In this document: positions 1 to 10,683 of the stretch, one piece after another | Position numbering within the stretch: the first letter of the stretch is position 1 | How the letters are laid out: each line of letters opens with the position of its first letter | Source of the DNA: a virus | Reading direction: 5' to 3' (one strand) | Virus genome (UHGV): UHGV-0105960 | DNA: 10,683 bases | Made by a program: the position numbers and the translations under genes | Notes under the pieces: model-generated | What the model was told of the DNA's origin: nothing | The model's database searches: none | What the model saw: the letters and a program-made list of their open reading frames with translations, nothing else

Positions 1-240
1 GCGAACCATGTCTGGCTGCGATGTGGTCGGATACGGACGAACGTAGATCCCCTTCACCTTGTCGGCGGTGTCACCGTCCGCCAGCGGCACGAAAAAGCCG
101 TCAGCGTCATATTTGCCAGCCAGACCATAGGCAGCGAAGGCGTTATCGGATTTAAGGACCACCGGTTCGACGGTTAAGTCCTGCGGGCGAGAGACAGCCC
201 CGGCAATGCCAACAGGCATCCGGTACAGATATGCAGTCAT
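1..240 (-). CDS. Phage head structural protein, N-terminal 80 codons only (gene continues beyond the window start)
   Basis: ATG at 240..238 preceded by AAGGA 7 nt upstream; the frame is open to the window edge (MTAYLYRMPVGIAGAVSRPQDLTVEPVVLKSDNAF...). It starts 4 nt after the stop of the scaffold-like gene in a collinear head module. The product is guessed from position only. Confidence 0.6.
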   Translation of the reverse strand, partial: MTAYLYRMPVGIAGAVSRPQDLTVEPVVLKSDNAFAAYGLAGKYDADGFFVPLADGDTADKVKGIYVRPYPTTSQPDMVR

Positions 241-244
241 TGGA

Positions 245-1477
245 TTATCCTTTGCGGTTAGACCAGAAGTCGGCGTTTTGTTTGTTCAGGGAAGCGATGC
301 TGGTCATGCCCATATTTGGACGTTGTGCATCGCCCGTGGTGCTGCGGGTGTTTCGCCCTTTGGCAATCTCAGACACGGCGTTAAACGCCATATCGACCGA
401 TTGCTTGGGCAATTTGCGGATATCTGCATCACCGACAACCTGGCGAACCAGTGTTTTGTCAGCGGCGGACAGCACATCACGTTTGAACGCGGTCGGTTTC
501 ACCTTACGGCTCAGATCGATACCCGGAACGATAACTTCGGCACGATAAGCAGCGTCACCGGTAATCGTGGTTTCCTCTTCGTCGTCCTCACCGTCGCCGG
601 TAGGGTCTTTGTTATCTTTGCCGTCAGGCTTATCGTCGTTATCGCCCGTTGCAGTACCTTCCAGCTTAGCCAGCAGGGCTTTGAGCAAGGTTTTGATATC
701 GTCCTCGCCGTCGCCGGTTGGCTCTCCGCCCATTTCCGGCTTTTTGTCCGGCAATGGTTGCTGCGGTGAAAGGTTAATGTTGAGGTTAACGCCGCTCGGC
801 AGATCCCCTTCGTCACCCGTTACCGCCGCTGGCGCAGAGTCCAGCAGTTCGTTCATGGTGTCAGCGTCACCCGTTTTGATGGCCGTGCGCATGCGGGTCC
901 ACCAGCTTTTCTTTTGATTTGCCATTGTGTCTCTGTCTCCAATTGCACAACGATTTCCGGCTCTGCCTTTAGGGACAAGAGCCACATGGTTTCCGGTGAT
1001 ATCGACCTGCTCGGCTTTTCCGGGTTCGGTCTGCTCGTACTCAGCGTCATAGCCGCACGACACTTCGCGCAGACCATCTTCGATCAGCTGAATGGCGCTT
1101 TCGTCTTTGACGATAAGGTCAGCCAGCATCCAATCAGACTGATCACCTGTCCCGCGCCGAACGTTCTGAAGATGCCCGACCGCAAGCTCTTTCCAGTTCT
1201 CGGGGTTGACCAGCCGCACATTCCCGTTTTCATCTTCAGGATGCAGGATCGTGATGCTCATCCCTTCGAATGAGGCGAGCGTGGCCGGATGGAATACCTG
1301 CTCAGGAGAACGCGTGACGACTATTTCACCGAACTTATCGGGTTTCAGTTTTGGCAGGTCATCAGCACCATAGAGCTGCTTACCTGTTCGTCCTATCGGC
1401 ACGTCTTTGCACAGCAACGAGCCGTCAGCCAGCTGATAGCGGGTTTCCCCCAGCCGGGTATTGAAAAAATATTTCAT
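245..1477 (-). CDS. Phage head scaffold-like/prohead-associated protein (resembles DUF2213-type proteins found after Mu-F-like genes) with an acidic low-complexity centre
   Basis: 410-aa ORF, ATG at 1477 (MKYFF...). It sits immediately after the head morphogenesis gene. The centre carries Asp/Glu/Gly-rich repeats (PTGDGEDD twice). Family recalled, not searched. Confidence 0.7.
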   Translation of the reverse strand: MKYFFNTRLGETRYQLADGSLLCKDVPIGRTGKQLYGADDLPKLKPDKFGEIVVTRSPEQVFHPATLASFEGMSITILHPEDENGNVRLVNPENWKELAVGHLQNVRRGTGDQSDWMLADLIVKDESAIQLIEDGLREVSCGYDAEYEQTEPGKAEQVDITGNHVALVPKGRAGNRCAIGDRDTMANQKKSWWTRMRTAIKTGDADTMNELLDSAPAAVTGDEGDLPSGVNLNINLSPQQPLPDKKPEMGGEPTGDGEDDIKTLLKALLAKLEGTATGDNDDKPDGKDNKDPTGDGEDDEEETTITGDAAYRAEVIVPGIDLSRKVKPTAFKRDVLSAADKTLVRQVVGDADIRKLPKQSVDMAFNAVSEIAKGRNTRSTTGDAQRPNMGMTSIASLNKQNADFWSNRKG

Positions 1478-1491
1478 GGTTTACCTGCGAT

Positions 1492-2265
1492 TCAGGCGAG
1501 ATAAGAATGAGGGTTGGGGAAGACGATTTCTTTGTAACAGCGGCAGTTCGGGAGCTCGCCAGCGTGACCGGTCATGCCGTCAAGCGTTGGAGGTCGGCCC
1601 CATTCGACAAACTTCCCTTCCATCTCTCGATGAGAATGCCGGACGTCGCCATCTTCGGCTGTACGCCAGATATAACCATTCGAGCCGATTGACAGCGCAC
1701 GCGCCTGATCCAGTGCACCGGTTGCGCGCCCAAGCTCAGTCCGGGCGATAAGGTTCGCTCGTGAGCGTGACACGTCACCGGAAGCAGCTATCTCTTTCGC
1801 GAATGGCTCAGCGCGGCCACCAGTTACTACAGCCTCGATGGCCTTGTTCTGAATGTCATACACCCGATCGGCGGCCTCAAGAGGCAGAGATTTGATGTAC
1901 TTAATTTGCTCGGCGACGATGGATTTCATCACCTGGCCTACCGGGGCGCGGTCGACCATGTTGCGTAGTTCTGCGCTGATGTTCCGACTGTGCTGACGCC
2001 ACTGCTTTTCATTCTGGCGCGCAATGTCGGCGGTGAAGCTCTCAGCAACCTTAGTCGCCCAGGGGGTGATGATTTCGCTGTAGCGCTCCAGCGCATCCAT
2101 TATTTCGGTGACGCTATCGTTTGAACCATCGTAGCGACCATTTACGATATCCCCGACCGCCCGCGCTATCTGCCGTAGGCTCGTTCGATATCGGATCTCC
2201 GCCTGGCGGCTCTGGCGGTTTGTCGCCAAGTTCGCCGATGCCTGGCGGCGCTTCGTCTTCGGCAT
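1492..2265 (-). CDS. Phage head morphogenesis protein (Mu gpF / SPP1 gp7 family-like)
   Basis: 257-aa ORF with true ATG at 2265 and GAGGA upstream; Cys/His-containing C-terminal region (HSHREMEGKF...PNCRCYKEIVFP). Position directly after the portal gene is typical. The first 152 nt overlap the portal 3' end in another frame; an alternative ATG at 2100 would give 202 aa. Confidence 0.8.
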   Translation of the reverse strand: MPKTKRRQASANLATNRQSRQAEIRYRTSLRQIARAVGDIVNGRYDGSNDSVTEIMDALERYSEIITPWATKVAESFTADIARQNEKQWRQHSRNISAELRNMVDRAPVGQVMKSIVAEQIKYIKSLPLEAADRVYDIQNKAIEAVVTGGRAEPFAKEIAASGDVSRSRANLIARTELGRATGALDQARALSIGSNGYIWRTAEDGDVRHSHREMEGKFVEWGRPPTLDGMTGHAGELPNCRCYKEIVFPNPHSYLA

Positions 2266-3583
2266 TCTCGATATCCTCGTCGGTAATGGATGCCCCGATG
2301 CCGGTGACGTCAGAGTTTTCGCGCAGGTCGGTCATCGCCGCCTTACGCGTCATCAATCCGTCGCCCAGCGCGGTACTGATCGCGTTGGTGGTGTTTACGG
2401 CCACCGTTGATCGGTCAACGTCTGACATTTGCCATAGCGGGTTAAACTCAAACGTGAAATCGTCCGGCAGCGGCTTTCCGAGTTCCGAGCGGTGCATAAT
2501 GTCCAGTATCCGGCGCATCGGCAGTCGTAAGCGGCGCTCCTGCAATGAGCTCACCCGGTCGTAATAGTTGGCGAGGTCTGCATCACCAGTAGAGAAGCCT
2601 TTCGGGGATTGACCGAACAGGCGTACCAGCGGGATACCAACGGCACCGCTGATCTGCTCAGCAAACTGCGAAAGAATGTCATCCAGACCACTAAAGCTGT
2701 ACTGGTGGGTTTCGAACTTATCCCGCGAGTCCATGAGCGTCATACCTTCATTGCTCTGGAACTGGCGGATCAGGTCGATGTTCTTCAGCAACGCTTCGAA
2801 CGCCGGGCCTCCAAGCGCGATAAGCTCGCGCAACTTCTCCACGCTATAGGTACGCAGATGCGCTTTATAGACCAGCTGCGCCGCGCCGACAGTAGCGCTA
2901 TCGAACGCAGTAAGCCGATCCCAGATACGCTCTACAACCGACATTCCCCATTCGTTTTCGGTCATCTTCTGCTGGAATGGCAGCGTGACGCCATCAAAGC
3001 GGATCAGGCGGCTGTGATGGATGCGCCAGGCCGGAATGCCCGTTGCGGTGGTCACCACGTCGTAAAACTCAGGCTTGCCGAGGTCCGGCCCCATCTCTTT
3101 AATGCGGCGTGTCAGCACCGGGTTAATCATCCAGCGGTCGAGCGGGAGAATGCCCTTAAACTTGCCCTCGCCAATGGTTTCGAGTCGCAGCGGGGTCATT
3201 GGTGCTTGCCCCTCGATCATGATGAAGCCGACCGCGCCGCCGTAGAGGCGCGACCATTTCAGCACGTCGTTCAGCGCATCCCAGATCTGCAACTCATCCA
3301 GTTGCGCTTCGAGGGTGCCACGGTCTTTGGCGTCAATCTCCGAAGTGATGCGAATGCCCTTTCGGGTCATATCGTCCGGGATAGCGTCGACCGCTTCACC
3401 GATAACCCACGAACCGCGATATGACCATTCCACCAGCATGCGGTTGCGGCTGGTGAAGTTCGCCCGGTAGGTCGATGCTGAATGCTGGTTAGGCGTCTGC
3501 ATCCCAACGCGGGCGACGAAGTTCTCGTAGCCGTCAGCGGTGGCCTGTGCCGTTCGCTGAGAGGATTGCTTGTTTCGTGCCAT
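2114..3583 (-). CDS. Phage portal protein
   Basis: 489-aa ORF, ATG at 3583 with GGGAGA Shine-Dalgarno; located between the large terminase and the head morphogenesis gene; size typical of portals; Pro/Gly-rich acidic C-terminal tail. Confidence 0.85.
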   Translation of the reverse strand: MARNKQSSQRTAQATADGYENFVARVGMQTPNQHSASTYRANFTSRNRMLVEWSYRGSWVIGEAVDAIPDDMTRKGIRITSEIDAKDRGTLEAQLDELQIWDALNDVLKWSRLYGGAVGFIMIEGQAPMTPLRLETIGEGKFKGILPLDRWMINPVLTRRIKEMGPDLGKPEFYDVVTTATGIPAWRIHHSRLIRFDGVTLPFQQKMTENEWGMSVVERIWDRLTAFDSATVGAAQLVYKAHLRTYSVEKLRELIALGGPAFEALLKNIDLIRQFQSNEGMTLMDSRDKFETHQYSFSGLDDILSQFAEQISGAVGIPLVRLFGQSPKGFSTGDADLANYYDRVSSLQERRLRLPMRRILDIMHRSELGKPLPDDFTFEFNPLWQMSDVDRSTVAVNTTNAISTALGDGLMTRKAAMTDLRENSDVTGIGASITDEDIENAEDEAPPGIGELGDKPPEPPGGDPISNEPTADSAGGRGYRKWSLRWFKR

Positions 3584-3621
3584 CAGGCCTGTCTCCCTAG
3601 CAGCTCCCAGATGTTCAGGGC

Positions 3622-5205
3622 TTAATTCATTGGCGCGTAGCTGATCATCACCGAGTCGGCGAGGTTCGGCGACTTGGTGCCATCAGGCTGTTTATCAACA
3701 ACGATTTTCCCCACGCCATTAATGGAGTAGGTCGGCTGCGACAGCTCAATGATGAGTTTGTCTTTGCTCGCCATGGCGCTGCTGATTGAGATGATTTCGT
3801 CCGGGTTGTAGGCCATGCCCTCAACCACGGCGCGATAGGTGTTCTGGAAAAGCTTGCGTAGCCACCACCAGCTCTGGGCTTTGGCGTTGGCGAAGAAGTC
3901 CTTGTTCAGGCGTGCGGCCTGTCCGTTGTCCCCGCGCACCGCTTCATCGTCCGGATCAAATACCGCGCCGCTACCACGAAACGGTGTGGCGAGTATTGAC
4001 GGTCGGCGCGCTGCGTAACGCAGTTCGTTGATGGCGCGCGCATCGCCGCGAACGCCAGCACCCAGGCCGTCCTCGTCGAAGCGAAACTCTTCGAGGTTGT
4101 CCTGTTCGCAAAAGCCGAAGACCTTCTCAACAGACTGGTAAATGTCGCTGCCAACGCCGGACCATTCACGCACGTTCTCCAGGAGGAAGCCGTGACGGGT
4201 CGAAAAGGCGTTTTTGTCCCGGCCTTCGTCGGCGACGTCCATCGCGCCCAGGCGTTTGCCCGTTGGCTGGATGCCCAGCTTAATATGAGCGTCGACGGCA
4301 GCCTGTACCCAGTCGGACGGGATCAGGACGCCTTCCGCAGATGCGCTGTAGTTCAGGTCAAGTTCCTGCGCTACCACCACCGGATTGTCGATTTTCTCGC
4401 ATTCCCTGCGATACCACTCTTCATCCTTGCGCGGGTCATTTCGCCAGTGGAATGTGAATACCGGTATCTTCCCGCCGTGACGCTTCTGCGCGAACGGGTT
4501 CGCCATGCCGTTAACCGAACTCAGGTCGATACGGCAGCGAGTGGTTTGCGACAGCGCCGCATCAATCAGCAGAGGGCGCTGGAGGAATGCGGCCTCATCC
4601 ACCAGGTAGAGCGTGGTACGGTCACCACGACCAATATTATCGCCAGCCTCGCCTTTGATAACGGCACCAGTTTCAGGAAACTCAACACGCATATATGGCG
4701 CGTGCTTCTTCTCGCTCCACGAACCGCGAAACTCTACAGGTAGTGTTTCCACGAACTTGCGCGCCTTCCAGAACAATGCTTTCGGGTCACCAGTGCTGTC
4801 GACGTATTCCTCTTTACGGGAGCCGAAACCGATAACCATTTCTTTGTTGAAGAGACAAAGCGAGCAGGCCAGTCCGATCGCGGTCCAACTGAGCCCCATT
4901 TCACGGGATTTTTCGGTAATACCATTCTCCCGATTACCCCAGCGTTCCATAATCCAGTGGATCCACTCCTCCTGCTTAGGGAATAGTAAAAACGGAATGG
5001 TCACCGGCAGGCCATAATCAATATTACGCGGGTCCGTTGTCATGCCCCAGTCGATGATGAACTGAGCCGGATTGGTTCGGTAAAACTGTTTTAGTGCAGG
5101 CAATATTTCAGGATTCTGGCGAATGCGCTGTAAGCGTTCCATCCGCCATTCAAAAACCATCTGGTAATCAGGATGTTTAAAATCGAAGGGGAATGGTAAC
5201 GGCAT
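3622..5205 (-). CDS. Terminase large subunit (ATPase/nuclease)
   Basis: 527-aa ORF starting 2 nt after the small terminase stop. Deviant Walker A of the terminase type ([10 protein letters not shown], i.e. KSRxxGxS) and Walker B-like LYLVDEAAF; position between small terminase and portal. Confidence 0.9.
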
Positions 5206-5207
5206 AC

Positions 5208-5759
5208 TTAGCCCATCATTTTTCTATACGCCTCTGCAGCCTGCTCCGGCGTTAAGTTGGTAATTTCTGTTCTGACTGGTCCTCCATCAGCGCCAGTCAC
5301 TTCATTTTTGACGTTGTCTTTAAACGCCTGAACAGAAACATGACGCCCAAGCAACTCAAGGTTTTTAACCTTATCAGGCCATTTGATTTTCTTCAGAAGT
5401 GCGGCGCTATCTGCGGATACCATCTCCACGACATCCATTCCTGATAGCGTTGTGCGCCATACCTTAGGCCAGTCTTTGATGGGTTTTAGCTCACCGTTTT
5501 GCAGGAGAATGTCAAGCACATCCATCTGGTCGATTTCAATAAGGCGATTAAGTACATATTCTGCATTAATACCAACAAGATCATTGCGTTGCGCTTTCAG
5601 TTCGGCGATTCTTAACTTGATGTCAGGTTTTGACAGGTTTTCGGATGCGGTACGGTTAGCTGTCTTTGCGCTGTACCCCGCCCGAATAGCCGCTTGCGTG
5701 GCGTTTAAATCGATGAGGTACTCGCGACAGAACATTTCTTGTTTGTCGGTGAGTGCCAT
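5208..5759 (-). CDS. Terminase small subunit (Terminase_2/P27-like family)
   Basis: 183-aa ORF; N-terminus [34 protein letters not shown] matches the conserved helix-turn-helix N-terminal motif of this small-terminase family; directly upstream of the large terminase. Confidence 0.9.
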
Positions 5760-5786
5760 GTATCTCTCTCTTAAAAAGGAAGCTTT

Positions 5787-5996
5787 ATGTCAAAAAATCC
5801 ACGTACCCCTAAATTTAAAATCGGCGACATTGTTTATTTGGTTTCAGGCGGCCCGGCGATGGCTGTTCAGGAGCCAATCATAAACAGCTTTGATGTTTTT
5901 GTTGGTGATTACTGGTGTCAGTGGTTTTCAGGAAGGAAGCAAGAAAGAGCCAGATTTCCAGAAGAATCACTGACTGCTACCAACCCAAAGCCGTAA
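5787..5996 (+). CDS. Small DUF2158/YodC-like protein (69 aa), opposite-strand moron gene
   Basis: ATG at 5787 with AAGGAAG Shine-Dalgarno at 5776..5782. Motifs GDIVYLVSGGPAMAV and CQWF resemble the DUF2158 signature (GDxVxLKSGGPxMTV ... CxWF). AT-richer than the flanking late genes; strand opposite to the late operon. Confidence 0.65.
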   Translation: MSKNPRTPKFKIGDIVYLVSGGPAMAVQEPIINSFDVFVGDYWCQWFSGRKQERARFPEESLTATNPKP

Positions 5997-6031
5997 ACCC
6001 AAACGCACTCAAGTTGTCTCTTACAGACGTG

Positions 6032-6280
6032 ATGAAGTGGATGATGGCTCAGTTAGAATATGACGGTTGCCTGTATCAGGAAGACGTAGTTGATTATTTA
6101 GTCAAACTCGATAATGAGCAGTTTCTGAAAGAAAATGCTGATGGTAATCTTGTTTTATCTACACCTGTCATTACCCAATTCCGCAAAGTAAGCGGTGATA
6201 AAGTGGTTTGGGTTAAGCCTGAACGATATTGGCGTTATCGCGTTAATGAAGATGAGCCTGGTCGCGAAGCGCGCGGGTAA
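6032..6280 (+). CDS. Hypothetical 83-aa protein, second moron gene (start uncertain; a GTG at 5915 with GGTGA upstream would give 121 aa)
   Basis: Open frame MKWMMAQLEYDGCLYQEDVVDYLVKLDNEQFLKENADGNLVL..., same strand as and 36 nt after the DUF2158 gene, followed by a hairpin plus T-rich tract. No convincing Shine-Dalgarno before ATG 6032. No family recognised. Confidence 0.5.
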   Translation: MKWMMAQLEYDGCLYQEDVVDYLVKLDNEQFLKENADGNLVLSTPVITQFRKVSGDKVVWVKPERYWRYRVNEDEPGREARG

Positions 6281-6288
6281 ATAATCTG

Positions 6289-6322
6289 TGGTGACTCTGT
6301 TTTATGGTCACCATTCTTATTC
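6289..6322 (+). terminator. Candidate intrinsic terminator for the plus-strand two-gene unit
   Basis: Stem TGGTGAC (6289..6295) / GTCACCA (6307..6313), 11-nt loop, then T-rich TTCTTATTC, 9 nt after the TAA at 6278..6280. The loop is long and the U-tract interrupted. Confidence 0.35.
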
Positions 6323-6406
6323 GACGAAATCACAGTCCGGTTTTGCCATAATTTTGTCCTCGCCTTGACATTATCGAGCCACCTCTGGAAGTGGCTCTGT
6401 AATGCC

Positions 6407-6874
6407 TTACTTCAGGCATTGCGTGGTGATGTATTCCTGCAGGGCTCTCAGGGCTGTTTGGTCGCTGAGGATTCCGGATCGGATACCGAGAACGTTTCGT
6501 CCAGCAACTGCAGAGAGTTCGACGGTGGCATCATCGCCCATGCTGGAGGCGCCGGTGGTTTGGGTTGAGGCTGACACTGGACATTTGCCTTTGACGAGCA
6601 CCCGACCACCATTATCAAGCTTGCGCTGCAGAGCATCATTTTCAGCTTTTGCATCGGCTAATTCCTTCGTGTATTTGGCATCGAGCGCTGCGACGTCTCT
6701 CTGACGGGTCTGCATGTCAGCGATGGTGTCTTTCGCCAGGCTGAGCTGCTCAGTCACTTTATCGCGCTGCCTTTTGAACTCGGTGGCGTTGTCATGGTAG
6801 TGGCTAGCCAACCATCCGAGACTGACTATCAGGCAGATCACAATGGCGCTGATAATGGTAGTTAATCGGCTCAT
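6407..6874 (-). CDS. Rz: Rz i-spanin (inner-membrane spanin subunit)
   Basis: Start ATG at 6874 overlaps the endolysin stop (ATGA). N-terminus [21 protein letters not shown]...[26 protein letters not shown] closely resembles lambda Rz (MSRVTAIISALVICIIV...[26 protein letters not shown]). The ORF-track start at 6892 is a TTG extension. Confidence 0.92.
6448..6654 (-). CDS. Rz1: Rz1 o-spanin (outer-membrane lipoprotein), embedded within Rz in the +1 frame
   Basis: ATG at 6654; [21 protein letters not shown] has a signal peptide and lipobox (VVGC), followed by a Pro-rich segment [16 protein letters not shown]. Similar to lambda Rz1 (MLKLKMMLC...VVVGC...PPPPPAW). Entirely nested inside Rz. Confidence 0.88.
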
Positions 6875-7374
6875 TTCTGCCCCCACAAACAAACTTCACG
6901 CTCAATCTCGCGGCGAGTTACCAGGCCTTTCCACTGCTTGCCCTTGGCGTAAGTCCAGCGGCGCAGCTGGTCGCACGCACCTTTCTGGTCGCCCTGGTTG
7001 ATTTTGCGCAGCAGCGTGGAGGTCTGGAAGTTTCCAGCGCCGACGTTATACGCGAATGAGTACAGAGCCCCGCGCATTATTTCGGGGATCGGCTTCTGGA
7101 TGTATGGGTTAATCTGGCGGGCAACGGTGTTCAGGTCTTTGCTGAGTAGCGCACGGCATTCAGCCTCGGTGTACTTCTTGCCGAGCATGATATCTTTGCC
7201 AGTGTGGCCATAACAGACCGTCCAGACGCCTACCACATCCTGATAAGGAACATATCGCACACCTTCAAGACCATCGTTACCGGTTGGGCCAGTGATGAGC
7301 GCAGAGGCAATGGCTATGGCGCCACCGCCGCCGGCGATCACGCCAATCAGTTTATTCCTCATTGATGGCGTCAT
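6871..7374 (-). CDS. SAR endolysin (phage lysozyme, phage 21 R / P1 Lyz type, GH24-like)
   Basis: N-terminal Gly/Ala-rich weakly hydrophobic segment [25 protein letters not shown] (signal-arrest-release domain), then [25 protein letters not shown] carrying the E-D-T catalytic residues. Near-collinear with recalled phage 21 R. ATG at 7374 with GGGGTGA Shine-Dalgarno aligns with the R21 start; the GTG at 7380 is probably not used. Confidence 0.92.
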
Positions 7375-7376
7375 GC

Positions 7377-7691
7377 TCACCCCTGTGTATCACTTGCGAT
7401 CCGCTTCAAGGCCTCGGTTACCACTTCGGCTGAAGCCGGGCGGTCACCTCCAGGCTTTGCGGAGACATCAGCCAGATAACTGGCCAACAGCTGCGTGCGT
7501 TTTTTCTCTTCATCCAGTCGCTCTCGCTCTTCCTTGCGCTTTGCGTAATACGTCTTGATTGTGAAGAAGGCAGAGATCAGGGCGCCAATGATGAAGACAT
7601 AATCCTGCAGACTCAGGACGGAAAAGATACCAAGCAAGGCTGACCACCAGTAAGGCAGATTGTGACCATCGGTTGGGTTCATACGTTGCAT
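7377..7691 (-). CDS. Holin, class II (two predicted TMDs), with dual-start motif; possible pinholin
   Basis: ATG at 7691 preceded by GGAGGTGA. N-terminus MQRM gives two in-frame starts separated by an Arg (lambda S-like holin/antiholin arrangement). Two hydrophobic helices ([30 protein letters not shown]) and a charged C-terminus. The stop overlaps the endolysin start region. Confidence 0.8.
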
Positions 7692-7799
7692 CTCTCACCT
7701 CCGATAATGTTCGGGGTGCTATCTGTAGTCAGTAAAAGGTTCAGGGCCGTCGGGCTGATTTACCAACAAAGCGTCGAGGGTGATTCCCGCGACCCTGAA

Positions 7800-7826
7800 A
7801 ATAAAAAAGCCTGCGGTTAGGCAGGC
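7800..7826 (-). terminator. Intrinsic terminator (minus strand) between the tRNA pair and the holin
   Basis: Perfect 6-bp GC-rich stem GCCTGC/GCAGGC (7809..7814 / 7821..7826) with a 6-nt loop, followed on the minus strand by UUUUUUAUUUU. Confidence 0.55.
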
Positions 7827-7960
7827 AATAAGCATGAGGGTAATAGCAATGTCGGTGATGACCGAAAATACCCTAGCTGGGTCTGGCGGCCTGTGACGCT
7901 GTTGCAGCAACGCCCCTGATAAGTTGGGGTATGAACCCGTTATCAGGTCAGGCCATTATC

Positions 7961-8037
7961 TGGTGCACCATTCAGGACTCGAACCTGAAACCGATAGCTT
8001 AGAAGGCTATTGCTCTCTCCGGTTGAGCTAATGGCGC
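7961..8037 (-). tRNA. tRNA-Arg (anticodon UCU), CCA-encoded, phage-borne
   Basis: Minus-strand sequence GCGCCAT-TA-GCTC...GAGC-A-ATAGC-CTTCTAA-GCTAT-CGGTT-TCAGG-TTCGAGT-CCTGA-ATGGTGC-A-CCA folds as a canonical cloverleaf: 7-bp acceptor stem (one G-U), anticodon loop C-U-[UCU]-A-A, T-loop TTCGAGT. Differs from host argU as I recall it. Confidence 0.85.
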
Positions 8038-8042
8038 TAATT

Positions 8043-8117
8043 TGGCGGGACAGGAAGGATTCGAACCTTCGACCATTCGGTTAACAGCCGAACGCACAAC
8101 CGCTGTGCTTCTGACCC
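8043..8117 (-). tRNA. Probable tRNA-Asn (anticodon GUU), CCA-encoded; one acceptor-stem mismatch, possibly degenerate
   Basis: Minus-strand sequence GGGTCAG-AA-GCAC-AGCGGTT-GTGC-G-TTCGG-CTGTTAA-CCGAA-TGGTC-GAAGG-TTCGAAT-CCTTC-CTGTCCC-G-CCA: cloverleaf with anticodon loop C-U-[GUU]-A-A and T-loop TTCGAAT, but a T-T mismatch at acceptor pair 4:69. Lies 5 nt from the Arg tRNA. Confidence 0.6.
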
Positions 8118-8124
8118 TGAAATG

Positions 8125-8149
8125 AAAAAGGCCGCGAAATAGCGCAGCC
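8125..8149 (-). terminator. Intrinsic terminator (minus strand) immediately upstream of the tRNA pair
   Basis: On the minus strand: GGCUGCG-CUAUUU-CGCGGCC (7-bp stem with one U-G pair, 6-nt loop) followed by UUUUUCAUUU. Confidence 0.55.
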
Positions 8150-8182
8150 CTTAATGCTTTATGGTTTTGCCTGAATTAGGCG

Positions 8183-8209
8183 AAAAAAAGCCCGCTCAGA
8201 GGGGCGGGC
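8183..8209 (-). terminator. Intrinsic terminator (minus strand), candidate tR'-like late terminator
   Basis: On the minus strand: GCCCGC...GCGGGC GC-rich 6-bp stem (8190..8195 / 8204..8209) followed by a run of 7 U (8189..8183). Confidence 0.6.
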
Positions 8210-8487
8210 AGAAGGTAGGAAATACTGATTCTTCAACGGTTCGAGGCGCACCTAATAGTCCGAGCTTCCGATTTACCAGGAGAGCGCTCGTTTTCCGTTA
8301 CTACCTTTTAAACATAGCTGGAGAAGCCGAAACGGCAACCCCACTATCAAATAGCTTATGTAGCATTGCATTATGGTGCCGGGTGCCTCCCGGTGAGCAT
8401 GTCCCAGTCGACATGGCCCGCGCTGCATTTACAGATCACTGTAAGTGACTGGTCGCCCCTCCGCATAGGGGGATTCACCACACGAAT

Positions 8488-8517
8488 AGATTAACAACAT
8501 GTTAATTTTCTGGTCAA
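8488..8517 (-). promoter_or_regulatory. Candidate sigma70 late promoter (pR'-like) downstream of Q
   Basis: On the minus strand: -35 TTGACC (8517..8512), 18-bp spacer, -10 TAATCT (8493..8488). The -10 match is weak; this is a sequence-only prediction. Confidence 0.25.
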
Positions 8518-8573
8518 TAAGATATAAGCAAATGATGACATGCAGTTTTCTTATTGCTGAGTAACTTCAATCT

Positions 8574-8641
8574 GGTTCAGGGCTCTGCGCGGAAGGGCTT
8601 TGACGTGTCGTGCAGCACGTCTCTACCCAAGAGCCCTGACC
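8574..8641. repeat. 68-nt nested imperfect palindrome (outer 12-bp arms with one bulge, inner 6-bp GACGTG/CACGTC stem)
   Basis: GGTTCAGGGCTCT (8574..8586) pairs with AGAGCCCTGACC (8630..8641); inner GACGTG (8602..8607) pairs with CACGTC (8616..8621). ORF-free; lies between the Q stop and the candidate late promoter. Confidence 0.5.
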
Positions 8642-8654
8642 GGATCGCAGGCAT

Positions 8655-8681
8655 AAAAAAGCCCCGGCGGATTGCCGAGGC
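8655..8681 (-). terminator. Intrinsic terminator (minus strand) about 90 nt downstream of the Q stop
   Basis: On the minus strand: GCCUCGGC-AAUCC-GCCGGGGC hairpin (8 bp with one mismatch) followed by UUUUUU (8660..8655). Confidence 0.5.
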
Positions 8682-8770
8682 TAATTTTACAAACTGGTAT
8701 ATGACTATCATCTTCATGCCGCCACTTAAAGTTAAGGCAGCATATCAAAGTAGACTCAAATATGACGTAT

Positions 8771-9460
8771 TTAATTGACTTTTGCAAGACCCTGCTGCGA
8801 AAAAGTCGCTTTTTGTTGTGATCGTGTTCTCACAGCACAGAGAAGAGAGTCGCTATCAAGCCGCTTAAAAATGGCGCACATAGCCCGCCAGTAATCAGCG
8901 TAGTTATGGCACCAGTTATCAGGCTTAACGCCACACAGGGCTGCAAGGTCCTGGTGCTGATATACATACTTACCCGCCAGCTCTGCTTTCACGTCCTGTG
9001 CCGCCAGCCATATCAGTTTCTTCAGCCGCTCCATCGTCTTGCCGGCCACTTTCTTAGCGCCGAGTTGATCACGGAATTCTTCCCATGCCCACTGTGTTAT
9101 CGCTACCTGATACTCAAAGCGGATATTGTCGCTGTAGTTCCACAGCAACCAGGATTTCTGGTGGTCTTCCAGCGACAGGAGGGCGCGGCGCCAGCTGGCT
9201 GTCGAGTATTCAACGGGCAGAACGAGAGCGATTGAGGAACCCTTAGCGCGGGACTGGCTGCCGCTCATCGGCGGTCCATCCGGGTTAACCATTTTTTGCT
9301 TCACCTCGCTATACACCTTCTTCCGGCCACGGCTGCGCGCCGTAGCGGTAAATTGCGCGTTCTCTGCAAAAGCTACCAGTTGCCCTTTCGTCGCACCACT
9401 CAGATCGGCGGTGGCCACTATCAGCTGCTGGCGAACAAATTCCAAGTATTGAGCTGTCAT
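8771..9460 (-). CDS. Late-gene antitermination protein Q-like (229 aa)
   Basis: ATG at 9460 with GGGAGAAG Shine-Dalgarno. Canonical lambdoid position: after rusA and the ylcG-position ORF, before the terminator/tRNA region and lysis genes. Size resembles the larger Q-like proteins of cryptic E. coli prophages. Family assigned by synteny and recall only. Confidence 0.6.
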   Translation of the reverse strand: MTAQYLEFVRQQLIVATADLSGATKGQLVAFAENAQFTATARSRGRKKVYSEVKQKMVNPDGPPMSGSQSRAKGSSIALVLPVEYSTASWRRALLSLEDHQKSWLLWNYSDNIRFEYQVAITQWAWEEFRDQLGAKKVAGKTMERLKKLIWLAAQDVKAELAGKYVYQHQDLAALCGVKPDNWCHNYADYWRAMCAIFKRLDSDSLLCAVRTRSQQKATFSQQGLAKVN

Positions 9461-9477
9461 GCTGCTTCTCCCAGGCG

Positions 9478-9597
9478 CTTATAGATACGGACGAAATTGC
9501 GTAATATTTTGTAGTCGACCAGCACGGTGCCGCGGCTACGCAGGAGGCGAAGCTTTTGCCAGCGGTCGCGGATGCGTTCGATAACGTCACGGCTCAT
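9478..9597 (-). CDS. Small 39-aa ORF at the ylcG position, translationally coupled to rusA (absent from the ORF track)
   Basis: ATG at 9597..9595 overlaps the rusA TGA (ATGA); frame reads [39 protein letters not shown] and stops at TAA 9480..9478, 17 nt before the Q start. Same position as ylcG between rusA and the Q gene in DLP12. Confidence 0.45.
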
Positions 9598-9956
9598 GCG
9601 GACTCCATTTCGGTAATGGTTAGCTCAAGCCGCCCACCTTTGACGACAGGCATTCTCTTCACGCTGTAGTAGTCAACCTGCTGGTCATCGAGCCAGAAAC
9701 CCGATTTCGTCAGGGCGTCGAATGCTGCCTTTTGCAGATTGTCCAGGTCACGGCGCCGGCGATCCGGCATGTGACACTCAATACGGATTTTCAATGGCGT
9801 GGCCAGGCCGATATCAAGCATCGAGTCTTTGATGATTCTGGCGACGCTGTCGCGGGATGCCTGCCCTTCCGCGCTGATGTGTGTGCGTCCCCGGTTGTGC
9901 CGGTAGTAGCGGTTGTTGCTTGGCGGCCAGGGTAATGAAATGCGATATTGGTTCAT
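9594..9956 (-). CDS. rusA: Crossover junction endodeoxyribonuclease RusA (Holliday junction resolvase)
   Basis: 120 aa from ATG 9956: [33 protein letters not shown]...[38 protein letters not shown]...[10 protein letters not shown] is near-identical in pattern to E. coli RusA. The ORF-track start at 10019 is a GTG extension. Confidence 0.93.
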
Positions 9957-10243
9957 GCTTTTATCAACCCCTCTTTCATCCAGATAACCTGCGTTCTGGC
10001 CATTCCCTCCAGCGCGCACTCCTTCGCATACTCCGCATCTACCAGGCGCGTGCGGCGGTCTATTTCATCGTGACAGGATGAACAGGCGATAGCGGCGAGC
10101 AGATCAGGCGGCTTAATCCCCGTCCCGCACAATCCAGCAATGCGGATATGGGCCAATACCGTGGTTTCAGGGTTGCCGTTGCAGACGCCCGGGATGCGAA
10201 CCTGGCATTCACGACCGCGAGCTGCTTTACGAAGATTGGCCAT
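9953..10243 (-). CDS. ybcO: DUF1364 family protein, YbcO-like (nin region)
   Basis: 96 aa from ATG 10243: [65 protein letters not shown]...[22 protein letters not shown] matches the recalled DLP12 YbcO. The stop overlaps the rusA start (ATGA). Confidence 0.8.
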
Positions 10244-10245
10244 GC

Positions 10246-10452
10246 TCACCCCCATATACGTTGACGAAGTGATCGCGGAGTATGCTCCGGGCGAACACAA
10301 ACCGGCAGCCGGGCGCTGACCGTCCAACTCAGATAATCCGCGTTAAGGCTTTTCTCTGTGACAATGCCTCGCGCCTGATATCTGGACACTAACTGTTCGG
10401 CCTGCTCGGTTGTGCAGTCGGGATGCTGGAACCATGAGTATTTCATCGCCAT
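10246..10452 (-). CDS. Hypothetical nin-region protein (68 aa), at the ninE position
   Basis: ATG at 10452 overlaps the upstream stop (TGATG); MAMKYSWFQHPDCTTEQAEQLVSRYQARG...; tightly packed with neighbours on the same strand. No family recognised. Confidence 0.5.
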   Translation of the reverse strand: MAMKYSWFQHPDCTTEQAEQLVSRYQARGIVTEKSLNADYLSWTVSARLPVCVRPEHTPRSLRQRIWG

Positions 10453-10683
10453 CACCCCGCAAAGCTCAGCAGCTGACTGGCGGCGTTTTCAGCCTCAGCC
10501 GGCGAGTGGAACTTGCGACGCAGAATGTAGTTCCAAAGCACATTCAGCACTGATTTGTAGACGCCGTTAAACTGGCTGTCGTCCATGCTGGCGAAGGAGA
10601 TCGACTTTGCGACACGACGACGGCTGCCGTCAGGCATCTGGTATTCGTCATAAAAGCCAGCCTGAAGGGTTGCCCACTCGCGG
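10452..10683 (-). CDS. nin-region protein, C-terminal 76 codons only (gene continues beyond the window end); by synteny possibly YbcN/NinB-like
   Basis: The frame is open from the window edge (...REWATLQAGFYDEYQMPDGSRRRVAKSISFASMDDSQFNGVYKSVLNVLWNYILRRKFHSPAEAENAASQLLSFAG) to TGA at 10454..10452. The ORF-track ATG at 10637 is internal. Confidence 0.55.
   Translation of the reverse strand, partial: REWATLQAGFYDEYQMPDGSRRRVAKSISFASMDDSQFNGVYKSVLNVLWNYILRRKFHSPAEAENAASQLLSFAG

Follow-up and report, generated by a model that had tools for sequence, protein, structure and literature searches.

Out-of-frame overlap of the portal and MuF-like head morphogenesis genes in prophages of the SEN34/Omnitron type

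Described systems and the present locus

Overprinted gene pairs are familiar from phages: the Rz and Rz1 genes of lambda, the lysis gene of MS2, and the D/E and A/B/K genes of phiX174. The junction of portal and MuF genes considered here is like these in that one stretch of DNA is read in two frames on the same strand. Also common to the described pairs and to this one are a ribosome binding site of the downstream gene that lies inside the upstream gene, and a suppression of synonymous variation in both frames. The portal/MuF pair is unlike them in that the overlap is confined to the ends of two large structural genes that are unrelated, 50 codons of each, with no nested small gene, and in that the overprinted part is a predicted disordered tail lying over what appears to be an older, conserved N-terminus. 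A different arrangement is found in the programmed frameshift pairs of the lambda G/GT type, in which a slippery heptamer is conserved and no separate start serves the downstream frame. Portal/MuF resembles G/GT in having overlapping frames at a gene junction of the late operon; unlike G/GT it has no slippery site, and it has a conserved Shine-Dalgarno (SD) sequence and ATG.

Portal and MuF genes have been found joined outright. Phages of Microbacterium clusters EA3/EA5/EA8 and EB have portal-MuF fusion genes (PMC7302621); that such fusions exist in other phages had been pointed out in a preliminary description of the present DNA. As in those phages, the same two functions are adjacent here and are linked at the 3' end of the portal gene and the 5' end of MuF. 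The Microbacterium fusions, however, are single ORFs, whereas the present pair consists of two ORFs in different frames, each with its own stop or start, and fusions are sporadic singletons only. In phage SPP1, the MuF-like protein gp7 binds the portal protein, gp6, and enters the procapsid in few copies (PMC6316719). The MuF protein studied here likewise carries the SPP1 gp7/Phage_Mu_F domain and its gene follows the portal gene, and we infer by analogy that it binds this portal. The portal families differ, the present one being of the Phage_portal_3/HI1409 type, unlike SPP1 gp6, and a long gp6/gp7 overlap is not mentioned for SPP1 (PMC6316719).

The DNA analysed (the window) is the whole of a 10,683-nt stretch of the viral genome UHGV-0105960, and is an E. 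coli prophage of the SEN34/Omnitron type. Of 5426 complete E. coli genomes, 338 carry a 501-nt segment that spans the overlap; in three of them it is 100% identical. The portal-MuF region (1400..3700) is 98.4% identical to that of Citrobacter phage Omnitron, and 85-90% identical to those of Salmonella phage SEN34, E. coli phage vB_EcoM-606R2 (606R2) and Hafnia phage yong1. The portal gene (489 aa; 3583..2114) and the gene for the MuF-like, SPP1 gp7-family head morphogenesis protein (257 aa; 2265..1492) are both on the minus strand, and by Pfam the neighbouring genes encode a large terminase, a small terminase and a DUF2213 protein. The portal protein is assigned to Phage_portal_3 (DUF1073, HI1409 family) by PF06381 (2.7e-105, 352.5 bits against a cut-off of 33.8, residues 55-402) and by TIGR01555 of NCBIfam (244 bits, cut-off 196.25). 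MuF is assigned to Phage_Mu_F by PF04233 (5.7e-18, 66.1 bits against a cut-off of 29.6, residues 137-243), and scores 43.6 bits with TIGR01641, above the NCBIfam cut-off of 39.65.

The preliminary description had placed the portal stop at 2114 and the MuF ATG at 2265, with 152 nt in common, and the ORF map bears this out. The last portal codon is the TAG at 2116..2114, the ATG of MuF is at 2265..2263, and the MuF frame is the portal frame +1. In the segment 2114..2265 (minus strand), portal codons 440-489 thus specify the portal tail, and in the +1 frame MuF codons 1-50 specify the MuF N-terminus. ATG 2265 is the first possible MuF start after an in-frame stop; its AT comes from a portal Asn codon (AAT), and its G from the Ala codon that follows. 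A good Shine-Dalgarno sequence had also been noted, and there is indeed a GAGGA at 2278..2274 on the minus strand, 8 nt before the ATG, which in the portal frame lies in codons for the conserved D-E-D of an ITDEDI motif. The portal tail quoted earlier, APPGIGELGDKPPEPPGGDPISNEPTADSAGG, is found in the portal translation. The tail is rich in Pro, Gly and acidic residues and has a basic-aromatic end, RKWSLRWFKR; its predicted tryptic peptide ends in GGDPISNEPTADSAGGR.

The start of the MuF gene

Where does MuF begin? Public records give several answers. The internal Met56 codon of MuF (2098..2100, minus strand) is the annotated start in SEN34, yong1 and the E. coli RefSeq genomes, giving a protein of 202 aa, and in 606R2 a still later start gives 176 aa. 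Many RefSeq MuF proteins have 245 aa and cover 95% of the query, as expected for a start at the TTG of codon 13 (2227..2229, minus strand), and metagenome gene calls give 257 aa. The question is of consequence, as the preliminary description recognized: if MuF began only past the portal stop, at ATG 2100 or beyond, the overlap would be trivial. Most public records favor just this reading, but comparison of homologues goes so strongly against it that we give it next to no credence. ATG 2265 is present in all five of the close phages aligned, but ATG 2100 is replaced by ATT in 606R2. The alignment of MuF with PHROG 324 spans residues 5-255, and so starts well upstream of Met56. MuF residues 22-55, also upstream of ATG 2100, are among the best-conserved parts of the protein across orders, and conservation of residues ~17-55 extends to homologues of 40-50% identity. 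The N-terminal motif of the homologues can be written AExxYRTSLxxIAxxVGDIVNGRYDGSNDS, in which G38, I40, Y45, D46, S48, N49 and S51 are invariant. Homologues from Arsenophonus, Morganella, Xenorhabdus and Pantoea, at 61-70% identity, have their N-termini aligned, and of 80 species-level loci from a tblastn search, 78 have MuF homology that begins within query residues 1-26.

The pattern of substitution points the same way. In the five-phage alignment, the variable columns upstream of 2265 fall at position 3 of portal codons in 36 of 49 cases, and those downstream of 2114 fall at position 3 of MuF codons in 42 of 69. Within the overlap, upstream of ATG 2100, substitutions still obey the MuF codon phase, with 19 of 36 variable columns at MuF position 3. 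The MuF segment QAEIRYRTSLR.IARAVGDIV is invariant among the five phages but for one Q/R position. Predicted MuF peptides from upstream of or across Met56 include AVGDIVNGR and YDGSNDSVTEIMDALER, the latter of which spans Met56. The check that the preliminary description had named as able to refute the overlap thus went in its favor: homologues conserve MuF residues upstream of ATG 2100, and the codon itself is unconserved.

Which of the upstream starts is used? In yong1 there is an in-frame stop two codons upstream of the MuF ATG 2265. The spacing GAGGA-N8-ATG is kept in every enterobacterial locus, except that Yersinia has GTG for ATG. The first two bases of the MuF start belong to a portal codon (AAT, GAT or AGT) that ends in T in all of the enterobacterial loci, though C would be synonymous. 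On the strength of these comparative data, namely the N-terminal homology, the conserved GAGGA-N8-ATG/GTG and a drop in portal synonymous variation right after the ATG (below), we take ATG 2265 as the probable start of MuF. The start could instead be TTG 2229, in which case the overlap would be 116 nt. The SD sequence before TTG 2229 is weak, and some MuF homologues are annotated from an ATG at that column.

Overlap, fusion or sequence error

How widespread is the overlap? An alignment-based scan with one genome per species gave 80 loci, from Enterobacterales, Burkholderiales, Pseudomonas, Acinetobacter, Rhizobiales, Desulfovibrionales and others, and both genes could be located in 75. As a lower bound for the overlap we used the distance by which the portal stop lies past the first homologous MuF codon in BLASTP, a measure unaffected by which start codon is chosen. 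By this bound the overlap is at least 90 nt in 44 of the 75 loci, 10-89 nt in 12 and less than 10 nt in 19, so that 56 of the 75 species-level loci have at least 10 nt; as the loci compared are related, these counts are not counts of independent events. MuF is in the portal +1 frame in 66 of the 75. Long overlaps of 92-167 nt are found at ~50% identity in Cupriavidus, Ralstonia and Pandoraea, and one Acinetobacter locus has 92 nt; the distant loci with overlap in these four genera are ~45-52% identical. In the hand-annotated Klebsiella phage Mulock and Burkholderia phage Magia, MuF homology begins within the portal gene, upstream of the annotated start. Of the 19 loci below 10 nt, five (in Bosea, a Rhizobiales bacterium, Desulfovibrio and Pseudodesulfovibrio) have an ordinary 4-nt ATGA junction. 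On the portal side, BLASTP alignments among the species-level loci reach residues 486-489 at ~50% identity, and the alignment with PHROG 146 spans residues 1-488, that is, into the overlap.

One might ask whether the two open frames are instead a means of making one protein. The preliminary description had considered a programmed frameshift, and since MuF is in the +1 frame, a -1 slip is incapable of joining portal and MuF; a +1 (or -2) shift within 2114..2283 would be needed to yield a portal-MuF fusion of ~696 aa. Both frames are open across the stretch, with MuF at +1, and there are precedents of several kinds: the fusion genes of Microbacterium clusters EA and EB (PMC7302621), a portal family of PHROG, phrog_2662, whose C-terminal end aligns with MuF residues 26-248, and four database proteins, of 655-697 aa, that are fusions of this very pair. 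The four proteins, however, are singletons with four different junctions, as indels or a deletion would give: in three of them the frame switches after DSAG, after GELG and after AEDEA, and the fourth has lost 41 residues between two copies of GGATATCG. We considered the direct repeat GGATATCG (at ~2278 and ~2153) as a meaningful element and rejected it, as an 8-mer repeated at such a distance is within chance, and it explains only the one deletion variant.

Slippery heptamers and homopolymer runs had been proposed as something to look for, and none that is usable was found: 2090..2320 contains no X_XXY_YYZ heptamer for -1 shifting and no homopolymer longer than 4 nt, and the only +1 candidates there are three weak AAA_N sites, none at a conserved place. 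Predicted RNA folding of 2215..2315 and 2090..2290 is no different from that of shuffled sequences (z = -0.27 and -0.99), which was also a check on whether structure might underlie the synonymous constraint or a coupling of translation; no shift site stands out against which a stimulatory element could be placed. For MuF an SD and a start of its own are conserved. The portal frame stays under constraint, and stops in it are avoided, right up to the portal stop, and in the relatives with the 4-nt ATGA junction a fusion is impossible. The present locus has no natural single-ORF fusion, as the portal frame is closed at 2116..2114 and MuF is in the +1 frame. A programmed fusion thus seems to us very improbable, and the proposal is set aside.

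A frameshift error in assembly or sequencing was the other possibility raised, by which there would really be one gene, or the portal would really end earlier. This view has in its favor that indel errors are frequent and that fused ORFs do turn up in a few database entries. Against this, the identical geometry is found in the records of Omnitron, SEN34, 606R2 and yong1, in 80 IMG/VR contigs and in the 338 complete E. coli genomes, and dozens of other species have the same +1 relation. The IMG/VR scan was made with a single MuF protein and found 445 stretches that encode a relative of the 257-aa MuF; the best 80 of these match over residues 1-257 and are 98-100% identical, so that they rule out sequencing error and are uninformative on divergence, for which the species-level scan supplied the useful set. 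As hundreds of contigs assembled independently, and dozens of species, share this geometry, an error is excluded, and we would put hardly any weight on it.

The remaining suggestion, that the overlap is real, stands on the MuF homology, the conserved start signals, the +1 geometry across species and constraint in both frames, to which we now turn. Taken together, these comparisons make it very probable that 2114..2265 is a genuine, conserved, out-of-frame dual-coding segment of two separately translated genes.

Constraint on the portal tail, and its meaning

Is the portal tail itself under selection? Synonymous difference, the fraction of identical-residue pairs that have different codons, was compared among 32 enterobacterial MuF sequences less than 97% identical to one another, and among the portal sequences of 29 of these. 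For MuF it is 0.36 in codons 1-50 versus 0.57 in codons 51-257; the per-column means are 0.38 in the overlap and 0.56 outside it (Mann-Whitney p = 4e-7, for sequences that are related). For the portal it is 0.22 in codons 440-489 versus 0.55 in codons 1-439, and is already 0.32 in codons 440-452, immediately past the MuF ATG, which correspond to MuF codons 1-12.

A more pointed comparison comes from stop codons. For a stop to originate in the portal frame, a MuF codon must end in T and the codon after it must begin with AA, AG or GA. In the overlap (MuF codons 1-45), any T is found at only 1 of 15 such stop-prone columns, and 1 of 289 instances ends in T; in the rest of MuF, 60 of 64 columns have a T, and 378 of 1369 instances end in T. 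That these sites are open to mutation is clear from the 15 overlap columns, where A, C and G have replaced one another at least 19 times. If MuF codons were drawn at random among synonyms, the probability that the portal frame would be open this far is ~0.03 for the window sequence, and for 31 of the 32 enterobacterial sequences it is 0.01-0.12; the exception is the relative L116, at 0.36. The frame is nonetheless open in nearly all of the diverged enterobacterial relatives, and by this codon-based reckoning the overlap is beyond chance.

Particular codons tell the same story. In an alignment of 26 portal proteins, D472, S473, L484, R485 and W486 are nearly invariant. D472-S473 (2165..2170, minus strand) is kept by way of the MuF codons for Ile33, which is ATA in 31 of 31 Ile codons, and for Ala34, at which GCG is nearly fixed; elsewhere in MuF, ATA and GCG have shares of 16% and 29%. 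The C-terminal motif L484-R485-W486-F487 (2123..2134, minus strand) is kept by way of near-fixed TAC for Tyr45 (32 of 32), GAT for Asp46 (30 of 32) and GGT for Gly47 (30 of 32), codons with shares elsewhere in MuF of 62%, 49% and 33%. The rare MuF codons ATA and CTA are fixed exactly where D-S and L-R-W-F of the portal depend on them.

It is possible in principle that the overlap is real and the portal tail is nevertheless a neutral, functionless read-through, the conserved MuF sequence leaving few chances for a stop. The tail is low in complexity, varies in length among clades and is predicted with low confidence; an open portal frame is expected by chance in the GC-rich Burkholderiales; and in one enterobacterial relative, L116, the portal stops at MuF codon 30, 20 codons sooner than in the others. 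In Enterobacterales, however, 30 of the 32 sequences have the portal stop within MuF codons 46-53 in spite of the low probabilities of an open frame in 31 of the 32. The near absence of T-ending codons from the stop-prone overlap sites, the lowered MuF synonymous variation within the overlap, and the fixing of rare MuF codons just where the portal D-S and L-R-W-F are preserved also go against neutrality, which we regard as improbable. Judged by codon choice, these comparisons show selection on the portal tail in Enterobacterales. They are suggestive of it in Acinetobacter, where the probability of an open frame is 0.015-0.125; in the Burkholderiales that probability is 0.3-0.85, and the stop-avoidance test is uninformative there.

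Structure prediction adds little. The AlphaFold2 model of the portal (from a 26-sequence alignment) has a mean pLDDT of 60.0, with tail residues 445-489 below 50, which fits disorder and is weak evidence of it. That of MuF (from a 16-sequence alignment) has a mean pLDDT of 55.5 and a long N-terminal helix of low confidence at residues 6-44. With such low confidence the models say little on the role of the portal tail or of the MuF N-terminus.

What evolutionary steps might account for the overlap? The relatives with the ATGA-type junction also carry the conserved N-terminal motif of MuF. The presence of this motif where the junction is only 4 nt suggests that the MuF N-terminus is the older element, and we infer that it is ancestral and that the portal gene, having lost its stop or had it displaced, acquired a tail that runs across it. 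As we picture expression, ribosomes translating the portal gene would read on to the TAG at 2116..2114, adding a tail of ~50 residues, predicted to be disordered in a low-confidence model and ending D-S ... L-R-W-F-K-R. MuF would be initiated de novo inside the portal gene at ATG 2265, by means of the GAGGA furnished by the ITDEDI codons, and its first 50 codons, including the conserved motif AEIRYRTSLRQIARAVGDIV, which may form a helix (also of low confidence), would be read in the +1 frame of the same DNA. By analogy with SPP1, a MuF start inside a translated gene, as opposed to coupling by termination and reinitiation at an ATGA junction such as distant relatives have, may keep the output of MuF low relative to that of the 12-copy portal.

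The portal tail motifs suggest possibilities for docking of MuF, terminase or DNA. One might think that the shared 150 nt constitute a functional module and not a mere by-product of tight gene packing, the portal D-S ... L-R-W-F-K-R serving in regulation or as a docking site, perhaps for MuF, terminase or packaged DNA; we hold this to be a rather doubtful proposal. A variant that is less likely again is that a low-level, non-canonical +1 shift places a few fusion subunits in the portal ring. If such a module were real, overprinting on the MuF N-terminus would genetically lock together two interacting partners and set their ratio.

Out-of-frame overlapping genes are an ordinary kind of feature, and portal/MuF is a widely mis-annotated example. 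By the comparisons above it is a clean case of overprinting in a tailed phage, with both frames constrained, and apparently undescribed; a search of the literature for a portal/MuF, DUF1073 or SEN34 overlap found no published description. The pair is a convenient one for experiment, since a single substitution can disable one frame and remain silent in the other. The view of phage assembly is unchanged by the overlap. It bears rather on the MuF protein of a very common enterobacterial prophage family, which most public records give as a protein 12 to 81 residues too short, since gene callers and curators shun long overlaps. The same truncation is found in Mulock and Magia, hand-annotated phages of other hosts, and the residues missing from the annotated proteins include one of the best-conserved stretches of MuF.

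Large terminase end and portal start

The reading frame of the large terminase (TerL) ends in the window at a TAA codon (3622..3624, minus strand). At the same codon E. coli S1, a strain with a related prophage, and the closely related Salmonella phage SEN34 have TCA (Ser), and in both TerL runs on for 13 codons more, SALNIWELLGRQA, as far as a TGA sharing bases with the portal ATG (cTGATGg). The window's TerL therefore carries a nonsense substitution, by which the last 13 residues are lost, and by which the usual coupling of TerL stop and portal start is removed as well.

Fused proteins and a short direct repeat

The portal and MuF of this gene pair are fused in four database proteins, P0122, P0124, P0129 and P0132. 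All four are singletons, and the fusion junction, though always within the overlap (window 2114..2265), differs in each of them. Indel errors or sporadic mutations are their probable source. In one, P0132, the deleted DNA is exactly the stretch between two copies of a direct repeat, GGATATCG, and the result is an in-frame gene fusion. On the minus strand of the window the copies lie at about 2271..2278 and 2146..2153, about 125 nt apart, the first coding for portal EDIENA and the second for MuF GDIVNG; two bases past the repeat, both are followed by A.AATG. Such a repeat, at that distance, is not beyond chance expectation.

MuF starts and portal ends in related loci

In two hand-annotated phages, Klebsiella phage Mulock (1801..1957 of that locus) and Burkholderia phage Magia (1801..1852), MuF homology begins inside the portal gene and 51-156 nt ahead of where the annotation starts MuF. 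Here too the MuF annotation is probably too short. Two loci, from Apirhabdus apintestini (L096) and an Arsenophonus MAG (L123), have a disrupted frame relation between portal and MuF, with a frame offset of 0 and with split or truncated homology, which suggests that these prophage copies have decayed or that the assemblies contain indels.

The portals of Xenorhabdus loci L100, L103, L104, L106 and L111 have a different pre-tail segment around 2850..3110 (...GIQMLISSYRM..EAE.IMGSVGNGF...), similar to the portal end of one Pseudodesulfovibrio locus, together with a retained overlapped tail, ...VSN.ST.DS...LRWF. This combination points to mosaic exchange directly upstream of the overlap.

Follow-up and report, generated by a model that had tools for sequence, protein, structure and literature searches.

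Organisation of the lysis cassette

The window, comprising the entire 10,683-nucleotide stretch of UHGV virus genome UHGV-0105960 that was analysed, carries the gene set for host lysis that is usual in a lambda-like prophage or phage of Klebsiella. The entire set, consisting of a holin, a signal-arrest-release (SAR) endolysin and an embedded Rz/Rz1 spanin pair, is encoded on the minus strand, and the order of Q antiterminator, tRNA genes, holin, SAR endolysin and Rz/Rz1 is also the arrangement of phage 21. Aside from the holin variant described below, this lambdoid lysis module is standard and holds no surprise for the phage-lysis specialist.

The holin gene is an ATG-start ORF at 7377..7691 in its long form (104 aa, from Met1) and at 7377..7682 in its short form (101 aa, from Met4). 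Its stop codon overlaps a GTG at 7380 (GTGA), from which a 169-aa endolysin ORF (7380..6871) was listed. The ATG at 7374 (MTPSMRNK...) is the likelier endolysin start, since the alignment with phage 21 R (R21) begins there, the identical gene is so annotated in GenBank and an AGGGG Shine-Dalgarno sequence is located 5 nt upstream. The resulting 167-aa protein (6871..7374, minus strand) is an R21-like endolysin of the GH24 family, matching PF00959 (155.6 bits, E 1e-45) and, over residues 1-165, the R21 structure (PDB 3HDE, E 4e-91), with 84% identity to R21 over 144 aligned residues; the near-collinearity with R21 reported in the first-pass annotation is thus borne out. Its N-terminus includes an uncharged run of 25 residues, and the SAR domain (residues 9-31, 7282..7350), in which Gly, Ala, Ser and Thr make up 61% of the 23 residues, aligns with the N-terminal domain of R21 in 3HDE. 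The Glu, Asp and Thr residues that we take to be the R21 catalytic triad are conserved in the same alignment. The uncharged Gly/Ala-rich N-terminus, the lysozyme domain and the collinearity with R21 are those of an R21-type SAR endolysin.

The i-spanin Rz (6407..6874, minus strand; PF03245, E 7e-29; PHROG 13, E 2e-66) starts with an ATG at 6874 that overlaps the endolysin stop codon (ATGA), while the ORF lister had placed its start at a TTG at 6892, and corresponds to the 468-nt 'lysis protein' gene of MK448230. The o-spanin Rz1 (6448..6654, minus strand; PF06085, E 3e-19; PHROG 3198, E 5.5e-24), with the lipobox VVGC, is encoded wholly within Rz in the +1 frame, as in other two-component embedded spanins. 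A hairpin and T run resembling an intrinsic terminator (7799..7826, minus strand; GCCTGC-loop-GCAGGC, then TTTTTTATTT) separates the tRNA genes from the holin gene. A 63-aa ORF at 7719-7910, which has a hydrophobic stretch, is annotated as 'hypothetical protein' in some phages. This ORF was considered as a second holin or an antiholin and rejected as spurious: its hydrophobic part is the translated terminator stem and T run, it is conserved only in its 3' part (as DNA), it contains in-frame stops at some homologous loci and it is absent from 40 of the 110 loci. With this sole candidate removed, no membrane-protein gene other than the holin is found between Q and Rz.

The holin gene family

Residues 4-96 of the holin match positions 1-91 of the 97 in the 'holin' profile PHROG 1350 (E 2.7e-33), homologs are found in 96 clusters, and a protein with 100% identity is already annotated as 'holin' in Klebsiella phage ST16-OXA48phi5.2 (MK448230); the gene therefore belongs to a real gene family and is not a chance ORF. 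At every locus examined the holin gene adjoins the endolysin gene, directly upstream of it and overlapping. Most database copies are nonetheless named 'hypothetical protein', a search of NCBIfam gave no match, a search of solved structures gave no meaningful match and a literature search found no experimental work on any PHROG 1350 member. One match from an exhaustive search, the 627-aa P0266, was set aside as a low-complexity tandem-repeat protein that is no relative of the holin.

Membrane topology of the holin

Only two hydrophobic segments are present in the holin, at residues 14-28 and 31-45, split by a Gln-Asp pair, and hydropathy reveals nothing hydrophobic, and thus no third transmembrane domain (TMD), beyond residue 49. 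TMD1 (residues 14-28, 7608..7652, minus strand) is placed by hydropathy and by a helix at residues 11-25 in the AlphaFold2 model, and TMD2 (residues 31-49, 7545..7601, minus strand) by invariant alignment columns, hydropathy and the helical wheel. The AlphaFold2 model built from the family alignment is a helix-turn-helix (helices 11-25, 28-77 and 86-102) of low confidence (mean pLDDT 64, pTM 0.29), used for helix boundaries only; its best-modelled part is TMD2, with a pLDDT of about 85. A basic stretch occurs right after TMD2, and the holin is accordingly predicted to be of class II, with two TMDs and both termini in the cytoplasm. The features of class I holins of the lambda S type were not observed, there being two hydrophobic segments and no Pfam or PHROG match to lambda S-type families. 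The first-pass annotation had described a dual-start class II holin of 104 aa with an MQRM start and a long charged C-terminal tail beside a SAR endolysin, and this description holds throughout, from the two TMDs to the SAR N-terminus of the endolysin.

In TMD2, Gly36, Ser40 and Thr44 are invariant and fall on a single small/polar face of the helix, and in the weak direct hhalign alignment with S21 (probability 9.6%) Gly36 and Ser40 fall on Gly40 and Ser44 of S21. TMD1 is of a different nature from its S21 counterpart, with 33% Gly/Ala/Ser/Thr and a mean Kyte-Doolittle value of 1.5, against 63% and 0.2 in the S21 TMD1; the family mean is 34% and that of the PF16080 clade 48%. By this test, which concerns composition only, TMD1 lacks the weakly hydrophobic, Gly/Ala/Ser/Thr-rich character of a SAR domain, and its composition therefore does not predict the spontaneous exit from the membrane on which the S21 mechanism centres.

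The tail spans 59 residues (46-104), of which 24 are charged, and is net positive at its beginning. Since PF16080-type alignments end at residue 60, the C-terminal extension is delimited as residues 61-104 (7380..7511, minus strand). It contains a conserved motif, E61-E-x-K-R-T66-x-L-L followed by P80 and V90-x-x-E-A, is retained together with that motif in distant relatives of the holin, and has no equivalent in S21 or in the HP1-type holins of 67 aa.

Dual start and upstream RNA hairpin

The holin starts with Met1-Gln-Arg3-Met4, so that the basic Arg3 is confined to the predicted longer product, the pattern expected of a dual start. A Met-x(1-2)-Met start, in the forms MQRM, MHRM, MYRM, MKM or MRM, is found in 28 of the 33 aligned homologs, in which Met4 is nearly invariant while the neighbouring residues vary. 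In two Pseudescherichia loci the first ATG is replaced by ATA, and only the Met4 start is left. Of the 44 distant long-tail relatives, 35 are called with a single start. The same dual-start forms recur in the S21 and PF16080 families. A strong Shine-Dalgarno sequence, GGAGGUGA, is spaced optimally for Met1 and lies about 15 nt from Met4, and the spacing to both starts is close to that of phage 21. The 104-aa Met1 form is the predicted antiholin and the 101-aa Met4 form the predicted active holin.

Just upstream of the gene, an RNA hairpin (7696..7718, minus strand; CACCCCGA-loop-UCGG(A)GGUG) contains the Shine-Dalgarno sequence GGAGGUG (7702-7696) in its 3' arm. The local fold has a free energy of -13.2 kcal/mol (z -2.96), the hairpin is conserved in the family, with 84.7% of cells paired and CG/GC swaps at two pairs, and its covariation exceeds that in all 500 shuffles and in all slid controls. 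To judge from the alignment, the hairpin sequesters the Shine-Dalgarno sequence and is conserved through compensatory changes. An analogous hairpin is located upstream of phage 21 S and of ST104 gene 13. The start region of lambda S likewise has an upstream RNA structure (sdi).

Relationship to the HP1-type and S21 holins

The nearest characterised relatives of the holin are of the HP1 type (PF16080; HP1 holin, TC 1.E.7.1.2), among them gp13 of the Salmonella phages ST104 and PS119, with which residues 1-60 are collinear. The 67-aa gp13 of ST104, which has an MYRM start and matches PF16080 at 75 bits, shares 40% identity with the holin over 50 residues (BLASTP, E 3e-8), and hhalign aligns the holin family with the enterobacterial PF16080 clade collinearly from Met1 to residue 60 (97.5%, E 7e-12). 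The holin itself does not reach the gathering threshold (28.8) of PF16080 (Phage_holin_2_3), scoring 24.9 bits (E 2e-5), while 31 of the 33 family members match PF16080 at E below 0.01. Shared with the HP1-type holins are the MxRM dual-start forms, the LSL(Q/N)D turn between two short TMDs, the IIG motif in TMD2, the YY-KRKE-E-RL sequence after it, an R21-like SAR endolysin directly downstream and the hairpin that would sequester the Shine-Dalgarno sequence. The holin differs in falling below the PF16080 threshold and belonging to PHROG 1350 rather than PHROG 20, in a TMD1 richer in Leu, Ile, Phe and Trp and poorer in Gly (34% small residues in the family against 48%), and in the conserved extra tail of about 45 residues. 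The HP1 holin itself, unlike the holin of the window, has no dual start (PMC7312051). It causes no beta-galactosidase leakage, kills without lysis and has a SAR endolysin as its partner (PMC7312051). Its topology is C-out when overexpressed (PMC7312051), and mechanisms within the superfamily may therefore differ.

With S21-68/S21-71 of phage 21 (PF04971), the holin shares the setting of Q, tRNA genes, dual-start holin, SAR endolysin and Rz/Rz1, a pair of TMDs, a Met-x-x-Met start whose Met residues enclose a positive charge, a Shine-Dalgarno sequence held in a hairpin at a comparable spacing from the starts, and a small/polar stripe in TMD2. In S21, however, TMD1 is a SAR domain, the loop between the TMDs has about 9 residues rather than 2, and the C-terminal tail has 13 residues rather than 59. 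The phage 21 record (OL657228) carries the annotation 'pinholin', with both S start products annotated from experiment. A dual start in which a positive charge is added is also seen in lambda S105/S107, MKM, the start of lambda S, recurs in some members of the holin family, and the lengths are similar (107 aa against 104 aa). Lambda S differs in its three TMDs and in its holes, which reach micron scale and let a soluble endolysin through, and the Pfam and PHROG searches detected no sequence similarity between it and the holin. The evidence for S21 as a pinholin is said to come from work by Park and colleagues in 2007 and Pang and colleagues in 2009.

Direct comparison with S21 is too weak to serve alone as proof of homology: no match of the holin to PF04971 (Phage_holin_2_1; gathering threshold 26 bits), against which S21 itself scores 122 bits, was found at E up to 1, BLASTP aligns only 28 residues (E 0.003) and hhalign gives a probability of 9.6%. 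The link becomes convincing only through the PF16080 clade, which hhalign aligns with the S21 family (96.5%, E 9e-10), and there are reciprocal weak cross-matches with phrog_20, the PHROG that holds S21. As residues 1-60 are homologous to HP1-type holins (E 3e-8; 97.5%), themselves homologs of S21 (96.5%), the sequence comparisons place the holin within the S21/HP1 class II superfamily, as a branch with a long tail, and not in an unrelated family. The earlier impression that the holin is unlike S21 thus stands for plain similarity, which is weak, but fails for descent, and the suggestion of a distinct pinholin family is not supported in that form. Tying PHROG 1350 to this superfamily provides a defensible functional name for hitherto mostly 'hypothetical' genes in prophages of Klebsiella, Salmonella, Enterobacter, Serratia and Yersinia.

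Endolysin partners of the holin family

In all 109 scorable loci the gene directly downstream of the holin encodes a GH24 endolysin whose N-terminus has an uncharged run of 19-25 residues, and the partner is thus in each of them a predicted exported (SAR or signal-peptide) endolysin, as expected of a pinholin. These endolysins fall into R21-like (61), R21-variant (8), 'ITDQEG' (3), Lyz103-like (20) and P1 Lyz-like (17) groups, and the endolysin type has switched at least six times along the holin tree. The sampled loci are not independent. A control with close relatives of lambda S was dropped, the 79 scored loci being about 99% identical and all paired with lambda R, and owing to this lack of diversity it was replaced by a Q-anchored sample of 64 cassettes downstream of close relatives of the same Q gene. 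An analysis of the 'next ORF' after S21 suffered from an additional gene that many loci have between S and R, and it was put to no quantitative use.

Soluble endolysins occur in 30 of the 64 Q-anchored cassettes (47%), all with other holin types, and lambda S-type holins are paired with soluble endolysins only. Holins of the window type (11/11), the S21 type (17/17) and the Mulock type (6/6) all have SAR endolysin partners (Fisher p 6e-19 overall; 3e-10 when the window type is taken by itself). A SAR endolysin with a non-class-II holin was never found among the 64 cassettes, although this pairing is functionally allowed, given that the endolysin of phage N4 works with either type of hole. As the genes overlap and are tightly linked and an allowed pairing is absent, module linkage contributes to the pairing pattern. 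A mosaic of a canonical holin with a SAR endolysin, the other possibility raised in the first-pass annotation, is disfavoured by the restriction to SAR-type partners while soluble endolysins are common in the same backbone.

Proposed mode of lysis

A pinholin makes holes on the nanometre scale, which depolarise the membrane but are impassable to a folded soluble endolysin or beta-galactosidase. Pinholin-type lysis with a SAR endolysin is the best reading of the cassette and probably the correct one, given the two TMDs, the homology to two families for which pinholin evidence exists, S21 and HP1, and the exclusive pairing with SAR endolysins in 109 loci. This reading, likewise put forward in the first-pass annotation, survived both the topology check, in which neither hydropathy nor AlphaFold2 gave a third TMD, and the family search, which led to two families with pinholin evidence and to no large-hole family. 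The Met1 and Met4 products would be translated from one mRNA, with the hairpin influencing their amount and possibly their ratio, and both would insert as an N-in/C-in hairpin. The longer form, with the extra charge of Arg3, would act as an antiholin, impeding the rearrangement of the N-terminus on which triggering depends, a role modelled on that of the extra Lys in S21-71 and lambda S107. Once a critical concentration is reached, the short form would oligomerise via the small/polar face of TMD2 (Gly36, Ser40 and Thr44) into small holes, collapsing the membrane potential. Depolarisation would release the tethered SAR endolysin, which would refold and degrade the cell wall, and Rz/Rz1 would then fuse the inner and outer membranes. 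The composition of TMD1, which is not that of a SAR domain, speaks against the S21 mechanism being simply reproduced here.

Two-TMD holins that release soluble endolysins exist in phages of Gram-positive bacteria. The holin may alternatively belong to the canonical large-hole type, with both TMDs stable, and simply happen to be linked to SAR endolysins; it could then release soluble ones too, and the SAR endolysin would just be freed once the membrane is holed. TMD1 has the hydrophobicity of an ordinary TMD and is poor in Gly/Ala/Ser/Thr, SAR endolysins function with either hole type, the 104 aa and long charged tail bring the protein nearer to lambda S than to S21 in size, and the segregation in the Q-anchored sample, being perfect in both directions, suggests that the pairings are shaped by linkage and not by function alone. 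This reading is nevertheless unlikely, as the homologs are the S21 and HP1 families with their pinholin evidence and include no large-hole family, a third TMD is absent, and none of the 109 loci has a soluble partner, even though the endolysin has been swapped at least six times and soluble endolysins make up 47% of the background.

A further alternative bears on the start region: a single holin product may be made, with MQRM incidental, the hairpin just throttling a toxic protein, and the tail or the expression level setting the timing without an antiholin. The Shine-Dalgarno spacing, optimal for Met1 and about 15 nt from Met4, the HP1 holin without a dual start and the 35 of 44 distant long-tail relatives called with one start are in keeping with this. 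It is, however, rather improbable in view of the near-invariant second Met and of a Met-x-(Arg/Lys)-Met pattern that persists as its neighbours change, of the loci that lost the first ATG and kept the Met4 start, and of phage 21, which shares the start geometry and a similar hairpin and has both products annotated from experiment. That the protein is another small membrane protein rather than the lysis timer, the true holin lying elsewhere, is extremely improbable despite the 'hypothetical protein' labels and the absence of an NCBIfam match, since it is homologous to proven holins, invariably overlaps the endolysin gene directly downstream at every locus and has no rival membrane-protein gene between Q and Rz.

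Within the pinholin reading, the family is a natural variant that joins a pinholin core to a hydrophobic TMD1 and a conserved tail in the cytoplasm, and it could help to test which features of S21 are truly required for pinhole formation and timing. It is conceivable, if rather unlikely, that in the long-tailed holins of PHROG 1350 and their distant relatives TMD1 remains a stable, non-SAR helix and the tail provides a regulatory input that sets or delays triggering, or that both TMDs take part in a hole of an undescribed type. A regulatory domain has been proposed for the N4 pinholin gp63, with a role comparable to that suggested here for the holin tail.

Organisation of the lysis cassette

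Four genes on the minus strand make up the lysis cassette: the holin gene (7691-7377; ATG start, 104 aa), the endolysin gene (7380-6871; listed with a GTG start, 169 aa), Rz (6892-6407; listed with a TTG start) and an embedded Rz1 lipoprotein gene (6654-6448). Their identities are confirmed by matches to Pfam (Phage_lysozyme, 155.6 bits; Rz, 101 bits; Rz1, 69 bits) and PHROGs families (holin, phrog_1350, E = 2.7e-33; endolysin; Rz-like spanins). The most likely start of the endolysin is the ATG at 7374, since the alignment with R21, the signal-arrest-release (SAR) endolysin of phage 21, begins there, GenBank annotates an identical gene there and an AGGGG Shine-Dalgarno sequence lies upstream. 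For Rz, an ATG at 6874 overlapping the endolysin stop is likelier than the listed TTG.

This cassette probably encodes pinholin-type lysis, involving a dual-start class II holin/antiholin pair, a tethered R21-like SAR endolysin and Rz/Rz1. The holin/antiholin pair would depolarise the membrane through holes that may be of pinholin size, depolarisation would release the tethered endolysin and Rz/Rz1 would then fuse the membranes. The first-pass annotation, made from the sequence alone, had noted the pairing of a dual-start class II holin with a SAR endolysin. That observation is correct as a whole and its pinholin-type interpretation goes the right way, but the holin belongs, as a divergent and long-tailed member, to the superfamily of S21, the phage 21 holin, and does not represent an unrelated family. 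The holin protein is already in the databases under the label "holin", in several phage genomes, among them ST16-OXA48phi5.2, where it is 100% identical; it adds an uncharacterised member to a known holin type and is of little general interest.

The endolysin is of the SAR type and near-collinear with R21, as had been proposed, aligning end to end with PDB 3HDE (R21; E = 4e-91) and sharing 84% identity over 144 aligned residues. Its N-terminus carries a 25-residue uncharged stretch, a 23-residue segment of which is 61% Gly/Ala/Ser/Thr; the SAR domain of R21 is likewise 61% Gly/Ala/Ser/Thr.

Topology and relationships of the holin

The holin has two 15-residue hydrophobic segments (14-28 and 31-45) with only Gln29-Asp30 between them, in agreement with the class II assignment, and no hydrophobic segment occurs past residue 49. 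AlphaFold2 modelling from the family alignment places helices at 11-25, 28-77 and 86-102 (low confidence, pLDDT 64), and the hydrophobic segments together with these low-confidence helices indicate two transmembrane domains (TMDs), not three. An N-in/C-in topology is predicted from the positive-inside rule. The tail comprises 59 residues, 24 of them charged, with a net-positive stretch first.

Several features argue against a simple copy of S21, the paradigm pinholin, which is also annotated as a pinholin in a phage 21 record. TMD1 of S21 is 63% Gly/Ala/Ser/Thr with a mean hydropathy of 0.2, whereas that of the present holin (33% and 1.5) is by its composition an ordinary TMD, the inter-TMD loop is only two residues long and the tail is four times the length of that of S21. 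TMD1 may move in the membrane. TMD2, by contrast, displays an invariant G36/S40/T44 stripe, which forms a small/polar helix face together with A37, A41, T47 and Y48. In a weak hhalign register G36 and S40 are placed on G40 and S44 of S21, residues within a glycine-zipper-like motif in the helix that forms the pinhole.

The holin had been described as unlike S21, and direct similarity is indeed weak: BLASTP aligns 28 residues (E = 0.003) with the S21 query, confirmed to be 100% identical to phage 21, while hhalign of the two families gives a probability of 9.6% with a collinear alignment. The families are, however, connected through PF16080 (Phage_holin_2_3), the family of HP1-type class II holins. 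The Salmonella phage ST104 gp13 holin, located through its endolysin and Rz matching those studied here, is a 67-aa protein with an MYRM start which matches PF16080 (75 bits), falls in phrog_20 along with S21 and shares 40% identity with the present holin over 50 residues (E = 3e-8). The enterobacterial PF16080 clade aligns by hhalign both with the present family, from Met1 to residue 60 (97.5%, E = 7e-12), and with the S21 family (96.5%, E = 9e-10). Since this clade links the two families, residues 1-60 are assigned on sequence grounds to the class II superfamily of S21 and the HP1 holin. The holin itself scores 24.9 bits on PF16080, under the 28.8 cut-off, and 31 of its 33 relatives match at E below 0.01. 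Mean TMD1 Gly/Ala/Ser/Thr content is 34% in the family versus 48% in the PF16080 clade.

Residues 61-104 are a branch-specific extension with conserved columns at E61, T66, P80, V90, E93 and A94, and the tail may be functional. When 1.84 billion representatives were searched exhaustively with the profile, no more than 52 clusters came up at E up to 0.001, and the distant ones among them retain the tail and its EExKRTxLL motif.

The HP1 holin, which gives PF16080 its name, kills E. coli without lysis or beta-galactosidase release and is partnered by a SAR endolysin (PMC7312051). Its C-terminus was reported to be exposed on overexpression (PMC7312051), so details differ within the superfamily. 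Phages that share this backbone, Klebsiella phage Mulock (L001, 1839-2108) among them, combine a nearly identical SAR endolysin with a different class II holin of 89 aa, which has an MTKM start and roughly 22 extra residues inserted between its TMD1 region and TMD2, and matches PF16080 and, weakly, PF04971, the S21 family. A further collected protein, P0258, has precomputed matches to both families and so forms a natural bridge between them.

Association with SAR endolysins

A pinholin is of no use to a cytoplasmic endolysin, and a pinholin family is therefore never expected as the sole holin beside a soluble one. Among 110 loci with holin homologs, collected from genomes, IMG/VR and phage records, the downstream gene codes for a GH24 endolysin with a 19-25-residue uncharged N-terminal run in all 109 that could be scored. 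These endolysins are R21-like (61 loci; about 89-99% identical to the enzyme studied here), R21 variants (eight; about 67%), of an "ITDQEG" type (three; 49-56%), Lyz103-like (20; about 27-30%) or P1 Lyz-like (17; about 25-37%). The type switches at least six times on the neighbour-joining holin tree, and identical holins are found with two endolysin types.

The main rival, a two-TMD holin that makes large holes and whose linkage to SAR endolysins is incidental, is considered unlikely. As a background, 80 IMG/VR loci (L273-L352) were sampled whose antiterminator Q protein shares 87% identity or more with that encoded here, and both lysis genes were identified in 64. All endolysins are of the SAR type beside the class II holins, whether S21-type (17 loci), of the present type (11) or Mulock/PF16080-type (six), while the 30 loci with other holins (lambda S-type and three further types) all encode soluble P22 gp19-like, GH108-like or lambda R-like enzymes. 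Fisher's exact test of holin against endolysin type gives 6e-19 overall and 3e-10 for the present type alone, for loci that are related and so not independent; the holin and endolysin genes also overlap and are tightly linked, a caveat on the pairing counts. None of the 64 scored cassettes pairs a canonical holin with a SAR endolysin, although such pairs work experimentally, so linkage of the modules is part of what shapes these pairings. Given six independent swaps and a 53% SAR background, the probability by chance alone would be ~0.02.

The cassette downstream of these near-identical Q genes is highly mosaic, and at least seven types of holin and four of endolysin occur there. In many S21-family loci (L111-L190) an inserted gene of 114-116 aa (MTQNYELIVKGIRNFENK...) separates the S21-type holin from the endolysin.

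Predicted dual start and Shine-Dalgarno hairpin

The proposed dual start is supported by an alignment of 33 holin homologs (50-93% identical), in which Met4 is nearly invariant and 28 display Met-x(1-2)-Met with Arg or Lys between (MQRM, MHRM, MYRM, MKM or MRM), while neighbouring residues vary. The same forms are present in the S21 and HP1-type families. Two Pseudescherichia loci (L009 and L010) have ATA in place of the first ATG, 9 nt ahead of the called holin start, and retain the Met4 start alone; these are natural single-start alleles, and agree with the shorter product being essential. The long form may act as the antiholin.

Immediately upstream of the dual start, a hairpin (7718-7696, minus strand; -13.2 kcal/mol, z -2.96) carries the Shine-Dalgarno sequence GGAGGUG in its 3' arm. 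Across 22 distinct family sequences pairing is retained in 84.7% of cells, with CG-to-GC swaps at two pairs, and covariation exceeds that of all 500 shuffles and all slid controls. In more distant family members, too, this position is occupied by hairpins, with other sequences. The Shine-Dalgarno sequences of phage 21 S and ST104 gene 13 likewise lie in hairpins at similar spacing to two starts, and the element resembles the sdi of lambda S. The dual start and the RNA hairpin are conserved, and both starts are predicted to be used.

Genomic setting

The surroundings follow a lambdoid layout and the DNA is ~94% identical to Klebsiella pneumoniae temperate phages. YbcO, RusA and Q (8771-9460) lie on one side of tRNA-Asn(GTT) (8043-8117, minus), tRNA-Arg(TCT) (7961-8037, minus) and the lysis cassette, which is followed by the small terminase, a 527-aa ORF, portal and Mu F-like genes. 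In phage 21, too, Q is followed by the late promoter, the terminator, the tRNA genes, the dual-start S, the SAR endolysin R and Rz/Rz1; its tRNAs are tRNA-Asn and tRNA-Thr, and related Klebsiella phages have up to four. Just downstream of Q (8660-8711, minus) lies a sigma-70-like promoter (ATGATA, 16 nt, TAAAAT), with a strong terminator-like hairpin (8682-8660) only a few bases further on, the same layout as the annotated late promoter pR' and Q-dependent terminator of phage 21. Other terminator-like hairpins occur at 8209-8190, 8152-8127 and 7826-7809.

A 63-aa ORF (7719-7910, minus) that shortly precedes the holin gene includes a hydrophobic stretch and is probably not a gene, as the hydrophobic part is a translated terminator stem and T run, and homologous loci show in-frame stops and variable 5' parts, with the ORF absent in 40 of 110. 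MK448230 has a 42-aa "hypothetical protein" annotated shortly before the holin.

The 527-aa ORF (3622-5205, minus), without a Pfam match at E up to 0.001, lies directly downstream of the small terminase, in the expected position of the large terminase, and in a related phage its counterpart bears the GenBank name "PBSX family terminase large subunit". Between Rz and the small terminase, the small genes DUF2158 (5787-5996) and DUF6953 (5915-6280) are on the plus strand, opposed to the flanking late genes, and look like a moron-type insertion.

Follow-up and report, generated by a model that had tools for sequence, protein, structure and literature searches.

A tRNA-Asn/tRNA-Arg gene pair behind the late terminators of a lambdoid prophage as a probable Q-gated cassette

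The window, as the whole 10,683-nt stretch of virus genome UHGV-0105960 analyzed here will be called, comes from a prophage of the mosaic lambdoid type, of Enterobacterales. Between its Q antiterminator gene and its lysis genes it carries adjacent genes for tRNA-Asn(GUU) and tRNA-Arg(UCU), which are probably both functional elongator tRNA genes forming a promoter-less, modular cassette of the late operon, gated by Q and supplementing or replacing host tRNAs. The genes have intact identity elements, are of phage origin, abut a terminator in an arrangement conserved among relatives, and are gained and lost as modular units. Such genes are not new: PGAP already annotates them, several GenBank phage records do as well, and tRNA clusters between Q and lysis genes have been known since 933W. 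A literature search found no paper on this Asn/Arg cassette.

ARAGORN, run on the whole window, found exactly two tRNA genes, Arg (tct) at 7961..8037 and Asn (gtt) at 8043..8117, both on the minus strand and separated by a 5-nt spacer read off the sequence (AATTA, 8038..8042, same strand). Together with the Rfam matches, these calls coincide with the cloverleaf pair on the late strand described in the original prediction, including the GUU anticodon of the second gene. Against the Rfam tRNA model RF00005 (gathering score 29), the Arg gene scores 67.5 bits (E=2.5e-13) and the Asn gene 63.9 bits (E=2.5e-12), within the range of 53.4-74.6 bits found for E. coli host tRNAs scored in the same way (asnT 72.6, argU 72.1). 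Both genes cover the whole model: the acceptor stem has 7 bp, all three arms (D, anticodon, and T) are there, the 7-nt anticodon loop contains U33, and the T-loop is of the GTTCGAATC type; CCA is encoded in both. The only departures are U4.U69 and A8 in tRNA-Asn and G3.U70 in tRNA-Arg. The acceptor pair 4:69 (U-U) is the single non-standard pair reported by cmscan in tRNA-Asn, and the minimum-energy fold of this gene is a cloverleaf with 4:69 alone unpaired.

The identity of tRNA-Asn for the E. coli synthetase (AsnRS) resides in anticodon G34 U35 U36 and discriminator G73, and this set is present, with GTT at gene positions 33-35 and a 3' end reading ...CCC-G-CCA. For ArgRS the identity elements are A20, C35, U36 or G36, and A or G at position 73; the phage tRNA-Arg carries A20, C35, U36, and a purine at 73, as read in its D-loop (AACCGGAGA, with A after GG), its TCT anticodon (C35, U36), and A73, a position which is G in some relatives. 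Judged by sequence, both are genuine elongator tRNA genes with intact identity elements. The host isoacceptors, E. coli asnT and argU, share their anticodon loops with the phage tRNAs (CUGUUAA and CUUCUAA, respectively), and G73 is common to the tRNAs-Asn, while the A73 of the window tRNA-Arg contrasts with G73 in argU and in related phage copies. In tRNA-Asn, U4-A69, U8/A21, and U1-A72 of the host correspond to U4.U69, A8/U21, and G1-C72 of the phage; in tRNA-Arg, host G3-C70 corresponds to phage G3.U70.

The neighboring genes, all on the minus strand, place the pair on the late strand, in the slot that separates Q from the lysis genes. Upstream is the gene for a 229-aa Q antiterminator (8771..9460; Pfam PF06323 Phage_antiter_Q, E=1.1e-79). 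Downstream are a putative holin, the first gene of the lysis cassette (7377..7691; PF16080, 2e-05, a weak match under its cut-off), lysozyme (6871-7380; PF00959, 9.6e-46), and Rz (6407-6892; PF03245, 6.8e-29). Early genes lie upstream of the cassette on the same strand. Among related loci with enough flanking sequence, a Q homolog is found upstream on the same strand in 55 of 72 and a lysozyme homolog downstream in 65 of 69.

Several further minus-strand features lie between Q and the holin gene. A consensus scan gave a promoter-like site at 8711-8684 with its predicted start within a terminator hairpin (8682-8660). This region (8660..8711) is a candidate for the late promoter and the end of the early operon, with a match no better than chance (1 found, 1.1 expected), so that the late promoter is not firmly located. 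It is followed by an STnc100-family prophage sRNA region (8316..8510; Rfam RF02076, scoring 79.7 bits where the gathering score is 47), which probably belongs to the late leader transcript. The STnc100 family is prophage-borne and related to PasD (bioRxiv 10.64898/2026.05.13.724894). A tandem pair of intrinsic terminators precedes the tRNA genes, the first at 8183..8209 (hairpin 8209-8190 with six G-C pairs, then TTTTTTT) and the second, adjoining tRNA-Asn, at 8120..8152 (hairpin 8152-8127 and a T-tract, -14.7 kcal/mol, z=-4.1). Another follows the cassette at 7800..7826 (hairpin 7826-7809 and TTTTTT, -11.2 kcal/mol, z=-3.4); its stem differs in phages GZ7 and Mulock, with the pairing kept. 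Terminator-like sites in the region number six, against 1.8 +/- 1.3 in shuffles, and the terminators proposed earlier on both flanks of the pair are real.

The T-tract of the upstream terminator ends just 3-7 nt before position +1 of tRNA-Asn. Across 109 related loci, which comprise 66 unique sequences, a GC hairpin with a T-rich tract likewise stops ~7 nt short of the tRNA gene. Its stem occurs there in at least 10 different sequences, so the abutting terminator is conserved as a structure rather than as a sequence. With the T-tract only a few nucleotides from the gene there is no room for a promoter, and expression of the tRNAs therefore needs read-through of the terminator, most likely by Q. 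Transcription from the late promoter through the leader, including the STnc100-type sRNA, would normally halt at the tandem terminators (8209-8190 and 8152-8127). After induction, Q would make RNA polymerase terminator-resistant, and tRNA-Asn(GUU) and tRNA-Arg(UCU) would be transcribed within the late transcript before the polymerase crosses one more terminator and goes on to the lysis and head genes. The tRNAs, with their CCA ends already encoded, would then be excised by host RNase P and 3' trimming and charged by host AsnRS and ArgRS, allowing them to supplement or replace host tRNA-Asn and the AGA-reading tRNA-Arg during late protein synthesis, presumably to the selective benefit of the phage. 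A promoter-less cassette gated by a terminator that touches its first tRNA predicts strictly induction-dependent tRNA synthesis; there may also be some expression in lysogens by terminator leakage.

A similar arrangement is found in 933W and other Stx2 phages, where ileZ-argN-argO is, like the window pair, a CCA-encoding late-strand cluster between Q/pR' and the lysis genes (PMC7946995). The 933W record annotates these genes between Q/pR' and stx2, in agreement with the earlier remark that tRNAs in this position are known from Stx phages. The 933W cluster is also like the window pair in having intrinsic terminators before and after it and in including an AGA-type tRNA-Arg(UCU). The tRNA content differs (Ile2/Arg/Arg in 933W, Asn/Arg in the window), with argO 75% identical to the window Arg gene, and stx2 follows the 933W cluster, whereas no toxin gene follows the window pair. 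Spacing is a further difference: in 933W, ~160 nt with an annotated putative promoter, pT, separate the first tRNA from the terminator before it (pT is 10 nt upstream of ileZ, with ~125 nt of space to the preceding terminator), whereas in the window terminator and tRNA adjoin, with no promoter in between. By place (late strand, Q to lysis, behind terminators) the window pair fits the 933W type of late tRNA cargo, for which read-through by Q would be expected.

In P1/P7 phage-plasmids and in T4-like (RB51), N4-like, and 7-11-like phages, too, a tRNA-Asn(GUU) gene lies 2-6 nt from a gene for Thr(UGU) or Arg(UCU). RB51 has Asn followed by Arg, the order of the window. In phage 7-11 the two are adjacent with Arg first and Asn second; the Asn gene of this phage resembles that of the window in having A8/U21 and a 4:69 pair that is not Watson-Crick (U.G). 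All of these arrays differ from the window in context and regulation, not being behind a terminator read through by Q, and pair identity is 73-79%.

The same 821 bp, at 99.9% identity, is present in 27 E. coli chromosomes, within a prophage between Q and the lysozyme gene, and PGAP annotates both tRNAs there. Of 5426 E. coli genomes, 97 have the pair. It is 100% identical in Klebsiella phages Kp4856-1 and Kp4862-1, and 99.4% identical, and annotated, in phages GZ7, RCIP0034, and RCIP0098. GZ7, which carries the Asn gene, was isolated from sewage as an infectious virion. The Asn gene occurs in 18 species representatives from Klebsiella, Enterobacter, Citrobacter, Serratia, Pantoea, Erwinia, Cedecea, Atlantibacter, and Lelliottia. 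Among related cassettes, 43 have Asn alone, 31 Asn-Arg, 25 Asn-Thr(UGU), and six Asn-Gly-Thr, in addition to other combinations. The cassette of phage Mulock is Asn-Phe-Thr-Arg, with inter-tRNA spacers of the same type as AATTA; in ST11-VIM1phi8.1 the Arg gene has been lost by an exact CCA-to-CCA deletion. In the loci considered, which were gathered via the Asn gene, every cassette begins with tRNA-Asn(GUU), and this gene is retained when partners are lost; a few related cassettes lack Asn. The pair is ordinary prophage cargo, and the cassette family is widespread in Klebsiella, Enterobacter, and E. coli prophages.

The proposed rationale for tRNA-Arg(UCU), that it decodes a codon rare in the host, gains little from codon counts. 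AGA is found at 3.1 per mil in the late genes of the window, compared with 1.0 in a K-12 sample, and at 10.3 per mil in the early genes, which are richer in it than the late genes and whose expression precedes that of the cassette. The frequency of Asn codons is close to that in the host (42.7 vs. 37.8 per mil). Among relatives, carriage of the Arg gene is not tied to more AGA: loci with it have less downstream AGA than the others (3.1 vs. 5.4 per mil, p=0.012). In a test across the family, based on short flanks and related loci, Arg, Thr, and Gly genes were not linked to more AGA, ACA, or GGA in flanking genes, apart from a weak upstream GGA signal (p=0.03, n=8). A codon-supply benefit is weakly supported.

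A different benefit, which we put forward tentatively and regard as possible but unlikely, is that the cassette replaces host tRNAs destroyed by defense nucleases (the Toprim nuclease AriB of PARIS, or Old of phage P2), with a tRNA-Asn that resists cleavage so that late translation continues. The AriB and Old nucleases are carried by elements that exclude lambdoid phages, and codon supply would not be the main benefit; in keeping with this, Asn codon use offers no supply rationale. T5 versions of three tRNAs neutralize PARIS, U39 and U16 being cleavage determinants, and Asn(GUU) is a secondary target of AriB (PMC12409363). P2 Old cuts tRNAs with paired CNG motifs at 28-30 and 40-42, favoring tRNA-Thr(UGU), and can be countered by a phage tRNA-Thr; Asn(GUU) is also a substrate, while Arg is named just at the amino-acid level (PMC12445682). 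Host asnT has U36AAUCC, U16, and in-register CGG/CCG at 28-30/40-42. The window tRNA-Asn instead has UAACCG (C39), C16, and UCG/CGA, with no in-register CNG, and lacks the published AriB and P2 Old recognition motifs that the host tRNA has. Thr(UGU), the commonest partner of the Asn gene in relatives, has G39 instead of U39, and a minority Thr type has a shortened anticodon stem with no CNG. An adjacent Asn-Thr pair recurs in P7/P1-like (PMC5786510) and N4-like phages.

The anti-PARIS tRNAs of T5 may be analogous, since like the window tRNA-Asn they combine the anticodon of a nuclease-cut host tRNA with changed bases at the published recognition positions, which for Asn are position 39, position 16, and the CNG register. 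The published cases, however, concern a virulent phage with 24 tRNAs, in contrast to a temperate lambdoid type with one to four tRNAs and no Lys(UUU), and the T5 Asn gene is merely 63% identical to that of the window. The primary AriB target, tRNA-Lys(UUU), is in none of the lambdoid cassettes here, and rescue failed without Lys in published tests (PMC12409363). The commonest cassette Thr and Gly genes retain paired CNG motifs, and host argU has neither motif, which leaves the Arg gene unexplained. The bodies of the phage tRNAs differ from those of the host at many positions, so loss of a 3-4 nt motif is not improbable by chance, and if a nuclease is triggered early, tRNAs made late under Q may not arrive in time. 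Asn(GUU) and its frequent partner Thr(UGU) match host tRNAs cut by PARIS and P2 Old. Temperate lambdoid phages may carry minimal anti-nuclease tRNA sets, and such sets would bear on why a few tRNAs persist in temperate phages with host-like codon usage.

The acceptor stem of tRNA-Arg (GCGCCAU/AUGGUGC) includes a G3.U70 pair, kept in all ~30 copies of this Arg type. Alanyl-tRNA synthetase (AlaRS) is supported in its recognition by A73 and G2-C71; here position 73 is A in the window copy and G in others, and pair 2:71 is C-G, not G-C. The G3.U70 wobble itself is given as the major AlaRS identity determinant in PMC8583063. By sequence this is a likeness in one tRNA-Ala determinant and not membership in tRNA-Ala, the anticodon and A20 being those of Arg, though it could compromise exclusive charging with arginine. 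In classic identity-swap experiments, an E. coli tRNA-Phe G3:U70 variant was reportedly charged by alanyl-tRNA synthetase, and the acceptor end of the window tRNA-Arg (G3.U70 with G1-C72, C2-G71, C4-G69, and A73) is one we take to be the same as in that variant. It is doubtful that the phage tRNA-Arg(UCU) has two amino-acid identities, Arg (A20, C35, U36) and Ala. If it did, with host AlaRS charging a measurable fraction, AGA would be read ambiguously as Arg or Ala in late lytic growth, and the temperate phage would be bringing in a natural tRNA that mistranslates.

The terminators on both flanks led the original prediction to suggest a possible autonomous unit. On such a reading the tRNAs would have their own promoter, be insulated by terminators, and be expressed in lysogens to the benefit of the host, for instance by reading rare AGA codons in acquired genes. 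The putative promoter pT of the 933W cluster fits such a scheme; terminators also leak, and the promoter of the upstream STnc100-family sRNA probably fires in lysogens. The suggestion did not hold up well in the window, since the gap of 3-7 nt between T-tract and tRNA-Asn, conserved as an abutment across the 109 related loci, leaves no space for one, and a -10 element in the T-tract would start transcription inside the tRNA. The consensus scan found no promoter-like site between 8660 and 8117. Of the best candidates found by hand, one (TTGACC-18-TAATCT near 8516-8487) would be part of the STnc100 region and the other is the site at 8711-8684; both are upstream of the terminators, and a separate tRNA promoter was rejected as a candidate. 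Mulock and Kp4882-1 have another long hairpin directly against their first tRNA, and here too a promoter would not fit. An autonomous unit is on this evidence improbable, and read-through of the terminators by Q remains the favored route of expression.

Still less probable is that tRNA-Asn is a decaying pseudogene, with U-U and A8 as damage and the Arg gene alone functional. The non-Watson-Crick pair at 4:69 and the absence of the near-universal U8 could be taken in this sense, as could an added weakening (G3.U70) in an E. coli prophage copy of the Asn gene. The T-T mismatch recognized in the original prediction is indeed there, but neither the degeneracy nor the sequencing error then considered as its cause agrees with its distribution. 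U4.U69 is identical in more than 85 independent contigs, and 4:69 is never Watson-Crick in this clade, being U.U, U.G, or U.C. It is kept in Mulock's Asn gene, which is only 65% identical and in which pairs 6:67 and 7:66 have changed on both sides. Constancy across contigs, the lack of a Watson-Crick pair throughout the clade, and survival over 35% divergence with compensated neighbors argue that the mismatch is neither sequencing error nor decay. A8 covaries with U21, the two going together in 21 unique sequences, with U8/A21 in 11. The gene has flawless D, anticodon, and T stems, a canonical T-loop, and both G73 and CCA, and its score lies inside the range of real host tRNAs. The gene is also the one kept when others are lost, as in the Asn-only cassettes, and is carried by phages isolated as infectious virions, such as GZ7. 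Pseudogene and sequencing error were accordingly rejected on conservation, score, and compensation. Studies of tRNA structure and identity could make use of such natural variants as the conserved U4.U69, the A8/U21 swap, and G3.U70.

That the pair is a host chromosomal tRNA locus serving as attachment site beside an integrated element can be dismissed as next to impossible, for although prophages often integrate at tRNA genes, and argU is the attachment site of DLP12, identity to host genes is merely 64% (Asn vs. E. coli asnT) and 74% (Arg vs. argU), the position, expected for such a tRNA at a prophage end beside an integrase gene, is interior to the prophage, on the late strand between Q and the lysis genes, the pair is found in linear genomes of isolated phages, and just the 97 of 5426 E. 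coli genomes carry it. Sequence comparison thus places the pair as phage cargo, the reading adopted originally subject to this check.

Other features were seen around the cassette. A 95-aa plus-strand ORF at 8161-8448 has no PHROG or Pfam match. The trailer downstream of tRNA-Arg was rejected as protein-coding, its 63-aa ORF with a TTG start (7719-7910) having no PHROG or Pfam match and relatives having 4-nt and 7-nt indels. A third tRNA was sought in the trailer with Rfam (E <= 10) and ARAGORN (thresholds of 70-80%), and nothing above noise came out. The trailer does contain a CCA-ended tRNA-like element (7884..7954, minus strand; called by neither Rfam nor ARAGORN), 6 nt after tRNA-Arg, in which a 6-bp acceptor-like stem closes two hairpins and is followed by G-CCA. 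The fold of this element is -33.5 kcal/mol, and across 22 variants there are compensatory changes in two helices, with 88% of cells paired as against 29-51% when the partners are slid. Closer to the lysis cassette, an inverted repeat 5' of the holin gene is found in two sequence types that pair well, while two of the 12 unique variants are chimeras in which the pairing is broken.

Both tRNA genes of the original prediction were called by ARAGORN in the window at identical coordinates on the minus strand: tRNA-Asn(gtt) at 8043–8117 and tRNA-Arg(tct) at 7961–8037. Each encodes its own CCA, and the spacer between them is AATTA. The Rfam tRNA model, which has a gathering score of 29, matches them end to end, with 67.5 bits for tRNA-Arg and 63.9 bits for tRNA-Asn. 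The same test on E. coli asnT, argU, thrU, thrT, glyT, and tyrU gave 53.4–74.6 bits; the pair thus scores like E. coli's own tRNAs, and neither gene resembles a pseudogene. Reading the locus as a host attachment-site tRNA is excluded by low identity to the host genes (64% for tRNA-Asn against asnT, 74% for tRNA-Arg against argU).

The Q-to-lysis slot of lambdoid phages is a known site of accessory genes, and the predicted placement there, on the late strand, was borne out. In minus-strand order, the C-terminal part of NinB, YbcO, RusA, and the Q antiterminator (8771–9460, minus strand; PF06323, 1.1e-79) are followed by about 1.1 kb of non-coding DNA and then by a holin (weak match), lysozyme, Rz, the small and large terminase subunits, and head genes. 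Among listed related loci with sufficient flank, a lysozyme homologue is found downstream in 65 of 69 and a Q of the window's family upstream in 55 of 72. The Stx2 phage 933W has pR', qut, two terminators, ileZ-argN-argO, and stx2AB in the same slot, in agreement with the earlier remark that tRNAs at this position are known from Stx-type phages. The window cassette differs in being built around tRNA-Asn, with different tRNA sequences, and in lacking a promoter of its own, where 933W has promoter pT annotated within the ~160 nt that separate ileZ from the terminator. It is an example of lambdoid late-region tRNA cargo, a known class, and its genes are already annotated in public records; the literature, incompletely covered, yielded no paper on the cassette, the terminator abutment, or the acceptor-stem features.

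Terminators had been proposed on both sides of the pair, and hairpins each followed by a T-tract are present at 8152–8127 and 7826–7809 (fold z-scores −4.1 and −3.4), with further terminator-like sites upstream at 8209–8190 and 8682–8660. The proposal that the pair is therefore an autonomous unit did not hold. Only 3–7 nt lie between the end of the 8152–8127 T-tract and position +1 of tRNA-Asn, a scan found no promoter-like sites between 8660 and 8117, and a −10 element within the T-tract would put the transcription start inside the tRNA. A GC-rich hairpin occupies the matching place in 109 listed related loci, comprising 66 unique upstream sequences; it is followed by at least four T in 57 of these and by TTTGTCGTTTC in the other nine, with the tract ending ~7 nt from the tRNA and at least 10 different stem sequences. 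By this comparison, the structure and spacing of the predicted upstream terminator are conserved and its sequence is not. With a terminator abutting it and no promoter, the cassette is not autonomous. It would be transcribed solely by polymerase that ignores terminators, which in a lambdoid late operon is presumably the Q-modified form; in lysogens, some leakage through the terminators may occur.

Several other elements occupy the non-coding stretch. Just after Q is a promoter-like site with a terminator (8711–8660, minus strand). The site, ATGATA-16-TAAAAT, is the only one in the region and would start transcription within the 5' arm of the 8682–8660 hairpin, so that transcripts from upstream would terminate there and those begun at the site could not form the hairpin. 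Past this first terminator is a long hairpin element (8652–8565, minus strand), GGTCAGGGCTCT...AGAGCCCTGAACC with an inner GACGTG...CACGTC hairpin, whose motif GCCCTGAACC is found again at 7746–7737. The prophage sRNA family STnc100 has a strong match (8510–8316, minus strand, 79.7 bits) upstream of the tRNAs, ending ahead of the tandem terminators; this region may belong to the leader RNA of the late promoter. The family is reported to be related to PasD, and Stx2 phages have STnc100 copies just downstream of stx2 (PMC12370729). The rest of the stretch consists, in order, of two terminators, the two tRNAs, a structured trailer, and a further terminator. In phages Mulock and Kp4882-1, the first tRNA directly adjoins this same long hairpin element (8652–8565 in the window), leaving no room for a promoter; the element also lies at L004:1226–1311. 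In sequence, the window looks like the Mulock/Kp4882-1 arrangement with an insertion of ~450 bp containing STnc100 and two terminators.

A pattern scan of viral contigs found at least 120 loci, at least 111 of them carrying the window's tRNA-Asn clade. Asn is present because the search was built on it. Its position was not set in this way, and it is the first gene in all 111 listed loci of its clade. Among these it is followed by nothing in 43, Arg(UCU) in 31, Thr(UGU) in 25, Gly(UCC)-Thr in six, Gly-Thr-Arg in three, and other combinations in the rest. Mulock has Asn-Phe-Thr-Arg and Kp4882-1 has Thr-Arg without Asn, while ST11-VIM1phi8.1, relative to the window, lacks exactly the stretch running from the Asn CCA to the Arg CCA. 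The varied contents and this CCA-to-CCA deletion indicate that units are gained and lost whole. The 5–6-nt spacers are like those in tRNA arrays of large virulent phages.

In 27 complete E. coli chromosomes, the 821 bp around the pair recur with 99.9% identity, inside a prophage in which PGAP has already annotated tRNA-Asn and tRNA-Arg, and the region occurs in some form in 97 of 5426 E. coli genomes and in no plasmids. No E. coli genome matched the window in full; coverage peaked at 59%, which is what a mosaic lambdoid phage should give. Klebsiella phages Kp4856-1 and Kp4862-1 have a 100% identical pair; in GZ7, RCIP0034, and RCIP0098 it is annotated and 99.4% identical. Scanning a single genome from each species for an exact pattern turned up the window-type tRNA-Asn in 18 species of Klebsiella, Enterobacter, Citrobacter, Serratia, Pantoea, Erwinia, Cedecea, Atlantibacter, and Lelliottia.

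The T-T mismatch noted at 4:69 of tRNA-Asn is real: U4-U69 is the sole non-standard pair marked by cmscan and the single open pair in the minimum-energy fold, which is the cloverleaf. Sequencing error, one explanation offered for it, is ruled out by identical sequence in 85 listed loci from independent assemblies. Degeneration, another, fares little better. Among 20 unique lambdoid-clade variants the pair is U.U in 13, U.G in six, U.C in one, and never Watson-Crick. The Mulock tRNA-Asn (~65% identical) keeps U4.U69, with 6:67, 7:66, and other stems altered on both sides, and several unrelated phage tRNA-Asn lineages have U.U at 4:69, some at 5:68 too. U8 is near-universal in tRNAs; the window tRNA-Asn has A8, and U21 instead of A21. 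Of 37 unique phage tRNA-Asn sequences, 21 have A8/U21 (in at least three different D-arm types) and 11 U8/A21, with two exceptions. On this covariation the missing U8 is compensated by U21, which suggests a swapped 8-14-21 tertiary interaction. We read U4.U69 and A8 as tolerated or selected traits of a working tRNA, not decay; since the copies are for the most part near-identical, the independent depth behind this reading is modest. In the E. coli prophage, the tRNA-Asn copy (L001:9404–9478) has in addition acquired G3.U70.

On what the phage gains, the original prediction pointed to decoding of AGA, which is indeed more frequent in the window's late genes than in 34 K-12 genes (3.1 vs. 1.0 per mil). 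However, the early genes, upstream of the cassette and expressed earlier, use it at 10.3 per mil, and across relatives it does not rise with the Arg gene: downstream, it is 3.1 per mil in loci with the gene vs. 5.4 without (p = 0.012), and upstream there is no increase. In the same comparison, which involves short flanks and related loci, the Thr gene showed no association with ACA and the Gly gene a weak signal with GGA. For Asn codons, the window resembles the host both in rate of use and in favouring AAC. Given these counts, codon supply is at best a partial explanation, leaving Asn unexplained.

The main rival, to which we give tentative weight well short of an even chance, is that the cassette serves as counter-defence against tRNA-cutting nucleases. 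Among E. coli tRNAs, the PARIS nuclease AriB cleaves Lys(UUU), Thr(UGU), and Asn(GUU), with U39, position 41, and U16 as determinants, and is neutralised by the T5 versions of these three (PMC12409363). Phage P2 Old targets tRNAs with paired CNG motifs at 28–30 and 40–42, with Thr(UGU) as its foremost target, and rescue comes from phage tRNA-Thr (PMC12445682), the reported basis of resistance being a shortened anticodon stem and absent CNG. Host asnT has UAAUCC, U16, and in-register CGG/CCG, where the window tRNA-Asn has UAACCG, C16, and no in-register CNG. Thr(UGU), the commonest partner of Asn in listed relatives, has G39, and in a minority, Mulock-type tRNA-Thr(UGU) of related viral contigs (L152:1456–1613; L004:1312–1631) a G27.A43 mismatch shortens the anticodon stem and there is no CNG. 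However, Lys(UUU) is in none of the cassettes seen, the commonest cassette Thr and Gly genes retain CNG, and host argU is not a predicted substrate. The expression mechanism is independent of which benefit holds.

The tRNA-Arg acceptor stem, GCGCCAU/AUGGUGC, includes G3.U70 along with G1-C72, C2-G71, and C4-G69, with A73 in the window copy; host argU has G3-C70 and G73. The wobble is kept in all ~30 copies of the window's Arg type. Since virulent siphophage relatives have A3-U70, it may be an evolutionary intermediate. Identity-swap work from the late 1980s reportedly showed alanine charging of an E. coli tRNA-Phe variant bearing G3:U70, whose first four acceptor pairs and discriminator are those of the window tRNA-Arg. 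Alanyl-tRNA synthetase has G3.U70 as its principal identity mark, and in yeast tRNA-Pro the C70U change alone leads to Pro-to-Ala mistranslation (PMC8583063, PMC5389508). By analogy, that synthetase might mischarge the phage tRNA-Arg with alanine, which we consider a long shot.

Six nt after tRNA-Arg is a CCA-ended, tRNA-like element of 71 nt (7884–7954, minus strand), laid out like a tRNA that lacks a T arm: a 6-bp acceptor-like stem encloses two hairpins, with G-CCA after the stem. Neither Rfam nor ARAGORN matched it. The element is conserved across 22 sequence variants, and two of its helices show compensatory changes; it is missing from some related cassettes, as if a further module. Between the downstream terminator and the holin, an inverted repeat (7738–7800, minus strand) surrounds a conserved core (CGGGAATCAYCCYCGAC..GCTTTGTTGRTAAATCAGCCCG). 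It occurs as two sequence types, the arms of each pairing, with two chimeric variants that break pairing; the repeat may fold as RNA or be bound by a protein. Three plus-strand ORFs opposed to the late genes (5787–5996, 5915–6280, and 6365–6568, the third overlapping the Rz gene) lie between Rz and the small terminase gene. They are possible accessory genes, with matches to function-unknown PHROG families (E = 8e-16, 6e-44, and 7e-17).

Follow-up and report, generated by a model that had tools for sequence, protein, structure and literature searches.

A probable Q82-type late switch and a long-form STnc100-family sRNA gene downstream of Q in a Klebsiella lambdoid prophage

The 650-bp gap that follows the antiterminator gene Q in a Klebsiella lambdoid prophage probably consists of three modules, each independent and exchangeable and each on the minus strand: a Q82-type late switch, a small RNA (sRNA) gene of the STnc100 family, and a backstop terminator, T2. 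The window analyzed here is a 10,683-nt stretch of the viral genome UHGV-0105960, and its positions 8118–8770 are confirmed to be non-coding and structured, with three intrinsic terminators on the minus strand. Known kinds of element account for the gap: a late control unit of the Q82 type, and a member of an established sRNA family whose long form is new. The new points are limited to a pseudoknot in the STnc100 core, a 3′ domain from Klebsiella phages, and a link to the Salmonella RNA IsrJ. The original prediction, made from the sequence of the window, had proposed either a pR′/qut/tR′ late control region or a small-RNA locus. Both exist, side by side, although several of the parts had been assigned to the wrong one.

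Results

Modular layout of the gap

The late region of the prophage reads along the minus strand of the window in the order RusA and YbcO nucleases, Q (8771–9460), the 650-bp gap, tRNA-Asn, tRNA-Arg, holin, lysozyme, Rz, and the terminase subunits. The gap shares 98% identity with its counterpart in Klebsiella phage 2 LV-2017, and megablast analysis indicated that parts of it are kept as separate modules across 57 Klebsiella phage records, with module boundaries at 8790–8567 and 8480–8179. Comparison with related prophages, put forward earlier as a way of telling conserved structure from filler, thus shows that the gap is not chance sequence.

A scan of positions 7600–9000 returned five terminator-like sites versus 1.7 ± 1.2 in shuffled sequences, and none on the plus strand. 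The minus-strand sites at 8682–8660 (9 bp, T6), 8209–8190 (6 bp, T7), and 8152–8127 (10 bp), referred to below as tR′, T1, and T2, match the three terminators that had been predicted at 8655–8681, 8183–8209, and 8125–8149.

Six open reading frames (ORFs) with 40 aa or more overlap the gap, none of them with a Pfam or PHROGs match. The longest, at 8161–8448 on the plus strand (95 aa), is annotated as a "hypothetical protein" in MK448233, as would be expected if the gap encoded a small protein. However, in 30 of 37 aligned relatives the interval of this ORF differs in length by amounts not divisible by three, the longest antisense ORF shrinks to 40–60 aa in most of the same 37, and conservation tracks RNA helices rather than codons. 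With no domain matches and a reading frame that is not kept, protein coding was dropped as an explanation, its probability being close to nil, and the earlier statement that the gap holds no credible ORF is upheld.

A probable late switch that overlaps the end of Q

Q (8771–9460, minus strand) belongs to the Q82 family (Pfam PF06323, E = 1.1e-79), one of three unrelated families of Q proteins (PMC9388147). Relatives were detected by tblastn in 72 phage records, including N15, VP882, and PY54; a sequence search of the PDB returned no relative. The last codons of the gene hold the −35 hexamer of a candidate late promoter, pR′ (8759–8787, minus strand), in which TTGCAA (8787–8782) is followed by a 17-nt spacer and the −10 hexamer CATATT (8764–8759). 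This candidate overlaps the Q stop codon and lies partly outside the interval considered originally; because its hexamers match the consensus at only 8 of 12 positions, it is missed by a simple promoter scan. Transcription would start at ~8752, 7 nt past the −10 hexamer.

Support for this assignment comes from an alignment of the end of Q and the following 230 nt in ten phages whose Q proteins are 52%–98% identical to this one. In these relatives, TTGCAA (TTGAAA in one) lies within the last Q codons and is followed by a 17-nt spacer, a −10 hexamer (CATATT, TATATT, TACATT, or CAGAAT), and exactly 11 nt of varying sequence. The motif TGATAT then appears exactly 11 nt past the −10 hexamer in all ten, followed by a hairpin in most of them and by an intrinsic terminator in every one. 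The positions of the pR′ elements are therefore fixed across the ten phages while the spacer and downstream sequences differ.

In the window, the element past the −10 hexamer is a candidate σ70-dependent pause element of the extended −10 type (8739–8747, minus strand; approximately +6 to +14), composed of TG (8747–8746), A, and TATGCT (8744–8739). With a start at ~8752, the −10-like hexamer TATGCT would occupy +9 to +14. In lacUV5, a −10-like element at +1 to +6 gives rise to a pause at +17/18, and the pause at the pR′ of phage 82 is at +25 (PMC3326312). Scaled from the lacUV5 geometry, the position of the hexamer in the Klebsiella unit predicts a pause at about +25.

The candidate pause element is followed by a hairpin within the short late leader (8716–8743, minus strand; AUGCUGCC...GGCGGCAU) and by the intrinsic terminator tR′ (8655–8682, minus strand), which has a 9-bp stem (8682–8660) and a U-tract that runs to 8655. 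RNAfold gave −36.4 kcal/mol for positions 8650–8765 (z = −3.2), and the relatives from E. coli carry a stem of other sequence (UUUUGCC/GGCAAAA) at the position of the leader hairpin. The tR′ terminator is predicted to end a short late-leader RNA of ~100 nt, the expected product in the lysogen. A terminator ahead of the presumed promoter had been noted as an oddity in the original prediction; given the layout of the ten phages, the terminator at 8682–8655 is simply the tR′ of the upstream pR′ unit.

Independent support for the late-switch unit is provided by a related locus (L130) whose Q is 72.5% identical to the one studied here. Its predicted pR′-to-tR′ unit is recognized as Rfam isrJ (63 bits versus a gathering threshold of 37), with the isrJ match beginning 16 nt past the Q stop codon and ending at the terminator. 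IsrJ (RF01393) is an sRNA of a Salmonella Gifsy-1 island, whose consensus has a pause-like element, CUGAUAU, near its 5′ end, and it was mapped experimentally as a 74-nt RNA in Salmonella (PMC2330248). The short late RNA of the window shares only this 5′ element and is an analogue of IsrJ by position rather than a detectable member of the family; membership was rejected after a search of 8110–8800 gave no isrJ match at E ≤ 10.

Downstream of tR′ lies a long stable hairpin (8560–8654, minus strand; −39.7 kcal/mol, z = −3.8) that travels with the Q/tR′ module and is also present in three other loci (L001, L124, and L129). None of 200 shuffled sequences was as stable as the folded segment 8560–8655. 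A degenerate tRNA or other known RNA was considered for this hairpin and discarded, as ARAGORN and cmscan against Rfam found nothing there.

The sRNA gene and its promoter

The second module is introduced by an extended −10 σ70 promoter (8488–8517, minus strand), with TTGACC (8517–8512), an 18-nt spacer, TG at 8496–8495 (−15/−14), and TAATCT (8493–8488). This pair fails a simple 9-of-12 promoter scan. Its register is nonetheless widely kept: TTGnnn and TAnnnT occur in the same arrangement in 93 of 205 distinct upstream regions, versus ~5 in shuffled sequences, and among relatives the spacers diverge without shifting the hexamers out of register. Moreover, RpoD ChIP-exo peaks have been reported at STnc100 copies of Salmonella LT2 (PMC10794520). 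We placed +1 at G8481, 6 nt past TAATCT and the first base of helix P1 of the RNA.

A cmscan search identified Rfam STnc100 (RF02076) at 8510–8316 with 79.7 bits against a gathering threshold of 47 (E = 3.7e-16, model positions 1–206), so that the small-RNA alternative in the original prediction is borne out. Canonical loci of the E. coli type score 120–172 bits; the 3′ hairpin/terminator segment of the model aligns poorly to this sRNA. Since +1 is placed at G8481, the start of P1, the first ~30 positions of the Rfam model would correspond to promoter DNA and not to RNA.

The TTGACC/TAATCT pair had previously been put forward as a candidate pR′. If so, the RNA would be an enlarged 6S-like late leader for Q, T1 and T2 would form a tandem tR′, and the first terminator would end transcription from pR. 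Q and the lysis genes do enclose a promoter, a structured RNA, and terminators in the late orientation, and the gap is longer than a minimal control region. However, the sRNA module (8480–8179) occurs without this Q module: it is found behind other Q genes (only 72.5% identical, in L002 and in L130), 75 nt downstream of stx2B in Stx2 phages, and in tandem arrays of up to six. Furthermore, no −10-like pause element follows the pair, the transcript opening directly with P1, and a full candidate unit of promoter, pause element, and terminator that co-varies with Q sits upstream. On the grounds of modularity and the missing pause element, we rejected this assignment as very unlikely. The sequence and register of the predicted promoter are thus supported, and the role that fits it is that of driving the sRNA gene. 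The gap, described in the original prediction as about twice as long as the lambda arrangement, owes this length to an inserted sRNA gene and not to an enlarged leader.

Conserved helices and a probable pseudoknot in the STnc100 core

The STnc100-family core spans 110 nt (8372–8481, minus strand) and comprises helices P1 (8481–8476/8378–8373), P2 (8472–8456), P3 (8444–8429), P4 (8419–8395), and P5 (8393–8379). The conserved GGUGAAU and CCGGGAGGCACCCGG motifs and helices P1, P2, P4, and P5 are all present. Several short perfect hairpins had been predicted in the gap, and these are real: they are the P2 and P5 stems of the core together with the long hairpin at 8560–8655.

To sample the family, viral contigs were scanned with an exact pattern and species genomes were scanned in addition; together these searches yielded 201 distinct cores from Klebsiella, Escherichia, Enterobacter, Kosakonia, Raoultella, Citrobacter, Pantoea, Erwinia, Buttiauxella, and other genera. 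For a test of the structure, 55 diverse cores were aligned with MAFFT, with no fitting to any structure. In this alignment, 83% of cells form a standard pair, a level reached by none of 500 shuffles, which gave 76.3%, and the covariation score is 0.251 compared with 0.139 after shuffling; when the 3′ partners were slid by 1–3 columns, only 44%–49% of cells remained paired. Across the 55 members, P1 is paired in 99% of cells and P2 in 97%, with two P2 pairs changed on both sides, and the outer part of P4 is paired in 90%, with three pairs changed on both sides. Compensatory changes in P2 include CCCCC/GGGG, CCUUUC/GAAAGG, CCACC/GGAUGG, and GCCCC/GGGC. P5 is paired in 100% of cells, an invariance partly built in by the search pattern, and it is also invariant in the set of members selected by P2. 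Folding energies are modest relative to shuffled sequences (z = −2.0 for the whole sRNA and −1.9 for the core); because these statistics are weak, our structural claims rest on covariation and not on energy.

Comparison of the cores also supports a pseudoknot. The strand CCAGUC just after P2 (8447–8452, minus strand) is complementary to GACUGG in the P4 loop (8404–8409, minus strand), and the complementarity is kept with other sequences in other members of the family (CUGGUG/CACCAG, AUCAGCA/UGCUGAU, AAGGUUG/CAACCUU, UUUGAUC/GAUCAAA, and AGACUGACA/UGUCAGUCU). A wide-window test did not discriminate, as it captured P3 stems, and a test confined to the P4 loop was used instead. Complementarity was higher within than between sequences (median score 5 versus 3; Mann–Whitney p = 1e-18), and in 34 of 66 representatives the loop outscored shuffled versions of itself (p < 0.05 for each; binomial p = 8e-27). 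The column-wise test on the MAFFT alignment gave a weaker signal (63.9% versus 58.0%, 0 of 500 shuffles as high), with an ambiguous register at a slide of −1. The pseudoknot is absent from the nested consensus printed by cmscan and goes without mention in the paper most relevant to the STnc100 family.

A long-form 3′ domain followed by terminator T1 and the candidate terminator T2

The core is followed by a long-form ("K-type") 3′ domain (8210–8371, minus strand), in which a variable hairpin H1 (8347–8314), an A-rich single strand (8313–8291), an invariant hairpin H2 (8280–8251; CCUGGUAAAUCGGNAGCUCGGACUAUUAGG), and a variable linker succeed one another. This domain of ~160 nt is conserved in 38 distinct full-length relatives and has so far been found only in Klebsiella phages and in viral contigs that carry no host name. 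Core and domain go together: all 114 copies of H2 in viral contigs with enough upstream sequence have a core within 260 nt upstream.

The domain ends at the intrinsic terminator T1 (8183–8209, minus strand; GCCCGC...GCGGGC, U7), whose stem is conserved and whose loop is variable in the 38 relatives. The scan revealed no terminator between the core and T1 (8372–8210), and the megablast module 8480–8179, common to many phages, is bounded by +1 on one side and by the end of T1 on the other. Because no earlier terminator exists and the core and the 3′ domain are co-conserved, the sRNA is predicted to run for ~300 nt from G8481 to T1, possibly with processing into shorter species. It is a variant of STnc100, since it has no terminator ~35 nt past the core and the next one is T1.

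A second terminator-like hairpin, T2 (8118–8152, minus strand), lies downstream of the sRNA, with a 10-bp stem (8152–8127) and a U-rich tail, and sits 9 nt ahead of tRNA-Asn. A T2-like element (GGCTGCGC..GCGCGGCCTTTTT) is also found 3′ of the sRNA in loci of the E. coli type. We infer that T2 is a backstop terminator. The first late-operon cargo past the control region is a tRNA pair (7961–8117), namely tRNA-Asn(GTT) at 8043–8117 and tRNA-Arg(TCT) at 7961–8037, both on the minus strand and both identified by ARAGORN and by the Rfam tRNA model (63.9 and 67.5 bits for the pair).

In the phages that carry both Q and the core on the locus (L001, L002, and L130), and in the published Stx2 case, the core has the orientation of the late operon and lies upstream of late cargo. 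This could also mean that it works mainly in cis within the Q-antiterminated late transcript, as a site of processing, as an element that confers stability, or as a fold that protects or insulates the tRNAs and lysis genes downstream, and that the sRNA is a by-product. The near invariance of the sequence over many genera, beyond what an sRNA that needs only a seed would require, is in line with such a role. However, the promoter is in exact register with P1 and a dedicated terminator follows, and members of the family build up as discrete, Hfq-bound RNAs in cells that have not been induced. We consider a mainly cis-acting core quite unlikely and favor a dedicated sRNA gene.

Duplex predictions for the sRNA and the short late RNA against 13 translation-initiation regions in the window produced no target, all energies lying within about 2 sd of shuffled sequences (z from −2.1 to +1.3), but the duplexes were unrealistically long and the method is uninformative here. 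A convergent anti-sRNA partner was likewise not found in 8110–8800, where AgvB scored 14.2 bits (gathering threshold 56) on the same strand.

Comparison with known systems

The sRNA shares the sequence and helices of its core with STnc100 (RF02076), a family that includes EcOnc27/sRNA103 of EHEC Stx2 phages and to which PasD1 and PasD2 of EPEC are related. It also resembles these RNAs in having its own σ70 promoter and in its location between Q/pR′ and the lysis genes of a lambdoid prophage, in late orientation. STnc100 RNAs are prophage-encoded and multi-copy, with 11 copies in EDL933, and their expression in uninduced EHEC was confirmed by northern blotting (PMC5331693). EcOnc27/sRNA103 is bound by Hfq and is encoded just downstream of stx2B (PMC12711010, PMC4104026, PMC7873438); the family is related to PasD (bioRxiv 2026.05.13.724894), and among the RNAs of CsrA ternary complexes PasD2 ranks first in abundance (bioRxiv 2026.08.12.744399). 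The two forms differ at the 3′ end. In E. coli and Salmonella, the terminator lies ~35 nt past the core and the RNA measures ~170–210 nt in all, whereas the Klebsiella form has a 3′ domain of ~160 nt and a predicted length of ~300 nt. Only the E. coli relatives, whose 3′ end differs from that of this sRNA, are known to bind both Hfq and CsrA; expression with Hfq association is known for E. coli and Salmonella members alone. In addition, the E. coli and Salmonella loci often face a convergent anti-sRNA (AsxR or AgvB, as opposite EcOnc27 and EcOnc06), a partner that this locus lacks.

The late-switch unit resembles that of phage 82 in its Q82-family Q, in a candidate promoter that abuts or overlaps Q, in a −10-like element whose position would suit pausing at about +25, and in a terminator within ~100 nt. 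The two were set side by side by Q family and reported geometry; a literature search for the 82 pR′ sequence returned unrelated papers only. Among the E. coli members found, the closest share 60% identity with this Q.

The original prediction had likened the gap to the lambda pR′, 6S RNA, and tR′. The same logic would apply, and extends to StxS: the late promoter is constitutive, its transcript ends as a short RNA in the lysogen, and read-through depends on Q. The unit itself is probably of the Q82 type and lies upstream, at 8787–8655. Lambda differs in having a Q from a family with no sequence similarity to this one, a pause at +16/17 instead of the predicted one at about +25, and a short RNA of 194 nt instead of a predicted ~100 nt. 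StxS of Stx phages illustrates that a short late-promoter RNA can itself be a regulator (PMC7873438).

Discussion

Based on this layout, we propose a plausible mechanism by which the gap controls late transcription. In the lysogen, both promoters would fire. The late promoter would yield only the terminated RNA of ~100 nt that ends at tR′, while the sRNA promoter would produce the STnc100-type RNA independently of Q. Sy et al. are said to have reported in 2020 that the short StxS RNA acts as a regulator. Transcription of the sRNA would stop at T1 and T2, and the lysis genes would stay silent in the lysogen because of this stop, with T2 shielding tRNA and lysis genes alike from the sRNA promoter. 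The extended −10-like element would hold σ-containing RNA polymerase near +25. Upon induction, Q would load at this pause, and the polymerase that carries Q would read through tR′, T1, T2, and a later terminator and so reach the tRNAs, the lysis genes, and the structural genes.

The sRNA, for its part, would most likely act in trans with Hfq on host or phage mRNAs, judging by homology with EcOnc27, sRNA103, and PasD, and it may also associate with CsrA. Because PasD2 dominates CsrA ternary complexes and the core is near-invariant, there is room for a further role as a protein scaffold. The pseudoknotted core might then recruit a protein, with CsrA as the candidate, and prophages might attach interchangeable 3′ effector tails to it, the Klebsiella 3′ domain being one of them. 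We regard this scaffold reading as unlikely; if it were true, the family would amount to a modular platform for RNA-guided regulators across the prophages of Enterobacterales, in arrays of up to six.

These results provide a map of the late switch of a Klebsiella prophage, indicating which promoter Q should use, which terminators would be read through, and which RNA would be made in the lysogen. Such a map is needed by anyone who engineers or induces these prophages. To the STnc100/PasD family, so far studied in Salmonella and in pathogenic E. coli, these results also add a long form that is common in Klebsiella phages, and they raise two testable points for the family as a whole: that the RNA starts at P1, which would make the 5′ part of the Rfam model promoter DNA, and that the core contains a pseudoknot. 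Finally, IsrJ occupies the place at which a Q82-type prophage should produce its short late-promoter RNA, an arrangement that would tie this virulence-associated sRNA to the late control of phages.

IsrJ and the predicted short RNA of the late promoter

In the Klebsiella phage KO-TP1, whose Q antiterminator gene is 72.5% identical to that of the window, an Rfam isrJ match (L130:2206–2282, 63 bits) forms the counterpart of window positions ~8752–8655 and coincides exactly with the short transcript predicted to run from the late promoter pR' to the terminator tR' of a Q82-type Q. The pause-like element CUGAUAU, a candidate site of sigma70-dependent pausing, is also present within the Rfam isrJ consensus. 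IsrJ has been described in the literature as an invasion-related island sRNA of Salmonella, located between STM2614 and STM2616. Because isrJ occupies the predicted pR'-to-tR' unit in KO-TP1 and its consensus contains CUGAUAU, IsrJ may be a terminated late-promoter RNA of a prophage.

Cargo downstream of tR'

Directly after tR', the window forms a long and very stable hairpin (8560–8655, minus strand; −39.7 kcal/mol, z = −3.8), which co-occurs with the Q/tR' module among relatives and matched neither tRNA nor Rfam families. In the related locus L129, a tRNA array lies directly 3' of its counterpart. The site 3' of the control region is a hot spot for tRNA cassettes: the window carries tRNA Asn(GTT) and Arg(TCT) (7961–8117, minus strand), and three relatives with similar Q genes (L126, L127 and L129) carry the sets Asn-Phe-Thr-Arg, Met-Thr-Gly or Met-Lys-Arg. 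The tRNAs are separated from the holin gene by another 260 nt of non-coding sequence (7700–7960, minus strand), with a further terminator-like hairpin at 7826–7809 (minus strand) and a 63-aa ORF (7719–7910) without a family match.

Genes of the prophage sRNA family STnc100 occur in some prophages as tandem arrays of 3 to 6 copies (L064:4984–7937, L141:1140–2977, L226:6323–7018 and L250:2740–7138), the copies differing mainly in P3, P4 and the pseudoknot sequences. Positions 1 to about 30 of the family model (RF02076) represent the promoter −10 region and discriminator rather than RNA (window 8482–8510, minus strand). PMC12711010 reports two HUS-associated changes 3' of stx2B, at +90 and +103; going by these offsets, both would lie inside the promoter segment of the Stx2-phage STnc100 copy.

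In an Enterobacter hormaechei prophage, STnc100 copies are flanked by Rfam isrI matches (L250:2583–2679 and 3281–3377), isrI being another sRNA family of the Gifsy-1 region. This arrangement suggests that several "Isr" island sRNAs are cargo of one prophage late-region site, the same as that of STnc100.

Follow-up and report, generated by a model that had tools for sequence, protein, structure and literature searches.

The tRNA cluster of phage T4 encodes, besides its tRNAs, two small stable RNAs of another kind, species 1 and species 2 (rnaC/rnaD), which have tRNA-like ends and are matured by the tRNA-processing enzymes; to our knowledge, no function has been established for either. Hairpins of a different type, irregular duplexes of 20–30 bp that are cut by RNase III, lie between functional units of polycistronic phage transcripts, as in the early mRNA of T7 and in the N leader and sib regions of lambda, and at T7 sites of the R1.1 type it is the irregularities in the duplex that steer the enzyme. 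Phage tRNAs themselves are thought to replace depleted host tRNAs.

In phages L, Sf6 and 933W, canonical tRNAs occupy a slot in the late operon between pR'/tR' and the lysis genes, and for phage L the excision of these tRNAs from the late mRNA has been stated to be unknown (PMC8022706). In the account given in PMC4176162, several polycistronic tRNA transcripts of E. coli are separated by RNase P. The E. coli enzyme also cleaves hairpins that end in a 3' RCCA (PMC11143913, PMC10731613), and the natural non-tRNA substrates named in these two reports are pre-4.5S RNA, the C4 RNA of P1/P7 and the M3 RNA of phi80, in which a continuous helix replaces the T-loop; two of these three hairpins, C4 and M3, are phage RNAs. 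Structured RNAs at the start of antiterminated phage operons, finally, are represented by lambda 6S RNA/qut and by HK022 put.

Here we analyse a hairpin in the late operon of a lambdoid prophage, contained in a stretch of 10,683 nucleotides of the virus genome UHGV-0105960 (the window), in which a preliminary description made from the letters alone had noticed a nested palindrome of 68 nt at 8574–8641. The element resembles species 1 and 2 of T4 in that it would be a non-tRNA RNA with tRNA-like ends, set in register within a phage tRNA cluster; the T4 RNAs, however, belong to a lytic phage, are about 120–140 nt long, take another position in their cluster and show no homology to it. It occupies the same site as the tRNA slot of phages L, Sf6 and 933W, but whereas the units found there are canonical tRNAs, the element has no cloverleaf and always comes first. 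Like the RNase III hairpins of T7 and lambda, it is an irregular hairpin between units of a polycistronic phage transcript; those hairpins, in contrast, have neither an RCCA tail nor a tRNA register, and the duplex described here is the more interrupted one. With lambda 6S RNA/qut and HK022 put it shares the position at the start of an antiterminated operon, but these act before the terminator and are system-specific, whereas the present element lies past tR' and is common to four Q families. With the non-tRNA substrates of RNase P, as far as the cited reports portray them (pre-4.5S/SRP, C4 antisense and M3 RNA), it has in common a long irregular hairpin, a continuous helix in place of the T-loop and a 3' RCCA-like tail. 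It differs from them in that there is no sequence relationship, that positions -1 and -2 pair with the CC of the tail and the trailer pairs with the leader (an anti-determinant), and that cleavage is here only predicted.

Results

The window covers the late-control and lysis/packaging region of a lambdoid prophage of Klebsiella type, with its genes on the minus strand, and its best phage match is Klebsiella phage 2 LV-2017 (98%). In the direction of transcription, the gene for RusA (10019–9594, minus) and that for an antiterminator Q of 229 aa (8771..9460, minus; PF06323, E = 1.1e-79; phrog_304) precede those for holin, lysozyme, Rz, small terminase and portal, which lie beyond Q on the same strand. 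Between Q and holin, the minus strand carries in this order a putative late promoter, a terminator, the palindrome, an STnc100 RNA, two terminators, tRNA-Asn and tRNA-Arg. The putative pR' (TTGCAA-17 nt-CATATT; 8758..8786, minus) overlaps the stop codon of Q; it scores 8/12, which is below the threshold of the promoter scan, and is kept in loci with the same Q family. Past this promoter come ATATGCT, a -10-like sequence, and a hairpin of the leader (AUGCUGCC...GGCGGCAU). The intrinsic terminator, of tR' type, consists of a 9-bp G+C-rich stem and a U-run (8651..8682, minus; reported by the terminator scan as 8682–8660) and ends 10 nt upstream of an 80-nt hairpin module that includes the palindrome. 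The palindrome had been described as lying between the terminator and the late promoter; this placement has to be corrected, as the minus-strand order of Q, putative pR', terminator and palindrome puts it past the terminator.

Downstream of the hairpin, a module of about 450 nt (8118–8567, minus) contains an STnc100-family small RNA (RF02076, 79.7 bits; 8510–8316, minus), a promoter-like TTGACC near 8515 and terminators at 8209–8190 and 8152–8127. In the window this module is inserted between the hairpin and tRNA-Asn; elsewhere, tRNA-Asn begins 6 nt past the hairpin. In a 2026 preprint, STnc100 is linked to the PasD small RNAs, which occur downstream of Q. The two tRNA genes called by ARAGORN are tRNA-Asn(GTT) (8117–8043, minus) and tRNA-Arg(TCT) (8037–7961, minus), of which the former shows, by eye, a U·U mismatch at acceptor position 4:69 and is still called a tRNA by both ARAGORN and Rfam.

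Alignments, junctions and the match of a covariance model delimit the whole conserved module to 80 nt (8568..8647, minus), reading 5'-CGAUCCGG-UCAGGGCUCU...AGAGCCCUGA-ACCA-GAUUG-3'. From base to top, it begins with a lower stem of 5 bp formed by CGAUC (8643..8647, minus) and the trailer GAUUG (8568..8572, minus); in loci linked to tRNAs, GAUU of this trailer is the spacer and its last G is +1 of the next tRNA. A C·A mismatch separates the lower stem from two GG:CC pairs, in which the invariant G(-1)G(-2) (8640..8641, minus) pairs in the precursor with the CC of the RCCA tail (8573..8576, minus; defined by column counts). After one bulged base comes the outer, acceptor-like stem, a perfect inverted repeat of 10 bp between UCAGGGCUCU (8630..8639, minus) and AGAGCCCUGA (8577..8586, minus). 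An 8-nt one-sided bulge on the 3' side, UUCCGCGC (8587..8594, minus), leads to a middle stem of 4 bp (GGGU at 8625..8628, minus, with GCCC at 8595–8598), a 3x3 internal loop and the inner hairpin (8602..8621, minus) with a 6-bp stem, GACGUG/CACGUC, and an 8-nt loop, CUGCACGA (8615–8608). Among relatives the bulge varies in sequence and in length (7–10 nt) around a CG(C) core that is kept in the alignment, and the As at 8622 and 8600 in the internal loop are invariant.

The two arms of the palindrome had been recognised correctly: the outer repeat of 12 bp with one bulge corresponds to the perfect 10 bp at 8577–8586/8630–8639, the bulge at 8576 and GG 8574–8575/CC 8640–8641, and the inner stem, GACGTG 8602–8607 with CACGTC 8616–8621, is indeed perfect. 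Its extent of 68 nt, however, falls short of the true structure, which further includes the lower stem (8643–8647/8568–8572) and the middle stem (8625–8628/8595–8598). Folded as RNA, an 86-nt stretch reaches -39.1 kcal/mol, compared with -25.1 +/- 3.2 kcal/mol for shuffled sequences (z = -4.4; 0 of 200 shuffles as good), which bears out the impression that the palindrome is beyond chance. RNAalifold independently yields the same helices, and a covariance model built from relatives scores 8656–8561 at 104 bits on the minus strand versus 28 bits on the plus strand. In the fold of the whole leader, three hairpins form independently of one another; neither a competing structure nor a different pairing that involves tR' appears, which makes an attenuator-type switch with tR' unlikely.

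At least about 300 phage, prophage and metagenome loci carry the element, with 156 distinct sequence variants among the matches listed; they stem from prophages of Klebsiella, E. coli, Kluyvera and Raoultella, from HK620 and from a Lastavirus. By blastn, it was found in 42–46 phage records (Klebsiella prophage-derived phages; E. coli HK620 and HK633; Lastavirus LASTA, SJM3 and ZX1) and in 62 of 5,426 complete E. coli genomes, each with a single copy that carries no annotation. Pattern scans added at least 120 viral contigs and at least 120 metagenome contigs, and when one genome per species was scanned, genuine loci numbered only four, in Kluyvera and Raoultella, next to a single spurious match. 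The covariance model detects the element in 37 of 80 loci that were collected solely by way of their Q protein and form an unbiased sample. When more distant relatives were sought by blastn with the HK620-type copy, the same 42 phage records were returned. Matches in Pseudomonas and Vibrio cover only the terminator and were not retained as relatives, and what looked like a second copy in three loci came from an insufficiently strict regular expression, each phage locus having one true copy. The variants fall into two main haplotypes, between which recombinants occur. Because most of the loop and a portion of the inner stem were predetermined by the anchors used for retrieval, loop conservation was judged from the Q-anchored and flank-anchored sets only; in the Q-anchored set the apical loop has the near-invariant consensus CYGCACRA.

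About 30 base pairs are kept across the 156 variants. In a set of 69 variants, 93.5% of cells hold standard pairs, versus 27–42% when the partners are slid by 1–3 columns, and 27 cells are changed on both sides, versus 10.4 +/- 2.8 in shuffles (0 of 500 reaching this value); the outer stem is paired in 97.5% of cells. Compensatory replacements among the 156 variants are found at 8634–8582 (G:C 120, A:U 12, G:U 13), 8627–8596 (G:C 130, A:U 22), 8620–8603 (A:U 130, G:C 7, with 17 G:U intermediates) and 8619–8604 (C:G 147, U:A 3), and 8621–8602 also shows replacement of one Watson-Crick pair by another. Pairs of the lower stem are kept in 140–156 of the 156 variants, with alternation of A:U and G:U at 8646–8569, while three pairs outside the lower stem are kept in only about 60% of the 69 variants. 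The covariation rests on 4–5 pairs, and independent events are few because the variants are closely related and recombine among themselves. Conservation across related phages, and RNA folding together with covariation, had been put forward as checks in the preliminary description; the palindrome is kept, with compensatory changes, and the same helices (RNAalifold) are obtained, with double changes at five pairs.

G:U pairs outnumber A·C combinations by 297 to 38 cells over the 156 variants when the minus strand is read (about 8:1; another count gave 134:18), which argues for selection on an RNA of this strand rather than on a DNA palindrome or a plus-strand RNA. Judged by this substitution pattern, the palindrome encodes a structured RNA whose strand, the minus strand, is also the sense strand of the late operon. 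A DNA-level element, be it an operator bound by a protein dimer or a site related to Q (a protein operator and a Q-utilisation-related element had both been considered initially), would account for the symmetry of the DNA and could draw on a 'putative qut' annotated alongside in HK620. It is contradicted by the G:U to A·C ratio together with the compensatory changes, by the distance of 43 bp between the arms, by the location past the terminator and by the association with four unrelated Q families and with a phage that has no Q nearby, and we regard it as hardly tenable.

The open reading frame upstream of the element encodes, among the matches listed, members of four unrelated antiterminator families: PF06323 in 43 loci, PF06530 in 24, PF03589 (as in HK620) in 17 and phrog_753 in 11. 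The last of these comprises the protein in the Q position of Klebsiella phage Mulock (L002, 2683–3327) and of 10 other loci, which has 199–214 aa, is annotated as hypothetical and has no match in Pfam; given its match to phrog_753 ('Q-like', E = 3e-53), it may represent a further antiterminator family without a Pfam model. At least eight types of terminator hairpin precede the element, each ending about 10 nt before it, and at least 12 different modules follow it. With four Q families, at least eight terminators and at least 12 downstream modules, the element is not Q-specific. A qut/QBE element would lie at or just past pR', before tR', and belong to one Q family, whereas the hairpin lies past the terminator, follows four Q families and is present in a non-lambdoid Lastavirus; the initial suggestion of a Q-utilisation element is not upheld. 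The 'putative qut' of HK620 sits on the neighbouring terminator hairpin and not on the element.

The Lastavirus in question is LASTA (L003; MT251347, 2500–2700), a non-lambdoid phage of 62 kb, in which the element comes after the lysis genes with no Q nearby, accompanied by a pR'-like promoter and a terminator remnant and followed by tRNA-Arg(TCT). From this arrangement, the hairpin module appears to have moved between phage types. A recurrent downstream module with complementary ends, CACAACAGGTAAGAGCAT ... AGTGCTCTTTCCGKTGTGGTG, occurs in HK620 (L001, about 2140–2250) and in LASTA (about 2398–2500), and also directly past tR' in some loci without the hairpin; it may be a further structured RNA. 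The spacing of about 10 nt between terminator and hairpin has an exception in about nine loci among the matches listed, where about 270 nt of conserved sequence with no annotation, GGGCGGAAAATGTG...GCGAGAGTGTGGTTG, are inserted between tR' and the hairpin (L045, about 11000–11270; also L018 and L063). This insert has no match in Rfam and may be another non-coding RNA.

Comparison of the loci further revealed that homology between phages breaks exactly at the two ends of the element, past the upstream 'CUG' and past 'GAUU(G)'. In one metagenome contig (OIWP01001675.1; L248), just the 5' half is present, extending to the inner stem and giving way to unrelated sequence; by comparison of the sequences, this is a recombination or deletion junction inside the element. 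The idea of a recombination hotspot at a module boundary is borne out as a description, in that mosaic junctions between phages map to both ends; the constraints at the RNA level argue for conserved function as the cause and recombination as the consequence. The junctions most likely arise because a conserved functional RNA provides recombination with a stretch of shared sequence. A decayed tRNA gene, or a conserved linker for homologous recombination between modules, in either case without an RNA function of its own, would agree with these junctions (at both ends and once inside), with the recombinants between the two main haplotypes and with the position in a tRNA slot. We give it little credence, because compensatory and G:U changes, strongly asymmetric between the strands, preserve the pairing, because similarity to tRNAs is undetectable and because a pseudogene would not keep 30 pairs over 156 variants.

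Next to the tRNA arrays, the 3' end of the element takes on a particular meaning. The outer stem reads 5'-UCAGGGC...GCCCUGA-3' and is followed by A-CCA (8576–8573), that is, an acceptor-type stem of at least 7 bp with discriminator and CCA. Position 8576, the bulged base in the place of the discriminator, is variable among the 156 variants (A 135, G 20, C 1); C8575 and C8574 are each C in 153 of 156, and A8573 is A in all 156 despite facing C in the C·A mismatch. On these counts, 8576–8573 is an RCCA, the signature of a tRNA 3' end. Among the matches listed, a tRNA gene begins 4 nt (Thr, Gly, Met) or 6 nt (Asn) past the RCCA in 56 of 122 distinct contexts (46%), and gaps between tRNAs within the same arrays measure 4–8 nt, mostly 5. 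A tRNA upstream of the element was found in none of the 156 loci among the matches listed, the element always being the first unit of its array; in Klebsiella phage Mulock, for example, the order is terminator, hairpin, Asn, Phe, Thr, Arg, holin. In related loci without the element, a tRNA stands directly past the same terminator leader ('...UUUCUG|G'), which indicates that the element occupies a tRNA slot. The hairpin is an optional accessory module of the late operon that fills the first tRNA slot directly past tR'. In the window and in HK620, it is not next to tRNAs. The minus strand, the RCCA tail and the link to tRNA arrays had escaped the preliminary description, which was right about the palindrome itself.

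The element was not recognised as a tRNA by any of the programs applied. The Rfam tRNA model (RF00005) gives no match over the hairpin even at E <= 10, and ARAGORN, which calls only the Asn and Arg tRNAs in the window, leaves the hairpin uncalled at a lowered threshold and in its mitochondrial, armless and tmRNA modes. The hairpin has no T-loop, no D-arm and no 7-nt anticodon loop, so with no cloverleaf and both searches blank we rejected identity as a tRNA; mimicry of an anticodon loop was likewise rejected, the apical loop having 8 nt and the position of 'U33' varying between U and C. By its letters and pairing, the hairpin is not a tRNA but imitates the acceptor end of one, with a 10-bp stem, a purine and CCA.

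Other identities were considered in turn. In Rfam 15, no family covers the hairpin at gathering thresholds, and at E <= 10 only noise appears (Atu_C4, 17 bits versus a cut-off of 80 bits). RefSeq annotates no feature under the 62 E. coli copies, nor is there one in the phage records inspected, and the literature on the late operons of HK620, epsilon34 and phage L does not mention the hairpin. The element is absent from described RNA families, and we found no published description of it in Rfam 15, RefSeq or the literature on these three late operons. It is not an intrinsic or second terminator: the terminator scan skips the palindrome, and there is no U-run, the hairpin being followed by ACCAGAUUGAAG. 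A dispersed repeat of REP or MITE type was dismissed on the basis of one copy in the window, a median of one place per E. coli genome, always chromosomal, and one copy per phage locus. Small open reading frames overlap the hairpin on both strands (8577–8717, minus; 8554–8778, plus); since upstream modules differ and the bulge has indels of 1–3 nt, the element is not coding. A resemblance to boxA (GCUCUU, 8633–8628) was set aside, as HK620-type copies have GACUUU and the motif is buried in the stem.

The anatomy of the hairpin fits the option, already listed in the preliminary description, of a putative RNA processing site. We propose that the palindrome may well encode a small RNA or a processing module of tRNA-like character, cut out by the enzymes that process tRNAs (RNase P and exonucleases), a reading that we hold with about even confidence. 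The element would be transcribed only by polymerase that reads through tR', in its Q-modified form. Its 3' end would be set in the manner of a tRNA, either by RNase P at +1 of the tRNA 4–6 nt further on or by RNase E in the GAUU spacer; from the known pathway, a cut by RNase P at +1 of an abutting tRNA would free the 3' end of the hairpin with a trailer of 4–6 nt, which exonucleases would trim back to the RCCA. On the 5' side, RNase P would cut before U8639, the predicted +1, and probably slowly, because G(-2)G(-1) and five further leader bases pair with the RCCA and the trailer. A stable RNA of about 67 nt would be released, and cleavage would also separate the leader and terminator hairpin from the downstream tRNAs and the late mRNA.

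How well the hairpin suits RNase P depends on the part considered. A substrate helix for this enzyme comprises about 12 bp and a 3' RCCA; the RCCA is present here, and the stem of 10 bp would have to stack across the 1 x 8-nt bulge onto the 4 bp above. RNase P further calls for unpaired positions -1 and -2, whereas here the invariant G(-2)G(-1) pairs with C74 and C75, and five leader-trailer pairs are added. Pairing of G(-2)G(-1) with RCC is an anti-determinant that makes cleavage about 10-fold slower (PMC10731613). The leader-trailer pairing of 7 bp, which is part of the conserved module, speaks against RNase P; a stem for RNase III, or a hairpin that is not processed, would be no less compatible with it. 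Moreover, loci without the element have tRNAs directly past the terminator, so it is not needed for processing of the array and is not simply a processing aid.

As an alternative, the element may be a processing hairpin for RNase III, whose cut would detach the tRNA array or the late mRNA from the pR' leader and its terminator, leaving a stable hairpin. The lower stem, GG:CC and the outer stem together give about 17 bp of near-continuous duplex, or about 30 bp with the upper stems, and the 5' extension CRAUCCGG, which is complementary to CCA-GAUUG, belongs to the conserved module, its pairs being kept in 140–156 of 156 variants. The conserved bulge and the C·A mismatch are reminiscent of the irregular positions that guide RNase III within long duplexes, and the same extended helix makes a poor substrate for RNase P. 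Cleavage by RNase III would, however, leave unexplained the exact RCCA, with its invariant unpaired A8573 and bulged purine, and the tRNA-like spacing of the next tRNA. A site for this enzyme would comprise about two turns of regular double-stranded RNA, whereas 5, 2 and 10 bp are observed with a mismatch and a bulge between them and with the upper stems past a large bulge; the uninterrupted duplex is short, and the three outermost pairs are unconserved. We regard this as the foremost alternative, with the extended, conserved pairing as its chief argument, and consider it unlikely.

Rather improbable, in our view, is a cis-acting structure that is not processed, such as a stabiliser at the 5' end of the antiterminated late transcript or a hairpin in it that binds a protein, with RCCA and spacing being incidental. 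Such a role would suit an element that is always the first structure past tR', that stands apart from tRNAs in HK620 and in the window, and that has a highly conserved apical loop. It does not account for a tRNA-like register that holds with four different tRNAs, and processing of an abutting tRNA by RNase P necessarily frees the 3' end of the hairpin.

Discussion

Excision in the manner of a tRNA remains our preferred reading of the hairpin, which behaves like a small gene in its own right, comparable to other optional cargo such as the tRNAs and STnc100. The near-invariant 8-nt loop CYGCACRA suggests a specific partner. Within the window, the complement of the loop, TCGTGCAG, occurs only as the opposite strand of the hairpin itself, which is no better than chance. 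As a speculative possibility, to which we assign a low probability, the RNA of about 67 nt would act in trans as a late tRNA mimic, a decoy or inhibitor of a host factor that reads tRNA ends or anticodon-like loops, or would itself be CCA-repaired or aminoacylated. Relevant to such a role would be the stacking of two helices, the free RCCA end and the invariance of the loop, and a defence toxin that cleaves tRNAs or modifies CCA ends is a conceivable target. If this were true, the mimic would be a complement to the phage tRNAs next to it and, like them, take part in the contest over defences that target tRNAs.

Between their late promoter and their lysis genes, temperate enterobacterial phages carry a variable cargo bay that holds tRNAs and STnc100, to which the element adds a widespread unannotated RNA. 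At a minimum, it qualifies as a clear candidate for a new RNA family, and within lambdoid mosaics it marks a joint of recombination. It also gives a concrete handle on a question raised for P22-like phages, namely whether and how the tRNAs of the late operon leave the late transcript (PMC8022706).

Follow-up and report, generated by a model that had tools for sequence, protein, structure and literature searches.

The stretch between rusA and the late-antiterminator gene Q of a lambdoid phage genome very probably holds a 46-codon gene of the YlcG family

What, if anything, is encoded between the Holliday-junction resolvase gene rusA and the late-antiterminator gene Q? We addressed this question in UHGV virus genome UHGV-0105960, whose whole analysed stretch of 10,683 nt is referred to here as the window. 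The initial annotation had proposed an unannotated ORF of 39 aa at 9478-9597, taken to be ylcG of DLP12-like prophages, and had set aside a 93-aa ORF in another frame as probably spurious. Our analysis indicates that positions 9597-9457 of the minus strand are a genuine coding gene of the YlcG family (probability roughly 0.93), situated just upstream of Q in the nin region, as in many enterobacterial lambdoid prophages. The coordinates of this gene, its junctions and the surrounding features are given in Table 1.

Table 1. Features of the window at and around the ylcG locus.
Feature	Position	Strand	Basis or remark
ylcG-family CDS, 46 codons and TGA stop	9457..9597	minus	ORF listing; NF033498; PHROG 2705; RefSeq-identical CDS; dN/dS
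ylcG Shine-Dalgarno, GGAG	9603..9606	minus	within last rusA codons, 5 nt before ATG; direct reading
ylcG start/rusA stop overlap, ATGA	9594..9597	minus	ATG 9597-9595; rusA TGA 9596-9594
Q Shine-Dalgarno, GGGAG	9468..9472	minus	within YlcG codons Leu42-Gly43-Glu44; 7 nt before Q ATG
Q start/ylcG stop overlap, ATGA	9457..9460	minus	ylcG TGA 9459-9457; Q ATG 9460-9458
rusA, Holliday-junction resolvase, 120 aa	9594..9956	minus	PF05866, E=7.8e-19; NF007305, 235 bits; upstream neighbour
Q, late antiterminator, phage-82 type, 229 aa	8771..9460	minus	PF06323, E=1.1e-79; downstream neighbour
93-aa ORF	9309..9590	minus (another frame)	longest open frame listed over the stretch
Antisense ORF, 41 aa	9459-9584	plus	opposite ylcG
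ORF of 67-69 aa	10246-10455	minus	PHROG 1212 (unknown function), E=4.5e-31
Weak promoter-like site	8711-8684		near the hairpins between Q and the tRNAs
Intrinsic-terminator-like hairpins	8660-8682, 8190-8209, 8127-8152	minus	3 found, 0.8 expected from shuffles
STnc100 sRNA family (RF02076)	8316-8510	minus	Rfam, 79.7 bits against a gathering threshold of 47; full model length
tRNA-Asn(gtt)	8043-8117	minus	between Q and holin gene
tRNA-Arg(tct)	7961-8037	minus	between Q and holin gene

The ORF was longer than had been reported. Reading the minus strand, on which ylcG and all the genes around it lie, we found a frame of 46 aa instead of 39; codon 40 (9480-9478) is AAG (Lys), and the TAA within TATAAG near 9478 is out of the ylcG frame. 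Nor does the ORF end 17 nt short of the Q ribosome-binding site, as had been stated, for it contains the GGGAG at 9472-9468 and overlaps the Q start. The upstream junction reads ...ACCGAAAT GGAG TCCGC ATGA GCC... and the downstream junction reads ...CGC CTG GGA GAA GCA GCA TGA CAG.... Both junctions, rusA/ylcG and ylcG/Q, show the overlap geometry of coupled gene pairs, with the Shine-Dalgarno sequence inside the upstream gene. The overlap of the ylcG ATG with the rusA stop (ATGA, 9597-9594) was as originally described, and the proposed coupling of ylcG to rusA was upheld on anatomical grounds, the ATGA overlap and the GGAG at 5 nt being those expected of a coupled start. The size of the ORF alone is not beyond chance, as the ORF listing holds 34 ORFs of at least 25 aa within the 2.2 kb around ylcG. 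Rather, it is the overlaps on both sides, the Shine-Dalgarno sequence and the family matches that mark the ORF as real.

Family searches identified the product. The peptide matched the NCBIfam model NF033498 (YlcG_phage_expr, YlcG family protein) with 83.3 bits against a cut-off of 30, spanning model positions 1-40 of 41, and PHROG 2705 with E=5.8e-26 over positions 1-45 of 46. At 46 aa, it falls within the family length of ~43-46 aa, and it carries the family core RxRWxxLR[LI]xRxxG[ST]V[LM][VT]DY[RK]IL[RK]N, with every near-invariant position present (W13, L16, R17, R20, G23, V25, D28, Y29, I31, L32 and N34). Its location is also that of the family, in the nin region of a lambdoid prophage directly upstream of the late-antiterminator gene. 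In RefSeq, an identical protein (WP_001548467.1), encoded by a 141-nt CDS of E. coli ECCRA-119, is named 'YlcG family protein', and that CDS has 4-nt overlaps with both rusA and Q. This name and the two profile matches confirmed the ylcG identity that had been proposed. We found 218 homologues. Where a source name accompanied one of the 120 listed, that name was mostly 'YlcG family protein', and the proteins so named came mainly from Klebsiella. In this large protein collection, a precomputed PF26818 domain was present on every homologue among the matches listed, and a search of a local copy of Pfam with the 46-aa YlcG gave no match. The family is small, comprising 34 clusters at 50% identity (E<=1e-3) among 1.84 billion representatives.

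ylcG was known before this analysis and receives routine annotation in RefSeq, with named members in K-12 (b4509) and phage 82 (X92588) and a curated NCBIfam model. Its earlier description as unannotated therefore applied to the ORF track of the initial annotation, and not to RefSeq, which annotates the identical gene. The record of Klebsiella phage 2b LV-2017 (KY271395) has no feature at 1501-1638, where a 100% identical YlcG is encoded, and in several other phage records ylcG is labelled merely 'hypothetical protein'. An enterobacterial ylcG was also present on two tiny contigs under actinobacterial names, P0002 (233 nt, 'Mycobacterium tuberculosis') and L018 (667 nt, 'Actinomadura rugatobispora'), both of which most likely represent assembly contamination.

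We then considered conservation of the frame across 130 loci, comprising 45 from species-representative genomes, 80 from IMG/VR, 4 annotated references and the window. Both sets of related loci were gathered with the family alignment, and the gene was sought by HMM search of stop-to-stop translations. The 45 species-representative loci were all from Enterobacteriaceae, except for the 667-nt probable contaminant contig (L018). ylcG was found in 129 of the 130 loci, the exception running off its contig end, and one further copy was cut at its start, leaving 128 that could be assessed. In this phylogenetically clustered set, in which 80 loci are close IMG/VR relatives, the frame was intact in 128/128 loci, encoding 46 aa in 110, 45 aa in 13 and 43 aa in 5.

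Substitutions within the frame were distributed as in a protein-coding gene. Among the 91 unique 46-codon sequences, the entropy at codon positions 1, 2 and 3 was 0.40, 0.38 and 0.93, respectively, the pooled pN/pS was 0.35, and the median pairwise dN/dS was 0.21, a value that is approximate because recombination is frequent. In the last five codons, synonymous change was reduced (pS 0.27 vs 0.46) and the amino-acid constraint was relaxed (pN/pS 0.81), as predicted by their dual use as the Q Shine-Dalgarno sequence. Such a substitution pattern is typical of translated genes under purifying selection. A frame conserved in related phages, with changes biased to synonymous sites, had been named beforehand as a check on the ORF, and this is what the relatives displayed; given the signature of purifying selection, the loss of the frame among relatives that had been held to speak against the gene was not observed. 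A conserved-DNA recombination 'linker' was rejected, as conservation was at the amino-acid level and not at third codon positions.

The neighbours of ylcG were constant in type downstream and varied upstream. The gene order in the window is DUF1367, PHROG 1212, ybcO, rusA (363 nt in the RefSeq homologue), ylcG, Q and then the lysis genes, and in the remainder the genes for holin, lysozyme, Rz, terminase and portal form an unremarkable lambdoid late region. A late-antiterminator-type gene lay directly downstream of ylcG in 128/128 loci, belonging to PF06323 in 74, PF06530 in 28, PF03589 in 24 and PF06576/DUF1133 in 2. Q antiterminator names belong to the first three of these families; DUF1133 denotes a protein of unknown function, here in the place of Q. 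Upstream of ylcG we found NinG in 63 loci, RusA in 34 and, in one more, a distant member of the RusA family that clustered alone; the other upstream genes encoded three small unknown proteins (11, 7 and 5 loci), HNH (2), Dam (1) and one family-less protein of 96 aa. At the junction with the preceding gene, 125 of the 128 loci permit an NTGA overlap (ATG in 117, GTG in 5, TTG in 3). The ATGA overlap with the downstream gene was present in 117/128, and 8 loci had gaps of 61-85 nt. Most relatives carry GGAG or GGAGG at the spacing seen in the window, regardless of the upstream family.

Comparison with individual strains placed mosaic recombination joints exactly at the two ends of the gene. Nucleotide homology to E. 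coli XYEH3314 ended exactly at the ylcG stop (~9457), with a different Q family beyond, and homology to E. coli JNQH498 started 9 nt before the ylcG ATG (~9606), with ninG in place of rusA. Upstream genes of both families, rusA and ninG, end alike in E-[AS]-A-stop, the codons of which encode the ylcG Shine-Dalgarno sequence. In permutation tests, similarity among YlcG sequences showed no co-variation with the family of the Q gene (p=0.32) or with that of the upstream gene (p=0.41), and hundreds of YlcG pairs that are at least 95% identical adjoin different neighbour families. On these values we rejected the idea that co-variation points to a physical partner in either direction. Since the YlcG sequence varies independently of both neighbours, a specific partnership with RusA or Q appears unlikely. 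The sole mildly new point is positional: ylcG invariably precedes a late-antiterminator-type gene, whichever of four unrelated Pfam families that gene comes from, and mosaic joints lie at either end of ylcG.

Among known systems, phage 82 shares the layout of the window. Its orf45 (X92588, rus-orf45-Q) belongs to the same family, is 46 aa long and is 48% identical to the YlcG of the window, having diverged chiefly towards its two termini. As in the window, it has 4-nt overlaps with rus and Q, and the annotated Q ribosome-binding site lies inside orf45; the phage 82 Q is of the same family as the window Q and 62% identical to it over its full length of 229 aa. K-12 YlcG (b4509, cryptic prophage DLP12) is likewise of the family, sharing the core RxRWxxLRLxRxxG[ST]VLxDY[RK]IL[RK]N at 43% identity, and its gene also follows rusA with a 4-nt overlap. 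However, DLP12 has an 85-nt gap between ylcG and quuD, quuD is of another Q family (PF06530), and the K-12 YlcG C-terminus does not hold the Q Shine-Dalgarno sequence. The DLP12-like position first described was thus correct as to the slot, after rusA and before a Q gene, but the arrangement is nearer to that of phage 82, because both junctions overlap in the window whereas DLP12 has the gap.

YlcG proteins of Klebsiella and Raoultella prophages (e.g. P0005, P0021 and Klebsiella phage 2b LV-2017) are 83-100% identical to that of the window, with the same 46-aa length and the same overlaps, but these loci often have NinG upstream instead of RusA and other Q families downstream. Lambda NinH resembles YlcG in that its small nin-region gene comes after one for a junction resolvase (ninG) and overlaps it by 4 nt, and NinH shares the 9-residue string RLxxSRGTV. 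It differs in its length of 68 aa and in being followed by ninI rather than Q. Homology to NinH, a lead suggested by the slot after ninG, was rejected on an hhalign probability of 0.8% with 9 aligned columns.

Three other readings would deny the stretch a ylcG gene or place something else on it. That it is a non-coding spacer carrying the Q ribosome-binding site, with the ORF a chance open frame, might be argued from the abundance of short ORFs in this 2.2 kb and the empty local Pfam search. However, curated HMM matches far above threshold, the frame kept in every assessable locus, the three-base periodicity of variation within it, and a start position retained even though its codon varies among ATG, GTG and TTG leave this reading with a negligible chance of being right. 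Lambda carries an antisense promoter (paQ) inside Q, and a structured RNA element or a similar antisense site could occupy the stretch instead of, or besides, the gene; in favour of this reading, the frame opposite ylcG has no stops in 74/128 loci. Yet such an open antisense frame is the expected product of CGN-rich arginine codons and is most simply their by-product. The predicted fold was weaker than that of shuffles (z=+2.0), no Rfam family overlapped 9457-9597, and matches to the CII box TTGCN6TTGC were mismatch-only and occurred at the chance rate (16 found vs 14.4 expected). On these grounds, both an RNA element and a lambda-type CII box or paQ at ylcG were rejected, and we regard this whole reading as very improbable. 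As to the 93-aa ORF being a real gene that overlaps Q, its rank as the longest listed frame is outweighed by the absence of any Pfam, NCBIfam or PHROG match, by its overlap with two genes that are both strongly supported by family matches, and by the relatives with the same Q family, in which its frame stays open for 29 codons at the median and for at least 90 in just 5/66. The likelihood that it is a gene is vanishingly small; as far as family matches and relatives can tell, it is spurious and not conserved, as the initial annotation had suspected.

A further reading accepts that ylcG is translated but holds that the act of translation, and not the peptide, is what matters, the ORF serving as a relay or leader that delivers ribosomes to the Q start. 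It would account for the position of ylcG immediately 5' of a late-antiterminator-type gene in 128/128 loci regardless of which of the four unrelated Pfam families that gene belongs to, for a Q Shine-Dalgarno and start embedded in or overlapping the ylcG 3' end in 117/128, and for the lack of co-variation with either neighbour. A pure relay, however, would not need the strongly conserved amino-acid sequence, with its low dN/dS and near-invariant residues, and DLP12-type loci retain the protein despite the 61-85 nt before the downstream gene. In a variant of this reading, YlcG would be a cis-acting arrest peptide gating Q, but the conserved core lies mid-protein and not at the C-terminus, where an arrest motif acting at the Q start would be expected. 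We consider both forms improbable.

With ylcG read as an ordinary protein-coding gene of the nin region, the anatomy of its junctions suggests how it may be expressed. It would be translated as part of the early-right operon, with ribosomes that stop at the rusA UGA able to reinitiate on the ylcG AUG that overlaps it. After translating ylcG, and with it the Q Shine-Dalgarno sequence in its last five codons, ribosomes would terminate on the Q AUG, so that Q synthesis would be coupled, at least in part, to the translation of ylcG. We put the chances that this coupling is important at about even. It does not seem obligatory, because Q has a good Shine-Dalgarno sequence of its own and the 61-85 nt gap occurs in 8 loci, including DLP12. 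Furthermore, the geometry is not special to ylcG, as 4-nt overlaps are the norm along the nin operon (ninG/ninH and ninI/Q in lambda, ybcO/rusA here), and the coupling may simply reflect the usual packing of phage genes, not a dedicated control. In K-12, rusA-ylcG has been treated as one operon that is activated by HusR in stationary phase (PMC12844172), with Hemm et al. 2008 cited there for a stationary-phase induction of ylcG.

A stronger proposal makes YlcG a companion of the late-gene switch, locked in position, and a device dedicated to setting the amount of Q and hence the timing of lysis; it draws on the unvarying place of ylcG before a late-antiterminator-type gene and on the Q ribosome-binding site usually present in its last codons. 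Such a device might work through obligatory translational coupling, or through a basic hairpin acting on a common component of Q systems (RNA polymerase elongation complex, NusA or late leader RNA). We think it unlikely that YlcG has this role.

The protein itself is small and basic, at 5.7 kDa and with 13 Arg+Lys against 5 Asp+Glu; its pI of 11.4 is close to the family median of 11.1. AlphaFold2, run with a 33-sequence alignment, predicted a two-helix hairpin (helices 3-18 and 25-45; mean pLDDT 82.5), with the conserved residues gathered near the loop and at the beginning of helix 2. A Foldseek search of this model against the PDB returned generic helical hairpins alone, the best being type III secretion needle proteins at E=0.83, and the one meaningful match in BFVD was another YlcG, from Erwinia phage Midgardsormr38. 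The YlcG profile found no PDB sequence even at an E of 10, and a PADLOC search with YlcG found none. Arginine-rich-motif peptides of the lambda N type use an arginine-rich helix to bind a cognate RNA hairpin; YlcG resembles these RNA-binding peptides in composition, with 13 Arg+Lys in 46 residues. We tentatively suggest that the arginine-rich hairpin might serve a dispensable, accessory 'nin' role by binding a host factor or nucleic acid, although this is a possibility that we would rate below even odds. In an ASKA over-expression screen, ylcG was among the clones that altered glycogen content (PMC2853380).

As a discovery, ylcG matters little, and its practical value lies in annotation. ylcG is shorter than common ORF-size cut-offs allow, and some phage records still lack it; where it is left out, the spurious 93-aa overlapping ORF can be called instead. 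Its fixed position and mosaic joints also provide a cheap, testable handle on Q dosage in phage-82-like and Klebsiella prophages.

Several other features of the window were noted. The STnc100 match sits between Q and the lysis genes and may represent a short late-leader transcript such as Q acts on by antitermination. A 95-aa plus-strand ORF (8161-8448) that overlaps it had no Pfam match and is probably spurious. The three terminator-like hairpins, which lie on the coding strand in the interval from Q to the tRNAs, are candidates for terminators that are read through by Q. In E. coli XYEH3314, the same Asn-Arg tRNA pair comes after a Q gene of another family. The PHROG 1212 ORF, which RefSeq names 'hypothetical protein', lies between the DUF1367 gene and ybcO, in the slot that ninE occupies in DLP12 and phage 82.
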